The notes under the pieces are model-generated. The model ran no database searches and was not told where the DNA came from. It saw only the letters and a list, made by a program, of their open reading frames with translations. The position numbers and the translations under genes are program-made. Positions 1 through 64,000 of a stretch of 64,000 nucleotides of DNA are shown here, piece after piece. The DNA is from an uncultured Verrucomicrobiae bacterium (GTDB lineage: Bacteria; Verrucomicrobiota; Verrucomicrobiia; Chthoniobacterales; UBA10450): positions 1-64,000 of the forward strand of contig CAWFGO010000001.1 in the NCBI GenBank assembly GCA_963815455.1. Direction: 5' to 3'. The number at the start of each line of letters is the position of its first letter. Position 1 is the stretch's first letter.

Positions 1-430
1 TATCGCCGGCCTCGACGATCTCAACAATTTTGCGAACGGCCGACGAATATAAAAACGTGTGATCGACCATGAGGGTTAGCGATTTGGAATGCGCAATTTC
101 GATCAGCTCCTCACATTCCGCGGACGACGCCGCCATCGGCTTTTCCAGGAATGTGTGTTTTCCTGCCAACAGACTCGCCTTGGCTAACGGGTAATGATAT
201 TTGACGGGGGTCGCGATTACGATCGCATCGAGATCGAACTGATGGAAGAACGCGTCATAATCATTGACCGTGCACACGTCTGGATAGAGACGTTTCACAT
301 GGCCGAGACGCGTATCGCTCAAATCGCAAACCGCTTTGAGCTGGCAATTGGCGACGTCCCGGAAATTCCGGATCAGCAGCGGCCCCCAATAGCCGCAGCC
401 GACCACCCCTACCGAAATCGGTGTTGTCAT
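1..430 (-). CDS. Gfo/Idh/MocA family oxidoreductase (3' truncated by window edge)
   Basis: Not in the ORF track. Manual translation from ATG at 430 gives MTTPISVGVVGCGYWGPLLIRNFR...ATP...H...GKHTFLEKPMA...VDHTFLYS; ATGA overlap with the upstream gene stop. Confidence 0.9.
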   Translation of the reverse strand, partial: MTTPISVGVVGCGYWGPLLIRNFRDVANCQLKAVCDLSDTRLGHVKRLYPDVCTVNDYDAFFHQFDLDAIVIATPVKYHYPLAKASLLAGKHTFLEKPMAASSAECEELIEIAHSKSLTLMVDHTFLYSSAVRKIVEIVEAGD

Positions 431-1464
431 ATTTTCTTCACGGCTCCGTTCAATCCTTCACCCAAATGAGACCGGGCGGCTTCTGGCAGAGACCTGGAAG
501 ACGAACGTTGCCGGGCTTTGAATATTTCCCGAATCAGCGTCGGGAAAGTTCTGCAGATAATCGCCAGATCGAGCCAGATCGACATCCGGCTGACGTAAAA
601 CAAGTCGAGGGCGATCATCTCACTGAAGGTAGTATCGTTCTTGCCGTTGACCTGCCATTGGCCGGTTAGGCCGGGAAGCGCATCGAGCCGCGGCTGCTGC
701 CACGTTTCATAGCGTGCAAATTCACCTGGCAGACAGGGCCGCGGGCCGACGAGGCTCATATCACCACGAAGGACATTAAAGATTTGCGGCAATTCATCGA
801 GACCACTCGCGCGAATAAGACGGCCACCCGGAATCACGCGGGAATCGCCGGCTGCATCGAGCTTGGTCATCGGGCGCTCCTCCTGCATGAGCTGCGCAAA
901 GTATTCCTCGTGCGTCCGAGTGTCGGCATGGACGTGCATGGTGCGAAATTTAAAGAGCATGAAACGACTTCGCCGGTAACCGACGCGTTCTTGCCGGTAG
1001 AAGATTGGGCCCGGCGATGTGGCGCGAACCCACGCCATTACCAATATCATGAGAGGCAACCAACAAACCGAACTCAGAACAATGCAGGTAATATCAAAAA
1101 TCCGTTTCCAGCGTGGCACGCGAGCGACTCGCCGACCATTCTGCAGACTGCGGCCCGAACTGGTCGGATCGGTCGCCTGGGCCGCGCGTCCATTACCACG
1201 CGATCGCGATAATTCGCGCCGGCCATCCGCCGATGATCGATCAGCCGCGAACGTTTCGGAAGCAGCCTGGCTCAAGACAATCCCGTGGGCTGCATCCGTT
1301 GCCGGCGATGAATCATGGCCAGAATCTCCATTCGCTCCGTTTTCCGGTGATTTTCGTCGAGCCGGCCCGGGAAAGGAGCCGTTCGCCAATTTTGGCGCGC
1401 CAGTCTTCCGGAGCAAGCGGCCGCCCTTGGTTGATCGGCCCATTTTTCGGTCGAAACCGTTCAT
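427..1464 (-). CDS. Sugar transferase (WcaJ/WbaP-type phosphoglycosyltransferase, Bac_transf domain)
   Basis: KRIFDI, PIFYRQERVG, FKFRTM, GLDELPQIFNVLRGDMSLVGPRP, PGLTGQWQV motifs. The N-terminal ~110 aa are low-complexity and the start is uncertain. Confidence 0.9.
   Translation of the reverse strand: MNGFDRKMGRSTKGGRLLRKTGAPKLANGSFPGPARRKSPENGANGDSGHDSSPATDAAHGIVLSQAASETFAADRSSADGRRELSRSRGNGRAAQATDPTSSGRSLQNGRRVARVPRWKRIFDITCIVLSSVCWLPLMILVMAWVRATSPGPIFYRQERVGYRRSRFMLFKFRTMHVHADTRTHEEYFAQLMQEERPMTKLDAAGDSRVIPGGRLIRASGLDELPQIFNVLRGDMSLVGPRPCLPGEFARYETWQQPRLDALPGLTGQWQVNGKNDTTFSEMIALDLFYVSRMSIWLDLAIICRTFPTLIREIFKARQRSSSRSLPEAARSHLGEGLNGAVKKI
1415..1431 (-). promoter_or_regulatory. ops/JUMPstart-like element, copy A
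   Basis: Minus strand ACCAAGGGCGGCCGCTT, preceded by a hairpin; 16/17 identical to copies B and C. Confidence 0.45.
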
Positions 1465-1808
1465 TCTTTCGGCAACCCCATAGGGAATTTATCTACGCGT
1501 TGTCAGTCGTTTCCGTCGCAGGCATTACCACGAGCCGTGCCAATTCTTTCGATATTCAGGAAACCAGAATCGCCGCGCACGCATTTCTCCTTTTCGACAA
1601 ACGACTTATGGAATTCTCGCCGCGATCAAGATCGACGACACGGGACAACTGGACGCGAGAAAAAAGCCTCGTTTTGAGGCCAGCCTCGGCCATTATTAAG
1701 CCCACGGTGGAATTGTTTCTAGCCCACCCCTGATTCAGTGATTTCTGCAGACCAAAGCGACAAAAGAGGGTCTGGTTAGGCCCTCTTTCATGTTCGAACT
1801 TCCGGGGC

Positions 1809-1825
1809 AAGCTGCCGCCCTTGGT
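1809..1825 (-). promoter_or_regulatory. ops/JUMPstart-like element, copy B
   Basis: Minus strand ACCAAGGGCGGCAGCTT, identical to 2231-2247; resembles the enterobacterial CCARGGGCGGTAGC. Confidence 0.55.
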
Positions 1826-2230
1826 TGGTAGCCGGATTTCGACCGACAAGCATTTCTTCTTCGTTATTTCTTGCCCCAGTACCCTTCTCCGAGAACTGCG
1901 CGGGGAGGTTCGCGAAAAAAGCAAAGAACTCCTCCCGCCAGGAATTCGAATGGCATGAATCCGCCAAGCGAGTAGTTCTTGTCACAGGAGGTTATCCTTT
2001 GGGAATTTTTTGTGGTCAACCTACGAAAAATTCTCACCCACGAGGGAAAAATAGGAGCAATCGGCAGAGTTTTGGCGTCGGCCCACACCGCGAGGACGAG
2101 CGGGGTGTTCGGCCTTGGACGGCCTGGCGCCGAAAATTCGGTGACACCGATGGCGCGGAACGCAATGCGAACCCTGGGGGTGCTTCACTTGTTAGCTGCG
2201 CTTTCTTAGAGGGAGAGGTCCCTTCTGAAT

Positions 2231-2247
2231 AAGCTGCCGCCCTTGGT
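2231..2247 (-). promoter_or_regulatory. ops/JUMPstart-like element, copy C
   Basis: Minus strand GTCAACC-aagctgc-GGTTGAC hairpin running directly into CAAGGGCGGCAGCTT. Confidence 0.55.
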
Positions 2248-2532
2248 CAACCGCAGCTTGGTTGACTAAACCCGATAGATCGACTGTCCATGATTCTTGA
2301 TTTCTCACACTATTTATGATAATGAGAGCGTAAGATTTATCCTACGCATAATAGATCACCATTTTTGGATGCCATATGTCAATGTTATAATACGCTCGGG
2401 CACTACCTAAATGGGATGCAATCTCGTTGATCCAATCTGGCAACCGTGCTGGCCAGAGTAGGCCGACAATTCCCAATTCAAGTGAGATAATTTTTCCTAC
2501 ATCCGCGCAAATAAGGGAAAAACCTCCTGGCT

Positions 2533-3177
2533 TTACTGTAACAATCCCACGCGCGCTGCGTATTGGGTCAGCTCGACATTCGAGCGCAGGCCAAGCTTCT
2601 TGAGAAGACGAGCCCGATAGGTACTCACCGTTTTGGAATCGATCGACAAATGGGACGCTATTTCGATGCCCTTTCTGCCAGCGATGATCATTTGGAAAAC
2701 TTCGAACTCACGCGGCGATAGACCCTCCAAATCAAACGATTTGCTTCCCGGATTGATCGCGCGCTTCTTTTCTCCGCTAAATTCCTGGCCAAAATAGGCG
2801 TTGCCGCGAAGGATCTGCTCGATGGCATGGATCAATTCGCCTTCCAACGTCGCTTTCGAGACATAGCCATCGGCTTCGCCCCGCTGGGCTCGTCGCACGA
2901 ATTGCGCGCTGTCATTCATGCTTAGCATCAGAACTGCGGTATTTGGCCAACGCAGTTTTAGATCCCCCAATAGATCAAAGCCACTTCGGCCCGGCAGACT
3001 CACATCGAGCAAAATGAGATCGACGGCGTTGCAGATGCAATAGCCGATCGCTTCCATGGCGTTTTGCGCTTCGGCGAATTCAGCTTCGAAAAAATTCCCC
3101 AGCACCTGTCGGACACCGCTCCGGACAAGAGGATGATCGTCAACAATGAAAAATCTCAGGGTCTTAGCTTGCGTCAC
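2533..3177 (-). CDS. NarL/LuxR-family response regulator (REC + HTH)
   Basis: IVDDHPLVRSG, LLDVSLPGRSG, LSPREFEVF...IA..L.I..KTVSTYRARLLKKLG; GTG start at 3177 inferred. Confidence 0.92.
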   Translation of the reverse strand: MTQAKTLRFFIVDDHPLVRSGVRQVLGNFFEAEFAEAQNAMEAIGYCICNAVDLILLDVSLPGRSGFDLLGDLKLRWPNTAVLMLSMNDSAQFVRRAQRGEADGYVSKATLEGELIHAIEQILRGNAYFGQEFSGEKKRAINPGSKSFDLEGLSPREFEVFQMIIAGRKGIEIASHLSIDSKTVSTYRARLLKKLGLRSNVELTQYAARVGLLQ

Positions 3178-4239
3178 AAGGTCCTTCCACCACGACCCGG
3201 GTCCCCCTCGCGGTACCAATAATATTGGCCTGTAGTCCCACGGTAAGCGCGCGTTCCTGCATTCCGATCAAACCGAGACCGGAAAAGGCGCCCTTACGGC
3301 GCGGCAGACGGCCCGTTCCGTTATCGGAAACTACCAACCGCAGATTCCGATCCGTGAAATTAAGATCGACAGAAATCTCGGAAGCATTTGCGTGTCGGAC
3401 CACATTGGTTAGCGCCTCCTTGAAAATGCGATACACCGCTGTGGCCTTCTCCGGATCGACCAGAGGGCTCGTTTTCGGGAAGCGAGAGCTTGCAAGCAAT
3501 CGATGTCCGTCTCTCGAATGCTCTGGATTCCTCCTCCAACGCTGCCACCAGACCCAATTGGTCAAGGGTTCTCGGACGCAAGTCCAGTGACACGCTCCGA
3601 GCCGTGCTCATCGCCTCGTTGATGGACTTGTTCATATCTTCCAAGTGTCTCACCCAATTTTCTAAGGCAATCCGCTCCATATTCCTTCTTCAAAGCTTGC
3701 TCTAGGGAAATTACCGCCAGCTTCAAGGCGGTGAGACTTTGCCCCATCCGATCGTGCATCTCTATGGAGAGGCGCTTCGACTCGTCCTCTACTAATGTCT
3801 GATTACGCTTGGCCAGTGCCCGTAACTCAATTCGAGAACGATTGAGCTCCGTGTCGATGGTTTTCCGAGCGGTAACGTCACGGAGATTGATGATGACCGC
3901 CCCAATTTTCGGGTCGCAAAGATGGCTGGTCCAAACGCACTCGGCCCAATACCATGCCCCGTTCTTGTGTCGATACCGACATGTCACCTCTTTCGAGACC
4001 CCATCCTTTTCCTGTGCAGCCCTAAAAGCCTCCACCACCGCGACCAAATCCTCTGGATGCACGAATTCCGAGAAGTTTCGGCCGACGGGCTCGCTTTCAG
4101 TATATCCCGCGATGCGGGTCACTGCCGGAGACGCATATTGAATCGTCCCGTCGGAGCTGCAAATGCCGATTATTTCTAAGCTGTTCTCGAGGAGATGCCG
4201 AATCGGCTTCTCCTTAATTGCCCCTATTGTGAAGTCCAT
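3164..4239 (-). CDS. PAS-domain sensor histidine kinase (HisKA_3 + HATPase), split by two frameshifts
   Basis: PAS (FVHPED, YRHKNGAWYW) and EMHDRMGQSLTAL in 3562..4239; LRPRTLDQLGL in 3360..3680; EALTNVVRHA/SDNG/GLGLIGMQERA in 3164..3565. Confidence 0.85.
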
Positions 4240-4506
4240 TCGGTCTCGTCTCCTGGGAGATAGGTCAATGCAAGGTCATGTCTTCCCGCGGGTTGCACGA
4301 CAAATCGCCCGCCCATCCGCGAACCTATCGGCCAGAAAAGGCACCCAGACAATTCCAAAATCGGCCCTTGGAAAGGGTGGCAAGCACTTTCTTCTTGAAC
4401 CGTGCGCCTATTTTGTCAGATAACTCTTACATCATCTGAGGGGAGCCCGCCGGCTCGAAACCTTTTAACAGCCTGTGATAAGTTCCGGGAAAGAGATAAT
4501 GACGTA

Positions 4507-4695
4507 ATGACCGCCGCGATTGCGCTTGGCCTGCTGATCGTTCTCCTGGTCGCGATCGCTTGTCTAATGCGGCCGCCCGGTGGCAAAGCGGGAAGTTGCG
4601 GGATGTGCGGTTTGCAGCTGCCTGGCCTTTCTGCGGAGAAGTTGAACCGGTTTCAGACCGAATGCCCCAGGTGTCAGCACACAAACTGGGTGTGA
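4507..4695 (+). CDS. Small membrane-anchored zinc-ribbon protein (62 aa)
   Basis: Hydrophobic N-terminus, then CGMC...CPRC; purine-rich RBS-like sequence upstream. Confidence 0.55.
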   Translation: MTAAIALGLLIVLLVAIACLMRPPGGKAGSCGMCGLQLPGLSAEKLNRFQTECPRCQHTNWV

Positions 4696-4755
4696 TGAAA
4701 GGGCTCGGATTTGGATTGTCTATCAAATGTATAGTTGTTACCATCGCCGATTGTA

Positions 4756-5529
4756 ATGACCGACCCCTTAGCCGCGGGTAATCGAAGCCCCAGCCGCTTT
4801 ACGACGACCCGCTGGAGCGTCGTGCTCGACTGTACCCACGCCAGAGACAATACGGCCATCGCCCGCGAGGCGCTGGGGCAACTCTGCCAGACCTATTGGC
4901 GGCCGATTTTCGCATTCATCTGCCGTCGCGGCTATTCCGTCACCGATGCCCAGGACCTTACCCAGGATTTTTTTCTCGCGGTGCTTGGAGGCAAATTGCT
5001 TCACCGGGCCGATCCGGACCGGGGCCGGTTCCGCACTTACCTGCTGCATGCGCTTCAGAATTTCCTGAATGACATGAAGGACAAACATCGCACGCGCAAG
5101 CGTGGAGGCGACATCCAGTTCATCTCGTGGGATGATTGGATGGCGGAAGCTCCATCACGATTGTCGATTCCGGAGCACGCGCTGGAGAGCTGGCCCGCAG
5201 AGCGTTTGTTCGATCTGCGCTGGGCAGCCACGGTCGTGGAGCACGCATTGCGAGAGCTGGCTGAAGAATGCGAAAGCCAGGGACGACGGCGCGTGTTCGA
5301 CGTTTTGAGCAGTGTTCTCAGCGCTGAGCGCGCCGACGTTTCCATTGTCGATCTGGCCAAGCGCCTGGGTGTTTCGGAGGGATCGGCCAAACGGTTGCTC
5401 CACGAGCTGCGGGAACGTTATCGCCGGCTGCTGCGCGAGGAAGTGGCCCACACCGTCGAAGCCCCGATCGTCATTGATGACGAGCTCCGTTATTTGTGCG
5501 CCGCGTTGGCGGCTGGAGCGAATCAATGA
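4756..5529 (+). CDS. ECF-type sigma-70 factor (kinase-associated PVC type)
   Basis: FTTTRWSVV, ALGQLCQTYWRPIFAF, DAQDLTQDFF, GRFRTYL, region-4 HTH; ATGA overlap with the kinase. Confidence 0.88.
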   Translation: MTDPLAAGNRSPSRFTTTRWSVVLDCTHARDNTAIAREALGQLCQTYWRPIFAFICRRGYSVTDAQDLTQDFFLAVLGGKLLHRADPDRGRFRTYLLHALQNFLNDMKDKHRTRKRGGDIQFISWDDWMAEAPSRLSIPEHALESWPAERLFDLRWAATVVEHALRELAEECESQGRRRVFDVLSSVLSAERADVSIVDLAKRLGVSEGSAKRLLHELRERYRRLLREEVAHTVEAPIVIDDELRYLCAALAAGANQ

Positions 5530-8402
5530 CGTTTTACGGCCTGACCGATGCGGCGCCCGGCGACGCTCACGAGAGATCCGGTTGCAAACAGTGCGGATCG
5601 ACAGTGCAAATCGCCAATGGACTGTGCGTAAATTGCATGCTGCACCCTGGGCTCGAGGGCGGCGGCAGCGATCGCCAAACGCTGGCCGCGGTGCTCACCG
5701 AAATCGACGTGCGAGATGCCGATTGGCGAATTGGCAACTACCAGGTTCTGGAGGAAATCGGCCGCGGCGGGATGGGTGTTATTTATCGCGCGCGGCAACG
5801 GCATTCCCGCCGCATTGTCGCACTCAAGCGAGTGTTGAGTTTCCACTCCGATTCGCGCGAAACACTGACGCGTTTCCGCCGGGAAGCGGAAGCGGCGGCG
5901 AGTCTCGACCATCCAAATATCCTGCCGATCTACGAAGTGGGCGAGACGGAAGACAGCCTGCCGTTTTTCAGCATGAAATTCGCCGTGGGAGGCACGTTGC
6001 TCCAAGCCCGATCTCGACTCCGCAACCAGCCTTCGGAAGTTGTTCGATTGATGGTAAAGGTAACGCGGGCTGTCCAATACGCGCACAGCCAGGGAATACT
6101 TCATCGCGACCTGAAGCCAGGAAACATCTTGCTCGACGGCCGAGGCGAACCGCTGGTGACCGATTTCGGCCTGGCGAAATGGCTCACCCAGGCGAGCGAT
6201 CTCACTCGCACACTCACGATTTTCGGGACGCCCGGCTACATTGCGCCCGAACAATCGAGCGGCTCGGCGACAACCTTGAATCCGACCTCCGATATCTACA
6301 GCCTCGGCGCAATTTTGTTCGATTTGCTCGCGGGACGTCCCCCATTTCTCGGCGAACACGCGCTTGCCGTGATCAGGCAAGCCGCGGAAAAGCCAGCGCC
6401 CAAGTTGCGCACACTTACCGCCTCGGTCGATCGCGATCTGGAAACAATCTGCGCACGCTGCCTGGAACGCGAACCTCAGGCGCGTTATCAATCGGCCGGC
6501 GATTTGGCCGAAGATCTCACGCGCTGGCTGGAATGCCGGCCCATCATTGCCCGCCCACTTCTCCCGCCAGTCCGCATTTGGCGCTGGTCGAAGCGAAATC
6601 CCAAACTGGCCGGCGCCGCGGCCGTATGGCTTTTTTCCGTCATTGCAGCAATTGCGAGTTTTTTCCTTTTTTCCCATCGCGTCGTTCCGCCGAGCTCCGC
6701 GCATCCTGTTAGGGAAAAGAGCATTGCCGTCCTGCCCTTTGCCAATGTCGGTAACGATAACGAAAGTGCCTATTTCACTGAAGGTGTGCACGATGAGACC
6801 CTGGCGGATTTAGCCAGAATTCGTGGATTAAAGGTCATTAGCAACACCTCCGTGATGCAATACCAGCCGGCTACGAAACGCGATTTCCGCGAGATTGCTC
6901 AGACGCTCGGCGTGGCCTACGTGATGAAGGGCAGTGTCGAGCGCACGTCCAATCAGGTGCGCGTGCATGTGCAGCTGATCGACGCCCAAACCGGCACCAA
7001 TGTCTGGGTCGGCGAATACGAGCGAGCGCCAGACGACATGTTCACGATACAAAGCGAGCTGGCCGAAAAAATCGTTGCCGAACTGAAAACCGAACTTTCG
7101 CCCGCGGAAAAGATCGCCATCGGACGACAACCGACGGTGGACCTGATCGCCTTCGACCTCTACGCGCACGCCAGAGTGCTCATCAACAAATCGACTTTTG
7201 GCGAGCCCAAAAGAGAGAACTTATTTGAAGCAGTGAGACTGCTGGAGGCCGCGACCAAACAGGATCCGTCGTTTTCTCTGGCCTATTACCAATTGGCCCA
7301 TGCTCACGACCAGATTTACTGGGCCTGGTTCGATCATTCAGAGCAACGACTTGCCCTGGCCGATGCAGCCATTCAATCTCTGCGCCACCGCAACCCCGAT
7401 TCCGGAGAAGCGCACCTCGCCCTGGCCAGGCATCTTTATTGGGGCTATCTCGATTATGATCGCGCGCGGCAGGAGCTCTCCGCGGCAAAAAACAGTTTGC
7501 CCAACAATCCGATGGTGTTCCTTTTGGCCGGCTATATCGATCGGCGGCAAGGACACTGGAAAGAGTCAATGGCTAACTTGAAGCGGGCATCGGAGTTGGA
7601 CCCGCGCAATCCGATTATTCCAAGCCAGATGGCGCTTAGCTATAAATTCCTCCGTCGCTATTCCGAAATGGCCGCGATGTTCGACCGCGCGCTCGCGCTC
7701 GCGCCCCAAAGCATGCGGGCAAAAATAGGTCGTGCCACGGTCGATCTCGATCAACGCGGCGATACCCGGCCTCTTCACTTAGTCATTGAGAGTCTGGTTG
7801 CGGCAAGCCCAAGCAACGCGGCTATGATTGCCGACGATTGGTTTGATTTGGCAATCGCCGAGCGCGATGCCGACGCCTCAGCTCGCGCCCTGTCGGTAAT
7901 GGGACCAAATGGGTATGGCCCCGAAGGCATTGTTTTCCCGCTGGCGTGGTGTGCAGGCCGCGTGGCTCTTCTCCGCGGTGACGCCGCTGGCGCACGGTCG
8001 GAATTCATGAAGGCTCGGAGCGAACTGCGTAAGAATCTTCGTGACCAACCAGAGGATGGTACTGTTTCATGCGCTCTCGGTCTGGTGGACGCCGCACTCG
8101 GGAACAAGAAGGCCGCGGTCCAGGAAGGGCGAAGAGCAGTGGCGTTGATGCCGCTCACCAAAAACGCAATTGATGGAGAACTATGCATTCAATATCTGGC
8201 GGCCATTTACGCTGCGGTCGGCGATAAAGATGCCGCCTTCGAACAACTGGCCGCGGCCGCAGGACTTCCCGGCTGTATGAACTACGGAGATCTGCGTCTC
8301 AATCCTTTCTGGGACCCGCTTCGCACCGACCCGCGTTTTGAAAACATCGTCGCCTCTTTGAACCGCGCGGCTATCGGTGCAGAAAAAGCTCCTAATCACT
8401 GA
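5526..8402 (+). CDS. Membrane Ser/Thr protein kinase with TolB-N-like and TPR domains
   Basis: GRGGMGVIY, VALK, HRDLKPGN, DFGLAK, GTPGYIAPE; TM helix; KSIAVLPFAN; TPR helices; N-terminal CxxC...CxxC. Confidence 0.95.
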   Translation: MTFYGLTDAAPGDAHERSGCKQCGSTVQIANGLCVNCMLHPGLEGGGSDRQTLAAVLTEIDVRDADWRIGNYQVLEEIGRGGMGVIYRARQRHSRRIVALKRVLSFHSDSRETLTRFRREAEAAASLDHPNILPIYEVGETEDSLPFFSMKFAVGGTLLQARSRLRNQPSEVVRLMVKVTRAVQYAHSQGILHRDLKPGNILLDGRGEPLVTDFGLAKWLTQASDLTRTLTIFGTPGYIAPEQSSGSATTLNPTSDIYSLGAILFDLLAGRPPFLGEHALAVIRQAAEKPAPKLRTLTASVDRDLETICARCLEREPQARYQSAGDLAEDLTRWLECRPIIARPLLPPVRIWRWSKRNPKLAGAAAVWLFSVIAAIASFFLFSHRVVPPSSAHPVREKSIAVLPFANVGNDNESAYFTEGVHDETLADLARIRGLKVISNTSVMQYQPATKRDFREIAQTLGVAYVMKGSVERTSNQVRVHVQLIDAQTGTNVWVGEYERAPDDMFTIQSELAEKIVAELKTELSPAEKIAIGRQPTVDLIAFDLYAHARVLINKSTFGEPKRENLFEAVRLLEAATKQDPSFSLAYYQLAHAHDQIYWAWFDHSEQRLALADAAIQSLRHRNPDSGEAHLALARHLYWGYLDYDRARQELSAAKNSLPNNPMVFLLAGYIDRRQGHWKESMANLKRASELDPRNPIIPSQMALSYKFLRRYSEMAAMFDRALALAPQSMRAKIGRATVDLDQRGDTRPLHLVIESLVAASPSNAAMIADDWFDLAIAERDADASARALSVMGPNGYGPEGIVFPLAWCAGRVALLRGDAAGARSEFMKARSELRKNLRDQPEDGTVSCALGLVDAALGNKKAAVQEGRRAVALMPLTKNAIDGELCIQYLAAIYAAVGDKDAAFEQLAAAAGLPGCMNYGDLRLNPFWDPLRTDPRFENIVASLNRAAIGAEKAPNH

Positions 8403-8412
8403 GCCAGCCGCG

Positions 8413-8895
8413 ATGTACGACAGAGACGTCGTCGTTTCGATGAAGCAACGCTGCTTCGACGATTTGAAGGCGGGTGACCGGTTTCGCTCGGGCCGGTTCG
8501 AAGTCACTGAAAGGCAGATCATCAACTTCGCCGTCGAGTTCGATCCCCAGCCGTTTCATCTCGATCCGAAAAAAGCGAAGGAGACGATTTTCAAAGGATT
8601 GATCGCGAGCGGCTGGCACACGGCATCCATCTCGATGCGGCTTTTTGTCCAGACAATGAACTTTGCCGAAGGCGCAATCGGCCTCGGGGTGGATGAACTG
8701 CGCTGGCCAAATCCGGTTCGCCCCGGCGATACGTTACAGGTCGAAACCGAGATCGTCGATGTCCGGCCGTCGAAGTCGAAACCGAAAAACGGAATTATTC
8801 GCATCCGAAACGTCACCACCAATCAGCGCGGTGAAATTGTGCAAACGATGTTCGCGAGCGCCTTGGTGCCGAAGCGAAGACCACAAGACGACTGA
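8413..8895 (+). CDS. MaoC family (hot-dog fold) dehydratase
   Basis: FDPQPFHLD, GLIASGWHT, LRWPNPVRPGD. Confidence 0.9.
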   Translation: MYDRDVVVSMKQRCFDDLKAGDRFRSGRFEVTERQIINFAVEFDPQPFHLDPKKAKETIFKGLIASGWHTASISMRLFVQTMNFAEGAIGLGVDELRWPNPVRPGDTLQVETEIVDVRPSKSKPKNGIIRIRNVTTNQRGEIVQTMFASALVPKRRPQDD

Positions 8896-8920
8896 CCACT
8901 GACAACAAGACCAAAGACTA
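8879..8920 (+). repeat. GACCAC(T)-type 7/8-mer tandem repeat, left flank of four-helix-bundle gene
   Basis: gaccacaa gacgact gaccact gacaacaa gaccaaa gacta. Confidence 0.75.
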
Positions 8921-8935
8921 GAAGGAGAACAGACT

Positions 8936-9385
8936 ATGAGAGATTACACGAAGATTGATGCTTGGAGGCTGGCGGATGATTTGACCGTTGCAGTCTATGA
9001 ACGCACACGATCGTTCCCGCGGGAGGAAATCTATGGGTTAACAAGTCAATTGCGTCGCGCTTCTTATTCAGTTCCGGCCAATATTGTCGAAGGCGCTTCG
9101 CGAGAAAGTAAAAAAGACTATCTTCATTTCCTTTACATTGCGCGAGGCTCGTTGTCCGAGACCCAATATTTTATCCACTTGGCGCAGCGACTCTATTACT
9201 TGCCTTCGGGAGAAGCCGACGTTTTGCGCGAGCAAACAAAGGTCGCCTTCGCCTGTTTGCACGGACTTATCCGCGCGGTCGAGAAAGAAGCCGGCAAACT
9301 CAGCAAGGTCGTCGCTACCATTACGAGTCTCGTTGCAATCGGACTGATGCGTTGGTCGGGCGGTCAGATGTCAGTGGTCTCGTAG
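8936..9385 (+). CDS. Four helix bundle protein (23S rRNA IVP / TIGR02436-like)
   Basis: FPREEIYGLTSQLRRASYSVPANIVEG, FLYIARGSLSET. Confidence 0.92.
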   Translation: MRDYTKIDAWRLADDLTVAVYERTRSFPREEIYGLTSQLRRASYSVPANIVEGASRESKKDYLHFLYIARGSLSETQYFIHLAQRLYYLPSGEADVLREQTKVAFACLHGLIRAVEKEAGKLSKVVATITSLVAIGLMRWSGGQMSVVS

Positions 9386-9394
9386 TCGGTGGTC
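9352..9394 (-). repeat. Inverted GACCAC 7/8-mer repeat, right flank of four-helix-bundle gene
   Basis: Reverse complement reads gaccacc gactacga gaccact gacatct gaccgccc gaccaa. Confidence 0.75.
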
Positions 9395-9399
9395 GATCT

Positions 9400-10389
<990 letters not shown>

Positions 10390-10401
10390 ATTTTGAACCG
10401 A

Positions 10402-10467
10402 CCGCGGATTACGCAGATCTACACGGATAAATGCAAAAACAATCTACGCAATCCGCGATATCCGCGG
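10402..10467. repeat. Nonamer-unit inverted repeat hairpin
   Basis: ccgcggatt acgcagatc tacacggat ... atctacgca atccgcgat atccgcgg, between the purM stop and the AKR start. Confidence 0.7.
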
Positions 10468-11472
10468 CTACGACAATAATCGGGTTTTCCCCGAGCCGTG
10501 CTCGATGCGGCCAATCCGCTTCGCGCGCAGGATCGACATCGTTTTCTTCACGTCGCGCTCGGCAACGACCGCAACCATCCCGATGCCCATGTTGAAAACC
10601 TGATACATCTCCGCAGGATCGACATCGCCGTTTTGCCGCAGGATTTGGAAGATGCGTGGGACGCGCCACGATTTGGTGTCGATCACGGCGTCGCAATTCT
10701 TTGGAAGGACGCGCGGCAGATTATCGATCAAACCGCCGCCGGTAATATGCGCGAGACCCTTGATCATGCCGCTCGGGATTTTCTCAAGGAGCGGCTGATA
10801 ATTCTTGTGCACGCGCAAAAGTTCTTTGCCTACATTCTTCGGTTTCACTTTCATTTTTTCGAACAGGATCTTTCGGGCGAGCGAGTAACCGTTCGTATGG
10901 AGACCATTTGAAGCGAGACCGAGAACTACATCGCCTGGCTTGATTCTCGATCCATCGATCATTTTCGCGCGATCGACCACGCCCACGATGCAACCCGCGA
11001 GATCGTATTCGCCTTTTCGGTACATTCCGGGCATCTGCGCCGTTTCGCCGCCAATCAACGCGCAACCAGCCGCGCGACACGCGCGGGAGAATCCGCGCAG
11101 CAGTTGATCGAATACACGCGGTTCCAATTTTTCGCAGCCGATGTAATCGAGAAAGAACAATGGACGTGCGCCGACGACGGCGATGTCGTTCACGCAATGG
11201 TTCACCAGATCGGCGCCAACCGTGTCGTGTTTATTTAGTGCGAAAGCAATCTTCAGTTTCGTCCCGACGCCATCGATGCTGGAAACCAGGATCGGCTCGC
11301 GCATGTCGCGAAAATTCGCCTGAAACAAACCGCCGAACCCGCCGATCTTGCCAAGAACGTTCGGGCCATGCGTTTGTTTAACCAGCCCTTGAATGCGCCG
11401 CTTGAGCCGGTTGCCAAGATCAACATCCACGCCGGCAGATGCGTAGGACTTTTTCTTCTTCACAGACTTCAC
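10468..11472 (-). CDS. purM: Phosphoribosylformylglycinamidine cyclo-ligase
   Basis: YASAGVD, DGVGTKL, GGETAQMPG, SNGLHTNGYSL, HITGGG, FNMGIG. Confidence 0.97.
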   Translation of the reverse strand: MKSVKKKKSYASAGVDVDLGNRLKRRIQGLVKQTHGPNVLGKIGGFGGLFQANFRDMREPILVSSIDGVGTKLKIAFALNKHDTVGADLVNHCVNDIAVVGARPLFFLDYIGCEKLEPRVFDQLLRGFSRACRAAGCALIGGETAQMPGMYRKGEYDLAGCIVGVVDRAKMIDGSRIKPGDVVLGLASNGLHTNGYSLARKILFEKMKVKPKNVGKELLRVHKNYQPLLEKIPSGMIKGLAHITGGGLIDNLPRVLPKNCDAVIDTKSWRVPRIFQILRQNGDVDPAEMYQVFNMGIGMVAVVAERDVKKTMSILRAKRIGRIEHGSGKTRLLS

Positions 11473-11713
11473 AAATTCTCGCCGATTTATTTCAAAACTA
11501 AAGTCTATGTAATCGGCTAAGCCCTATCTTTTGGTCGTGCGAACCACGAATGGCAGAGTCGTCACAGGCACATAGGCTCGAATGGCAATATCGCGAATAC
11601 CGATTGTCAGGATCCTCGAAGCGAAATTCTGTCTGTCCGTCATAAATTGTAACATGCCCGAGCAATTCTGCCTACACACTTGCAGCATCGAGCCGCGTCC
11701 TTTACGTTTATCC

Positions 11714-12886
11714 ATGCCCGATAGCCCGCTCAATGATTACATAGGGGCGGACGATGACATTGACGAACGATTGTCGGAGGCACTGATAGGCGAGAATACC
11801 GCATTATACTCGTCGCCGGGCCAGAGAAACAACGCCAACTGGCTTTATGGACAGGTGCTGAGTTCTTCCGGCCAGTATAGCTTCCTTCCGCCACCCTATG
11901 TCGATTTGACGTGTATCCCTGCTTCGAATTCGACTTACGCAGGGAATGGTTTTACTTTAATCTCGCCTTTGCACGTCTGCATGGCTGGCGATCCTGGCAG
12001 GCCAGTTTCGCCGCCGCCCGACGGGACAGAACTTGTTTTTTACACTCACAGCGACGCTGCAATCACGCGAACCATAATCAGTCATGTTGACATCCCGATA
12101 ATTCCGTCGGGTGTGGATGCGGTGATCAGAATTGGTGTATTAGGCAGGCCGGTCCCGAGTTCCATTATTCCTGCGAAAGTCCTCCCAGTCTTTTACGAGC
12201 GTCAACAGCTCGGTCGCCTCGTCGCAATAGTTGATCAAACCCAGAATGCTTATGTGGGGGAGATAGCGAGAGGTAGTCCAATAGCTGAAGGCAGAATAAT
12301 CGGTGTCAAGAAGTCAGATGATTCGAGGCGGGCCATCTTCTGGAAGCGAATTGGCTTTCCGTTTACCACCGACTACGGAATGCCTTTCTTTATAATTCAA
12401 GACAATGAATTGATCTTTTTAGGCCCTCTAGCTGAAGACGCTAGCGCCTGCCTATCGATCGCCGCGTATCACGAACAGATCAACGCCGCCATGGCCGCCT
12501 TATCAAATCCGCCAGACCCGGTGTATCAACTGACCGACTTTAGCAAGGCCGTTCTTCCGCCTCGAATACATGGAGAATTTTTTGATGACATCGCGCTCGC
12601 AGACACAACGACTGTAACTTTGGCTTGGCCGGTAGGAAGCACTGGAACCCATCAATACCATTCCGAACAAACGGAAAACCTTGAAGACGTGGTCTTTTCA
12701 CGACCTCCACTTGGAGGTCAATCTCTCATTTATCGTCTCCATGCAACAAGAGCGTTTACGCTCAACATTCCTGAATCGTATGTAACCGCAGGCCCGATCA
12801 TGAACGTCGAGATTCCCGGCGCGGGCTATTACGAATTTTCATGGTCTTACGCTGCCGGCAAGTACTGGCTTCGAACCTCAATCTAA
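11714..12886 (+). CDS. Hypothetical protein with degenerate trypsin-like (PA clan) protease motifs
   Basis: Long ORF with lower GC; FTLISPLHVCMAGD, IRIGVL and TDYGMPFFII correspond to the trypsin His/Asp/Ser motifs without the catalytic residues. Confidence 0.6.
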   Translation: MPDSPLNDYIGADDDIDERLSEALIGENTALYSSPGQRNNANWLYGQVLSSSGQYSFLPPPYVDLTCIPASNSTYAGNGFTLISPLHVCMAGDPGRPVSPPPDGTELVFYTHSDAAITRTIISHVDIPIIPSGVDAVIRIGVLGRPVPSSIIPAKVLPVFYERQQLGRLVAIVDQTQNAYVGEIARGSPIAEGRIIGVKKSDDSRRAIFWKRIGFPFTTDYGMPFFIIQDNELIFLGPLAEDASACLSIAAYHEQINAAMAALSNPPDPVYQLTDFSKAVLPPRIHGEFFDDIALADTTTVTLAWPVGSTGTHQYHSEQTENLEDVVFSRPPLGGQSLIYRLHATRAFTLNIPESYVTAGPIMNVEIPGAGYYEFSWSYAAGKYWLRTSI

Positions 12887-12936
12887 TCGAGCAAATAATT
12901 CCAAGCTGGATGGCAACCCGTTGATCGATCTGAAAA

Positions 12937-13710
12937 GTGATGACGCGCGGTGCTCTACACTCAATCGCCAAAACGATCTTGTACAAAGCTGGTTACAGTG
13001 TCAAAAAGATCCGGGCGCGTCCAATTCACGTAACCGGCCCAATCAGTCGCGAGCGTTCCTCGCCGGGGCGGTTAATGGATCTTCTCCACAAGGCTAATCC
13101 ATATGAAGGATTCGACTTCCGCTCTTACGCTTTTGATGCGAGCGGCTGGGGGGGCGATTCACCCGCATTTCGAGAGCTCATTCTGGATATCAAGCCCCGG
13201 CTGATCGTTGAGGTAGGTAGTTGGAAAGGCAATTCGGCACTGCAAATGGCGTCCGTTGCGCGCGGGGCGGGATTAGCTACCCAAATCTTATGCGTGGACA
13301 CGTGGCTGGGCGCGTTGGAGTTTTGGACGGAGCACGCCGACCGAGAACGTTACTTGAGCCTGAAGCTTCGACATGGCTATCCGTCAGTTTATTACCAGTT
13401 TCTTGCGAACGTTTGTCTCGAAGGATTTCAGAATCAAATTATCCCTTTCCCCCAAACTGCTTCGATTGCTGCCCTATGGCTCCGCTATTATGGCATTACA
13501 CCGGAAATGGTTTACATCGATGCAAGCCATGAAGAAGAAGATGTGTACAGCGACCTTTGCAACTACTGGCCGCTGGTTTCTGCCAATGGGGTTCTCTTCG
13601 GAGATGACTATTCCTGGGATGGCGTTCGGCTGGCGGTTAATCGATTTGGGCGCGAGGAGAAACAGCATTTACAGTTCGTTGCCGATAAATGGATTTTTAA
13701 GAAAAAGTAG
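12937..13710 (+). CDS. Class I SAM-dependent methyltransferase (Methyltransf_24-like)
   Basis: IVEVGSWKGNSA, CVDTWLG, YIDASHEE, GVLFGDDY. Confidence 0.88.
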   Translation: MMTRGALHSIAKTILYKAGYSVKKIRARPIHVTGPISRERSSPGRLMDLLHKANPYEGFDFRSYAFDASGWGGDSPAFRELILDIKPRLIVEVGSWKGNSALQMASVARGAGLATQILCVDTWLGALEFWTEHADRERYLSLKLRHGYPSVYYQFLANVCLEGFQNQIIPFPQTASIAALWLRYYGITPEMVYIDASHEEEDVYSDLCNYWPLVSANGVLFGDDYSWDGVRLAVNRFGREEKQHLQFVADKWIFKKK

Positions 13711-13853
13711 CAGAGAACCTCCGCGCGCGTAAGCCTTTTTCATTGCTTCAATTTGTAGATCGACAATTTACATTATCCACAGATTTCACTGAGATTTTGG
13801 AGTTGCCCAATCTGTGTAAATCTTCGTACTCTGTAGAGTCGAGACCTCAAGCC

Positions 13854-14473
13854 ACGAAAAAGAGATTACTCATAGCGATCATCTGCGCCTTGATGGCGAC
13901 AAGCGCCGTTCTTGGGCAGCAGCACACACAGTCAATCACATTTTCCGGCCCGTCAGTGTGGACTCCCGGCACGACGGTGAACCTCGACGTCTTTCTGACG
14001 TTTGGTGGCTACAATGCGATCGGGCTTTCCTACTGGCTTGAGGTGCAAAGTGCGCTAGCGCCTTACATCACAATCACGAACATCCAGTGGTTCACATTTC
14101 CTCAGCACGGACAACCGGTCTATCCGATTTTCTTTACCGGTGGCATTGGCAGCGAGGTACATGGGGTGAAAAATTTGATTTGGGCGGAACTGTCAGCAAC
14201 CCCTCGTCGAAGTCCGTTCCTCCGGGGACTTATCAAATTAACACGATAACGTTCTCGGTAGCCGCCGCCGCACCGACTGGTTCATTCACTCTGCGCACCG
14301 TCAGCCAAAGCCCGCGGATCTCGGAAGTCACGGATACTGACTTTAATGATAATAACATTAATCCACCAGGAACGTTGGTGATCAATGTTGTGCCGGAGCC
14401 GAGCACATTCGCATTGCTCAGTTTCGCAGCCGTCGGCTGGGGCGTGTTGATCTACCGTGGCCGCAATCGCTAA
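13854..14473 (+). CDS. PEP-CTERM protein with cohesin-like body, paralog of 59826..60497; ACG at the expected start and a frameshift near 14160
   Basis: Signal peptide, HTQSITFSGPSVWTPGTTVNLDVFLT...GLSYWLEV, then a second frame DLGGT...PPGTYQI...SPRISEVTDTDFNDNNI...VPEPST-TM-YRGRNR. Confidence 0.8.
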
Positions 14474-14483
14474 GGTGCGGGCG

Positions 14484-14600
14484 AATGACGAAATCCGAAT
14501 GTCGAATGACGAATCAATGACTAAGCACCAATGACGAAACAGCAGGGCGTTTTCGTCATTTGAGCATTCCTTCGGCATTCGTCATTCGAGCTTCGTCATT
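14484..14600. repeat. GAATGAC-heptamer inverted repeat (empty hairpin) between convergent genes
   Basis: aatgacgaa...cgaatgtcgaatgacgaat...aatgacgaaa / tttcgtcatt...attcgtcattcg...ttcgtcatt. Confidence 0.8.
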
Positions 14601-16105
14601 TACTTCAGATCCCCGAACAACGTCGGGTGCGCTTCCTGATCGGCCAGCGCTTTGGCGCGGTTCTCTCGTTTTTCCATGATGAACTTGTCGAGCGCGGGAT
14701 CGACCGGCAATGGATAATCGCCGTTGAAGCAGGCAAGACAGAACTCGTTCACCGGTTTACCGGTGGCGCGTACCATTCCTTCGAAATCGAGATAGCCCAG
14801 ACTGTCCACGCCGAGATACTTGCAGATTTCATCCATCGACATCCGATTGGCGATCAACTTTTCCGGATCGGGAAAATCGATGCCGTAATGGCAGGCAAAC
14901 CGATGCGGCGGGCAACTCACACGCATGTGGACCTCTTTCGCGCCTGCTTCGCGCAAGTTCACCACCCGGCCCGCGCCGTTGTTCCGCGAACAATGGAATC
15001 ATCAACAACTACCACCCGTTTCCCGGCGACCATTTCCTTCACCAGATTCAATTTTACTCGCACATCGAAATCGCGAATGAGCTGGCTCGGCTGCAAAAAA
15101 GTGCGGCCGATGTAGTGATTGCGCACAAACGCGTGCTGGTACGGAATCTTCAACTCCTGGGCGAACCCGAGCGCGGCGTAATTTCCTGAATCCGGGACCG
15201 GGATCACGATGTCGGCTTCGACTGGGAATTTTCTGGCCAGCTCGCGCCCCATCTCGGTCCGCACTTTGCCGACGTTGACTCCGCCGATGATGCTGTCGGG
15301 CCGAGCGAAATAAACGTATTCGAACATGCAAAAGGCTGGCTGCTGCGGTTGAAACGGAAATTCCGAGCGCAACCCGTTTTCATCGATAATGAACACTTCC
15401 CCCGGCGCGATCTCGCGAATGAACTCGGCGTGAATCAGATCGAACGCGCACGTTTCGGAGGCCAAAATGTAAGCGCCGTCGAGTTTGCCAAGCGAGAGCG
15501 GTCGCCACCCGAACGGATCGCGCACCGCGATCAGTTCGCGCTCGCTCATGATGATGAGCGAGAACGCGCCTTCGATCCGGCGTAACGCCGATAAAACGCT
15601 CGCGCCGTTATCGGCCGGCCGCGCCAACAAGATGCAAAATGATTTCGCTGTCGGCGGTGGTTTGGAAAATCGAGCCTTTCCGTTCCAGCTCGTCGCGCAA
15701 AACATCGGCGTTCGTCAGGTTGCCATTGTGCGCAATGGCGAGCTGGCCGCGCACGCAATCGACCACGAACGGTTGCGCGTTTTTGATCGTGCTGGTCCCG
15801 GTCGTGGAATAGCGGGTGTGACCGATCGCACGCGTCCCCTTGAGTTTTTCCAGCTCTTCCTGACCAAATACTTGCGACACGAGTCCCATCCCTTTGGCTT
15901 GCAGAAACGTCTGATCGGGTCCGCTCGTCGTCACAATACCGGCGCTCTCCTGCCCGCGATGTTGAAGCGCGAAAAGTCCGTAATAGGTCAATACCGCCGC
16001 GTTCGGATGACCATACACGCCGAAGAGCCCGCACTCGTGCTGCGGATAGGACTCGGCCTCAGTCGGCTCGGAGATGTCGATCGTTCGAGTGTCTGGAGAG
16101 GTCAC
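14600..16105 (-). CDS. purF: Amidophosphoribosyltransferase (two frameshifts, ~15630 and ~14965)
   Basis: ECGLFG, QHRGQESAG, GHTRYST, HNGNL; CMFEYVYFARPDS, PVPDSG, VDDSIVRGTT; CHYGIDFP, CLACFNGDYP. Confidence 0.95.
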
Positions 16106-16229
16106 AGTAGATGATCCACTAAATCAGGGCTGATTCAATCGGCGCGATTCTCATTCTGTGGGGGAAGCTGACGAGCTTCCACTGTTCAGCCGATTCGGCA
16201 GGCTGTCAGCCGTCGCCCTACAAAGCGTT

Positions 16230-18570
16230 TCAAAGACTTGGGATTCTTTCCGAATCGGATTCCACCGCGCGCCGGATCGCATTCCACCAATCGTCATAAA
16301 GATCGGAAATCGGCCAGCGAAATTCCTCGCTCGTTAACTCGAATCCGCAATTCGTCGCCGCCGACTTTGCCGAGTTGTTGAAATGGAACATCGCGCTCGC
16401 GCAACATCGACATCGTCTTTTCGACATTGTCTGGCGCAATGGAAATCACGATGCGCGATTGCGATTCGTTGAAAAGTGTAGCGGCGGGCGTGTCGCCCGC
16501 TAGATCGACATCGGCGCCGAGAAGTTTTTCCGGATTAAAACAACATTCTGCCAACGCGACAGCGAGACCGCCTTCACTGCAATCGTGCGCACTCTTGACC
16601 ACGCCTTCGCGAATCAAATCGCGCACTGCGTTTTGGACTTTGATCTCGTGGGCAAGATCGACCTGTGGCGGCGGACCAATTTCTTGCCATGACAAACTTT
16701 CAGATAATGCGAGCCGCCGAGCATCGTGGCATCGGCATCCTGCCGATGAGACTGGGCTGGAAGCCCATGCCATTCCCACCAAAATAATCTCGTCGCCCGC
16801 ATTCTTGAACCATTGCGTGGTGATGTGCTTCTCGTCATCGATCAGTCCGACCATGCCAATGGTCGGCGTAGGATCGACAACTCCGGCCGGGCTCTCGTTA
16901 TACAAGGAGACGTTTCCGCCGGTGACGGGCGTGCCGAATGCGCGACAGGCTTCGGCAATTCCTTCGACGGCTTCGCGCAATTGCCAGAAATTTTCCGGCT
17001 TGTAAGGATTACCGAAGTTTAGGTTGTCGGTCACGGCCAGCGGGCGCGCGCCAGAACAAGTGAGATTGCGCGCGGCTTCGGCGACGGCGATTTTTCCGCC
17101 TTCGCGCGGATCGAGGGCGCAATAGAGCGAATTGCAATCGGTCGTCGCGGCCAAAATCTTGTTCGCATAACGAACGAAGAAAACGGCGGCATCGGAGCCG
17201 GGTTTCACCACCGTGCCGGTGCGCACGGTGTGATCGTATTGGCGATAGACCCAGTTCTTGGATGCGATGGTCGGAGCGCGCAGCAATTGCCGCAAGGAAT
17301 CTCGCAGAATGTCACGGAGGTCTGGCGCCGGCAAGATATCTTCAGCAAATCCGTTGTATCCTCCGTGTCCGCTGTGAGGCTTCTTTGCCTCGCGTGAGTA
17401 GAGGGGCGCTTCGTCGGCCAGGGGTTTGGCCGGGATTTCCGCGGCGATGCTGCCGTTATTGCGGACGCGCATCATGCCGTCATCGGTTACCCGGCCAATC
17501 TCCGCCCACGGCACATCCCATTTATCGAAAATTTCGCGCACGATATTTTCTTTGCCGCGTTTGGCGATGATCAGCATGCGTTCCTGCGATTCGCTGAGCA
17601 GAATTTCATACGGCGTCATTCCGGGTTCGCGCTTTGGAACCTTGGCCAGATCGATCTCGATCCCGCTGCCGCCGCGGCTGGCTGTTTCGCAAGTGGAACA
17701 GGTTAACCCCGCTGCGCCCATGTCTTGAATTCCGGCGACCGCATCGCGGGCCAGAAGTTCGAGACAAGCCTCAAGCAGAAGCTTTTCCTTGAACGGATCG
17801 CCCACTTGCACGGCCGGACGATCTTCCTTCGATTCTTCGGTCAGTTCGCGCGAAGCGAACGCCGCCCCGGCCAAGCCATCACGTCCAGTCTCGGCGCCGA
17901 CGTAGAAAACCGGGTTGCCAACGCCTCGTGCCGCGCCACGCGCGAGTTGCTCGTGCCGAAGAACGCCGAGACAAAAAACATTCACCAACGGATTGCCTTC
18001 GAAGCTGGGATCGAAATAAATTTCGCCGCCGATCGTGGGAATGCCGATGCAATTTCCGTAATGCGCAATGCCGGACACAACACCGGTGAACAGCCGCCGA
18101 TTGGCGCAGCGATGCGGTTCTCCGGAGTTCACCACAGCCGGCGTAATTGGGCCAAATCGCAACGAGTTAAGACAAAATTCCGGACGCGCGCCCATCGTGA
18201 AAATGTCGCGAATGATTCCGCCCACGCCGGTCGCCGCGCCTTGGAACGGTTCGATCGCGCTGGGATGATTGTGACTCTCGATCTTGAAAGCGATCGCCCA
18301 ACCATCGCCGATATCAACCACGCCGGCGTTTTCTTCACCCGCTTTCACCAAAATGTTCGGCCCGGTAGTCGGAAGTTTCTTCAGCTCTTTCCGCGAATTC
18401 TTGTAGGAACAGTGCTCGCTCCACATAACCGAAAAAATTCCCAGTTCGGTAAAATTAGGCTCGCGACCGAGAATTTTTTTTATCCGTTCGAACTCTTCCG
18501 GCGTAAGTCCGTGCTGTTTCACGAGTTCCGGTGTGATTTTCGGATCAGTGGTCGGTTTGGCGTTTGTCAT
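16230..18570 (-). CDS. purL: Phosphoribosylformylglycinamidine synthase subunit PurL (C-terminal frameshift ~16330 plus compensating shifts ~16680-16775)
   Basis: [47 protein letters not shown]; true C-terminus in ORF 16230..16439. Confidence 0.95.
16478..16500. repeat. GTAG-type half-REP inside purL (encodes AGDTPAAT)
   Basis: gtagcg-gcgggcg-tgt-cgcccgc palindrome. Confidence 0.55.
16726..16773. repeat. REP-like doublet (GTGGCA family) inside purL
   Basis: 23 nt identical to 55111-55133; gggctggaagccc shared; homologous to intergenic 19022-19073. Confidence 0.8.
17290..17376. repeat. Degenerate nonamer inverted repeat inside purL
   Basis: Minus strand cacagcgga cacggagga tacaacgga ... ctccgtgac attctgcga gattccttg (HSGHGGYNG...[10 protein letters not shown]). 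Confidence 0.5.
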
Positions 18571-18664
18571 CGACAGGAAAAGTTAACGCAACTGCGGCAT
18601 CCGTCGAGTATCTCGCTCACGAATCAGAGAGGTCAAACATCATCAACAAAAGAAGGGAAGCAAA

Positions 18665-19015
18665 ATGAAGAGAACAATTATTGCACTCGCTTGCGCGCTC
18701 GTGGCGCCAATGGCGTTTGCGCAAACCAGCACTACGACGGAGCGAACAACGACAACGACCGCTCCGGCAACAACAACCCAAACGACTACGACGTATTCTG
18801 CCGGCACGGTTACAACCTACGAGCCCGGAAAAACCATCGTAGTCAAAAGTGAAGAAGGCCCGGTCTCCTTCGCTCTCGGCACGGCTGCGCGCATCGTTGA
18901 CGGTGCGGGCAAAATCCTGACTGCCCCGCTGCGGAGCGGACAGAAGGTGAAGGTTTATTACACCGGCACCGGCGAGAAGCGCGTTGTTGAACGCGTGGTG
19001 GTTGACGAGGATTAA
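18665..19015 (+). CDS. Secreted Thr-rich small beta-barrel protein
   Basis: Signal peptide ending AFA, poly-Thr linker, GTVTTYEPGKTIVV...LRSGQKVKVYY. Confidence 0.8.
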   Translation: MKRTIIALACALVAPMAFAQTSTTTERTTTTTAPATTTQTTTTYSAGTVTTYEPGKTIVVKSEEGPVSFALGTAARIVDGAGKILTAPLRSGQKVKVYYTGTGEKRVVERVVVDED

Positions 19016-19021
19016 GCAAAA

Positions 19022-19073
19022 TAGTGGCATGGGCTTCCAGCCCATGATCATCGGCAAGATGCCGGTGCCACTA
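19022..19073. repeat. Intergenic REP-like doublet (GTGGCA family)
   Basis: tagtggcatgggcttccagcccatg-at-catcggcaagatgccggtgccacta. Confidence 0.8.
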
Positions 19074-19147
19074 AAATTCAAAGCCGCAGGGTTCCTTTGT
19101 GAATCCTGCGGCTTTTCATTTTCGCCTCTGGGGCGCACAGTGGGATT

Positions 19148-19654
19148 GTGGATCTCAGCACAATTGCCAACGTGGCGACGGCGCTCACCGTAATCACCGG
19201 GGTCGGTTTCGGCCTGGTCGAAGCACAGCGATCGCGACGAGCGCGGCAGGAGCGCGCGGCTTACGCCGCGGTGCAGGCGATTTTATCGCCGGAATGGATG
19301 AAATCGATGATCATCGTTCACAGCATCCCAGATGGCTCGAGCGCCGCGGACATCGATGCGGATGCGAGTGTATTGAATGCGGCGCACTCGGTCGGGGTAA
19401 TTCTGGAAGGACTCGGATACTCGGTGTTTGCGCGAATCGTCCCGTTGCGGGTGGTCGCCGATCTCGTGGGCGGCACCATTCGTCTCGCCTGGCGGAAGTT
19501 GCGACCGTATGTCGAGGAAGAACGCCGGCGTAGTGGTTCGCAGAAGACCTTTGAGTGGTTCCAATGGCTGGCCACGCAACTGGAGCGACATTCGCCAGGA
19601 AAGACCAATTTGGAGATAGGCGCCCACGAGGCCTACAAGGATTGGAAACCGTAG
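19148..19654 (+). CDS. Hypothetical membrane-anchored protein (DUF4760-like)
   Basis: N-terminal TM, LEGLGYSV...W.KLRPYVEEER...FEWFQWLA; GTG start. Confidence 0.7.
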   Translation: MDLSTIANVATALTVITGVGFGLVEAQRSRRARQERAAYAAVQAILSPEWMKSMIIVHSIPDGSSAADIDADASVLNAAHSVGVILEGLGYSVFARIVPLRVVADLVGGTIRLAWRKLRPYVEEERRRSGSQKTFEWFQWLATQLERHSPGKTNLEIGAHEAYKDWKP

Positions 19655-19740
19655 GTGGATCGAGCGCTCCGTCGCTCGATGTAAAGTCAGCCGGCGCAGC
19701 CGCATCTGTCTAGCATCGCCGGCGGAGCGGCCGATTCACC
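19651..19740. repeat. GTAG-type REP doublet (GTAGGTGGATCGAGC family)
   Basis: Homologous to 22313-22434; GTAG supplies the upstream TAG stop. Confidence 0.8.
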
Positions 19741-19771
19741 AATTTGCGTTTCAGGCGCAAATCGGAGAACA

Positions 19772-21196
19772 TTGCGCGTGGCCTTTGACTTAAAAGAAAT
19801 CATCGCCGCGCGGCTGGGCGAAAATTATCAACTGCACGAGCGGCACATCAATCGCACGCTGGTGGCGGCGCAGCGTGTGATCGGCTTCGATAAAGTCTAT
19901 GCCCGGGCCGAGGGCGCCTATCTCTACGACATGGATAACCACCCGCATCTGGATTTTCTGAGCGGCTACAGCGTTTTCAACATCGGGCGAAATCATCCGG
20001 TGGTGAAACAGGCGATTCGCGATGTGCTCGATCTCGATCTTCCGAACATGGTCCAGATGGATTGCTCGTTGTTGAGTGGTTTGCTCGCGGAGGCGATCGT
20101 CAAACGAACCCCGCCACATCTCGATGCCGTCTTCTTTTGCAACTCCGGGACCGAGGCGATTGAGGGCGCGTTGAAGTTCGCCCGCGCAGCGACGGGACGA
20201 AAACGCGTTATTTCCCTTGAAAGCGCGTTTCACGGCTTGAGTCTCGGTTCGCTCTCGCTGATGGGCTGCGAAAGCTTTACCGAAGGTTTCGGGCCGTTGA
20301 TGGATGGATTCGATACCCGTGTTCCGCTGGATGATCTGGATGCGTTGGATCGACAACTGCGTTCCCGCGATGTCGCCGCGTTTGTGATCGAGACGGTGCA
20401 GGGCAAAGGCTGCAAAACGCCCGGGACAGATTTCTTCGTCCGCGCCCAGGAGCTTTGCCGTAAATACGGGACGCTTTTGATTTCCGATGAAATCCAAACC
20501 GGACTCGGAAGGACCGGGAAAATGTTCGGGTTCCAACATTGGAATTTGGAGCCGGACATTATCACGCTGGCGAAAACCTTGAGCGGCGGATATGTGCCGT
20601 GCGGGGCGATCGTGACCCGGCGCGACATTTATCAGAAAACTTTTTCCCGCCTGGACCGGTGCGTTGTGCATTCGACCACATTCGGCCGCAATAATCTGGC
20701 GATGGCTTGCGGGCTGGCCGCGCTGGAAATAATCGACGATGAGAAGTTGGTCGAGAACGCCGCGACGATGGGCGACCTGCTCATGGAGAAGATCGACAAC
20801 CTGCGAGAAAAGCATTCATTCATTAAGGAAGTGCGCGGCAGAGGACTAATGATTGCGATCGAATTTCATGAGCCGCAGGAATTCAAGCTCAAGATGGCGT
20901 GGAAACTTTTGCACAAGATCGACAAGGTGCTTTTTGCGCAAATGGTGGTGACCCAAATGCTGAGCAAACATCGCATTCTCACGCAGGTGGCAGGACACGC
21001 CATGGACGTGCTGAAAATTTTGCCGCCGCTAATTATCGGCGAACGCGAGATCGATATGTTCGTCAACGCGCTGGACGATGTGCTGACCGACTGCCGGAAA
21101 TTTCCCGGCCCGATGTGGGAGCTGGGCAACAACTTCGTGAAAGCCGCGCTCGGTTCACGGCGCTCTTCGGAACCGCGGCCTGCCGTTTCCGCCTGA
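19772..21196 (+). CDS. hpnO: Class III PLP aminotransferase, HpnO-like (aminobacteriohopanetriol synthesis)
   Basis: DFLSGYSVFNIGRNHP, FCNSGTEA, DEIQTGLGRTG, AKTLSGG, RCVVHSTTFGRN, HRILTQVAGH. Confidence 0.75.
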   Translation: MRVAFDLKEIIAARLGENYQLHERHINRTLVAAQRVIGFDKVYARAEGAYLYDMDNHPHLDFLSGYSVFNIGRNHPVVKQAIRDVLDLDLPNMVQMDCSLLSGLLAEAIVKRTPPHLDAVFFCNSGTEAIEGALKFARAATGRKRVISLESAFHGLSLGSLSLMGCESFTEGFGPLMDGFDTRVPLDDLDALDRQLRSRDVAAFVIETVQGKGCKTPGTDFFVRAQELCRKYGTLLISDEIQTGLGRTGKMFGFQHWNLEPDIITLAKTLSGGYVPCGAIVTRRDIYQKTFSRLDRCVVHSTTFGRNNLAMACGLAALEIIDDEKLVENAATMGDLLMEKIDNLREKHSFIKEVRGRGLMIAIEFHEPQEFKLKMAWKLLHKIDKVLFAQMVVTQMLSKHRILTQVAGHAMDVLKILPPLIIGEREIDMFVNALDDVLTDCRKFPGPMWELGNNFVKAALGSRRSSEPRPAVSA

Positions 21197-21326
21197 TTGC
21201 TAGCGGCGATCTCCGATCGCTGCATCGCTGGACATTCGTCAGTTTCCGATTGTCGATCTTCTGCGCCGGGCTTACCTTTAGCGACCAAGCGAACGCATCC
21301 TGCGTTCAGCAGACCGGAGGAAAATC

Positions 21327-22316
21327 ATGAGCACCGCTGTCGCCGAAGAAAAGAAAACCAAGCTGAATCAACTCGAACAGCTAAAGAAATTTACTGTTGT
21401 CGTGGCCGATACGGGCGACTTCGAATCGATCAAGGAGTTTAAGCCGCGTGATGCAACGACCAATCCGAGTCTCATTTATGCCGCCACCCAGAAAGAAAAA
21501 TACTTCCATCTCCTGGATGAAGTGCTGGCCGACCGCAAGAGTTCCGGTCTAAGCGGTGCGGCGCAGATCGAGGACGTCATCGATCATCTGCTCGTGCAAT
21601 TCGGTTGCGAGATCTTGAAGATCGTGCCGGGTCGCGTTTCGACCGAGACGGATGCGCGATTGTCGTTCGACGTGGAAGGCTCGATCAACAAAGGCCGCCA
21701 GTTAATCAAGATTTACGAATCGCGGAAAATTCCGCGCGAGCGCGTGTTAATCAAAATTGCATCGACATGGGAAGGCATTCAGGCAGGCGAAGTCCTGGAG
21801 AAGGAAGGGATCAACTGCAACCTGACGCTGATGTTTTCGCTTCCACAAGCGGTGCGCTGTGCGGAGGCCGGCATCGAACTGATCTCGCCATTTGTCGGCC
21901 GCATCTACGATTGGTACAAGGCTGCGAACAAACGCGATTACACCGGTGCGGAAGATCCGGGCGTGCAATCGGTGGACGAAATCTATACCTACTACAAGAA
22001 GTTCGGATACAAGACCGAAGTAATGGGCGCGAGCTTCCGCAACGTGGGGCAGATTTTGGAACTGGCCGGGTGCGATCTATTAACGATCAGTCCGGATTTG
22101 CTCGAGAAACTTTCCGAGTCGTATGACCCGGTCCAGCGAAAGCTTGATCCCGACACAGCCAAAAAGGCCGATGCGCAGCGGCTGGAGATGGACGAGAAGA
22201 AGTTCCGCTATCTGTTTAACGACAACGCGATGGCGACCGAAAAAACGTCGGAAGGCATTCGCAAGTTCGCGGCCGATATCGTGAAGCTCGAGAAATTTGT
22301 CGCGAGCAAGCTGTAG
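21327..22316 (+). CDS. tal: Transaldolase
   Basis: [52 protein letters not shown]. Confidence 0.97.
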
Positions 22317-22434
22317 GTGGATCGAGCAGTCCCTTGTGCGCCAGCCGGACGGACTCGTCCTGTGGCGAGCTCGATGCTAATTTGGCGGCGAAGCCGCATT
22401 TGTTTGGCATCGCCCGCGGAGCGGCCGATCCACC
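22313..22434. repeat. GTAG-type REP doublet with nested hairpin insertion
   Basis: Same ends as 19651-19740; the first loop is replaced by a ~40-nt insert with cgcca..ggacg-gact-cgtcc..tggcg. Confidence 0.8.
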
Positions 22435-22881
22435 ATGTTTAACGTTGTTTTAGTAGAGCCGGAGATTCCGCCGAATACGGGCAACATCGGCCGGCTTTGT
22501 CTGGCCACGCAGTCGACATTACACCTGGTCAAGCCGCTCGGCTTTTCGCTGGAGGATCGACAACTGAAACGGGCCGGCCTCGACTATTGGAACGAAGTCG
22601 ATGTGCGATTGTGGAATTCCCTTGATGAGTTGCAGCAGGCGCAGACATCGAACATACGCCGCTTTTTCCTGACAACGAAAACGACGCGCTCCTGTTACGA
22701 CGTGAAATTCTCGCGAGGTGACTTCCTCGTGTTCGGGCGTGAAACGAAGGGACTACCCGAGGATTTGCTAAAGTCCAACGCCGACAGTTGCATCACTATT
22801 CCAATGCACGGGACACGAAGCCTGAATCTGGCAACTGCGGTGGCAATTGTGCTGTTTGAAGCAACGCGACAACAACGCTAA
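22435..22881 (+). CDS. trmL: tRNA (cytidine/uridine(34)-2'-O)-methyltransferase
   Basis: PEIPPNTGNIGRLC, RAGLDYW, FGRETKGL, RSLNLA. Confidence 0.95.
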   Translation: MFNVVLVEPEIPPNTGNIGRLCLATQSTLHLVKPLGFSLEDRQLKRAGLDYWNEVDVRLWNSLDELQQAQTSNIRRFFLTTKTTRSCYDVKFSRGDFLVFGRETKGLPEDLLKSNADSCITIPMHGTRSLNLATAVAIVLFEATRQQR

Positions 22882-23051
22882 GCGCCGACGCTTTCATAAA
22901 CGTTTTATCGCGGGACTGCATCCAAGAGACCTCGGGCACACGATAACAACTTAGAGACCTCACCGCGCGTGTCATCGCCCGTCTTGCTGATGACTTTGAA
23001 TAAGCGACGTGCGTCAGGGGTCTAACCTTATGACGGAAAAATGGGTAAACT

Positions 23052-23966
23052 ATGAAAAAACTTCTATACACAATATGTATCGGCAGCCTGGCGTTGTCTT
23101 TGACCACGCAGGGCGCAGATAATGACAATGCAAAACATTCCCGGAGAAAAGGGAAGGCAGCGCTCAGCCAATCCTCGGGCCAAGCGAAGGTCCAGACTTC
23201 AACCCGGAGCGGACGGCGATCCTTCAGCAAGTCGGGGCAAGCGCAAACGCACCGTAATCTCAACGTGGGGCGAATCCGCCAGCATCACAACGCCGTGACG
23301 ACGCAGTCCAAGGTCAAAGCGAATTCGCGGAGACAGGTGGTGCGGACGGATCGAACCAATCGATTCAACGCTCCACAGCAAACGAACGTTCGCAGTAACA
23401 AGAGACTTACCCGTCACAACAATGCGATCGTCAACGCCCAAACCAGCAAGCGGAATGCGCGCCACCGTAACTTCGGCGTCAATGGCAGGAGCAAATTCGG
23501 GGCGAACCATCACCGCAATGTGCAGGTCAACCGGAAGCACAAAGTGCTGGTGACGAACAATTGGCATGGCCGGCGGTTCGGCGGCCAAAAATATGCCGCC
23601 TTCCGAAATTACGATCGCCAGTGGCATCACCGCAATTGGTGGAGGCGCCATCACAGTCGCATCGTGTTCGTCTTCGGCGGGGCCTATTACTGGAACGCGG
23701 GTTACTGGTACCCAGCCTGGGGCTATGATCCCGGCTACAGCTACGTGTATGACGGCCCGATCTATGGCTACAACAATCTGCCCCCGGACCAGGTTGTCAT
23801 CAATGTTCAGGCGCAGCTGCAGGCGGATGGCTACTATGACGGGGAGATCGATGGGCTGCTGGGCCCGTTGACCCGGCAGGCCATCGCCGACTACCAGGCT
23901 GATCACGGATTGGCCGTGACCTCAGCGGTGGACGAGCCGACTTTGGCCACGCTGGGTCTGGTTTAG
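23052..23966 (+). CDS. Secreted basic low-complexity protein with His/Trp-rich motif and C-terminal peptidoglycan-binding domain
   Basis: Signal peptide; WHHRNWWRRHH...YPAWGY; VQAQLQADGYYDGEIDGLLGPLTRQAIADYQ (PG_binding_1). Confidence 0.85.
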   Translation: MKKLLYTICIGSLALSLTTQGADNDNAKHSRRKGKAALSQSSGQAKVQTSTRSGRRSFSKSGQAQTHRNLNVGRIRQHHNAVTTQSKVKANSRRQVVRTDRTNRFNAPQQTNVRSNKRLTRHNNAIVNAQTSKRNARHRNFGVNGRSKFGANHHRNVQVNRKHKVLVTNNWHGRRFGGQKYAAFRNYDRQWHHRNWWRRHHSRIVFVFGGAYYWNAGYWYPAWGYDPGYSYVYDGPIYGYNNLPPDQVVINVQAQLQADGYYDGEIDGLLGPLTRQAIADYQADHGLAVTSAVDEPTLATLGLV

Positions 23967-23988
23967 AGTCACGTAAACGGAGTATTTC

Positions 23989-24027
23989 AAAAGCCGCATG
24001 GTGCTTGCGCCATGCGGCTTTTTGTTT
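23989..24027 (+). terminator. Intrinsic terminator
   Basis: aaaagccgcatgg...ccatgcggcttttt followed by gttt. Confidence 0.85.
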
Positions 24028-24047
24028 GCCCAAACCCCGCCGCACCC

Positions 24048-24126
24048 GTCTTGGTTCTGGCAGATCGAAACATCTCAAAATCTGTCCGAAAATTCGCGAG
24101 GTCCTTCGACTTCACTCAGGATGACA
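24048..24126. repeat. Degenerate GTCAT...ATGAC REP-like element
   Basis: 3' half gaggtccttcgacttcactcaggatgaca matches 42942, 46760 and 55897 copies. Confidence 0.65.
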
Positions 24127-24243
24127 GAAAGGAGGCGTAGCCTTGGCACTGAAACTTCTCGACGACACGGCAATCTCAAGCGAGAATTGGGGTTGAATAA
24201 ACACAAGGACTGACCTGTCCAAGCAACAAGGAGTTAATTAATT

Positions 24244-25050
24244 ATGAAAAAATTCTTAGTTTTAGTCACCTGCCTCGCTCTGGTGAGCGTTGCATCTGCG
24301 GATAATCAAAAAAAACACAAAAACAAACACGACGAGCAAGGGCAGGGCCAGGGTCAGGTACAGGGGAATAACCAAGGGAAGAAGTTCCAGGCGAACAAGA
24401 TTCAAGGGAACAAGTTTCAAAAGAACAAATTCCAAGGAAACAAGATCCAGGGGAACAAATTCCAAGGGAACAAATTCCAAGGGAATAAGTTCCAAGGGAA
24501 CAAGATCCAAAAGAACAAGCTCCAGGCGAACAAATTCCAGGGGAAGAAGTTCCAGGCGAAACAGTTCAAGAAGTTCAACCTGGCGAACAAGCAGCCAAAT
24601 AAGAACATCCCGAACGTGAAGTTCAAAGCCGGCTATCAGATTCAGGGCGCCAACAAGTGGAAAGGGAACAAGTACATCGTCTTTAAGAACTATAAGTCAC
24701 AATGGCACGACAAGGGCTGGTGGCATCACCATCACAACCATATCGTCTTCGTGTTAGGCGGCTGGTATTTCTGGGACGGCGGTTACTATTACCCAGCCTG
24801 GGGTTACGCTCCCGATGCCTATTATGCCTTTGACGGACCGATCTACACCGGTTCCGTTGATAGAGATCCCGGCGACGTAGTTGCCAATGTGCAGTCGGCG
24901 CTTCAGGAGCAAGGCTACTATCAGGGAGACATAGACGGCATTCTCGGGCCGCAGACCCGCGCGGCGCTTGCCGAATACCAGCAATCCATCGATATCGAGC
25001 CCACGGGTGCAATCGATGAGCCGACGCTTGAGTCGCTGGGAATGGTATAA
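24244..25050 (+). CDS. Secreted pentapeptide-repeat (NKFQG) protein with C-terminal peptidoglycan-binding domain
   Basis: RBS AAGGAG; signal peptide; 12 [NK]K[FIL]Q[GKA] units; WHDKGWWHHHHNH; VQSALQEQGYYQGDIDGILGPQTRAAL. Confidence 0.88.
   Translation: MKKFLVLVTCLALVSVASADNQKKHKNKHDEQGQGQGQVQGNNQGKKFQANKIQGNKFQKNKFQGNKIQGNKFQGNKFQGNKFQGNKIQKNKLQANKFQGKKFQAKQFKKFNLANKQPNKNIPNVKFKAGYQIQGANKWKGNKYIVFKNYKSQWHDKGWWHHHHNHIVFVLGGWYFWDGGYYYPAWGYAPDAYYAFDGPIYTGSVDRDPGDVVANVQSALQEQGYYQGDIDGILGPQTRAALAEYQQSIDIEPTGAIDEPTLESLGMV
24379..24558 (+). repeat. 15-nt coding tandem repeat x12
   Basis: Consensus aacaa(a/g)ttcca(a/g)ggg. Confidence 0.9.
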
Positions 25051-25061
25051 CGAAGTTCCAA

Positions 25062-26339
25062 TTACGAAAAACCGCCGTGGATTTCCGCGGCGGTTTTTTT
25101 GTACATCGCCAACCCCAGAAAAACGCAGGCGCTGATAAAAAAGAAAAGAAAGGCACAGTTTCGGAACCCGAGCACGAGGGGCGGCCAGTAGGGGTGACCA
25201 ATGAAATCCCATTTCCCGAGGAGCCACGGATTGCCGCAGAGCAACCAGTAAACCGAATAGATGTAGGCGGTCCCCAACACCATCGCCGGCACGAAGAAAC
25301 GCGGGCTGAGAAAGAGCCAAAACGGCAGGGACCATGCGAAATATTGAAACGCCCAGTTGTCGCTGAAGCCGTAAACGACCACGTAAAGCATCCCAATCGT
25401 GGCGCAGACATCCGAGACAGAGCGCCGCGATCTCCGCAACCAGACGAGAACAAACGCGAGAATGAGCGCCAGTTGCCAACTGTGATCCAGAAAAAACAAG
25501 ACCGGAGCGTGAGTTTGCTCCGGCCACTTGCCAGGCGCAGCGATGATCGAGAAGAGCAGGACTTTGGGACCCCACACCGGGATATAGGCGGTGGTATGGA
25601 TTGGAAGCCCGCGATAGGCAAACACGGTTCCGAAAAGCGCTTTGGCGTCCAATAGAAATGCCGGCAGATACGTGAATGCCGCCGTGATTCCGGCGACGAC
25701 AAGAAAGATAAGCCGCTGCCGCCAGCCGCGAAGGTAAAACACCAGGGCCGGCACGGCCAGTATGCCAGGCAGCTTGATCCAGAGAGAAGCCCCGGCCACG
25801 GCCGCGCCGCCGATCAGTTGTTGCTTCGACAACAGCCAGACACTGAGCAAGAGAAAAAACGGGATGGCCGTATCCGTGTTGCCATGATAGGCGGAGAAAA
25901 TGATTGCGAGTGGATTGAGCCAGTAACCCGCGGCACGAACAAAACGCCACCGGCTTCCCCGTGACATGGCAAAAAGCAGACAAGTTGTGCCGGCATCGAT
26001 CAAGGCAAACGGCATTCGATGAAGCACGCGAAATGGAATTCCGCTCACCTGAGCCGCATGAAGCACCAACGATTCGAAATAACTGATAAAAGGCGGATGA
26101 TTCGGACTTTCGTCGAAGCGATAATAACCGATTAGCCCCAGCTGTTGGACGTTACTGGCATGCCGTTCCCAAATCGCCACGTCCTCCGTCCCCTCAGTGA
26201 AAACGAGCAAATACAAACGAAGCGCGGCGCCGACAACCATCGCCGCCCAGAACCAAATGCCAGCCCGACTAAACCAGCGATCTTCTTTCGCCGCAACGAC
26301 TTGGTTCTTGTCGATGGAGGCCTCTGGCGTCGGAGTCAT
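25062..26339 (-). CDS. Polytopic GT-C-fold membrane glycosyltransferase (GT87/PIG-M-like)
   Basis: GTEDV after TM1, NHPPF, LNPLAIIFSAYHGNTD, IKLPG, QYFAWSLPF; about 10 hydrophobic segments. Confidence 0.75.
   Translation of the reverse strand: MTPTPEASIDKNQVVAAKEDRWFSRAGIWFWAAMVVGAALRLYLLVFTEGTEDVAIWERHASNVQQLGLIGYYRFDESPNHPPFISYFESLVLHAAQVSGIPFRVLHRMPFALIDAGTTCLLFAMSRGSRWRFVRAAGYWLNPLAIIFSAYHGNTDTAIPFFLLLSVWLLSKQQLIGGAAVAGASLWIKLPGILAVPALVFYLRGWRQRLIFLVVAGITAAFTYLPAFLLDAKALFGTVFAYRGLPIHTTAYIPVWGPKVLLFSIIAAPGKWPEQTHAPVLFFLDHSWQLALILAFVLVWLRRSRRSVSDVCATIGMLYVVVYGFSDNWAFQYFAWSLPFWLFLSPRFFVPAMVLGTAYIYSVYWLLCGNPWLLGKWDFIGHPYWPPLVLGFRNCAFLFFFISACVFLGLAMYKKTAAEIHGGFS
25067..25100. terminator. Bidirectional intrinsic terminator overlapping the 3' end of the GT-C gene
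   Basis: aaaaaccgccgtgg-attt-ccgcggcggttttttt. Confidence 0.75.
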
Positions 26340-27212
26340 TTGGGCAAGATCGACAATCCCTCACGAATACCAATCGGCCGGTAATCGAGGTCGGTCGTCG
26401 CAAGGGAATGATCAAGATCGGCATCCTGAGTCAATCCGGCGATTGCATTCCAAGTGAGCGGCGGATGTTTCGTGGTCCGTTCAAAAACAGCCGCGAGAAT
26501 TTTACAGAGCCAAACCGGAATCGACACAATCGGTTTGTGCAGATCGTAGTGACATAGAATCAAATGGGCCAATTCACGGAGTTCGATTGCCTCGCCGCCG
26601 CTTAATGCGTAGGTCTTGCCGTAAGTTTTCGGGTTGCCGCAGATCGCAAGAAAACCGCGCACCAGATCGTCCACGTGGACCGGACGTTTCAGCGCGCGGC
26701 CGCGTCCAACGAAGGGAACGATCGGATATTTTCGGAGCATCTCAGACGAACATCCGAAACTCTTCGCCACCGAACTCGTTGTAAGCGAGCGTCGGGCGCA
26801 CGATTGTCCAGTTCATTGGCTGTTGCTCGCGAACGATGCGTTCCCCTTCCCGCTTCGAGAGCGAGTAGGGAGTGGTGTGCGGATACACGACGGATGCGGA
26901 TGAGATAAAAACAAAATGCCGCACGCCTGCCGTGGCCGCGCCTTCGACCATATTGCGCGTGCCTTGCACATTCACCCGCTCGAACACGGTCGGATCGCGC
27001 GTGAGCAAAACGGCGGCAAGGTGATAAACCGTCTCGACCCCATCGAAGACGCCTCGAAGCGTGGCCTCATCTGAAATATCGCAGTGCCGAAGATCGACAT
27101 CATCGAGCCGCGTTCCAGGACGGTCCAACACGCGGACCTGCTCTCCACGCTCGCGCAAACCGGCAACGAGCCGTTTTCCCATTACGCCCGCCCCGCCGGA
27201 GATCAGAATCAT
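26336..27212 (-). CDS. NAD-dependent epimerase/dehydratase (extended SDR), one frameshift at ~26743
   Basis: SGGAGVMG, HLAA, FISSAS, YSLSK, IVRPT then PVHVDDL in the next frame; GTC TGAG ATG has one extra base. Confidence 0.85.
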
Positions 27213-28270
27213 GCCGGTTGAGATCGATTTTGCCCGACGAAATATTCCATGGTCTTACGCACGGTTGTTTCCAGATTGTGTTTTGGCTCCCAGCCCAAGA
27301 GCATGCGCGCTTTTGTAATGTCAGGAATTCGACGGTCACAATCGTCGTAACCCGCGCCGTAGAATTCTTCCGCCGTTACCGATATGATTTCGCAGACAGG
27401 CTCATTGGCGACTTGAAAATGTTTGGCGAAAATTTCGCGCATTAGCTCCGCCAACCCGCGAATACTGCTTTCATTTCCGGGCGTGCCGATGTTGAAAACT
27501 TCGCGATCGCAAACACCGCCCCAATTATCGATCACGCGCACGATGCAATCGACCGCATCGTCGATGTAGGTGTAAGTGCGCAGATTTTTGCCGCCATCGA
27601 CCAGCTTCATCGGCGTGCCATGCAAAAGCGCGTCCATGAAATGACTAAACACGCGCGGGTTGCCTGCTTCTTCGCTGGGAAGAAAATCGATGCGCGGCCC
27701 GATAAAATTGAACGGCCGGATGATCGTGTAGTTAAGTTCGTCGTTCAGGCCGTAGGCATGGATCACGCGCTCAAGCAGCTGTTTAGCGGATGCGTAAATC
27801 CAACGATGCGCTCGGACCGGGCCCAAGATCATCGGCGATGAATCCTCATTTAGGCTCCAGACCATCGCCGTTGGATCCTTTCCCAGGATCGCCGCCGGCG
27901 TCTTGCCATAGACCTCGCAAGTCGAAAATTGAATCAGCCGTTTGTCATGCCGCACGCAGAGTTTCGCGATCTTGAGGTTCTCAATGAAATTCAACTCAAA
28001 TACTTCCAGCGGATGGTTGACGTAAACGCTGGGATTTGCCAGGGCGACCAAATCGATCACCAGATCGGCTTCGCGGACCAGATTGTCGATCCTCACCTCA
28101 TCGCTGCGAATATCGCTTTCGATGAAATTTAGTCGCCGAGTTTTGACCAGGTGCTCGATCTTGGCCCGCGCAATATCGAGGGCGATCACTTCATGATTGC
28201 CATCGCTCAACAGCCGCTCCACCAGATTCGCGCCGACGAATCCAGCGGCACCGAGCAGAAGAATTTTCAT
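27209..28270 (-). CDS. UDP-glucuronate decarboxylase family enzyme, UDP-apiose/UDP-xylose synthase-like
   Basis: GAAGFVG, FSTCEVYGKT, RWIYASAKQL, RPFNFIGPRIDF, KLVDGG, EFYGAGYDDCDRRIPDI. Confidence 0.8.
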   Translation of the reverse strand: MKILLLGAAGFVGANLVERLLSDGNHEVIALDIARAKIEHLVKTRRLNFIESDIRSDEVRIDNLVREADLVIDLVALANPSVYVNHPLEVFELNFIENLKIAKLCVRHDKRLIQFSTCEVYGKTPAAILGKDPTAMVWSLNEDSSPMILGPVRAHRWIYASAKQLLERVIHAYGLNDELNYTIIRPFNFIGPRIDFLPSEEAGNPRVFSHFMDALLHGTPMKLVDGGKNLRTYTYIDDAVDCIVRVIDNWGGVCDREVFNIGTPGNESSIRGLAELMREIFAKHFQVANEPVCEIISVTAEEFYGAGYDDCDRRIPDITKARMLLGWEPKHNLETTVRKTMEYFVGQNRSQPA

Positions 28271-28998
28271 TTTGATTGCAGCAAGCTGCGGTAGTGACCG
28301 AGCCGGTGCCGGCCGATCATTTTGAGTACGTTGATGCCATAAGGAATCGGCGAAAGACTCGAGCTCTCGGCATCGTAGCGCGTGGGAATGGCAATTTCTT
28401 TGCAGCGATAGCCGAGCAAATGGGCAAACAGGATCATTTCAGCATCAAAGTTGAAATTATCCTGCAACCTTTGAAAAGGAACTTCTTCGAGCAATTTTCG
28501 CGAGTAAACCATGTAGCCGCTGTGGAACTCGGCTAACGAAGTCCCGAAGGCCGCGTTTTCGACAAATGTCAGAGCGCGATTCGCCAGGAAACGCACCAGC
28601 GGCATGCCCCCTTTCAGCGCGTCACCACGGAGCATCCGGGAGCCTTGCACAATCTCCCCTTCTCCATTCGCAACCGGCGCGAGCATTTCCATAATGTATT
28701 CGGGCGGATACTGACCGTCGGCGTGAACAATAACGAACGCGCTCGCATCTCCGGCCAAGCCGCGGCGCAAACCCGATTTCACCGCGCCGCCGCATCCGGT
28801 ATTGCGCTGATGATGAATAACAGAGAGCGACGAATACTCACCGATCAATTGTTCCGCCACCGCTCCGGTCTCATCCGGGCTACAATCGTTGACGACAATT
28901 GCAATTCCGTTTTGCCAAAACTGCTCCGGTACCCGGCCCACAACATCCGGAAGCGTCTTCGCCGCGCGATGGGCCGGAATAATGATCGCGGACTTCAA
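28267..28998 (-). CDS. GT2 glycosyltransferase (DPM1/ArnC-like polyprenyl-phosphate glycosyltransferase)
   Basis: IIIPA, VNDCSPDET, HADGQYPP, GSRM, EFHSGY, FDAEMI, IPTRY. Confidence 0.9.
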   Translation of the reverse strand: MKSAIIIPAHRAAKTLPDVVGRVPEQFWQNGIAIVVNDCSPDETGAVAEQLIGEYSSLSVIHHQRNTGCGGAVKSGLRRGLAGDASAFVIVHADGQYPPEYIMEMLAPVANGEGEIVQGSRMLRGDALKGGMPLVRFLANRALTFVENAAFGTSLAEFHSGYMVYSRKLLEEVPFQRLQDNFNFDAEMILFAHLLGYRCKEIAIPTRYDAESSSLSPIPYGINVLKMIGRHRLGHYRSLLQSK

Positions 28999-29828
28999 AG
29001 CGCGGGCGGAACGCGCGTCGAGCGCTTGTGTTTTTCATAAATGCAGACTTCGCGGAGGCCGAGGATCGACATCTTCTCGGCCAAACGATCGTAGTTCTCC
29101 GCGAGTTGCGCATAAGAATGAGCATCGGAAGCCGTCGTAAACGGGATCCCCTTCTCCACCGCGAGGCGAATGATTTCGTCGCTCGGATATAGCTCGTTCA
29201 CTGGTTTGCGCCAGCCCGCGGTGGAGAGTTCGATGGCGAGGTCGCGCGAGCGGATGAAGTCGAGAGTCTCGCCAATGATGGACCCAATTTCCGCATCCGG
29301 CCGATGACCGTGAATCTTCACCAGATCGAGATGGGCCAGGCAATCGACCAGGCCGCTCCCCGCGATCTCGCGCACCCGGCGGAAGTAATCCGCGTAGATG
29401 TTGTCGATCCTGCCGGCCTCAAACTGCGCAGCGCCTTCCGGCACGGTGTCGAACATCTGGTCGTCACGATTGAGATAGTGAACAGACCCGAGAACGAAAT
29501 CGAGTTTGTCCCAATTTTTCTCGACCCATTTGCGGCCGGCCGCCGACGTGGCCGGATCGTTGTCGAGTTCAATCCCGGCCCGAATCTTCACATCGCTATT
29601 TTTTTCCCGCAGCCGATCGATCTCGTCGAAATCGATGCCGGCGCAGAAGCGGTCGTGATCGGTAAACGCGATGTCCGTCAATCCACGCCGGCGGGCACTG
29701 TCGATCCAGGGCTGGAGCAGCGCCGCGGCGTACGGCTGCACCCGATGTCCCTGCGGATGGGTGTGGTAATCGGAGAAGAGTTGGTAGTTGATAGTTGATA
29801 GTCGATCGACTGACGTACTCGACGCCAT
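28995..29828 (-). CDS. PHP-family histidinol-phosphatase (HisJ/HisK-like)
   Basis: DYHTHP, FTDH, GIELD, GSVHY, AHLDLVK, SDAH. Confidence 0.85.
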   Translation of the reverse strand: MASSTSVDRLSTINYQLFSDYHTHPQGHRVQPYAAALLQPWIDSARRRGLTDIAFTDHDRFCAGIDFDEIDRLREKNSDVKIRAGIELDNDPATSAAGRKWVEKNWDKLDFVLGSVHYLNRDDQMFDTVPEGAAQFEAGRIDNIYADYFRRVREIAGSGLVDCLAHLDLVKIHGHRPDAEIGSIIGETLDFIRSRDLAIELSTAGWRKPVNELYPSDEIIRLAVEKGIPFTTASDAHSYAQLAENYDRLAEKMSILGLREVCIYEKHKRSTRVPPAL

Positions 29829-29854
29829 CAACTATCAACTAGCGACCATCAACT
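29781..29854. repeat. TAGTTGA/TCAACTA heptamer inverted repeat
   Basis: tagttga tagttga tagtcga ... atcaact atcaact ... atcaact. Confidence 0.75.
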
Positions 29855-30457
29855 TTACGGCGCGGCCAGAAATTTTTGGCGCACACGCAACTCAGGATAC
29901 TTGGGCAAGAAAACCTCGACGATGAAAACCTTGTTCGCCGTCAGGTCCCGGGTGGCGATGGTTTCGTTGTATTCAACATGCTCTCCCGGATTGATCAACA
30001 GTGTTCCAGGCGTTGCCGTCACGGCATGATTGTCGGACCAGCGAGTCAAAATGATCTCGGCCGAATTCATCAGATAAATTTCGATCCGTTGATCGTTGAG
30101 AAAGTCGAGCTCGACGGCGCGCTTTCCCAAGTTGGTCGCGGTCAGCTTGACCTCGAGCTGCCGGATCTCGGAAAGCTTGATCGTTTGCGGTGAAATCTGC
30201 AGATCGAGCACCAGTCCACGCAATTTTGGGTTTTTGTATTCCGGTAGTTCGCGCTTCGAGGAACCACCAAAGGGATGAAAAATGCGATTGAGCCAGCCTC
30301 GCTTTTTGGCTTTTGGCTGTGGAGTGGGCGGCGGGGTGAGGCTCGGGGTCGGGCTCGTCTGGACCAGGTCCGGCGAGGGAGTAGGCACGAACTCCTGGGC
30401 AAAAGCATGCGCGGCGACCAAACAAACCGCGATCAATAATGTGAAACTGAGCCTCAT
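29855..30457 (-). CDS. Secreted protein with BsuPI-like (proteinase inhibitor I22) Ig domain
   Basis: Signal peptide, Pro/Thr linker, LTATNLGKRAVELDF..QRIEIYL...RWSD...INPGE. Confidence 0.7.
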   Translation of the reverse strand: MRLSFTLLIAVCLVAAHAFAQEFVPTPSPDLVQTSPTPSLTPPPTPQPKAKKRGWLNRIFHPFGGSSKRELPEYKNPKLRGLVLDLQISPQTIKLSEIRQLEVKLTATNLGKRAVELDFLNDQRIEIYLMNSAEIILTRWSDNHAVTATPGTLLINPGEHVEYNETIATRDLTANKVFIVEVFLPKYPELRVRQKFLAAP

Positions 30458-30512
30458 GACGGGGTTAAACAGCAAACGTTGCAAATCCTGTCAAACCCTT
30501 TATCAATCGGCG

Positions 30513-30986
30513 ATGAGATCATTGTGCGTGATGGTTCTTTCGCTGCTCCTTTTAGCCTCGCGCGGGGATGCGAAGGATCGACATTGCGTGCTGCGACTCC
30601 ATCTGGAGGCCAATCTCCACGATACCGCCGCTTTCGCCACCTCGGTGCGGGCCAAACTTTCGGGTCGAGACATTGCCATCGAGCGAGTCGCGCGCATTTC
30701 GGAGCGAGACGTTACGGCGTTTTATCCTTACCCGGCAGCCGATGGGAGCTACGGCGCGCTGTTTCAGCTTGATGAACACGGCCGATTGACGCTCGAAGCG
30801 CTCAGTATTGAGCGCCGGGGCAATTTGCTCTTTGTCTTCGTCAATGGCCGGTCGATAACAGAATTGGAAGTCGACAAGCGCGTATCGGATGGAAGGGTCT
30901 ATGTTGCCTCCGGGCTGACCAAAGCCGACATCGAACTAATGAAAAAAGATTGGCGGCTCATCGGCGAAAAGAAAAAGAAACGGTGA
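30513..30986 (+). CDS. Secreted protein resembling SecDF P1-head subdomain
   Basis: Signal peptide; ISERDV...GALFQLDEHGRLTLEALS...LFVFVNGR. Confidence 0.6.
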   Translation: MRSLCVMVLSLLLLASRGDAKDRHCVLRLHLEANLHDTAAFATSVRAKLSGRDIAIERVARISERDVTAFYPYPAADGSYGALFQLDEHGRLTLEALSIERRGNLLFVFVNGRSITELEVDKRVSDGRVYVASGLTKADIELMKKDWRLIGEKKKKR

Positions 30987-32023
30987 TGCGTCCGCTGGTT
31001 TCGGCAATTGCCTTCATTATCGCCATTGCGGGATCCACGGTCACGGGACAGAGCCAGGATCTCGATCTCGTTCTGCCGACCGATAACGACGCGCTCTTCT
31101 CCGGCGGCGGCCCGGCCTTCTATCAATATATCGACCGTATTTACAAAGGGGAAAAATCGGCGCCGTGGGAGGGCGGCCAATACGGTTTCGTCCGCGACCC
31201 GGCCGAGACATCTGAGGGGATTGTTTATACCCGTTTTCACGAAGGAATCGACATCCGCTGCCTGCATCGCGATTCGCGAGGCGAGCCGCTCGACGAAGTA
31301 CACGCCATTGCTGGCGGCACAATTGTGCACACAAACCCGGTGGCGGGCTACTCCAACTACGGCAAATACATCGTGATCGAACATCGCTGGGGCGGCTGCA
31401 GCTATTTCAGTCTTTACGGGCACCTGAGCGAAATTGCGGTGCAGCCAGGCCAGGAAGTGCATCGCGGGGAGCGGATCGGAACGATGGGTCATACCGGCGA
31501 AGGATTGAATCAGGCGCGCGCTCATTTGCATTTGGAATTGAACCTGATGGTCAATCACAATTTCGACGGTTGGTATGCCGCGCATTTCAAGAAGGAGCCG
31601 AATCGCAACGGCATTTACAACGGCCTCAATCTCGCGGGAATGGATATTGCCCGGCTGTTTGTTGCTCTGCGCAAGAATCCGGCGCTCACGATTCCGGAGT
31701 TCCTTGCCGGCGAGGAGACATTTTACAAAGTGACGTTCCCCAAGTCGGCCGGATTCGAATTGCCGAAAACGTATCCGTGGATGGTGGCTTCGCGACCGGG
31801 GACGGAAATGGAATCATGGGAAGTTTCCTTCACCCGTTCGGCGTTGCCGTTAAAGATCGAGCCAAGCGAGAGAAAGGTCGACCGTCCCCAAATAAGCTAC
31901 ATCAAAGAGAGTCCGATCGATTATTCGCTCCTCACGCAACGCCAAATCGCAGGGCGCGGAAAAAAGGCCCATTTTACAGAATCCGGCCACCGCCTGATGG
32001 ATCTTTTTATTTACTCGGATTAG
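30986..32023 (+). CDS. M23 family metallopeptidase
   Basis: FHEGIDI, YGKYIVIEH, YGHL, MGHTG, HLHLE. Confidence 0.9.
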   Translation: MRPLVSAIAFIIAIAGSTVTGQSQDLDLVLPTDNDALFSGGGPAFYQYIDRIYKGEKSAPWEGGQYGFVRDPAETSEGIVYTRFHEGIDIRCLHRDSRGEPLDEVHAIAGGTIVHTNPVAGYSNYGKYIVIEHRWGGCSYFSLYGHLSEIAVQPGQEVHRGERIGTMGHTGEGLNQARAHLHLELNLMVNHNFDGWYAAHFKKEPNRNGIYNGLNLAGMDIARLFVALRKNPALTIPEFLAGEETFYKVTFPKSAGFELPKTYPWMVASRPGTEMESWEVSFTRSALPLKIEPSERKVDRPQISYIKESPIDYSLLTQRQIAGRGKKAHFTESGHRLMDLFIYSD

Positions 32024-32100
32024 CAGCTAGAATCCGCGGCCGGAATTTTTTGAAACACAACCGGCAAGAACGTGTTATGCTCTGGAGGGAGTTAACAGGG

Positions 32101-32868
32101 ATGTCTACGATCACTCGTCGAAAATTTCTCGGGCTCGGCGCTCTTGCCTTCCCGGCAGTGGTTGGGATCGACACCATCGTGCCCACGCCGCCACGTCTCC
32201 GAGTGAGCGACTTGAAACTAAACGAATCCGGCAACTGCCGGTTCGTGCACTTCAGCGATCTGCATTACGTGGGTGAGCGGAAATATGCGGCTGAAGTCGT
32301 CGGCACGATCAACGATCTGAACCCTGAGTTTGTTTGTTTCACCGGCGATCTGGTCGAAGATCGACGATTCGCGCCTGAAGCGCTCAGTTTCATCCGCCAG
32401 ATCAAGGCGCCGGTCTACGGCATCCCAGGCAATCACGATTACTCGAGCCGCTCCCCGTTTTCCGAATACAGACGCAGTTTCACCGCCACCGGAGGCGCGT
32501 GGATGCCGCATCGCAAAACCATCCTGTGCCAGCACGATCTCGAGCTTGTTGGGATGGGAATTACCGGAATGCCCGCTGCTCCTTCGGACGAGGTCACGCG
32601 TCACCTCTTGCTGATGCACTATCCCATCATGGCCGACCGGCTTGGCCAGCGTCAATTCGAGCTGATCCTGGCCGGCCATTCGCACGGAGGCCAGGTTCGA
32701 CTGCCGTTTGTAGGCGCGGTCAGCCTGCCTAGCGGGGTGGGCCCGTACGATTACGGCCGCTACGAGACGCCCGGCGGCCCGCTCTACGTCAACGCCGGGA
32801 TCGGCACGCTGTCCCAGTTCCCGGTTCGTTTCAATTGTCCGCCCGAAATCACGGTCGTGACGATCTGA
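32101..32868 (+). CDS. Calcineurin-like metallophosphoesterase with Tat-like signal
   Basis: TRRKFLG; SDLH, TGDLV, GNHD, GHSHGGQ. Confidence 0.9.
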   Translation: MSTITRRKFLGLGALAFPAVVGIDTIVPTPPRLRVSDLKLNESGNCRFVHFSDLHYVGERKYAAEVVGTINDLNPEFVCFTGDLVEDRRFAPEALSFIRQIKAPVYGIPGNHDYSSRSPFSEYRRSFTATGGAWMPHRKTILCQHDLELVGMGITGMPAAPSDEVTRHLLLMHYPIMADRLGQRQFELILAGHSHGGQVRLPFVGAVSLPSGVGPYDYGRYETPGGPLYVNAGIGTLSQFPVRFNCPPEITVVTI

Positions 32869-32898
32869 GTCGGAGAGCGTCTGGGTCGGGCGGCGGCT

Positions 32899-33381
32899 TC
32901 AACACGAAGTCGGAACGCGTTGGGCCAGCGCGACAGCATGAGGGATCGCGCCGTCAACGAAGCCGAGACATTCCACCGCGCCGCTTGGCTTTCCAGGCAA
33001 AGCAATAACGAGGGAAGAATCTACAATCGCCGCCAGACTGCGCGAAAGAATCGCGTTCGGGGTGATCTTCATCGATTCCCCGCGCATGATTTCGCCGAAA
33101 CCGGGAATTTCCACGCGCATAATGGCGCGGATCGCTTCCGGCGTCACATCGCGCGGGCCGACGCCTGTTCCGCCGGTAGTCAGAATCAAACCGCAGCCTT
33201 GTTGCGAAAACGAGCGGATCGTTTCCTGAATGCGAACGGCGTCGTCGGGGACGATCCCTTCGGCCAGAACCTGCCAGCTCGCTTTTTGAGCGGCGTCTTT
33301 CAGCGCCGGTCCGCCAAGATCGACATATTCACCAGCACTGGCCCGATCGGAAATCGTGATGATGCCAACGGTGATTTGCAT
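32899..33381 (-). CDS. mog: Molybdopterin adenylyltransferase (MogA/MoaB family)
   Basis: ITISDRAS, TTGGTG..PRDVTPEA, PGFGE, LPGKP. Confidence 0.9.
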   Translation of the reverse strand: MQITVGIITISDRASAGEYVDLGGPALKDAAQKASWQVLAEGIVPDDAVRIQETIRSFSQQGCGLILTTGGTGVGPRDVTPEAIRAIMRVEIPGFGEIMRGESMKITPNAILSRSLAAIVDSSLVIALPGKPSGAVECLGFVDGAIPHAVALAQRVPTSC

Positions 33382-33387
33382 TTTATT

Positions 33388-33456
33388 TGTAGCGGCGCTC
33401 TTAGAGCGTCGCATTCTTTCTCTCGATTCGAGCGACGGTCGGAGACCGCCGCTACA
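33388..33456. repeat. GTAG-type REP doublet (TGTAGCGGCG family) between moaC and mog
   Basis: tgtagcggcg...cgccgctaca; 25 nt identical to 54777-54801; supplies the moaC TAG. Confidence 0.85.
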
Positions 33457-33904
33457 GTTTTTGTTTCGTTTTCTCGACTAAGTGGATTCCCGTGATTTGC
33501 ATCTCTTTATCCACGGCCTTGCACATGTCGTAAATCGTAAGTAAGGCGACAGCAACGCCGGTGAGCGCTTCCATTTCGACGCCGGTTTGGGCGACCGTTT
33601 GGGCGGTGCATGTCACTTCGGCGCCGTCGTTCGACGCGACGATTTCGATCCTCACCTCGCCCAGCGGCAAGGTGTGGCAAAGGGGAATGAGCTGGGCCGT
33701 TTGTTTCGCAGCCTGAATCCCGGCAATACGCGCTGTGGCAAAAACGTTACCTTTCGTGATTTGGTCCTTTGAAATCAGATCGAGCGTCTCGCGGTGAAGG
33801 CGAATTTTTCCAGAAGCAACAGCCTTGCGTGCACTCATTGGCTTGGCGGAGACATCGACCATTTGGGCCCGCCCATCGGCGGCAATGTGGGTGAGGCGCT
33901 TCAC
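33452..33904 (-). CDS. moaC: Cyclic pyranopterin monophosphate synthase
   Basis: MVDVSAK, LIPLCH, TGVEMEAL, TIYDMCKAVD. Confidence 0.97.
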   Translation of the reverse strand: MKRLTHIAADGRAQMVDVSAKPMSARKAVASGKIRLHRETLDLISKDQITKGNVFATARIAGIQAAKQTAQLIPLCHTLPLGEVRIEIVASNDGAEVTCTAQTVAQTGVEMEALTGVAVALLTIYDMCKAVDKEMQITGIHLVEKTKQKL

Positions 33905-33912
33905 AGTTCAGC

Positions 33913-34914
33913 TCAGCCACCGATCGCGACCATCTTGCGCCCAGGTTGATAATTGTCGCGGAAATCGTGCTGCTCCGGTTTGCGATCGACCACATCGAGA
34001 AAAAACTGGCGCAGCTCGGCGTCGCTCGCGCCCGCGCGCAACGGTTTCATGATATCAAACTCGAGGTAACTGCCAAGACACGGGCGTAATTTACCGTCGC
34101 AGGTAAGCCGCAGCTTGTTGCAACTCTCGCAGAAGTGCAGGTTCGTCATCGCGCCGATGAAACCGATGCGCTGAGTGCGGCCTGGGATCTGGTAGTACGT
34201 AGCCGGGCCATTCGTCCTAAACGTCGGCTCTGGCATCAGCTCGCCAAAATGCGTTTCGATCGCCCGCTTCGCTTTCAAGATCGACATGAAGTTTTCTTCA
34301 TCGAGCACTTCAGTCGTGCTCACCGGCATGAGTTCGATGAAACGCAGGATCAAATTGCGAGCAGCAGCGAATTCAACAAGCGGAATTAATTGGTCTTCAT
34401 TCCGGCCGCGCATCAGAACACAATTTAACTTTATCTGGTCGAATCCGGCGGCGATCGCCGCGTCGATTCCTTCGAGAGCCTGCGGATGAAAATCGCGCCC
34501 GGTCATCGCGGCATAGACGTCTCGATCCAGGGTATCAAGCGAAATATTCACCGAGCGCACGTCGGCATTCCGCAGGGACTCTGCCATGGTCAGGCCCGGT
34601 TCCGCTTCACGCGCCAGCAGCGTTCCGTTTGTGGAAAGGCCGATGTCGCGAAGACCTTCAATTTTCGGCAGTTCCCGCATCAGATCGAGAACCCCGCGGC
34701 GAGTGAGCGGCTCCCCTCCGGTGATCCGCACTTTGGAGACGCCGAGGCCCGTGGCAATACGAATCAGGCGCAGCGTCTCCTCATAACTCAGGATGTCTTC
34801 GCGCGGCAACCACTCCTGCAACTCCTGTGGCATGCAGTAGGTGCAGCGCTCGTTGCATCGATCGGTGATCGAGACGCGCAGATATGAAATGCGATGGCCG
34901 TAACGATCTTGCAT
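33913..34914 (-). CDS. moaA: GTP 3',8-cyclase (radical SAM)
   Basis: CNERCTYC, TGGEPL, FCESCNKLR...PCL, C-terminal IGG. Confidence 0.97.
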   Translation of the reverse strand: MQDRYGHRISYLRVSITDRCNERCTYCMPQELQEWLPREDILSYEETLRLIRIATGLGVSKVRITGGEPLTRRGVLDLMRELPKIEGLRDIGLSTNGTLLAREAEPGLTMAESLRNADVRSVNISLDTLDRDVYAAMTGRDFHPQALEGIDAAIAAGFDQIKLNCVLMRGRNEDQLIPLVEFAAARNLILRFIELMPVSTTEVLDEENFMSILKAKRAIETHFGELMPEPTFRTNGPATYYQIPGRTQRIGFIGAMTNLHFCESCNKLRLTCDGKLRPCLGSYLEFDIMKPLRAGASDAELRQFFLDVVDRKPEQHDFRDNYQPGRKMVAIGG

Positions 34915-35001
34915 CCAAGCGCAACGTTAGCGGGAATGTAGGGTTGAATCAACAAAGCGGGGCAATTGACTCAACCTAAGGAGACCGTTATGATTTTGGG
35001 C

Positions 35002-35505
35002 ATGAAACGTCATCTTTTTCCGGGCACTCTGGCCTTGGTTATCGCAGTTGGCGCGTTCACTTTGACTGGATGTTCGACGACCCAGACCCGAATTTCCGAC
35101 CATCCCGAGATCTACAATTCGCTCTCGCCCAGCGACCAAGCCCTGGTGAGCGCAGGCAAAATCCGTTCAGGCATGTCGAAAAATGCCGCTTGGTTGGCGT
35201 GGGGTTCACCAGACAGGAAATTCGAAGGGAGCATGCGAGGACGCCAGACTGAAACCTGGGTGTACATCAACTATGAGACAGCCTACCCCTACGGTTATCC
35301 TTATGGTCCATCCTTTGGCTACGGCTTCGGCGGCGTGGGGGTGTTGCGTCGCCATGGACATCACCGGTTCTTCTTCTACGGCAGTCCATTCTATGATCCA
35401 TTTTATTATTCGGCCATTCCGCCAAGTATCCCCGTCCCGTATAAGACCGTTACCTTCACGAACGGGCGGGTCGCCTCTTTCCAATACCGCGTCGAACGTT
35501 ATTAG
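35002..35505 (+). CDS. Lipoprotein, hypothetical
   Basis: Lipobox LTGC; GKIRSGMS...AWGSPD...ETWVY; Tyr/Gly-rich loop. Confidence 0.75.
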   Translation: MKRHLFPGTLALVIAVGAFTLTGCSTTQTRISDHPEIYNSLSPSDQALVSAGKIRSGMSKNAAWLAWGSPDRKFEGSMRGRQTETWVYINYETAYPYGYPYGPSFGYGFGGVGVLRRHGHHRFFFYGSPFYDPFYYSAIPPSIPVPYKTVTFTNGRVASFQYRVERY

Positions 35506-35545
35506 GCCCGGTAGTGGGCGCGTGCCAATCTGCCCGGCATCATAG

Positions 35546-37015
35546 ATGGCTTATCGCTCGTTCCGCAATTTCCTCGACGCGCTGGAGCGAGCCGGTGAAC
35601 TAAAACGGATCTCGGTTCCCGTCGACACGAACCTGCTCATTGCTGAATGGGCGGATCGTGAAATGAAATCGCCCGGCGGCGGAAAGGCGTTGCTCTTCGA
35701 GCACCCGATTGTCGACGGGAAGGAGGCCGCGTTCCCCGTAGCGATCAATACCATGGGATCGCGTCGGCGTATGGCGCTGGCCTTGCAGGTCGCCGATGTC
35801 GAAGATGTCGCGCAGGAGATCCAGCTCATTCTAAAAGCGAAGCCGCCGACTGATCTGCGCGAGGGCTGGAGCTTGCTCAAGCAGGGAATTCATCTGCTGC
35901 ATGCGCGTCCGAAACAAGTAACCGATGCGGCCTGTCAGGAAGTCGTCCACAAGATCGACGATGGCGGCGCTTTTTCCCTAACCGATTTACCGATCCTTAA
36001 ATGCTGGCCGAAAGACGGCGGTCGTTTCATCACCTTGCCAAACGTGCATACCCGCGATCCCGAAACCGGTGCGCGCAACGTCGGCGTTTATCGGATGCAA
36101 GTTTACGATGAGCGCACGACGGCGATGCATTGGCAGATCCACAAGGTCGGCGCCCGACACGGAAAACGTTATTACGAACGCGGCGAACGCATGCCGGTCG
36201 CGGTCACCCTTGGCGGCGATCCCGTTTATACTTTTGCCGCGACGGCACCGCTGCCCGACGGTCTGGACGAAATCTTGTTCTCGGGGTTTCTGCGCAAGAA
36301 ATCAGTCGAAATGGTGCGGTGCAAGACCGTCGATGTCGATATTCCAGCCGATGTCGATTTCGTGCTGGAAGGCTACGTTCAACCAGGTGAAACGCGGCCG
36401 GAAGGCCCCTTCGGCGATCACACCGGTTTTTACACCGCTGTCGAGGACTACCCGGTCTTCCATCTGACCGCGATCGCGCACCGGCGCGACGCGATCTATC
36501 CGACCACAATCGTGGGGATGCCGCCCATGGAAGATTTTTATCTGGGGGATGCGACGGTGCGAATTTTTCTGCCGGTTTTCAAAATGAATTTCCCGGAGAT
36601 CGTGGACATGACGTTGCCGCCCGAAGGTGTGTTTCACAACCTCGTATTCGTCAGCATCCGCAAACAATATCCGTATCAGGCCTTTAAAGTGATGCATGGC
36701 CTGTGGGGCATGGGCCAGATGATGTTCAGCAAATACATCATTGTGGTCGACGAAGACTGTGATGTGCACAACACCAGCGAGGTGCTCTTTCGACTCTGTG
36801 CAAACACCGATCCCGCGCGCGATTCCACGGTCATCAAGAATCCAAGCGATTCGCTCGATCACGCACCCACGGATCAAAATGTCGGTTCGCACATGGGCTT
36901 CGACGCCACGCGCAAGCTACCCGGCGAAAATTACCATCGACAATGGCCGGAGCTTTTGAAAATGACCGACGAAGCGAAGGCGTTGGTGGATGAATTGCAA
37001 AAGAAAACGCGTTGA
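35546..37015 (+). CDS. UbiD-family decarboxylase (menaquinone-pathway type)
   Basis: NVGVYRMQ, EGPFGDHTGFY, PPMED, LDHA, GFDATRK. Confidence 0.92.
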   Translation: MAYRSFRNFLDALERAGELKRISVPVDTNLLIAEWADREMKSPGGGKALLFEHPIVDGKEAAFPVAINTMGSRRRMALALQVADVEDVAQEIQLILKAKPPTDLREGWSLLKQGIHLLHARPKQVTDAACQEVVHKIDDGGAFSLTDLPILKCWPKDGGRFITLPNVHTRDPETGARNVGVYRMQVYDERTTAMHWQIHKVGARHGKRYYERGERMPVAVTLGGDPVYTFAATAPLPDGLDEILFSGFLRKKSVEMVRCKTVDVDIPADVDFVLEGYVQPGETRPEGPFGDHTGFYTAVEDYPVFHLTAIAHRRDAIYPTTIVGMPPMEDFYLGDATVRIFLPVFKMNFPEIVDMTLPPEGVFHNLVFVSIRKQYPYQAFKVMHGLWGMGQMMFSKYIIVVDEDCDVHNTSEVLFRLCANTDPARDSTVIKNPSDSLDHAPTDQNVGSHMGFDATRKLPGENYHRQWPELLKMTDEAKALVDELQKKTR

Positions 37016-37061
37016 CCCCACGTCGGGATCAACGCGTTTTCGTAGACTAGTTGCGTATCGC

Positions 37062-37460
37062 CTAGGGCCTGCGGAATAGCTGGCCCGTATCGACGTCGCG
37101 GGTGAGCCCGCGATGAGGAACACCGCGAAGATCGTAAACGCGGCCGGTATAGGGACTGCGATAGAAACCGGGCCTTCCCGCGTACCGCCCGAATGGAAAG
37201 CCACCCGGAGGAGGCGGGCCGTAACGCGCCGCCTGGTCCTGCTGGATGGCATTACCAATCAGGGCACCGGTGGCTGCGCCGGCAGCTGCGCCAATCGCCG
37301 CGCCGCGCACTCTTCCGGTCGCCGCGGCGCCAATGATCGCGCCCGCTGCGGCTCCGTAACCGGCGCCCTGCCCAGTCGGAGTGTCACAAGAATTCAGGCT
37401 TAACGCCGACAGCGCGATCACCGAGATAATTCCCAAACTTTTTTGCTTCATTTTATTCAT
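37062..37460 (-). CDS. Glycine-zipper lipoprotein
   Basis: Lipobox LNSC; GAAAGAIIGAA..GAAIGAAAGAATGALIG; C-terminal GFYRSPY domain. Confidence 0.8.
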   Translation of the reverse strand: MNKMKQKSLGIISVIALSALSLNSCDTPTGQGAGYGAAAGAIIGAAATGRVRGAAIGAAAGAATGALIGNAIQQDQAARYGPPPPGGFPFGRYAGRPGFYRSPYTGRVYDLRGVPHRGLTRDVDTGQLFRRP

Positions 37461-37526
37461 AGTAATCCTTCCCCTAAATCAAACCCGTAAATTCAGGAAA
37501 GTCGCGCCAATGATTGTTTGACTGTC

Positions 37527-37847
37527 TTACGGTACAACAAAGACTTGCGGCGGCGTCGCGTACTTATCGAGCACGAACATGCCGCTCTTGAGCTGCCGGC
37601 AGTCGTACATCTTGCTGGAATACGGGCTTCTGAAGAAGCCCGCGTTGGCCGTCGCGCTGCGAGAATACTCTTTTATGGCTGTTAAATAGCCTTTCGGTCC
37701 AGGTGGATATTTTTTCTGCGCCTCCTCTTTTTTAATCTCTTTGGCTACAATGGCTCCTTGTGTGCCGGACTGCCCGTAGGTGGGAGCGTTCAGGAGCAGA
37801 TGCCCGACCGCCAAGACTGAAACAATTGCAACGATTTGTTTTTTCAT
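37527..37847 (-). CDS. Secreted protein sharing the C-terminal domain of 37062..37460
   Basis: Signal peptide; PPGPKGY...GFFRSPYSSKMYDCR...FVVP. Confidence 0.7.
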   Translation of the reverse strand: MKKQIVAIVSVLAVGHLLLNAPTYGQSGTQGAIVAKEIKKEEAQKKYPPGPKGYLTAIKEYSRSATANAGFFRSPYSSKMYDCRQLKSGMFVLDKYATPPQVFVVP

Positions 37848-37900
37848 TTTTTATTAGTGTTTCGCAACAGAGAGATTCGACGGATGCCTAGCGCGCAAAT

Positions 37901-38722
37901 TCAAAACAATTTGAAAAGCTGCGCCAAAATCCGACCGGCTTTCTCCAATTTGTTTAGCCGGTATTCTTTTTCGAAAACGCGAAATTTGTCCAGCTCCATT
38001 CTGCGGAGAAGACCGCGATAAATCGAGCCCATGATCTCGGCCGCAACCATCGATTTACGATCTTCGCGCGGCAGCACTGCTGCGGCAGCGGCGAAAAACT
38101 GGCGCGCCCGGGACGCTTCAAAGTTCATTAGACGGACAAAATGCTCGTTATATTGTCGATCCTGCAGTGCCGCTTCGGAGTAGTGAAACCGCGCCAGATC
38201 CTCGAGTGGGAGATAAATCCGGCCATTCTGCAAATCTTTTCCGATGTCGCGGATGATGTTCGTCATCTGCAGTGCCAGGCCAAGCTGAACCGCATATTCT
38301 TTGCAGAATGGATTACGATAGCCAAAAATCTCGATCGAAACCAGACCGACGGCGCTGGCAACCCGATAGCAATAGACCCGCAGCTCTTCAAACGTCGCGT
38401 AGCGGACGATGTTCAAATCCATTTCCACTCCGGCAATTATCTCCTCGAGCATCGCCGGCGACAGCGAGTATTTGTCCATCAAGTGACGAATATCGGCTGC
38501 GAGTGCTGGTTCGCCCGGAACGACTCCTCGCAGCATCTGGCGCCAAGCATCCAAACGGCTTTGCTTTTCTGAAACCGCCAGCTCCGACGAATCGGAAATA
38601 TCGTCAATTACGCGACAGAACGCGTAAAAGATCGTGATGTCGCGGCGCCGTTCGGGACCGAGCGAAATAAACGCGAGAGCGAGATTCGATTTGCTCTGAC
38701 GAGTAATACTTGCCGCGTTCAC
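37901..38722 (-). CDS. Squalene/phytoene synthase family, HpnD-like presqualene diphosphate synthase
   Basis: YAFCRVIDDISD, YCYRVASAVG, LQMTNIIRDIGKD, GRIYLP. Confidence 0.88.
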   Translation of the reverse strand: MNAASITRQSKSNLALAFISLGPERRRDITIFYAFCRVIDDISDSSELAVSEKQSRLDAWRQMLRGVVPGEPALAADIRHLMDKYSLSPAMLEEIIAGVEMDLNIVRYATFEELRVYCYRVASAVGLVSIEIFGYRNPFCKEYAVQLGLALQMTNIIRDIGKDLQNGRIYLPLEDLARFHYSEAALQDRQYNEHFVRLMNFEASRARQFFAAAAAVLPREDRKSMVAAEIMGSIYRGLLRRMELDKFRVFEKEYRLNKLEKAGRILAQLFKLF

Positions 38723-38747
38723 AATTCACTCCAACAACGCCATTGTC

Positions 38748-39926
38748 CTAAAATTGAATCCAGGTCTGCTGCTCGACCCGTCCAGTTTCAGCTTGCCGGA
38801 ATAGACAGACCCACGAAGCGAGAAGCCAGCCAGTGATAAATCCGCGAAGACAAACAAGGATACATTTCCAAAGAAAAAGCGCCATTAGACGATCGGCAAT
38901 TGCGCCGCGGGCAATGGCATCGGCCACGGTAATGAAGAAAAAATGGATCGCGCAAATAAGCAGGAACCAGCCAAACCGCCCGGAGTTCCGGCCGATAAAT
39001 TGCCAATGAGCGCGGATGGCGGCGCTCAAATTCTCGTTGTGCAAGGCGAGTGAGATTTGAACGGAACAAAAGGCAATGATCAAGCCGCTCATTAGAGTGC
39101 GTTCCAGGGGCAGATAGTCGAGCACGTTGGGAATATTCATGAAGTAAGCGAGCCAGAGCGGAAGCCGCACAATGAACAGGCTGACCAGGACAACAATGCC
39201 GGCCCACTCCAGCACGTAACTGAAGCGGCGCATCGCGAATCGGAGAAGTTCCCCTTCTTCGAAGCCAAGTCCTTTAACCCAGAAGAGACAAACCGTGATT
39301 AAATACACCTGGATGTAGACGCCGAGCAGATACTCGAAAATGAATGCCACCGCATCCACTGTGGCTGAAATCTTCAACAGCAGCGGCGCGGCGATCACGC
39401 TACCCCACTCCGGCAGCACCCAGAAAGCAACCGGTTTCAAGAGCGAGGCCAGTGCTCCGATCAGCAAGCTCGAATAGATAAGGTAACTCCAAAAACGGTA
39501 CCTCTTCCACAACGAACCAAAGAGCACGCCGTGCAATCCACGCCAATTCAGGAACAAGAGAACTGCCGCAACGACCGAAAGCGGATACGTCGTCGTTGCA
39601 TTGTCGAAAATTCCGGCCACCCCTTCCAACGCGGGCAATGGCGTTTCCTTCCAGACCTCGGTGAACCCGGGAAAGTACCAATCCGGCAAGGAAGCAATCT
39701 GGTTAAGATCGAGATCCGTCGTGTTCTGGATCGGAGTAAAGGTGGCGAACTGAAAAACAAAATAGCCGAAGCCGAGCACTACAAACGTCAGCGCGACCCG
39801 TTTGAATCGCGTAATGCAACGAAACCCGTCGCGGAGGGCCAGGCGCACCGGATTGAAAAGCATCAGGATAACGTATCCGCCGATCAGTCCGAGCAGCGGA
39901 TACACTCGTGACGCGCTTGAGAGCAT
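38748..39926 (-). CDS. Polytopic membrane protein, unknown function
   Basis: 392-aa ORF with about 9 hydrophobic helices, in operon with lepB. Confidence 0.8.
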   Translation of the reverse strand: MLSSASRVYPLLGLIGGYVILMLFNPVRLALRDGFRCITRFKRVALTFVVLGFGYFVFQFATFTPIQNTTDLDLNQIASLPDWYFPGFTEVWKETPLPALEGVAGIFDNATTTYPLSVVAAVLLFLNWRGLHGVLFGSLWKRYRFWSYLIYSSLLIGALASLLKPVAFWVLPEWGSVIAAPLLLKISATVDAVAFIFEYLLGVYIQVYLITVCLFWVKGLGFEEGELLRFAMRRFSYVLEWAGIVVLVSLFIVRLPLWLAYFMNIPNVLDYLPLERTLMSGLIIAFCSVQISLALHNENLSAAIRAHWQFIGRNSGRFGWFLLICAIHFFFITVADAIARGAIADRLMALFLWKCILVCLRGFITGWLLASWVCLFRQAETGRVEQQTWIQF

Positions 39927-39939
39927 GGAGCCCCGCTGG

Positions 39940-41037
39940 CTAACGAATCAATCCCCAGTGCCGATTGAATGGCCAGTAAACAAGCAAACCGCGTCCCACC
40001 AGATTTTCCTGCGGGACCACGCCCCAGTAGCGGCTGTCCGCACTGTTGTAACTGTTATCGCCCAGCGCAAAATAGGCGTCCGGCGGCACCTCGAATGTAC
40101 TATTGGGGAGCCCAAGATAGCTCTGGCCCGAAGCGCCACCGTAGCCGCGATAGCCATCCCGCGCTGACATCACTCGTTTAAAACCGAAAGCCTCCCCCAC
40201 TTTCCCGTTGACGTAGAGCAGCGGCGGCTCGATCCGCAGCGTGTCTCCGGGCAAACCAGCCAACCGCTTGATATAGAATGGCTGGCCCGTTTCTGCGTCA
40301 CCCGGAATTCCGGGAATATTATTCGTTCGGAAAACAAAGACATCGCCGCGGTGCGGCTTAATGAAATTGTAACTGAATTTGTCGACAAAGACCTGATCGC
40401 CGGTATCCACGGCGCCCCGGGCAATGATTTCGCCCCGCTTATACATACGACCGGCTGTGACATTAAAATCGTGCCGGAGCGTATCCTGTGGCGCATAGAC
40501 CAAGTAGGTTTGATATCGGCAAATCAAGCGCGTGAAAGTGAAAAAGAAGAAGGTCTTTTTCTGTTGCACGCTGAGAATTTCGTCGTCTTGACGAGCGACA
40601 ACGTTGATGTAATTGCGACCCACAAAGACAAACTCGGCTGCCTGCCGCAGAATATTTGGCCCGGGCTCTTTGCTGGGATGGCCAATAATTCCATTCAGCG
40701 TCGGCTGCATCGATCCGGTCGGGATCTTGAACGGCTGCAAGAAATATGATCGGATCCCGATGGCCACCACGATCGCCACGAAAATGACTTCACAATTTTC
40801 CCGCCAATGCGATTCCCAGGTGATCGGGGTCAACCTGTGCATTTGCGCATCGAGCGCTTCGGCCTCGGTCTTGATCCGTTCGTGGTCCCGCTTCCGGAAC
40901 CCCTCCCGTAATCTTCCCATCGCGCCGGTCAATTCTTCTCGAGTCGCCGCGCTGAGCACATCGCTCTTGTAACGAAGATATTTTTGGGCGTGCCGCAGGA
41001 GCAGTTTGCTGTGCTTGACGTAACGTGGCGTAAACAT
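39940..41037 (-). CDS. lepB: Signal peptidase I
   Basis: PFKIPTGSMQPTL, GDQVFVDK, YIKRLAGLPGD, GDNSYNSADSRYWG. Confidence 0.95.
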   Translation of the reverse strand: MFTPRYVKHSKLLLRHAQKYLRYKSDVLSAATREELTGAMGRLREGFRKRDHERIKTEAEALDAQMHRLTPITWESHWRENCEVIFVAIVVAIGIRSYFLQPFKIPTGSMQPTLNGIIGHPSKEPGPNILRQAAEFVFVGRNYINVVARQDDEILSVQQKKTFFFFTFTRLICRYQTYLVYAPQDTLRHDFNVTAGRMYKRGEIIARGAVDTGDQVFVDKFSYNFIKPHRGDVFVFRTNNIPGIPGDAETGQPFYIKRLAGLPGDTLRIEPPLLYVNGKVGEAFGFKRVMSARDGYRGYGGASGQSYLGLPNSTFEVPPDAYFALGDNSYNSADSRYWGVVPQENLVGRGLLVYWPFNRHWGLIR

Positions 41038-41084
41038 GGCTTAGAAAATAACGGAGCAGGAATATCGAATGACGAATGAATTAC

Positions 41085-42884
41085 TCATTGAGCTGCTTTT
41101 AACACTTCGATAAATGCTTCCTGTGGAATATTGACCTTGCCAATGCTTTTCATCCGTTTCTTTCCTTCTTTCTGTTTCTCCAGTAATTTCCGCTTCCGGG
41201 TGATATCGCCGCCGTAGCATTTCGCTGTTACGTTTTTTCGCAAGGCCGAAACACTCTCCCGCGCAATAATTTTTCCGCCGATCGCGGCCTGGATCGCGAC
41301 CTGATAAAGCTGGCGCGGAATGACTTCTTTCAACTTGGAAGCCAGCTGGCGTCCCCTCGCCTCGGCTCGATCCTTGTGCACAATGGTGGAAAAGGCATCG
41401 ACCGGTTCGCCGTTTACCAGCAAATCGAGTTTTACCAATTTTGCCGCGCGATAGCCGGCGTGCTCGTAATCCATCGAACCGTAGCCGCGCGTGATCGACT
41501 TAATCTTGTCGTTAAAATCGACAAGAATCTCGTTTAGCGGAAGTTCGCAATGCAACATCACCCGCCGCGTATCGAGCGATTCGGTGTGGTCCATCTGCCC
41601 ACGTTTTTCGAGAATTAGTTGCAGAATATCGCCGATATTCTCGTTCGGACAGAGCACATACGCTTTCACAATCGGCTCGCGAACCTCCTCGATCAGGCTC
41701 GGGTCGGGCAAATGCGCCGGATTGTCGATCAAAAACGTCTCGCCGCGCGTCGTCTCGATTTCGTAAATCACGCTCGGAGACGTGGCGATGATGTCCATGT
41801 CGTACTCGCGTCGAAGACGCTCCTGAATGATTTCCATATGCAACAGCCCAAGAAATCCGCAGCGAAAACCGAAACCGAGCGCGACCGAGCTTTCCGGTTG
41901 ATAGACAAATGCCGAATCGTTCAGGCGCAGTTTCCCGATGGCCGTTTTCAAATGCTCGAAGTCGGCCGTGTTGATGGGATAAATTCCGCTGAACACCATC
42001 GGATGAATTTCCTGGAACCCGGGCAGTGGTTCGCGTGCCGGATTTCTTTGATCCGTAACCGTGTCGCCAATTTTTAGCTCCGCAGTGGTTTTAATGTTTG
42101 CGATGAAATAACCGACGTCGCCCGCATTTAGGCGCGGCTGCGCGTACATCTTCGGCGTGAATACGCCGACTTCCTTGATTTCGTAGCGCGCGTCGTTTCG
42201 CATCAATTTAATTGCCTGATCCGCTTCCATCTTTCCCGAGACTACGCGCACATAACCGACCACTCCGCGGTAGGCGTCAAACACAGAGTCGAAGACGAGT
42301 GCACGCAAGATCTCATCCTTCGGTTTCTCGGGCGCTGGGATTCGGTGGACAACGGCTTCAAGAATTTCCTCAATCCCGATTCCCATTTTTGCGCTGGCAT
42401 CGATCGCTTCCTCGGCCGGAATCGCGAGGATCTCTTCCAATTGTCGATGAACCGACGGCACGTCCGCATTGGGCAAATCGATCTTGTTGATGATGGGCAC
42501 AATGGTGAGCCCCTGCTTATGCGCGAGATGGACGTTGGCCACCGTCTGCGCCTCAACACCCTGCGCAGCATCGACAATTAGCAACGCGCCTTCACACGCC
42601 GCGAGCGATCGCGAAACTTCATAGGCAAAATCGACATGCCCGGGAGTATCGAGCAGATTCAGTCGATATTTTTCTCCGGATTTGCTCGTGTAATGCATCG
42701 CCACCGGATGCGCCTTGATCGTGATACCACGCTCCCGCTCGAGGTCCATCGAATCGAGCAATTGGTCCTGCTTTTCGCGCTCGTGGATCGTGCCGGTGCG
42801 CTCGAGCAATCGATCCGACAAAGTGGTCTTGCCATGATCGATATGCGCGATGATGCAAAAATTGCGCGTGAACTCGATTGCCAT
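41085..42884 (-). CDS. lepA: Elongation factor 4
   Basis: RNFCIIAHIDHGKTTL, DTPGHVDF, GFRCGFLGLLH, KCYGGDITRKRKLLEKQK. Confidence 0.98.
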   Translation of the reverse strand: MAIEFTRNFCIIAHIDHGKTTLSDRLLERTGTIHEREKQDQLLDSMDLERERGITIKAHPVAMHYTSKSGEKYRLNLLDTPGHVDFAYEVSRSLAACEGALLIVDAAQGVEAQTVANVHLAHKQGLTIVPIINKIDLPNADVPSVHRQLEEILAIPAEEAIDASAKMGIGIEEILEAVVHRIPAPEKPKDEILRALVFDSVFDAYRGVVGYVRVVSGKMEADQAIKLMRNDARYEIKEVGVFTPKMYAQPRLNAGDVGYFIANIKTTAELKIGDTVTDQRNPAREPLPGFQEIHPMVFSGIYPINTADFEHLKTAIGKLRLNDSAFVYQPESSVALGFGFRCGFLGLLHMEIIQERLRREYDMDIIATSPSVIYEIETTRGETFLIDNPAHLPDPSLIEEVREPIVKAYVLCPNENIGDILQLILEKRGQMDHTESLDTRRVMLHCELPLNEILVDFNDKIKSITRGYGSMDYEHAGYRAAKLVKLDLLVNGEPVDAFSTIVHKDRAEARGRQLASKLKEVIPRQLYQVAIQAAIGGKIIARESVSALRKNVTAKCYGGDITRKRKLLEKQKEGKKRMKSIGKVNIPQEAFIEVLKAAQ

Positions 42885-42941
42885 GGGAGGGGCACTATGC
42901 TGGCGCACCGGCGGTGGGTCAATCAGCTGCCCTTCCTACCA

Positions 42942-43027
42942 CTGTCATCCTAAGCGGAGTCGAAGGATCCCGTGGCGCCGCCTTCAACTTGTTCAACGGG
43001 ATGTCTCGACTTCGCTCGACATGACAG
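42942..43027. repeat. GTCAT...ATGAC REP-like element
   Basis: ctgtcatcctaagcggagtcgaaggatcccg...cgggatgtctcgacttcgctcgacatgacag. Confidence 0.85.
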
Positions 43028-43057
43028 CTTTTGTTGCGCTACGCTAGGATCGACAAT

Positions 43058-43561
43058 ATGCCAAAACTCGTCGTCAGCGGAACTGCTCACGAACTCACCG
43101 ATGAGCTCGTCACCATCGGGCGGGCTCCGGACAACTTGATCGTGATCGATGATCCATCCGTCTCGGGACGCCACGCGGAGATTCGGTTAAGCGGAGAAAT
43201 CTACAACCTCAAGGATCTCGGATCGACCAACGGAACGCGTGTCAACGGCATCCCGATTACCGAAACTGCTCTACGCTCCAACGATCGAATCCGTTTCGGC
43301 GCAATCGATGCCCGCTACGAATCCGACCAGCGCGGGTCGGAACCTTTGCCTCAACTCGAGGAAATCACAGCCAAACCGGCCGAGTCGAGCATGGCGCCCG
43401 TCGATTTCGCTAATGCGTCACCATTTCCGCGGCGCAAACAGAAGAGTGACCCGGTCCGCACCGCAATTTTGGGCGTCGCCGTTGTTGCATTCATCGCCTT
43501 CCTTGGCAGCATGATCGCCGTGCTGATGATGCACGCGCCGGGTCTTGAGGCCATGCTCTGA
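43058..43561 (+). CDS. FHA-domain protein with C-terminal TM helix
   Basis: TIGRAPDN, SVSGRHA, DLGSTNGTRVNG. Confidence 0.92.
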   Translation: MPKLVVSGTAHELTDELVTIGRAPDNLIVIDDPSVSGRHAEIRLSGEIYNLKDLGSTNGTRVNGIPITETALRSNDRIRFGAIDARYESDQRGSEPLPQLEEITAKPAESSMAPVDFANASPFPRRKQKSDPVRTAILGVAVVAFIAFLGSMIAVLMMHAPGLEAML

Positions 43562-43570
43562 GATGCTTTT

Positions 43571-43653
43571 GGAGGGACATGCTTCCGCATGTCCAGGACG
43601 TGCAGAAGCACGTCCCTCCGCCTCAAGGCACGCTCCACGGATGCCCCTCCAAC
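43571..43653. repeat. GGAG-type REP-like cluster
   Basis: ggagggacatgc-ttcc-gcatgtcc a ggacgtgc-agaa-gcacgtccctcc plus a third partial unit. Confidence 0.7.
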
Positions 43654-43734
43654 GAGGCAATCGTTGCTTGTCACGAACAGTCTGCACTTTGTCTGTGAAA
43701 ATCTGCGAAATCTGCGGATGATATATGTCGCAAA

Positions 43735-44421
43735 ATGACAAAAACGCGTCTTCTTCTTTTCGATATCGATGGCACGCTCATCAATTCGGGCGGCGCGGGT
43801 ATCCAGGCGCTAAAGGTAGCGCTTACGGAGCGCTTCAGCATCGCCGACGACCTCCACGACATCGAAATTGCCGGCATGACCGACTCCGGGATCGTTGTCA
43901 GCATCTTGAACAAGCACAAAATCCCGGCGACGAATGAGAACATCGCCGCATTCCTCGACAGCTACGCCCATTTCCTTTCGCTCGAATTGCCTCGGCGTTC
44001 CGGCGCACTTCTTCCCGGTGTGCGCGAATTGCTCGAGAAATTGAAATCAAGAAAGCACGTTGTCCTGGCGTTGCTGACAGGAAATATCTCGCGCGGCGCG
44101 CAGCTAAAGCTCGAACATTACGGGGTCTGGCACTTTTTCGAGTTCGGAGCGTTTGCCGATGACCACCACGATCGAAATCAGCTGGGCCCTTTCGCCCGGG
44201 CTCGGGCCAGGGAAATACACGGACGCGAATTCTCCGCCGCCGAGATCGACGTGATCGGAGATACCCCGCGCGACATTGCCTGCGGAAAGGCTTTCGGCGC
44301 TCGCACCATTGCCGTCGCGACCGGGACCTGGAGTCGCGAGCAGCTTTCCCAGCATCACCCGGATTTTCTTATTGATGACCTTGCCGATGTCGATCATCTG
44401 ATCGATACACTCGGGTGGTGA
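43735..44421 (+). CDS. HAD-family hydrolase
   Basis: FDIDGTL, LLTGN, VIGDTPRD. Confidence 0.92.
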   Translation: MTKTRLLLFDIDGTLINSGGAGIQALKVALTERFSIADDLHDIEIAGMTDSGIVVSILNKHKIPATNENIAAFLDSYAHFLSLELPRRSGALLPGVRELLEKLKSRKHVVLALLTGNISRGAQLKLEHYGVWHFFEFGAFADDHHDRNQLGPFARARAREIHGREFSAAEIDVIGDTPRDIACGKAFGARTIAVATGTWSREQLSQHHPDFLIDDLADVDHLIDTLGW

Positions 44422-44442
44422 CTGAATAACGATGGGGGATAA

Positions 44443-44790
44443 ATGAAAAAACCAGCACCGCCAGCCGTTATAGCACCGCGGAAAGATCGTCCGAATGTTC
44501 TGCCGCTCCAGGGCGAAATCGATCTGCACGTCTCGCCGATTGTCGCGGCGGCGCTTGCCAGGATGACCGAGAAAAGGCCGAGCAAGCTGATTGTCGATCT
44601 TTCCGGCGCGACCTATTTGGACAGCTCCGGTTTGGCGGTATTGATCGAAGCCATGCAGAACGTGGGAGAGTACGGGGGCGAATTCGCGCTGGCTGGCCTG
44701 CAGGAAAGCGTTCGCCCCATCTTCGAGATCGCCAAGCTCGATCAGGTCTTCCGAATTTTTCCGGACACCGATGCCGCCCTGGCCGGGTAG
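44443..44790 (+). CDS. STAS-domain anti-sigma factor antagonist
   Basis: GEIDL, VDLSGATYLDSSGL, IFEIAKLDQVF. Confidence 0.92.
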   Translation: MKKPAPPAVIAPRKDRPNVLPLQGEIDLHVSPIVAAALARMTEKRPSKLIVDLSGATYLDSSGLAVLIEAMQNVGEYGGEFALAGLQESVRPIFEIAKLDQVFRIFPDTDAALAG

Positions 44791-44972
44791 CGCACTGCCT
44801 GCCCGCCTGGGTGCGGGCGTCTCGCGTGCTGGCGGGCGAACAGGCTCCAACGCCTGAATTTTTCCCGATTTTCTCGTTGCGCTTCCAACCCTTCGGGACT
44901 GCTCCGAGTCGCCAGGCATGCCCGACTACCCTGACAGGATGGGAAGCCTGTCCTCCCATCTGTTTTCCCTCC

Positions 44973-45365
44973 TCACCAAACGATTTTGACGCCGTACGGT
45001 TTGAAGCGGCGGTCGGCGGTCAGAATGACGAGGTCTTCCACGTCGGCCTGGGCGATGAGCATCCGATCGAATGGGTCTTTGTGGTGCCATGGTAAATCTT
45101 GCAGGCGCCGACAGTGTTCTGGTTGAATCTCAATGCGCACCGCGCCGATCTCGCGCAGTTCGTTTACCAACTCCTGATGCCACTTCCCAGGCAATGCGAC
45201 ATCGAACCCGCCCTTGCTCAGCTTCAGCGCGATTTCCCAGAAACTCACCACCGAAAAAGCCAGCCGTTCCACCCGCTCGATCTCCAAACGCGCGCGTCGC
45301 GACAGACGCGGATCGTCGGTGGTCATCCAGAGAAGCGCATGCGTATCGAGCAGGATTCCTTTCAC
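44973..45365 (-). CDS. VapC-type PIN-domain toxin
   Basis: LLDTHALLW, SFWEIALK, HKDPFDRMLIAQA, TAD. Confidence 0.92.
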   Translation of the reverse strand: MKGILLDTHALLWMTTDDPRLSRRARLEIERVERLAFSVVSFWEIALKLSKGGFDVALPGKWHQELVNELREIGAVRIEIQPEHCRRLQDLPWHHKDPFDRMLIAQADVEDLVILTADRRFKPYGVKIVW

Positions 45366-45631
45366 CTGGATTGGAGCGGATCGCGGCGATCGGCCCGGTA
45401 AAACTCGCGCTCGATTTCCCGGTTCACCCTTTTCTCGTTAAAGGCGCGGCCGGGCTTACGGCGCCAATGCTTGAGTCCCCCGGTTCTGCGCCCGGCTCGC
45501 GGGGATGTCACCGGCTCGAGCCGGACCAGCGGCTTATCGCGATTGGCAATGATGACTTCTTCACCGTCCAGTGCCTTGCCGATCAATTTCGATAGATGAG
45601 TTTTGGCCTGATGGATAGTGGCTTGCGTCAC
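45362..45631 (-). CDS. Phd/YefM-family antitoxin
   Basis: TIHQAKTHLSKLI...GEEVII...PLVRL; GTGA overlap with the toxin. Confidence 0.9.
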   Translation of the reverse strand: MTQATIHQAKTHLSKLIGKALDGEEVIIANRDKPLVRLEPVTSPRAGRRTGGLKHWRRKPGRAFNEKRVNREIEREFYRADRRDPLQSR

Positions 45632-45664
45632 GGACGCTGAACTTAGCTAAGATGCTTAGTCATG

Positions 45665-46765
45665 TCAAAGGCGACACGCGCCAACCAGAATCGCGAGCGT
45701 TTGCTCGACGTTTTTTGCGATGCCGAATTGCGATGCTCGCTCGATGATGGCGGATCTTGCCTCAGCGCGCCGCGATGAATCCGACCAAAAACGAATCGCG
45801 TCCCGCAGGGCCGCGATATTGTTTGGAGCATCGACAATCGATCCGTGCGCGCCGTCGTCGATGATTTCGCTGAATCCGTTGCTGCGAGTTGTGATAACGG
45901 GAAGGCCCGACGCGAGCGCTTCGAGGCATCCGTTCGAAAACGGATCGTAGATTGTCGGCAGGATGAAAATGTCCGCTGCGGCATAAACCTGGCGAAGATC
46001 TGCCATTTCGCCGAGAAACCGGACAAATGATCGCTGGAATTTTTGCTCATCACCACGGCCCGCCACTAACAGTCGTAACTTCGGGTTCTTGCACGCCTCA
46101 ATCGCCTTTACGGCAAAACGCAATCCTTTTCGCTCCCAGCCGGAACCGGCGAATAGCACTGCGACTTCGTCCTTATTCAGTTTCAGATCTGTCCATGATC
46201 GTTCCCGGAACGCGGCATCGAAGCGAAATTCCTCGAGCGGCACGCCATTCCGCACAATATCGATCCGATCGGCAGGATAACCGTAAAAATCGCCGATTTC
46301 TTTCTTAACCATCTGAGAATTGGCAATCACCCGACTCGACTCTCGATTACCCAGAAGCGACTCTTCCAGTCGCAGGATATCATGGTGTTTGCGATTGAAA
46401 CCCCGCACGAGATTGGCAAAGGGGCCCCCGAACCTTTTTCTGCGTTCCAACCATGCTCGATGGACACCGTCACCTGCGCGATAAACATCGCACTGCCAGA
46501 TGCGCTCAAAGCTCATTAGCACATCGCACTGGATCTGGGATTGCATCCTTTTGACTTCGTCCGCGAATGCGATGGGCGACGTTGCTTGTAATCGCATGAT
46601 TTCATTGAAGGACAAATCATCGTGGGGCCAGTCCTCTGACGTAAAAAGGTGCGCGTGATGACCCTGAGCGACCAGGCCGCGGGCCAGCCGTTTCAAATAA
46701 GCTTCGGCGCCGCCGCTCGGAGAGTATCCGCGGCGGACAAAAGCGATACGAAGTTTTTCTGTCAT
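45665..46765 (-). CDS. GT4 glycosyltransferase (WaaG/RfaG-like LPS core)
   Basis: GGAEAY, YRAGDGVH, FAGSGWERKGL, PTIYDPFSNGCLEALASGLPVIT. Confidence 0.9.
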   Translation of the reverse strand: MTEKLRIAFVRRGYSPSGGAEAYLKRLARGLVAQGHHAHLFTSEDWPHDDLSFNEIMRLQATSPIAFADEVKRMQSQIQCDVLMSFERIWQCDVYRAGDGVHRAWLERRKRFGGPFANLVRGFNRKHHDILRLEESLLGNRESSRVIANSQMVKKEIGDFYGYPADRIDIVRNGVPLEEFRFDAAFRERSWTDLKLNKDEVAVLFAGSGWERKGLRFAVKAIEACKNPKLRLLVAGRGDEQKFQRSFVRFLGEMADLRQVYAAADIFILPTIYDPFSNGCLEALASGLPVITTRSNGFSEIIDDGAHGSIVDAPNNIAALRDAIRFWSDSSRRAEARSAIIERASQFGIAKNVEQTLAILVGACRL

Positions 46766-46842
46766 GTCGAGCGAAGTCGAGACATCCCGTGGCGAACCGA
46801 GGTGTTTTGCATCGGGATTCCTCGACTCCGCTCGGAATGACA
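46760..46842. repeat. GTCAT...ATGAC REP-like element containing the GT4 start codon
   Basis: tgtcatgtcgagcgaagtcgagacatcccg...cgggattcctcgactccgctcggaatgaca. Confidence 0.85.
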
Positions 46843-46880
46843 ACTTTACTTGCCTTTGTCCGCCACAATAGTTGCAAAGA

Positions 46881-48091
46881 ATGCCAGGTGAAATCTTAAA
46901 CGCAGGCACCCTTCCGGGAGCCCCCACAGCAAGGCAGCTCCCCCTGCCCAAGAGCTTACTTTACTCGATCTTCGCCCGCATCGGGGGGCCCGGGCTTGAT
47001 ACCGATTCGTTTGAAGCGTTGCGCGCGTCCTATCGTGGTGGGTTTCTCGGGCGGGCGATCGCCTACGATAATCGCCAGTCAGAGATTCCAGCGCGATTCA
47101 TTCAGTCGTTGCGCTGGCATCCCGTGCGCCTGATTTCCTTTCTCGATCGACCATATTATTACGGCGCAAAAAAGAAATATCTCGACTGGATCGCTTCACG
47201 CCACTTGGCAACGGGGCGTTACGATTTTTTTCACAGTTGGTCGGGGGACTGTCTGCAAACCCTGCGGATTGCCAAACAAAAGAAAATTCCATCGCTCATC
47301 GAAATCCCAACATGGCACCGGGATCGCGCAACGGGAAACGCGCCCCGCGCCACACGATCGACATCGACTACCTGGAAATCGCGCTTGTTACTCGAACACG
47401 AGCGCTTCATCGAAGAATACGATCTGGCCGATCTGATAGTCGTTCTTTCAGAAAAAGCGACTGAGACATTTCGCGAACGCGGTTTTCCGGACGAAAAACT
47501 TTATTATTTGCCGCGCGGCGTGGATGTGGACCGGTTCAAACGGCCGGGAACGGGCGGAAGCGGCCGCCTAATTTTCGCGCGATCTTTTCCGGCGCTTTAA
47601 TCGAACGCAAAGGAATTCATCATCTACTGGAAGCATGGGCCCGGCTTGATCTGAAAAATGCGGAGCTGTGGCTGATCGGCGCCGTTCATGAAGAAGCGAA
47701 GCCGCATCTGCAAAAATTTTGGCGCGACAACATCAAAGTTGTCGGATTTGTGCGCGATCCGGAGAATTATCTCAATCAGGGCACCGTTTACGTATTTCCA
47801 TCGCAGTGGGAAGGCAGCGCGAAAACGATTTACGAAGCCGCCGCTTGCGGTCTGCCAATGATCACAACGCGCGAGGCCGGCGATGTGGTTCGGGATGACG
47901 TGGAGGGGATCATCGTGCAACCGGGAGATGTCGATGCTATCGCCGCGGCGTTGGAACAATTATATCGGCATCCGGAAACAGTTGAGCGCATGGGCCGCGC
48001 CGCCCGCCAGCGGGTGGTGGAAAATTTCACGTGGGATCATTACCGAACGCGATTACTGGAAGCGTACACGACTGCGATGCAAAAGCCGTAA
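46881..48091 (+). CDS. GT4 glycosyltransferase, frameshifted near 47540-47580
   Basis: N-terminal part ends RGVDVDRF; other frame continues GALIERKGIHHLLEAW...PSQWEGSAKTIYEAAACGLPMIT. Confidence 0.85.
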
Positions 48092-48100
48092 TGATTTCTT

Positions 48101-49111
48101 GTGAAGATTCTGCTCCTTCAACTAAAGCGGATCGGCGACCTGATTGTAACGACTCCGGCGATCGCCGCGTTGCGCGAAACATTTCCAGACGCACATATCA
48201 CACTCATTGTTTCGAATGAGTGTGCCGCCTTGATTCCGGCGATTTCGAATGTCGATCGTATCCTCGTCGTCTGTCGCAATCTGAGCGATCTCGCAATCAT
48301 CTTTGCGATTGCCCGTCAGAAATTCGATTATTGCATCGATTTCACCCGAAACGATCGCTCGGCTCTTTTGGCTTTCGTGTCCGGCGCGCAAAAGCGGGTG
48401 GTATCCGAACGCATCAAGCATAAATCAAAAATCCGCGCGCGAATTTACAACGAGTTTGTGCCGCATCGTATGCGCGACATGCAAACGCTCGATTACAATC
48501 TGGCGTTGATCGAACCGCTCGGAATTAGGAATGCCTCGCGCCGGATGCATCTGAAACTGCCGCAGGTCGCGCACGAAATGGCCGATTCGCTTCGACGCGA
48601 TACCAAGATCGACAGTTCCTTCATCGTGTTTCATCCCGGCTCAGCGCGCCCGGAAAAATTCTGGGAGGCGCAACGATGGGCCGACGTGATCGATCATGCG
48701 CGGTCGACCTGGCAACTCAACGTCGTGCTCACCGGCGGCAGCTCCGATTTTGAGCAACAACATATCCGTGAAATCAAATCGAAAGCGCGTCAACGCATCG
48801 CCGATCTTTCCGGTAAAACTGATCTGCTCACGCTGGCCGCGCTGATCGCAAAGGCGCGATTGCTTGTAACTGTGGACTCCGCGCCGATGCATCTCGCCGC
48901 CGCGACCAGCACGCCGCAGGTTGTTCTGTTCGGCCCGACAAATCCGTTTCACTGGCGACCGCAGGATAGCCCGGCGCTAATCATGCAGGGACCATCGACA
49001 TCTCCAATCGCCGAATTTGCAGCGAAACAGGCCCGGTTTTCAATGAACCAAATCTCGACGCAAGCGGTGATTAGTGCTATGGAATCGCTGCTGTCATCCC
49101 CCGCGGCGTAG
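48101..49111 (+). CDS. GT9 LPS heptosyltransferase (WaaQ/RfaQ-like)
   Basis: IGDLIVTTP, FHPGS...KFW, GKTDL, VDSAPMHLAAA, LFGPT. Confidence 0.92.
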   Translation: MKILLLQLKRIGDLIVTTPAIAALRETFPDAHITLIVSNECAALIPAISNVDRILVVCRNLSDLAIIFAIARQKFDYCIDFTRNDRSALLAFVSGAQKRVVSERIKHKSKIRARIYNEFVPHRMRDMQTLDYNLALIEPLGIRNASRRMHLKLPQVAHEMADSLRRDTKIDSSFIVFHPGSARPEKFWEAQRWADVIDHARSTWQLNVVLTGGSSDFEQQHIREIKSKARQRIADLSGKTDLLTLAALIAKARLLVTVDSAPMHLAAATSTPQVVLFGPTNPFHWRPQDSPALIMQGPSTSPIAEFAAKQARFSMNQISTQAVISAMESLLSSPAA

Positions 49112-49117
49112 CTGCAC

Positions 49118-51008
49118 ATGAAAGATAAGGAAGGCCAGAAGGTAAAGCTGTCGTTCCGGGAAACGATCGAGGCCTCGCGCACACTGTATCGTCGCCTCTT
49201 CGGTTACGTGCGACCGTACAAATGGCGATTTGTGGTGGGGCTGATGTTCGGTCTGGCGTTCGGTGCGACCAACGGCCTTCTGCCGCTGGCAGTGGCCCAG
49301 GTCTCCACTTTTATTTTCCACGGCGCAGTACCCGAATCCAAAAATGCTGTGGGGGCACCGTGAGATGTTGAACACGGGCCCTCAAATCAATTCGATCGGG
49401 CTGATTTGCATATTGATTCCTCTCATCATGATCGTCCGCAGTCTCCTTGACTTCGGGAACGCCTATTACATGAACTGGGTAAGCAATCGAGTTGTGCTCG
49501 ACATTCGGAACCAGCTTTTCTCGAAGCTGGTCCATCATTCGATGGATTTCTTCAATCGAATGCGAGTCGGGTTTCTCATGTCGCGCATTGCCAACGACAC
49601 GCGCAGCATGCAAATGGCGCTGAGCACGGTCAGCAGCGATGTTTTTAAACAACCGATGTCGATCCTGGGCGGCCTTACCGCGCTGCTCCTGATGGATTGG
49701 AAATTTACCATCGTGACAATGATTCTTTTTCCCACCTGTATCGTGCCGATGCGTTTGCTGGCACAACGCGCGCGCCGTGCAGTGCAAAGCGAACAGAAGG
49801 GCATCGGTCAGATGACCGTGACGATGCAGGAAACTTTCACCGGGATTCGAGTGGTTAAATCGTTTGGGCGAGAAGAATTTCAAGAAAGGACGTTTAAGCG
49901 CGCCACTCAGCAGCAGTTCTCAAATGCCATGCGCATGGTCAAGACGATGGAAGCCATGGGGCCAATGGTGGAGGCCATCGCTTCAATCGGCGTCGGTCTC
50001 GCGCTCTTTTACGTTTATGCGGCCAATCTGCCGGCCGGCCGCTTTCTCGGACTTATCAGCGGCATTTTTATTCTCTACGCGCCGATCAAGACGTTGAGCA
50101 AGCTTCACATTGTGATGCAACGTTCGATTGCGGCTACGACCAAAATTTTTGGCCTGCTCGACTCAACCCCAAGCGTGCAGAATTCACCGAGCGCCGCACC
50201 GCTTACTGTCTCCCGCGGGCAAATCGAATTCGAGAGCGTCACTTTTCGTTACGCCACCGGAATCACCGACGCGGTTCAAAATATTAGTTTGCGGGTCGAG
50301 CCCGGGAAAACATTCGCGCTGGTCGGCGCGAGCGGTGCAGGCAAAAGCACGATTCTTTCTCTCATCTTGCGGTTGTACGATCCCACAGCCGGAGTCATTC
50401 GGATCGACGGACAGGACGTGCGCAACGTCACGCAAAAATCTCTGCGGCAGCAGATCGGTCTTGTGACCCAGGAAACATTTCTGTTCCACGACACGATTTT
50501 CAAGAATATCCAGTTCGGCCGACTGGACGCGACGCCGGAGGAAGTTTACGCCGCAGCTCAAACCGCGTTCGCGCACAGCTTCATCATGGCCCAGCCCAAC
50601 GGTTACGAAACCGTCATCGGTGACAAAGGCTGTTTGCTCTCCGGCGGGCAACAGCAACGCGTTGCCATCGCCCGCGCGCTCTTGAAGAATGCGCCCATTT
50701 TGCTACTCGACGAGGCGACTTCATCGCTCGATTCTGAATCCGAAAAGCAAATTCAAGAAGCGCTGGAGAAATTGACTACCGGCCGGACCGTGATTGCAAT
50801 CGCCCACCGCCTCTCGACCATTTTGTCCGCGGATCAGATTGTGGTGATGGATCATGGGCAAATCAAGGAAATCGGCACGCACGCGGAGTTGATCGAGAAA
50901 TCCGGCCACTATCGCCGGCTATACGATTTACAGTTCAATCATCCTGAGGAGCCCGAGCACTCGGAAACGACGCCTGAACCGGATGTGCTCGAGGAAGAGC
51001 TAGTCTAA
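49118..51008 (+). CDS. msbA: MsbA-like ABC transporter (frameshift ~49332)
   Basis: YRRLFGYVRPY; ABC TM domain; GASGAGKST, LSGGQQQR, LDEATSSLD, AHRLST; next to LPS core genes. Confidence 0.8.
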
Positions 51009-51054
51009 TTGTGGCGGCGATCTCCAATCGCCGCACTTTGGGTTTCGAGCGAGG

Positions 51055-51594
51055 CTACAACAATTTCGCGAGAGCACCGCGACGATGTTCGTGTTCGTCG
51101 TCGCTTAAAACAGGGTCGAATCGAATTCCGGAGGCCGGCTCGGGCAAGTTCACCCAGGATCGACATCCGCCAAATCCCTTTTCATTTGCGATCGTCCATG
51201 TTGGCTGAACGCGAAATACTCGCACAAAAGCAACCTGCAGTCCCGGCGCCCGATCGTAGTCAAAACGTTCGCGAACAACGCTCGGCTGCAGGATATGCAA
51301 GGGCCCGAGCGCTTCCGCGATTTCCCATGATGTAATCACATGAGACGACTCCAGTTTGGCAAAATGCTTGATGTCGATCTTGTCGGCGTTTGGTTCCGGG
51401 AATTCAATCCCGGTCTGGCGAACTTTCTCGGGTTGCTCGTGAAACCACGTGGGGAAAAGAAAGAACTCGGAATGGCGAAAGCTAAATCCGTCTCGGCCTT
51501 CGGCGATGCCGCCTTTGCGCAGGATGATGCTCTGCTCACCCCGCCCGAGCGCTTCACAGACGATCGCCCATTCCTTGAATCCAACACTTTCCAT
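51055..51594 (-). CDS. DUF1802 family protein
   Basis: KEWAIVCEALGRGEQSIILRKGGI, FLFPTWFH, GGCRSWV. Confidence 0.88.
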   Translation of the reverse strand: MESVGFKEWAIVCEALGRGEQSIILRKGGIAEGRDGFSFRHSEFFLFPTWFHEQPEKVRQTGIEFPEPNADKIDIKHFAKLESSHVITSWEIAEALGPLHILQPSVVRERFDYDRAPGLQVAFVRVFRVQPTWTIANEKGFGGCRSWVNLPEPASGIRFDPVLSDDEHEHRRGALAKLL

Positions 51595-51623
51595 TTCGCT
51601 TTCGCCAAAGTACCTTGCCTGGA

Positions 51624-52352
51624 ATGCCGTTCAACTTCGACCTCCATACTCACACGTTTTTTTCCGGCGACGGAGTTTCGAGCCCGGAGGATCTAATCGC
51701 CGCCGCGCGCGCGAAGGGCCTGCACGGGATTGCGATCACGGACCACAACACGTGCGAGGCCATCACCTATCTGCTCGAAAAAGGCTTGATGCGGCAGGAT
51801 GGACAGCCGGTCGATAATTTTCTCGTGCTTCCAGGCGTTGAAGTCACGACCGCTGACGGTCATCTCCTCTGCATCGGCGCGGAGCTTCCCTACTTGAAAG
51901 GAAAACCGGCGCGCGAGGTCTGCGACATGATCCACGAACGTGGCGGTCTGGCGATTCCGCCGCATCCTTACGATTTGTTTCGCGCCGGAATCCGTTTCGC
52001 CACATTGGAGACGCTGCCAATCGACGCGATCGAAGTCTTCAACGCCGCCACCACCTTGCGAAGATACAACCGCTACGCTTTCAAATACGCGCAGATTCGC
52101 GGCTTGCCAATGATCGCTGGAAGCGACGCGCACCATGCCGCCGCCGTCGGCACCGCTTATACGATTTTGAATACCAGCGATCTGACGGTGAAAGGAATCC
52201 TCGCCCAGATCCTCAAGAGCAACGAGCTCAATCAGCAATATTTGACTCCGCGCGACAGCCTCCGCAAAACCTGGAACAACTGGTTGCGGCTGCGCCGGCG
52301 AAAGAAGATTCCCGAACTCGCCGCTAAAGATCGCGGCCTGAACGACCACTGA
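51624..52352 (+). CDS. PHP-domain phosphoesterase
   Basis: DLHTHT..S.DG, ITDHN, GVEVTT..GHL, PPHP, GSDAH. Confidence 0.9.
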   Translation: MPFNFDLHTHTFFSGDGVSSPEDLIAAARAKGLHGIAITDHNTCEAITYLLEKGLMRQDGQPVDNFLVLPGVEVTTADGHLLCIGAELPYLKGKPAREVCDMIHERGGLAIPPHPYDLFRAGIRFATLETLPIDAIEVFNAATTLRRYNRYAFKYAQIRGLPMIAGSDAHHAAAVGTAYTILNTSDLTVKGILAQILKSNELNQQYLTPRDSLRKTWNNWLRLRRRKKIPELAAKDRGLNDH

Positions 52353-52376
52353 CACGAGACCACTGACCACTGACCT
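52344..52376 (+). repeat. GACCACT heptamer tandem repeat (solo arm)
   Basis: gaccact gacacga gaccact gaccact gacct; same unit as the four-helix-bundle flanks. Confidence 0.7.
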
Positions 52377-52664
52377 ATGCCAGCCTACGTGATTGTCGAA
52401 ATCGAGATTGTCGATCCTGTCGGTTACGAAAAATACAAGCAGCTCGCCGGGGCGACGGTTGAAAAGTACGGAGGCAAATACATAGTGCGCGGCGGAAAGG
52501 CCGAAGTGCTGGAAGGCGACTGGAACCCGAAGCGCATCGTAGTGCTTCAATTTGAATCGATGCAACGCGCCAAAGACTGGCTCAACTGCGAAGAATATCG
52601 CGAGCCGCGCAAGATGCGCCACCGCGCGGCGAAAACGAACATGATCGTCGTCGAAGGCGTTTAA
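52377..52664 (+). CDS. DUF1330 family protein
   Basis: YGGKYIVRGG..EVLEG...IVVLQFES...W...EY. Confidence 0.92.
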   Translation: MPAYVIVEIEIVDPVGYEKYKQLAGATVEKYGGKYIVRGGKAEVLEGDWNPKRIVVLQFESMQRAKDWLNCEEYREPRKMRHRAAKTNMIVVEGV

Positions 52665-52711
52665 GCCGGTCCGTCTCGCGAAAATTGTGGCGCAACCCGG
52701 GCTGGTTGCGC

Positions 52712-53266
52712 ATGATCTCTACCGCCGTGGAACAAGAAATTGTTGCTCTCCTTCGAGCTGCCGGGAAACGCGGTTTGCCCAGTCTGCTGATTGGCGCGAA
52801 TGCGGTCTTAATGCTCGGCTATATCCGCAACACGATTGATCTCGACCTTCTCGTGCCTGAGCGCTCGCGTTCTGAATGGCTCGATCTGCTTCGCGAACTC
52901 GGTTACCGGTTCTTTCACGGCACTGCAAGTTTTGCTCAATTCGAGTCGCATGATAATACCGGGCCGCCCGTTGATCTAATGTTTGTCGAGCAAGAGACGT
53001 GGGAAAAGCTTTTCCAAGGAGCAAAAGAGGTCCGGCTTGGAAGTGAAGCCGTGCTGTTACCACGGCCGGAATATCTTGTCGCACTCAAGCTGCACGCCGC
53101 CGCCAGCCCAACGCGAAGTAAGCCGGCAGTCGATTGGGAGGATATCCGTCAGATCGTTCGGATTTGCCAGCTGAATCCGGACGAAGAATCTTTTCGCGCC
53201 CTTATCTTGCGCTATGGTGGTGAAGATGCGCTCGGGAAAATCCAAAGCTTCGTCCGGAACGAGTAA
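52712..53266 (+). CDS. Pol-beta-superfamily nucleotidyltransferase (AbiEii/DUF6036-like)
   Basis: LIGANAV..LGYIRNTIDLDLL, VDLM, LVALKLHA, DWEDI. Confidence 0.75.
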   Translation: MISTAVEQEIVALLRAAGKRGLPSLLIGANAVLMLGYIRNTIDLDLLVPERSRSEWLDLLRELGYRFFHGTASFAQFESHDNTGPPVDLMFVEQETWEKLFQGAKEVRLGSEAVLLPRPEYLVALKLHAAASPTRSKPAVDWEDIRQIVRICQLNPDEESFRALILRYGGEDALGKIQSFVRNE

Positions 53267-53453
53267 CGGCCTGGACCACAACCTGCGGCTTCCTGTTTTC
53301 GACCAACCTCTGGTCGAGCGCTGGCCGATGAAGATATCGTGGGAAAACGCCGTGCGCAGCTTTGCTTCGTCGCGTGATCACTACATGCAACACTTCGATT
53401 CAGCGGAGCAGCGCGCGCGCGATAAGAACCCGCAGCGTTTCTCACTAGGCTAA
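53226..53453 (+). CDS. Small hypothetical protein overlapping the nucleotidyltransferase
   Basis: 75-aa ORF, LRLP...RDKNPQRFSL; overlaps the NTase 3' end. Confidence 0.5.
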   Translation: MRSGKSKASSGTSNGLDHNLRLPVFDQPLVERWPMKISWENAVRSFASSRDHYMQHFDSAEQRARDKNPQRFSLG

Positions 53454-53597
53454 ATTGCCCTCGACTGATCTTTGACGTCTGGCTTCCGCTTCGCCGGCGA
53501 TTACCAAACAATATGATCGTGGTCGAGGGGCGTGTAGATCGCGACGTTGGCGAAGCCATCGAACACAGCGGATTAATCGGCCCGACTGAGTCTTGCC

Positions 53598-55868
<2,271 letters not shown>

Positions 55869-55896
55869 GTGGCTAGGCGTCACTAGTTAAAATGCC

Positions 55897-56076
55897 GTCA
55901 TTCCGAGCGAAGTCGAGGAATCCCGTTGCGGAACTCAAAGGTAATGCCTCGGGATCCTTCGACTTCGCTCAGGATGACTGTTGGCGGCGAGCGAAGTCGA
56001 GGAATCTCTTGCGTTAGCATATTGTCACATCGCAGGATCCTTCGACCCCGAAAGCGTTCGGGGGCTCAGGATGACA
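55897..56076. repeat. Tandem pair of GTCAT...ATGAC REP-like elements
   Basis: gtcattccgagcgaagtcgaggaatccc...gggatccttcgacttcgctcaggatgac; second copy has ccccgaaagcgttcgggg in its loop. Confidence 0.85.
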
Positions 56077-56081
56077 GGTTG

Positions 56082-56831
56082 ATGGAAACGACAATGGACG
56101 CTACACATCTCGTCTTTCTTTTTCTCGCGGTTGGCGTGGTGGCGTTTCTCTATTCATCCGTCGGTCATGCGGGTGCATCCGGTTACATCGCAACCATGAC
56201 GTTGTTCGGAATTGCGCCGGTGGTCATTCGGCCAACGGCGCTGGTGTTGAACATCCTGGTCGCTTCAATCGGCGCGTTCCAATTCTGGCGGGCCGGACAT
56301 TTTTCGTGGAAGCTTTTCTGGCCATTCGCGCTGCTCGCCATCCCGGCCGCGTACTTGGGCGGCTATTTGCAGCCATCTGCGTCGATCCTGAGAATCCTGA
56401 TCGGACTGGTGCTGCTGTTTTCTGCCTGCCGACTGATCTTTCGGCGCGGCGATCCGCCACAAACAATCGTTCCGGCACGGCCGCTAGCGGTCGGCGTGGG
56501 TGCTGGACTCGGGTTCTTATCGGGGTTAACCGGAACCGGCGGCGGGATATTCCTGACCCCGCTCTTGTTGTTTTGCCGATGGGCACATATTCGGCAGGCG
56601 GCAGCCGTTTCGGCCCTCTTCATTTTGGTGAACTCGATTGCGGGCCTGGCCGGCTATTTCACGGCCAAGCAGTCTGTTCCGTCGCTTGGTTTGGTTCTGG
56701 CTGCTTCTGCAATCATTGGCGGCACTCTTGGTTCGCATCTCGGTAGCCGCCGTTTTCCCAGCCGCACGATTTCCATTCTACTGGCGATTGTACTCGTGAT
56801 CGCCGGGACGAAACTGATTCTCACCAGGTAG
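56082..56831 (+). CDS. TauE/SafE family sulfite exporter
   Basis: SSVGHAGASGY, GLTGTGGGIFLTP; about 8 TM helices. Confidence 0.9.
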   Translation: METTMDATHLVFLFLAVGVVAFLYSSVGHAGASGYIATMTLFGIAPVVIRPTALVLNILVASIGAFQFWRAGHFSWKLFWPFALLAIPAAYLGGYLQPSASILRILIGLVLLFSACRLIFRRGDPPQTIVPARPLAVGVGAGLGFLSGLTGTGGGIFLTPLLLFCRWAHIRQAAAVSALFILVNSIAGLAGYFTAKQSVPSLGLVLAASAIIGGTLGSHLGSRRFPSRTISILLAIVLVIAGTKLILTR

Positions 56832-56888
56832 GGACGCGCCGCTGGGGGGTCCGTCAATAAGTCGGACGTTTCGGAGAAACATCCCTAC
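56828..56888. repeat. GTAG-type REP doublet supplying both convergent stop codons
   Basis: gtagggacg...ggacgtttc-gga-gaaacatccctac; TAG at 56829-31 (+) and 56885-87 (-). Confidence 0.75.
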
Positions 56889-57358
56889 TTGGTCAATGAA
56901 AGCCTCGGCGCGGTTTCAGGCGACCAGGGATTCTCTTGATACTCGGACGCAACAATTTGATCGGCGTACGTCCGCAGGAGCTGGCATAGCGCGGTAACAT
57001 CCAGACCATGGTGTTGCGGCCCGAAGCTCGACAAGTTTTTTTCCGCCAGCCGAAACAATCGCACCGCCGGCGGCAATCGCCGGCCGTGTTTGGCGTGTGA
57101 TGGATGTTCGAATCGCTTTTTCAAATGCACAAAAGCACCAGCCGCCTGGATCAATCCCTTGAAGAAATTGTCGTCCGGCGAGTCTTTGATCAGCCAAACC
57201 TGCTCAAGGACATCGTGAGCCTCGTAGTATTGCCGCTCGTTCCAGCATTTGAAGTAGGCGCGATAATACGGATGATCAACGATGTCGATCTTCGCGGCAT
57301 CGACATGTCCTCCCTCCATCTCTCGTACGAGACGTGAAATCCTCTCGCCTTTGTTCAT
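56885..57358 (-). CDS. DUF309 family protein
   Basis: YYEAHDVLEQVW, FKGLIQAAGAFVH. Confidence 0.88.
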   Translation of the reverse strand: MNKGERISRLVREMEGGHVDAAKIDIVDHPYYRAYFKCWNERQYYEAHDVLEQVWLIKDSPDDNFFKGLIQAAGAFVHLKKRFEHPSHAKHGRRLPPAVRLFRLAEKNLSSFGPQHHGLDVTALCQLLRTYADQIVASEYQENPWSPETAPRLSLTK

Positions 57359-57486
57359 GAAGCGCTTAACTTGATCGCAGCTCCGATGATGGGCAAATTC
57401 GCACGCTTCACTTTTCCGGGGAACCACAAAAGCTCGCCACGGGATGGGTCCGTCCGAATGGCGAGTTTTGGGGGCCGCAGCGAAAA

Positions 57487-58776
57487 ATGACGCTCGCTGG
57501 ACTCACACTTTTGCTCGCCGCGATTGCGGTCCTGATTTTCTGCTCGGCGCTGTTTTCGGGATTGGAAACTGCGTTGTTTTCCCTCAAGCCCCATCAACTC
57601 AGGCGATTGGAAGAGCAGCATCCGAAGCTGAGTAAATTTGTGCAGATGCTCCGCGACCATCCGCGGCGTGTTCTAAATGTGCTTCTTTTGGCGGATGGGC
57701 TGGTCAAGCTGCCGCTGGTCGTGCTCTGCCTGGTCTTGTTATGGGAAGGACCGCTGGCCGGGCGCGTGCCACAATGGCTGGCCGCTATCGCAATTTTCGC
57801 GGTGGTCGTTTTGATTTGCGATCTAATCCCGAAGGTGCTGGCGCTTTCGGCTTCATACCGCATCTCGACGATCGGAGCGTTTACGCTCAACGTATCGCTG
57901 CCGCTGCTCGATCGAGTCGGGCGCACGCTCGAGACTGCGAGTACCGCAGTTGTCGATCTTGTTACACCGGCGGGACTCAAGATCCGTCCGCGCTTAAGCG
58001 ATGAAGAACTGGAGACGCTGGTGGAAATGGGCGAAGAGGAAGGCGCGCTGCAGGAGACCGAAGGCGAGATGATCCAGGAAATCATCAAGCTGGGCGACAA
58101 GACGGCCAAGGATTGCATGACCCCGCGGGTGGACATGTTCGCGCTGCCGGATGATCTAACGAACGAGGAAGCAATCGCGCGGCTAAAACAAAAACGGCAT
58201 CACCGCGTCCCAGTCTATGCGGACACCCCCGACCAGATCGCAGGCATTATCGATGTGAAAATGTTCCTGCTCGACCCGGCGGAACATTATACCGAGAGCA
58301 TGATCGCACCCTCCTTCGTGCCGGAAACGATGCGCGCGATTGCTTTGCTCAAATTATTTCTTACCCACCCACAAGGTATGGCCGTCGTGGTGGACGAATT
58401 CGGCGGGACTGAAGGAATTATCACGATGGCGGACATCGTGGAAGATATTTTGAGCGATGCAGCGCCCTTGGGGGATGCCGATCTTTACATTGAGAGCCTG
58501 GACGACGGGAAATTCCTGGTGAGCGGCAATGCGCGGCTCGACGATTTGAGCGAACGCCTCGGCTTCGAGCTCGAAGCGGAGGGAATCGACACGATCGGCG
58601 GGCTCGTATTCAACCGGCTGGGGCATTTGCCGACAGCGGGCACGGAGCTAGAGATCCCCCGGCTTGCAATAACGGTGCGCCGGGCCGGGCGCAAACGAAT
58701 CGAAGAATTGCTGCTCGAGAAAACAGCCTGCCTGGAAGACGCGGACAGAGGCGGCGACGGCCAAACCGAATCGTAA
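57487..58776 (+). CDS. CNNM(DUF21)-CBS-CorC hemolysin-family transporter
   Basis: FSGLETALFSL, MTPRVD, HRVPVY, VVDEFGGTEG, DTIGGLVF. Confidence 0.92.
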   Translation: MTLAGLTLLLAAIAVLIFCSALFSGLETALFSLKPHQLRRLEEQHPKLSKFVQMLRDHPRRVLNVLLLADGLVKLPLVVLCLVLLWEGPLAGRVPQWLAAIAIFAVVVLICDLIPKVLALSASYRISTIGAFTLNVSLPLLDRVGRTLETASTAVVDLVTPAGLKIRPRLSDEELETLVEMGEEEGALQETEGEMIQEIIKLGDKTAKDCMTPRVDMFALPDDLTNEEAIARLKQKRHHRVPVYADTPDQIAGIIDVKMFLLDPAEHYTESMIAPSFVPETMRAIALLKLFLTHPQGMAVVVDEFGGTEGIITMADIVEDILSDAAPLGDADLYIESLDDGKFLVSGNARLDDLSERLGFELEAEGIDTIGGLVFNRLGHLPTAGTELEIPRLAITVRRAGRKRIEELLLEKTACLEDADRGGDGQTES

Positions 58777-59723
58777 TGGACATCGCAATCATTTTTTTCT
58801 GCTGGATTGTTTCCTTTCTGTTCGCAGGCATCGAAGCCGGCTTGTTGTCGATCAACCCGGTTCGACTACGGCATCACGTAAAGCAAAACTTGAGCGGTGC
58901 GGTCAGGCTCGATCGACTGTTGCAAAAGCCCGAGCGCTTGTTCGTCACCGTCCTGCTCATTACCAACATGGCGGACATTCTTGGATTGCTCCTGCTCACG
59001 CGCCGTTTGGTTGCGGCATTTGGCGCGATGGGGTTTGTCGCGGCTCTTGTTATCGCCTTTCCGATTTACCTTTTCTTGCTGGCTGTTTTACCCACATCGC
59101 TTTTTCGACGGTTTCCGTTTCGGGCATTGGTGCCCCTGGCCGGCTTGCTGGAGCTGATTTCGCTTGTTCTGTGGCCCGCCCTGGAACTAGGGACGCGCCT
59201 GGGCCGTCTGGCGTTGCCTGGCCGAACAAGGGAGCGTGGCCGGCTTTTTGCCGCGCGGGAGGAACTCAAGCAAATCACGACCGAGAGCGAGCGCGAGGGA
59301 TCGCTCACTGCGACTGAGCGAGCCATGATTCATAATGTGGTCGATCTTCGAAGCGTCAAAGTTCGCGATATGATGGTGCCGTTAAGCAAAGTTATTTCGG
59401 TGCGGCCGGATACGCCGGTGGAGGAGGCGCTCAAGCTTAGCCGCGCATCGAGCGTGGATCGGCTCCCCGTGATTACGAGGGACGGGAAAGCGCTCGGATT
59501 GGTCAATGCGCTGGACATCCTTTTGGAACCGGACCGGCAGCGACCTTTGAGCCAACAGATGCGGCGGATTGTGATGACCAGCGAAGAGGAACCCGCCTAC
59601 CGGGCCATGCAGCGCCTGCGCGCCGCCCGGCTGGGTTTGGCGGGTGTTTTGGATCGAAATCACAACCTGAGCGGGATAGTGACAATCGAGGAACTGATTC
59701 GCAGGCTGGTCCAAAGCGCCTAG
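58776..59723 (+). CDS. CNNM(DUF21)-CBS domain protein
   Basis: FAGIEAGLLS, REELK, VRDMMVP, DRLPV, GIVTIEELI; TAATG overlap. Confidence 0.9.
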   Translation: MDIAIIFFCWIVSFLFAGIEAGLLSINPVRLRHHVKQNLSGAVRLDRLLQKPERLFVTVLLITNMADILGLLLLTRRLVAAFGAMGFVAALVIAFPIYLFLLAVLPTSLFRRFPFRALVPLAGLLELISLVLWPALELGTRLGRLALPGRTRERGRLFAAREELKQITTESEREGSLTATERAMIHNVVDLRSVKVRDMMVPLSKVISVRPDTPVEEALKLSRASSVDRLPVITRDGKALGLVNALDILLEPDRQRPLSQQMRRIVMTSEEEPAYRAMQRLRAARLGLAGVLDRNHNLSGIVTIEELIRRLVQSA

Positions 59724-59752
59724 GGACGCGCCCGACAAGCGACATTCCAACC

Positions 59753-59793
59753 AAAAGCAAAGCAGCCCCATCCGGGTTAGCGGATGGGGCTGC
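59753..59793 (-). terminator. Intrinsic terminator of the PEP-CTERM gene
   Basis: 13-bp perfect stem gcagccccatccg/cggatggggctgc followed on the minus strand by tttgctttt. Confidence 0.8.
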
Positions 59794-59825
59794 CTGGTGA
59801 AAAAAACAGCTACGAGGAAAGCAGA

Positions 59826-60497
59826 CTAGTGGCTGGCCTTGCGGCGGCGATAAACAACCACGCCCGAGCCGACAGCGGCTATGCCGAGCAGCGCGAGGGT
59901 GCTTGGCTCCGGCACGATCGTAATCACGAAGGTACCGGCGGGGATAATGTTGTTATCGTTAAAGCCGGTATCGGTGACTTCCGAGATACGCGGGCTGGTG
60001 GTGGTCGAGCGCAGGGTGAAGCTCTGGCCCATCAAACTGGTGGCCCCGCCGTCGATGGCGAAGGTCAGCATGTTGATCATATACGTCCCCGGCGGGATCT
60101 CGCTGCCCGGCGTGGAGTCGTTGGTTGCTCCAAGGTCACGCGTTTCGTTCATATAACCAGGGATTGCGCCACTGGTTGAGTTGAACAAGGCGGGATTTGG
60201 CACAGTTTGGTTCGGATCGGGGAACTGTGACGAGTAGGTCACGCCCGTAATACTGAGGAAGGGCGCCAGGGCTGTCGGCACTTCCAGCCAATAGGAAAGA
60301 CCAAATGAGCTGTAACCGGCGTAGGTCAGAAAGACGTTGAGGTTAACTGATGTTCCCGGATTCCAGACCGCCGGGCCAGTAAAGGCCAGTGATTGGGTGT
60401 GTCCTTTAGGCGATCCGATCGGGTTCGGATTTTGACTCTGCCCAAAGGCAGCGGTCGTCAGGGCGCAGATCACTGCGAGTGTAAGTAACTTTTTCAT
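59826..60497 (-). CDS. PEP-CTERM sorting-domain protein with cohesin-like beta-sandwich
   Basis: Signal peptide; VPEPST + TM + YRRRK; body pattern resembles type I cohesin. Confidence 0.85.
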   Translation of the reverse strand: MKKLLTLAVICALTTAAFGQSQNPNPIGSPKGHTQSLAFTGPAVWNPGTSVNLNVFLTYAGYSSFGLSYWLEVPTALAPFLSITGVTYSSQFPDPNQTVPNPALFNSTSGAIPGYMNETRDLGATNDSTPGSEIPPGTYMINMLTFAIDGGATSLMGQSFTLRSTTTSPRISEVTDTGFNDNNIIPAGTFVITIVPEPSTLALLGIAAVGSGVVVYRRRKASH

Positions 60498-60621
60498 AGG
60501 TGGTTTTTTTCCTCGTTTGTTTTCTTCTTTTCTACTTGTTTCGGCTGGCTGGATTCTGAAGGAACACTGGTTAAAATTTTTCAGCCCTCAAGCCCTGCTA
60601 AATCTCATAATTTGCGGTTGT

Positions 60622-60651
60622 TTATAGGCGAATCGGCCAAAGAAAAGCAAG
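60622..60651 (-). promoter_or_regulatory. Sigma-70-like promoter, copy 1 (TTGCTT-N18-TATAAA)
   Basis: Minus strand cttgcttttctttggccgattcgcctataa; 24/30 identical to 63560-63589. Confidence 0.6.
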
Positions 60652-60795
60652 TACAAATTTAAGAATTTTTGGCCAGGCTCGGGAGCCACCATATTAGGGC
60701 TCTGCCGGCCCCGAAGCGGTCCAAACGTGGTTTCGGTAAGCTTGGTAAAAGCATCATTTCTGAAGTTTCCGACAAATCCGCCTTGTCGAGATCTC

Positions 60796-63454
60796 CTAGG
60801 GAACACTGCTCCCCAAATTGGATTTGATTTGCGCAACATCGCTGGCGTTGATCGTGCCGTTGGCGTTCACGTCCGAGCGGAAATTTGTCCCATCGGCACT
60901 TGCCCCGAGCCGGGATTTTGTTTGCGAGACGTCGCTAGCGTTGACCGCCTTGTTGCCGTTGGTATCGCCAATGAGGACGTTCATGCTCACGTCGGTGGCG
61001 GCCAGGGTCTGGCAGAACGTATCGGTGGCGCCGCTCAGTGTAACCGTGACCTTTTGAGCATTGGTGACGCCGGTCAGGTTGACTGTCATCGTATTGCCGC
61101 TGAGCGCGGGTGATCCCGAAATGGTGGCCGTGCCAGCCGTGACGGCAGCATTGCCGCTGGTAAGGCTATTATTGAATGTAAAGACGAGCGTGTGATTCCC
61201 GCCCGAACTGCGGCACTCGACGCCGGGCTCGCCCGTAAGCGGCAGATTGACGTCAAACGTTCCCGCTCCTCCGTGGGTTTTGCGAGAGACAGCACTTGTC
61301 AATTGCAGCGGGCCCGGGGTCAGGCCGCCCGTGACAGTGAGAACTCCCGCCCCAGTTATAGATTGACCATCGGGATTTGTGACCATTACGCCCCACGAGC
61401 CGTTCGCGGCTCCGGTCGTGTTCAAGTCTAGAGTGACGGACGTTGGACTGTTGTAGGTCACGGAATTGACGGTTACACCGGAGCAAGGAACGGCGGCGCC
61501 GATGTGATTGAAGGGCACAGCGGGCGGCGCCAGGTTCGTCCCTGGATCATAGAAACCTGAACCAGAGGAAGAAGTGCCCGTAATCGTCACGCTCACAGAG
61601 GCCTGGCCCGCCGCCACACTACTGGGAACAGCAGACGAAGGCGTCGCCGGCGGAGGGGCGAGTAATTTAGCGGCCTTGCAGCCGTAAGTATTTGTGGCGT
61701 TGCAGTATTCCTGGATGGTCCAAATCGACATGTCGTCCAGCGGGTCCAGATCGGTAAAGGAATAATCTCCCCATCGGCGGCCACCCGCTCCGCCTGTGTC
61801 TCCGGGCGGGTTATACGCCGGCGGCGTCGGGTTTAAGTAATTGGGCGTATAAATATTGACCGCGCCTAGAGAGCCAAGAGTATCGCCGACGAGCCGGCCG
61901 TTCGTAGCGCAATCTATTGGAAAGGTGGTTCCAGCAGTGCTGTAGCCTAACGCAGCGTGGCCTTGTCCGGAGACCGTAGCCGTAGGAATCCAATATTGAC
62001 GCGCGGTGGCAACGGTCGCCGCGGTGTCGAAAACGGTGCCGGATTGTACCACCACCGGCGTGCCGCCATTATCGGAGCTGCGAACGCCATTGAGCTCGTA
62101 CCATCGGACCGCGTTACGTCGATTGGTGTTGGTGCCGCTGGCCACCCCGGTCGCAAGAACCGCAATCCCGTGCGCGGTCCAGAGGCGCCCATTCCGGATG
62201 TGTGCCGCGAACAGGTTATCGTCCAGTCCGTCGAGGTTGCCGTTGGTGCCACCCGTGTTGCCCAAGATGGGCCACGGTCCGGGCAAACGCCGTCGAACTC
62301 ACCGTCAGCAAAATATTGGCCGAGATAGTCGGCGTGCCGCCCGGCGTACTCACTCGGCGAAAAACCAACCGGCCAAAAGCACTATTACTAACCCCGATGA
62401 AATAGCCCTCGTTTGCGGTCGGGTCGTAGTTGTCCACTCCGCGCGGCGCAAATGGCCCGTCTCCGGCTCCCACCGCAAGGCCGCGGAAGGCCGTAACGAC
62501 GATGGGCCCGCCAGTGAGAACCGAGCTCTTTCGAACAACGAACCCGGTGGTTTGAGTGAAAGATCCGGTGGACGCGATAAACATGTCGCATCCGATGTAG
62601 AGGGCGTTGTTATCAACGCCGAGCGACGGGTAATCGGCGAACTCGCCCGTATCCCCACCGCCGATGGTGTTCTGTTGGAAAAAATAAAATGTCCACGTGG
62701 TGCCCATCGTGATCGTGCTCGAATCTGAGACGGCGATCATGATCCGATTCGGAAACTGGGTCACCTGATCGGAAGCCAACGGCACGTCGGCCATCATGAT
62801 AAACCAGCGCCCGGAAAGACGATCATAACGGATTTGCGGGTCGGTGGTGAAATTAATGGCAATTCCTCCTCCCAAAGGCGTCAAAACCGAGGCGAAGAAT
62901 ATGTCCGTGTTTGCGTCGAGCACTCCGTCTGCGGTGCCAGCTTTTGCAAAACTTCGGAGCCGGCCATTAACGCACAGAATGAACTGAGTGGGCCCTACCG
63001 CCCCCATCGTATCGGGCGGGAACGATCCGGTTTCAGTCGGGCCAGTTATAGTGTCGAAGCTCAGGCCCACTGGCTGCGGAGCCTGGGCAATTGGGGGAGC
63101 GGCTTTCTTCGATAATCCGGCTTCATCAACCTGTGGAAACCGGGAAATTGGCTGCGCCTTGGGATCCTGAGGCCGGTTTTCTCGCCATGGAATTTTCAGT
63201 TCCGGTTTATCGAAAATCTGCTTTCTCCCCTGGGTTGCACGGGGCAATGCCATGATTTGACCGGTTGTCATTTGCACGCCGCGTTCGCCAATCTGCGGCC
63301 GGCCGACGGTGCCGCCGGGAAGTTCCTTTCCTTCAGTCGATTTCCCCGGCTGTCCGGAAACGGCCACGGTTCCGAGCGCAAGCCCGACAAAAAGCAATCC
63401 CAGCAACGGAGCGCTTAGTATATGTTTGCCAGATAATGAAAATGTCTTCTTCAT
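60796..63454 (-). CDS. Large secreted protein (uncharacterised beta-rich domain + Ig-like domains + C-terminal type I dockerin); frameshift ~62262
   Basis: Signal peptide; PPDTMGAVGP, DPQIRYD, DYPSLG, RWGDYS; VTNPDGQ Ig domain; GDTNGNKAVNASDV and SDVNANGTINASDV. Confidence 0.85.
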
Positions 63455-63559
63455 GGGCGGATCGTAGTTAAATACTGAGTGTAGATCTTTGGCTGCTGGG
63501 ATCAGGGCGGTTAATCCGTGTAGCTTCCCCGTTACCGAAGACCCATAATCGTGGTCTTC

Positions 63560-63589
63560 TTATAGGAGAATTTGCCGAGCAAAAGCAAG
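63560..63589 (-). promoter_or_regulatory. Sigma-70-like promoter, copy 2 (TTGCTT-N18-TATAAG)
   Basis: Minus strand cttgcttttgctcggcaaattctcctataa. Confidence 0.6.
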
Positions 63590-63657
63590 CCAATTTTTCC
63601 GGCCTTAAGCGGTAGAAATCCACGAGGCCGGGGACCGAGCGCCGCAATGATTGTTCG

Positions 63658-64000
63658 TTACGATTCCGCGAGTTTTGCGATTTCCTCCCGCTTCAACCGA
63701 AACACCGTCCACTCATCCATCGGCGCCGCACCCAGCGCGCGATAAAATTTTATGGCCGGCTCGTTCCAATCGAGCACCGCCCATTCCATCCGGCCGCAAT
63801 CCCGGTCGCGAGCAATCCGGGCCAGATGCGTCAGCAACGCGCGTCCGTAGCCTTTTCCCCGCTCTTCCGGTTTAACGAACAAGTCTTCCAGATACAGACC
63901 CGGGCGCCCCAGCCAGGTGGAAAAATTGTGGAAGAAGACAGCGAAGCCGACCGCCCGATCGTCCTCACAAGCCAGGACCACCTCCGCCGCCGGCCGTTCC
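63658..64000 (-). CDS. GNAT N-acetyltransferase (5' truncated by window edge)
   Basis: FSTWLGRPGLYLEDLFV, RGKGYG, WAVLDWNEPAIKFY. Confidence 0.92.
   Translation of the reverse strand, partial: ERPAAEVVLACEDDRAVGFAVFFHNFSTWLGRPGLYLEDLFVKPEERGKGYGRALLTHLARIARDRDCGRMEWAVLDWNEPAIKFYRALGAAPMDEWTVFRLKREEIAKLAES

Follow-up and report, generated by a model that had tools for sequence, protein, structure and literature searches.

A PEP-CTERM protein with a predicted cohesin fold as putative envelope anchor for X-dockerin proteins in an uncultured Verrucomicrobiae bacterium

Among described systems, the closest to the locus presented here are OlpA and OlpC of Acetivibrio (Clostridium) thermocellus and other single-cohesin anchoring scaffoldins, which, like the putative anchor protein here with its predicted cohesin fold, combine one cohesin with an envelope anchor that would catch dockerin-tagged proteins one at a time; a class of 'nonSLH-anchoring scaffoldins' is defined in the accessible text of PMC11557425. 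While scaffoldins of the OlpA/OlpC type are SLH- or sortase (LPXTG)-anchored, the protein found here carries the PEP-CTERM signal of the exosortase system and belongs to a double-membraned bacterium, and their cohesins share 9-11% sequence identity with its domain. A further difference is that the source genome (G000) was found to contain neither a multi-cohesin scaffoldin of the domain family nor any Pfam glycoside hydrolase cargo. Our verdict is that the system is a variant of OlpA/OlpC-type single-cohesin anchoring. No paper joining cohesin (or dockerin) to PEP-CTERM was found in the literature searched; Peer et al. 2009 and Haft et al. 2012 may mention such architectures.

Several other known systems share single traits with the locus. 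In the type II X-dockerin (XDoc) of CipA, an Ig-like module stands directly before the dockerin, as it does here, but this dyad sits on one scaffoldin, whereas the one described below tags about 45 cargo genes. The layout of monovalent adaptor scaffoldins, i.e. one cohesin plus one dockerin (PMC11557425, accessible text), is shared by two fusion proteins of G000, although these show no sign of a switch in binding type. Outside the Firmicutes, genome-based cohesin-dockerin proposals with peptidase cargo have been made for the planctosome of freshwater Nemodlikiaceae and for the Ca. Stygibacter complex (PMC6461901, PMC8542988). According to the accessible parts of these two reports, the scaffolds are large multidomain proteins (2,210 and 3,755 aa) held in place by a lamin-tail or C-terminal domain, and those parts mention neither PEP-CTERM nor any group of small anchors with one cohesin each. 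As a parallel, the planctosome is less close than OlpA/OlpC. With the PEP-CTERM/exosortase system, which is common in Verrucomicrobiota (PMC1569441, bioRxiv 10.1101/2023.06.07.544157), G000 shares the canonical tail and the exosortase genes. The substrates known for that system count as end products serving flocs and biofilms, whereas the one described here would act as a receptor, extending sorting to dozens of tail-less proteins.

In the window, i.e. the whole stretch of 64,000 nucleotides that was analyzed, the following features belong to the anchor and its paralog:

59826..60497, minus strand: anchor gene, 223 aa, with signal peptide, cohesin-fold domain and PEP-CTERM (ORF list, profiles, AlphaFold model)
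60441..60497, minus strand: residues 1-19 of the anchor, a probable Sec signal peptide (by eye)
59916..60401, minus strand: cohesin-fold domain, residues 33-194 (AlphaFold, structure search, conservation)
59838..59915, minus strand: PEP-CTERM sorting signal, i.e. PEP motif, transmembrane helix and basic tail (PF07589, TIGR02595)
13854..14473, plus strand: paralog of the anchor gene, likewise cohesin-fold and PEP-CTERM, split over the frames 13917-14120 and 14156-14389; 52-57% identical

An earlier sequence-only reading had described a signal peptide, a beta-rich body of about 165 aa and a VPEP-TM-RRRK ending. This agrees with the 223-aa ORF, whose body measures about 162 aa and whose tail lies above the cut-offs of both PF07589 (27.2 bits, cut-off 20.7) and TIGR02595 (27.4, cut-off 16). 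All parts of the PEP-CTERM layout are present, the signal peptide being recognized by eye only; a consensus built from 82 homologs repeats the pattern of this hydrophobic N-terminus. Within the cohesin-fold domain, GLSYWLE and DLG are family motifs, and the conserved residues S39, W41, E43, G94 and S143 would be expected in or close to a contact surface with the dockerin. The paralog that had been noticed at 13854 was recovered as well, though split in two frames; it has no adjoining dockerin gene, and ACG occupies the expected start position.

Cohesins are jelly-roll beta-sandwiches with nine strands and a length of about 140-170 aa, and this is the fold that AlphaFold predicts for the anchor domain (pLDDT 96.4). 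When the model was searched against 48,161 chains, ranks 1-17 were all cohesins, with Z from 13.7 to 9.9, the best being 6kgc_A (Z 13.7, rmsd 2.3, 136 residues aligned), while the cohesins of OlpA (3ul4) and OlpC (4dh2) reached 12.5 and 12.3; the first non-cohesin chain came at Z 9.9. Within about 1.5 Z units, the top rows held cohesins of type I, of C. perfringens and of Ruminococcus side by side, and type II cohesins ranked lower (Z 9.8-9.9); the 'type I' label of the sequence-only reading is a putative one. Foldseek likewise placed cohesins at ranks 1-2, followed by the CLIPPER adhesin domain (9ifr), a non-cohesin that had Z 9.9 in the former search. Sequence comparison gave a different picture: the structural matches are 10-17% identical to the domain, Pfam Cohesin (PF00963) matched neither the anchor protein, nor 82 or 49 family members, nor anything in G000, a PDB sequence search with three alignments of the domain family gave no cohesin match, an NCBIfam search with the anchor gave no cohesin link, and hhalign against a shallow set of 14 PF00963-positive domains of the phylum returned a probability of 0.1%. 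According to the accessible text of PMC11557425, profiles also miss known ruminococcal cohesins. The by-eye cohesin call thus held for the fold and found no echo in Pfam, PDB or hhalign. In the ESM Atlas, where the best score for the domain was 0.84, one cluster with Cohesin in 19% of members (0.80) and another with PEP-CTERM in 26% and Cohesin in 11% (0.78) are leads only.

The sequence blanks, together with the CLIPPER adhesin domain and pilin domains as structural neighbors, would also suit a cohesin-like adhesion or glycan-binding sandwich that has lost dockerin binding and travels as a 'choice-of-anchor' passenger, with the dockerins binding something else and the pairing of the genes reflecting co-transferred surface-gene clusters. 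We regard this as improbable; on the structural side, cohesins outrank every other fold by up to 3.8 Z units. A complex prediction of the domain (147-row alignment) with the dockerin alone is no evidence for or against binding: its scores, 0.01 and 0.11, lay below the mark of 0.32, the controls were not folded, and the input was a 62-residue dockerin of uncertain fold (63 rows), free of calcium and of the module that precedes it.

Upstream of the anchor lies the cargo gene:

62216..63454, minus strand: 5' part of the cargo gene, an ORF listed with 412 aa, of which about 397 codons lie in the true frame; it has a probable signal peptide and no known family
60796..62286, minus strand: 3' ORF, 496 aa as listed, comprising body, X module and dockerin (ORF list, Pfam, ortholog)
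62261..62263, minus strand: frameshift, where a G run is one base longer than in the ortholog (ortholog and metagenome comparison)
60976..61305, minus strand: X module, a conserved Ig/CopC-like beta-sandwich of about 110 aa, fused to the dockerin without linker (conservation, model)
60799..60975, minus strand: dockerin with two calcium-loop + helix repeats, A-S at 10-11 and K-S at 17-18 in both (PF00404, model)

The secreted protein of about 885 aa that had been proposed here is two overlapping ORFs in the assembly, not one; since 397 and 488 codons add up to 885, the length itself is the correct read-through. A same-genus ortholog has an open frame of 884 codons, 72% and 86% identical to the 5' and 3' halves, and with the ortholog in one frame, a programmed frameshift at 62262 is ruled out. 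A base at 62263 is also missing in two of the four related metagenome runs, from a single contig in either case; all four are DNA runs from one study sharing small fractions of words with the window, no RNA run being among the matches, and their contigs derive from relatives, mostly less than 95% alike, none covering the whole stretch. Frame breaks in the cargo gene and in the 13854 paralog are probably assembly indels, because purF is also broken, twice and into three pieces, in the same window, and many other frames are split. That both genes are frameshifted could instead mean that they are true pseudogenes of a locus decaying in the source strain. This we consider very improbable, given the indel-rich look of the assembly, the intact ortholog, and the intact anchor gene and second PEP-tailed copy (listed below); even so, the system would be unaffected at the level of the family.

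The duplicated calcium-binding dockerin with symmetric A-S was borne out. PF00404 matches at 60814-60969 on the minus strand with 34.6 bits (cut-off 22.9), A-S stands at 10-11 of both repeats, and the two calcium loop + helix repeats of a type I dockerin are present, with D/N at calcium positions 1, 3, 5, 9 and 12 of each (positions as in the accessible text of PMC5590126) and helices at 123-130 and 154-162 of the X-dockerin model. Among 63 sequences, D114, D125 and D156 are invariant and D145 is kept in 98%. The X module, which the sequence-only reading had overlooked, directly precedes the dockerin. Rows for this module took up the structure searches run on the X-dockerin model, which yielded no clear X family and no strong dockerin row; the best Z, 8.6, is a generic sandwich match. 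Since Foldseek matched the XDoc chains 5g5d_B and 2b59_B weakly (E about 0.01-0.02, TM ~0.3, rmsd ~12), any relatedness of the two X modules remains putative. The remainder of the 885-aa cargo had no Pfam, NCBIfam or PDB match, and the ESM Atlas linked its ortholog at 0.95 to a cluster of hypothetical TIG-domain proteins.

Turning to the genome as a whole, Dockerin_1 was matched 46 times in G000, an X module precedes the dockerin in 47 out of 48 dockerin frames, and the X-dockerin unit marks about 45 genes (X and dockerin profiles built from 40 and 42 sequences). Against these stand five cohesin-like copies, three with PEP-CTERM and two fused to X-dockerin; besides the two in the window they are:

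C1:322718-323533: second PEP-tailed copy, intact
C3:75296-76450: fusion of cohesin, X and dockerin
C1:1028689-1030635: fusion of X, dockerin, cohesin and further domains

Exosortase accounts for five PF09721 matches at four loci (one of them split), two of which exceed the TIGR02602 cut-off. The genome census thus fits the interpretation given earlier for the locus. All five copies are single domains and no multi-cohesin scaffoldin was found in this 90% complete genome, from which distant cohesins could escape; two matched stretches of the domain occurred in one protein among the 150 representatives listed. Nor did any Pfam glycoside hydrolase appear at E<=1e-5 in 41 frames (40 of G000 plus one ortholog), many of them partial or unannotated, in line with the 'non-cellulolytic cargo' proposed before; two of 22 cargo frames match an NCBIfam glycosylhydrolase model, far below its cut-off. 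The cargo types include beta-propellers, cadherin-like and PMP-like adhesins, a phosphoesterase, RHS proteins and a subtilase, the latter in one of the 41 frames. A true cellulosome is rejected, as neither a multi-cohesin scaffoldin nor glycoside hydrolase cargo was found, and the system does not belong with the planctosome either, having a 223-aa PEP-CTERM protein in place of a lamin-tail-domain anchor with P-domains and cohesin, and a single subtilase in 41 frames.

With about 45 dockerin-tagged proteins and a PEP-CTERM cohesin-fold protein in one genome, the system therefore likely pins varied, mostly non-cellulolytic proteins to the envelope. We infer binding and surface location, and consider it probable that the predicted cohesin-fold domain on the PEP-CTERM tail is an exosortase-processed envelope anchor that binds, in a calcium-dependent manner, the dockerins of about 45 likely secreted X-dockerin proteins. 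Sec would carry both partners across the inner membrane, exosortase would cut off the PEP-CTERM tail, and the cohesin would stay fixed to the envelope or to the extracellular matrix. Like its counterpart in type II dyads, the X module may stiffen the dockerin, and with two similar repeats dual-mode binding may be possible. Many cargo proteins would share three anchors that belong to one specificity class, while the two cohesin/X-dockerin fusions could act as monovalent adaptors extending chains, the outcome being one-to-one or short-chain surface display like that of OlpA/OlpC and not a multi-cohesin cellulosome. The claims of the sequence-only reading on the locus are largely confirmed, and its interpretation, i.e. 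exosortase-sorted single-cohesin anchors for dockerin-tagged cargo, is supported.

The modules could also bind without any outer-surface display, the cohesin being released, or serving as a periplasmic folding or export partner, or cross-linking a cell-free extracellular matrix. For PEP-CTERM proteins after processing, both anchoring and release are considered even in cultured models, and some of the proteins stay periplasmic, as the accessible text of PMC12188702 relates; one-to-one tandem gene pairs in several genomes would fit a dedicated partner, and adaptor fusions could polymerize without a cell anchor. Yet about 45 tagged genes face three anchors, most of them without an adjoining partner, which fits a shared dock, the cargo types are adhesin-like or extracellular, and loss of exosortase in Nostoc leads to a cell-surface defect (same text). 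We hold display on the envelope to be the better account, and its absence to be unlikely.

Co-occurrence in relatives, like gene order and co-variation, lends the anchor reading and its binding step indirect support, and bears on the passenger explanation. Out of 121 genomes of the family, 46 have the domain and 84 have X-dockerin; all 46 domain-bearing genomes also have X-dockerin, and the domain occurs in none of the 37 without it. With a wider domain profile, copies turned up in 7 out of 38 further X-dockerin genomes and in none of 20 negatives. Outside the family the domain was detected in 7 of 135 genomes, each of which belongs to the 18 that have a dockerin match (0/117 in the rest). The domain is accordingly missing from every dockerin-negative genome searched, which speaks against a mere passenger. 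In favor of a passenger, and the chief objection to the anchor reading, are the 31 of 84 X-dockerin family genomes in which even the wider profile detected no copy, e.g. three checked genomes of one genus (11-16 X-dockerin matches, 0-2 PEP-CTERM matches) and G241, with 64 match rows. A passenger would also suit the finding that one and the same body bears a PEP tail in some proteins and X-dockerin or another tail in others. Of 109 representatives whose domain end is complete, 93 carry a PEP tail.

Gene order adds to this. In 47 pairs from 37 genomes, the domain comes immediately after an X-dockerin gene, and in three samplings a dockerin gene was found directly upstream of it at 12/30 loci, in 15/20 regions and at 5/8 loci. 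Tandem repeats of the [cargo, anchor] pair occur in G239, G207, G014 and G220, the sole dockerin match of G067 and of G130 lies less than 300 nt before the domain, and Rosetta-stone fusions of domain and X-dockerin were seen. Among the PEP-tailed copies of G000, only one of three adjoins a dockerin gene, which weighs against the anchor reading; the pairing is absent from its other PEP-CTERM genes, of which 1/15 follows a dockerin gene, again contrary to a passenger domain.

If the envelope anchor is what it appears to be, orphan dockerins gain their missing partner, X-dockerin tags being present in 84 of the 121 family genomes, often by the dozens, with the cohesin profile blank in G000. PEP-CTERM proteins would likewise acquire a concrete molecular role, as receptors, and the role of non-cellulosomal cohesin-dockerin pairs in Gram-negatives could be put to the test using two small, soluble domains whose source lineage is uncultured. 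A broader and more tentative reading, to which we give slightly less than even chances, is that in this widespread, Chthoniobacterales-like family cohesin-dockerin might be a general second-tier sorting code of the double-membraned cell, in which a few exosortase-sorted, sequence-invisible cohesins would display up to 45-60 X-dockerin proteins and orthogonal classes in one genome would address cargo to different docks. Such classes (S/A at position 11 and K/Q at 17, versus G and R, in both repeats) look like natural specificity classes and would offer new orthogonal pairs for designer enzyme display.

Lastly, the domain tracks the dockerin better than it tracks the X module of the same gene, which also disfavors a passenger. 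In 36 pairs, the partial rank correlation of cohesin with dockerin given X was 0.48 (0/2000 shuffles), against 0.19 for cohesin with X given dockerin; with one pair per genome (37 genomes) the values were 0.36 and 0.19. As regards pairing and co-variation alike, neighboring genes share history and kin genomes are not independent. Two cohesin clades, chosen by eye on a tree labelled with dockerin motifs and leaving out 19 of the 47 pairs, are separated by 14 of 59 dockerin columns, the strongest being position 17 in each repeat, versus 8 of 108 X columns, and both kinds of pair are found within each of the genomes G207 and G209.

The small PEP-CTERM gene of the sequence-only reading was borne out, and homologs of its protein carry the label Verrucomicrobiota. 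The cargo gene directly upstream, described there as one frame of ~885 aa, consists in the window of two ORFs (412 and 496 aa), whereas its ortholog in a same-genus genome, which directly precedes the same anchor gene, is a single 884-codon frame. Near 62262 the window has one base more than this ortholog. In two related metagenome runs, one contig each is short of a base at 62263. The split probably stems from an assembly indel, since purF nearby is also in three pieces, which is a sign of such indels. The second cohesin-fold PEP-CTERM gene, the paralog claimed at ~13854, is present but its frame is split like that of the cargo gene. The genome comprises 3.62 Mb in 7 contigs, at 90% completeness.

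59826-60497, minus strand: anchor gene, 223 aa, reading frame intact, PEP-CTERM tail above the Pfam and TIGRFAM cut-offs
14600-16105, minus strand: purF, broken into three successive ORFs that match the profile at 1-134, 145-350 and 355-432

Just 3' of the paralog's stop codon (window 14475-14600), a short motif is repeated, by eye, in direct and inverted copies resembling a repetitive palindromic element. Two tandem HlyC/CorC (CNNM)-type genes (57487-59723, plus strand) are convergent with the anchor gene, with no evident link.

The anchor domain was not named as any family by Pfam or NCBIfam profiles and had no match among PDB sequences. Its AlphaFold2 model (82-sequence alignment; pLDDT 96.4, pTM 0.90) is almost entirely beta, and the by-eye likeness to cohesin was upheld when it was compared with 48,161 solved chains, cohesins taking ranks 1-17. 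The best match was 6kgc_A (Z 13.7, rmsd 2.3, 136 aligned, 16% identity), followed by e.g. 2vo8 (13.5), 2w1n (13.3), 5nrk (12.8), OlpA (12.5) and OlpC (12.3), with an Archaeoglobus cohesin at 10.9. The highest-ranked non-cohesin fold was a CLIPPER adhesin domain (Z 9.9); Foldseek agreed with the cohesin ranking and placed CLIPPER third. By predicted fold, but not by sequence profile, the domain is a cohesin. A profile of its body alone gathered 372 clusters (50% identity), and 109 of the 150 representatives listed have a complete domain end and tail. Among these listed matches, 93 of the 109 carry a PEP tail, as called by a sequence pattern, while most of the other 16 have either a variant tail or a fusion, in some cases to X-dockerin.

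The duplicated dockerin of the cargo gene was likewise confirmed (PF00404, 34.6 bits), both repeats having A-S at 10-11 and K-S at 17-18; positions 11, 18 and 22 also count among the recognition positions of dockerins. Dockerin_1 matched 46 times in the genome and the Cohesin profile PF00963 not at all. Custom profiles found 46 frames with the X module and 48 with dockerin, 47 of the latter preceded by X; as some frames are fragments of broken genes, we count about 45 X-dockerin genes. The prediction for X-dockerin reached pLDDT 97.7 and shows the X module as an Ig/CopC-like sandwich of a generic kind, whose best Z against solved structures was 8.6. Lysine occupies position 17 of repeat 1 in 39 of 41 readable dockerins (42 aligned), so by sequence the dockerins form essentially one class. 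The cohesin-like domain occurs in five copies, three with PEP-CTERM and two in adaptor-like fusions to X-dockerin. Four exosortase loci were found, as were four secretin matches, because of which an outer-membrane route may exist.

59.9 kb, 13.9 kb and 322.8 kb: PEP-CTERM cohesin-like copies
G000:C3:75296-76450 (L072): fusion of 377 aa, cohesin, X and dockerin
G000:C1:1028689-1030635 (L088): fusion of X and dockerin, then cohesin, followed by a PT linker, an InlB B-repeat and two chitobiase C-terminal domains

A same-strand dockerin gene lay immediately upstream of the domain in 12 of 30 loci (1.5-kb flanks). In 20 regions around weaker matches it was directly upstream in 15, fused in two and neither in three, and among newly found distant loci it was directly upstream in 5 of 8. 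The final set gave 13 of 20, several of its loci having been picked knowing that a dockerin was nearby. Two genomes (G067 and G130) have their sole dockerin match just upstream of the domain. In the source genome, a dockerin gene precedes one of three PEP-tailed cohesin genes versus one of 15 other PEP-CTERM genes. Four relatives carry tandem units of a large X-dockerin gene and a cohesin-PEP-CTERM gene, with near-identical anchors:

G239:C1:47400-67300 (L118): tandem array
G207:C11 (L120): tandem array
G014:C9 (L117): tandem array
G220:C2 (L119): tandem array

Across 121 genomes of the family, X-dockerin was found in 84 and the cohesin-like domain in 46, all 46 inside the 84. A wider profile recovered the domain in 7 of the 38 remaining X-dockerin genomes versus 0 of 20 X-dockerin-negative ones (a subset of 37), and in other families of the order (135 genomes) it occurred in seven, all within the 18 with a Dockerin_1 match. 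Fisher tests of co-occurrence (3e-10 and 2e-7) are overstated, as related genomes are not independent. Counting against the co-occurrence, 31 X-dockerin genomes gave no cohesin-like copy with either profile, among them G241 and those of genus g8. G241, G101 and the three g8 genomes checked (G084, G177 and G222) have 11-64 X-dockerin match rows each and no cohesin-like match. Such genomes may have a more distant cohesin or a different type of anchor, the latter being possible in g8 because PEP-CTERM is nearly absent (0-2 matches) from the three genomes checked.

The X module served as control for computed cohesin-dockerin co-variation, because it shares a gene and a history with the dockerin. 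In 36 pairs, the partial rank correlation was 0.48 for cohesin and dockerin given X (0 of 2000 shuffles) and 0.19 for cohesin and X given dockerin (p 0.01); with one pair per genome (37 genomes) the values were 0.36 versus 0.19. Part of this signal can come from linkage. When the 47 paired domains were placed on a tree, one of the clades was seen to go with dockerins whose repeats both have G at 11 and R at 17, and the window's clade with S/A/T at 11 and K/Q at 17. Both kinds occur together in G207 and G209, each cohesin-like domain adjoining its own kind of dockerin. Columns separating the clades (13 versus 10 genomes) numbered 14 of 59 in dockerin and 8 of 108 in X, for clades picked by eye with dockerin motifs visible and 19 of 47 pairs omitted. 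Position 17, in each repeat, separated the clades best, followed by 13, 15, 2, 11, 10 and 14 in that order; dockerin recognition positions include 10 and 17, according to PMC5590126.

Both partners would be exported by Sec, exosortase would process the anchor, the predicted cohesin would capture X-dockerin cargo in a calcium-dependent manner, and adaptor fusions would lengthen the chains. We infer binding and location, and hold capture by an exosortase-processed cohesin anchor, as a whole, to be quite probable. The anchor would work like an anchoring scaffoldin in a system that is not a cellulosome, the nearest by function being OlpA/OlpC-type single-cohesin anchors and monovalent adaptors (PMC11557425). 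Cohesin-dockerin proposals beyond Firmicutes include the planctosome (PMC6461901) and Ca. Stygibacter (PMC8542988); in ANME archaea, cohesin/dockerin domains occur alongside archaeosortases, and PMC5244752 treats the two separately. Our literature search found no such cohesin/PEP-CTERM system: its full-text part, with most subscription papers beyond reach, gave no pairing of cohesin or dockerin with PEP-CTERM, and none of the papers listed for Chthoniobacterales, Spartobacteria or Udaeobacter contained the word dockerin. An ESM Atlas cluster mixes PEP-CTERM (26%) and Cohesin (11%) members, which suggests that databases already annotate this domain combination in other phyla.

Cargo was scanned against Pfam in 40 dockerin frames of the source genome and the same-genus ortholog. 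The set excluded the window frame (scanned separately), a near-duplicate frame, a second match that overlapped another, and three fragments too short to include. No glycoside hydrolase was found among the frames scanned; the families were FG-GAP, Kelch, DUF5122, BNR, cadherin-like, RHS (two), subtilase, phosphoesterase and PMP repeat, and about half of the frames had dockerin as sole match or no match. NCBIfam, on 22 frames, added domains of the choice-of-anchor types J, L and Q, along with a pair of glycosylhydrolase matches, both far under cut-off.

A PEP-CTERM gene (G000:C1:1115660-1116568) that the cohesin-like profile does not match follows an X-dockerin phosphoesterase gene at a distance of 149 nt. 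Two RHS-repeat proteins (L090, C1:593872-596535; L104, C3:729372-735176) have X-dockerin internally, ahead of the C-terminal part, and are possibly surface-tethered antibacterial proteins. Tandem X-dockerin genes of 812 and 813 codons (G000:C3:129759-134759) with near-identical X-dockerin ends reflect either recent duplication or an assembly artefact. Lastly, a 3,473-codon frame (L066, G000:C1:1268137-1278555) with cadherin-like repeats and X-dockerin at its end is a candidate giant adhesin.
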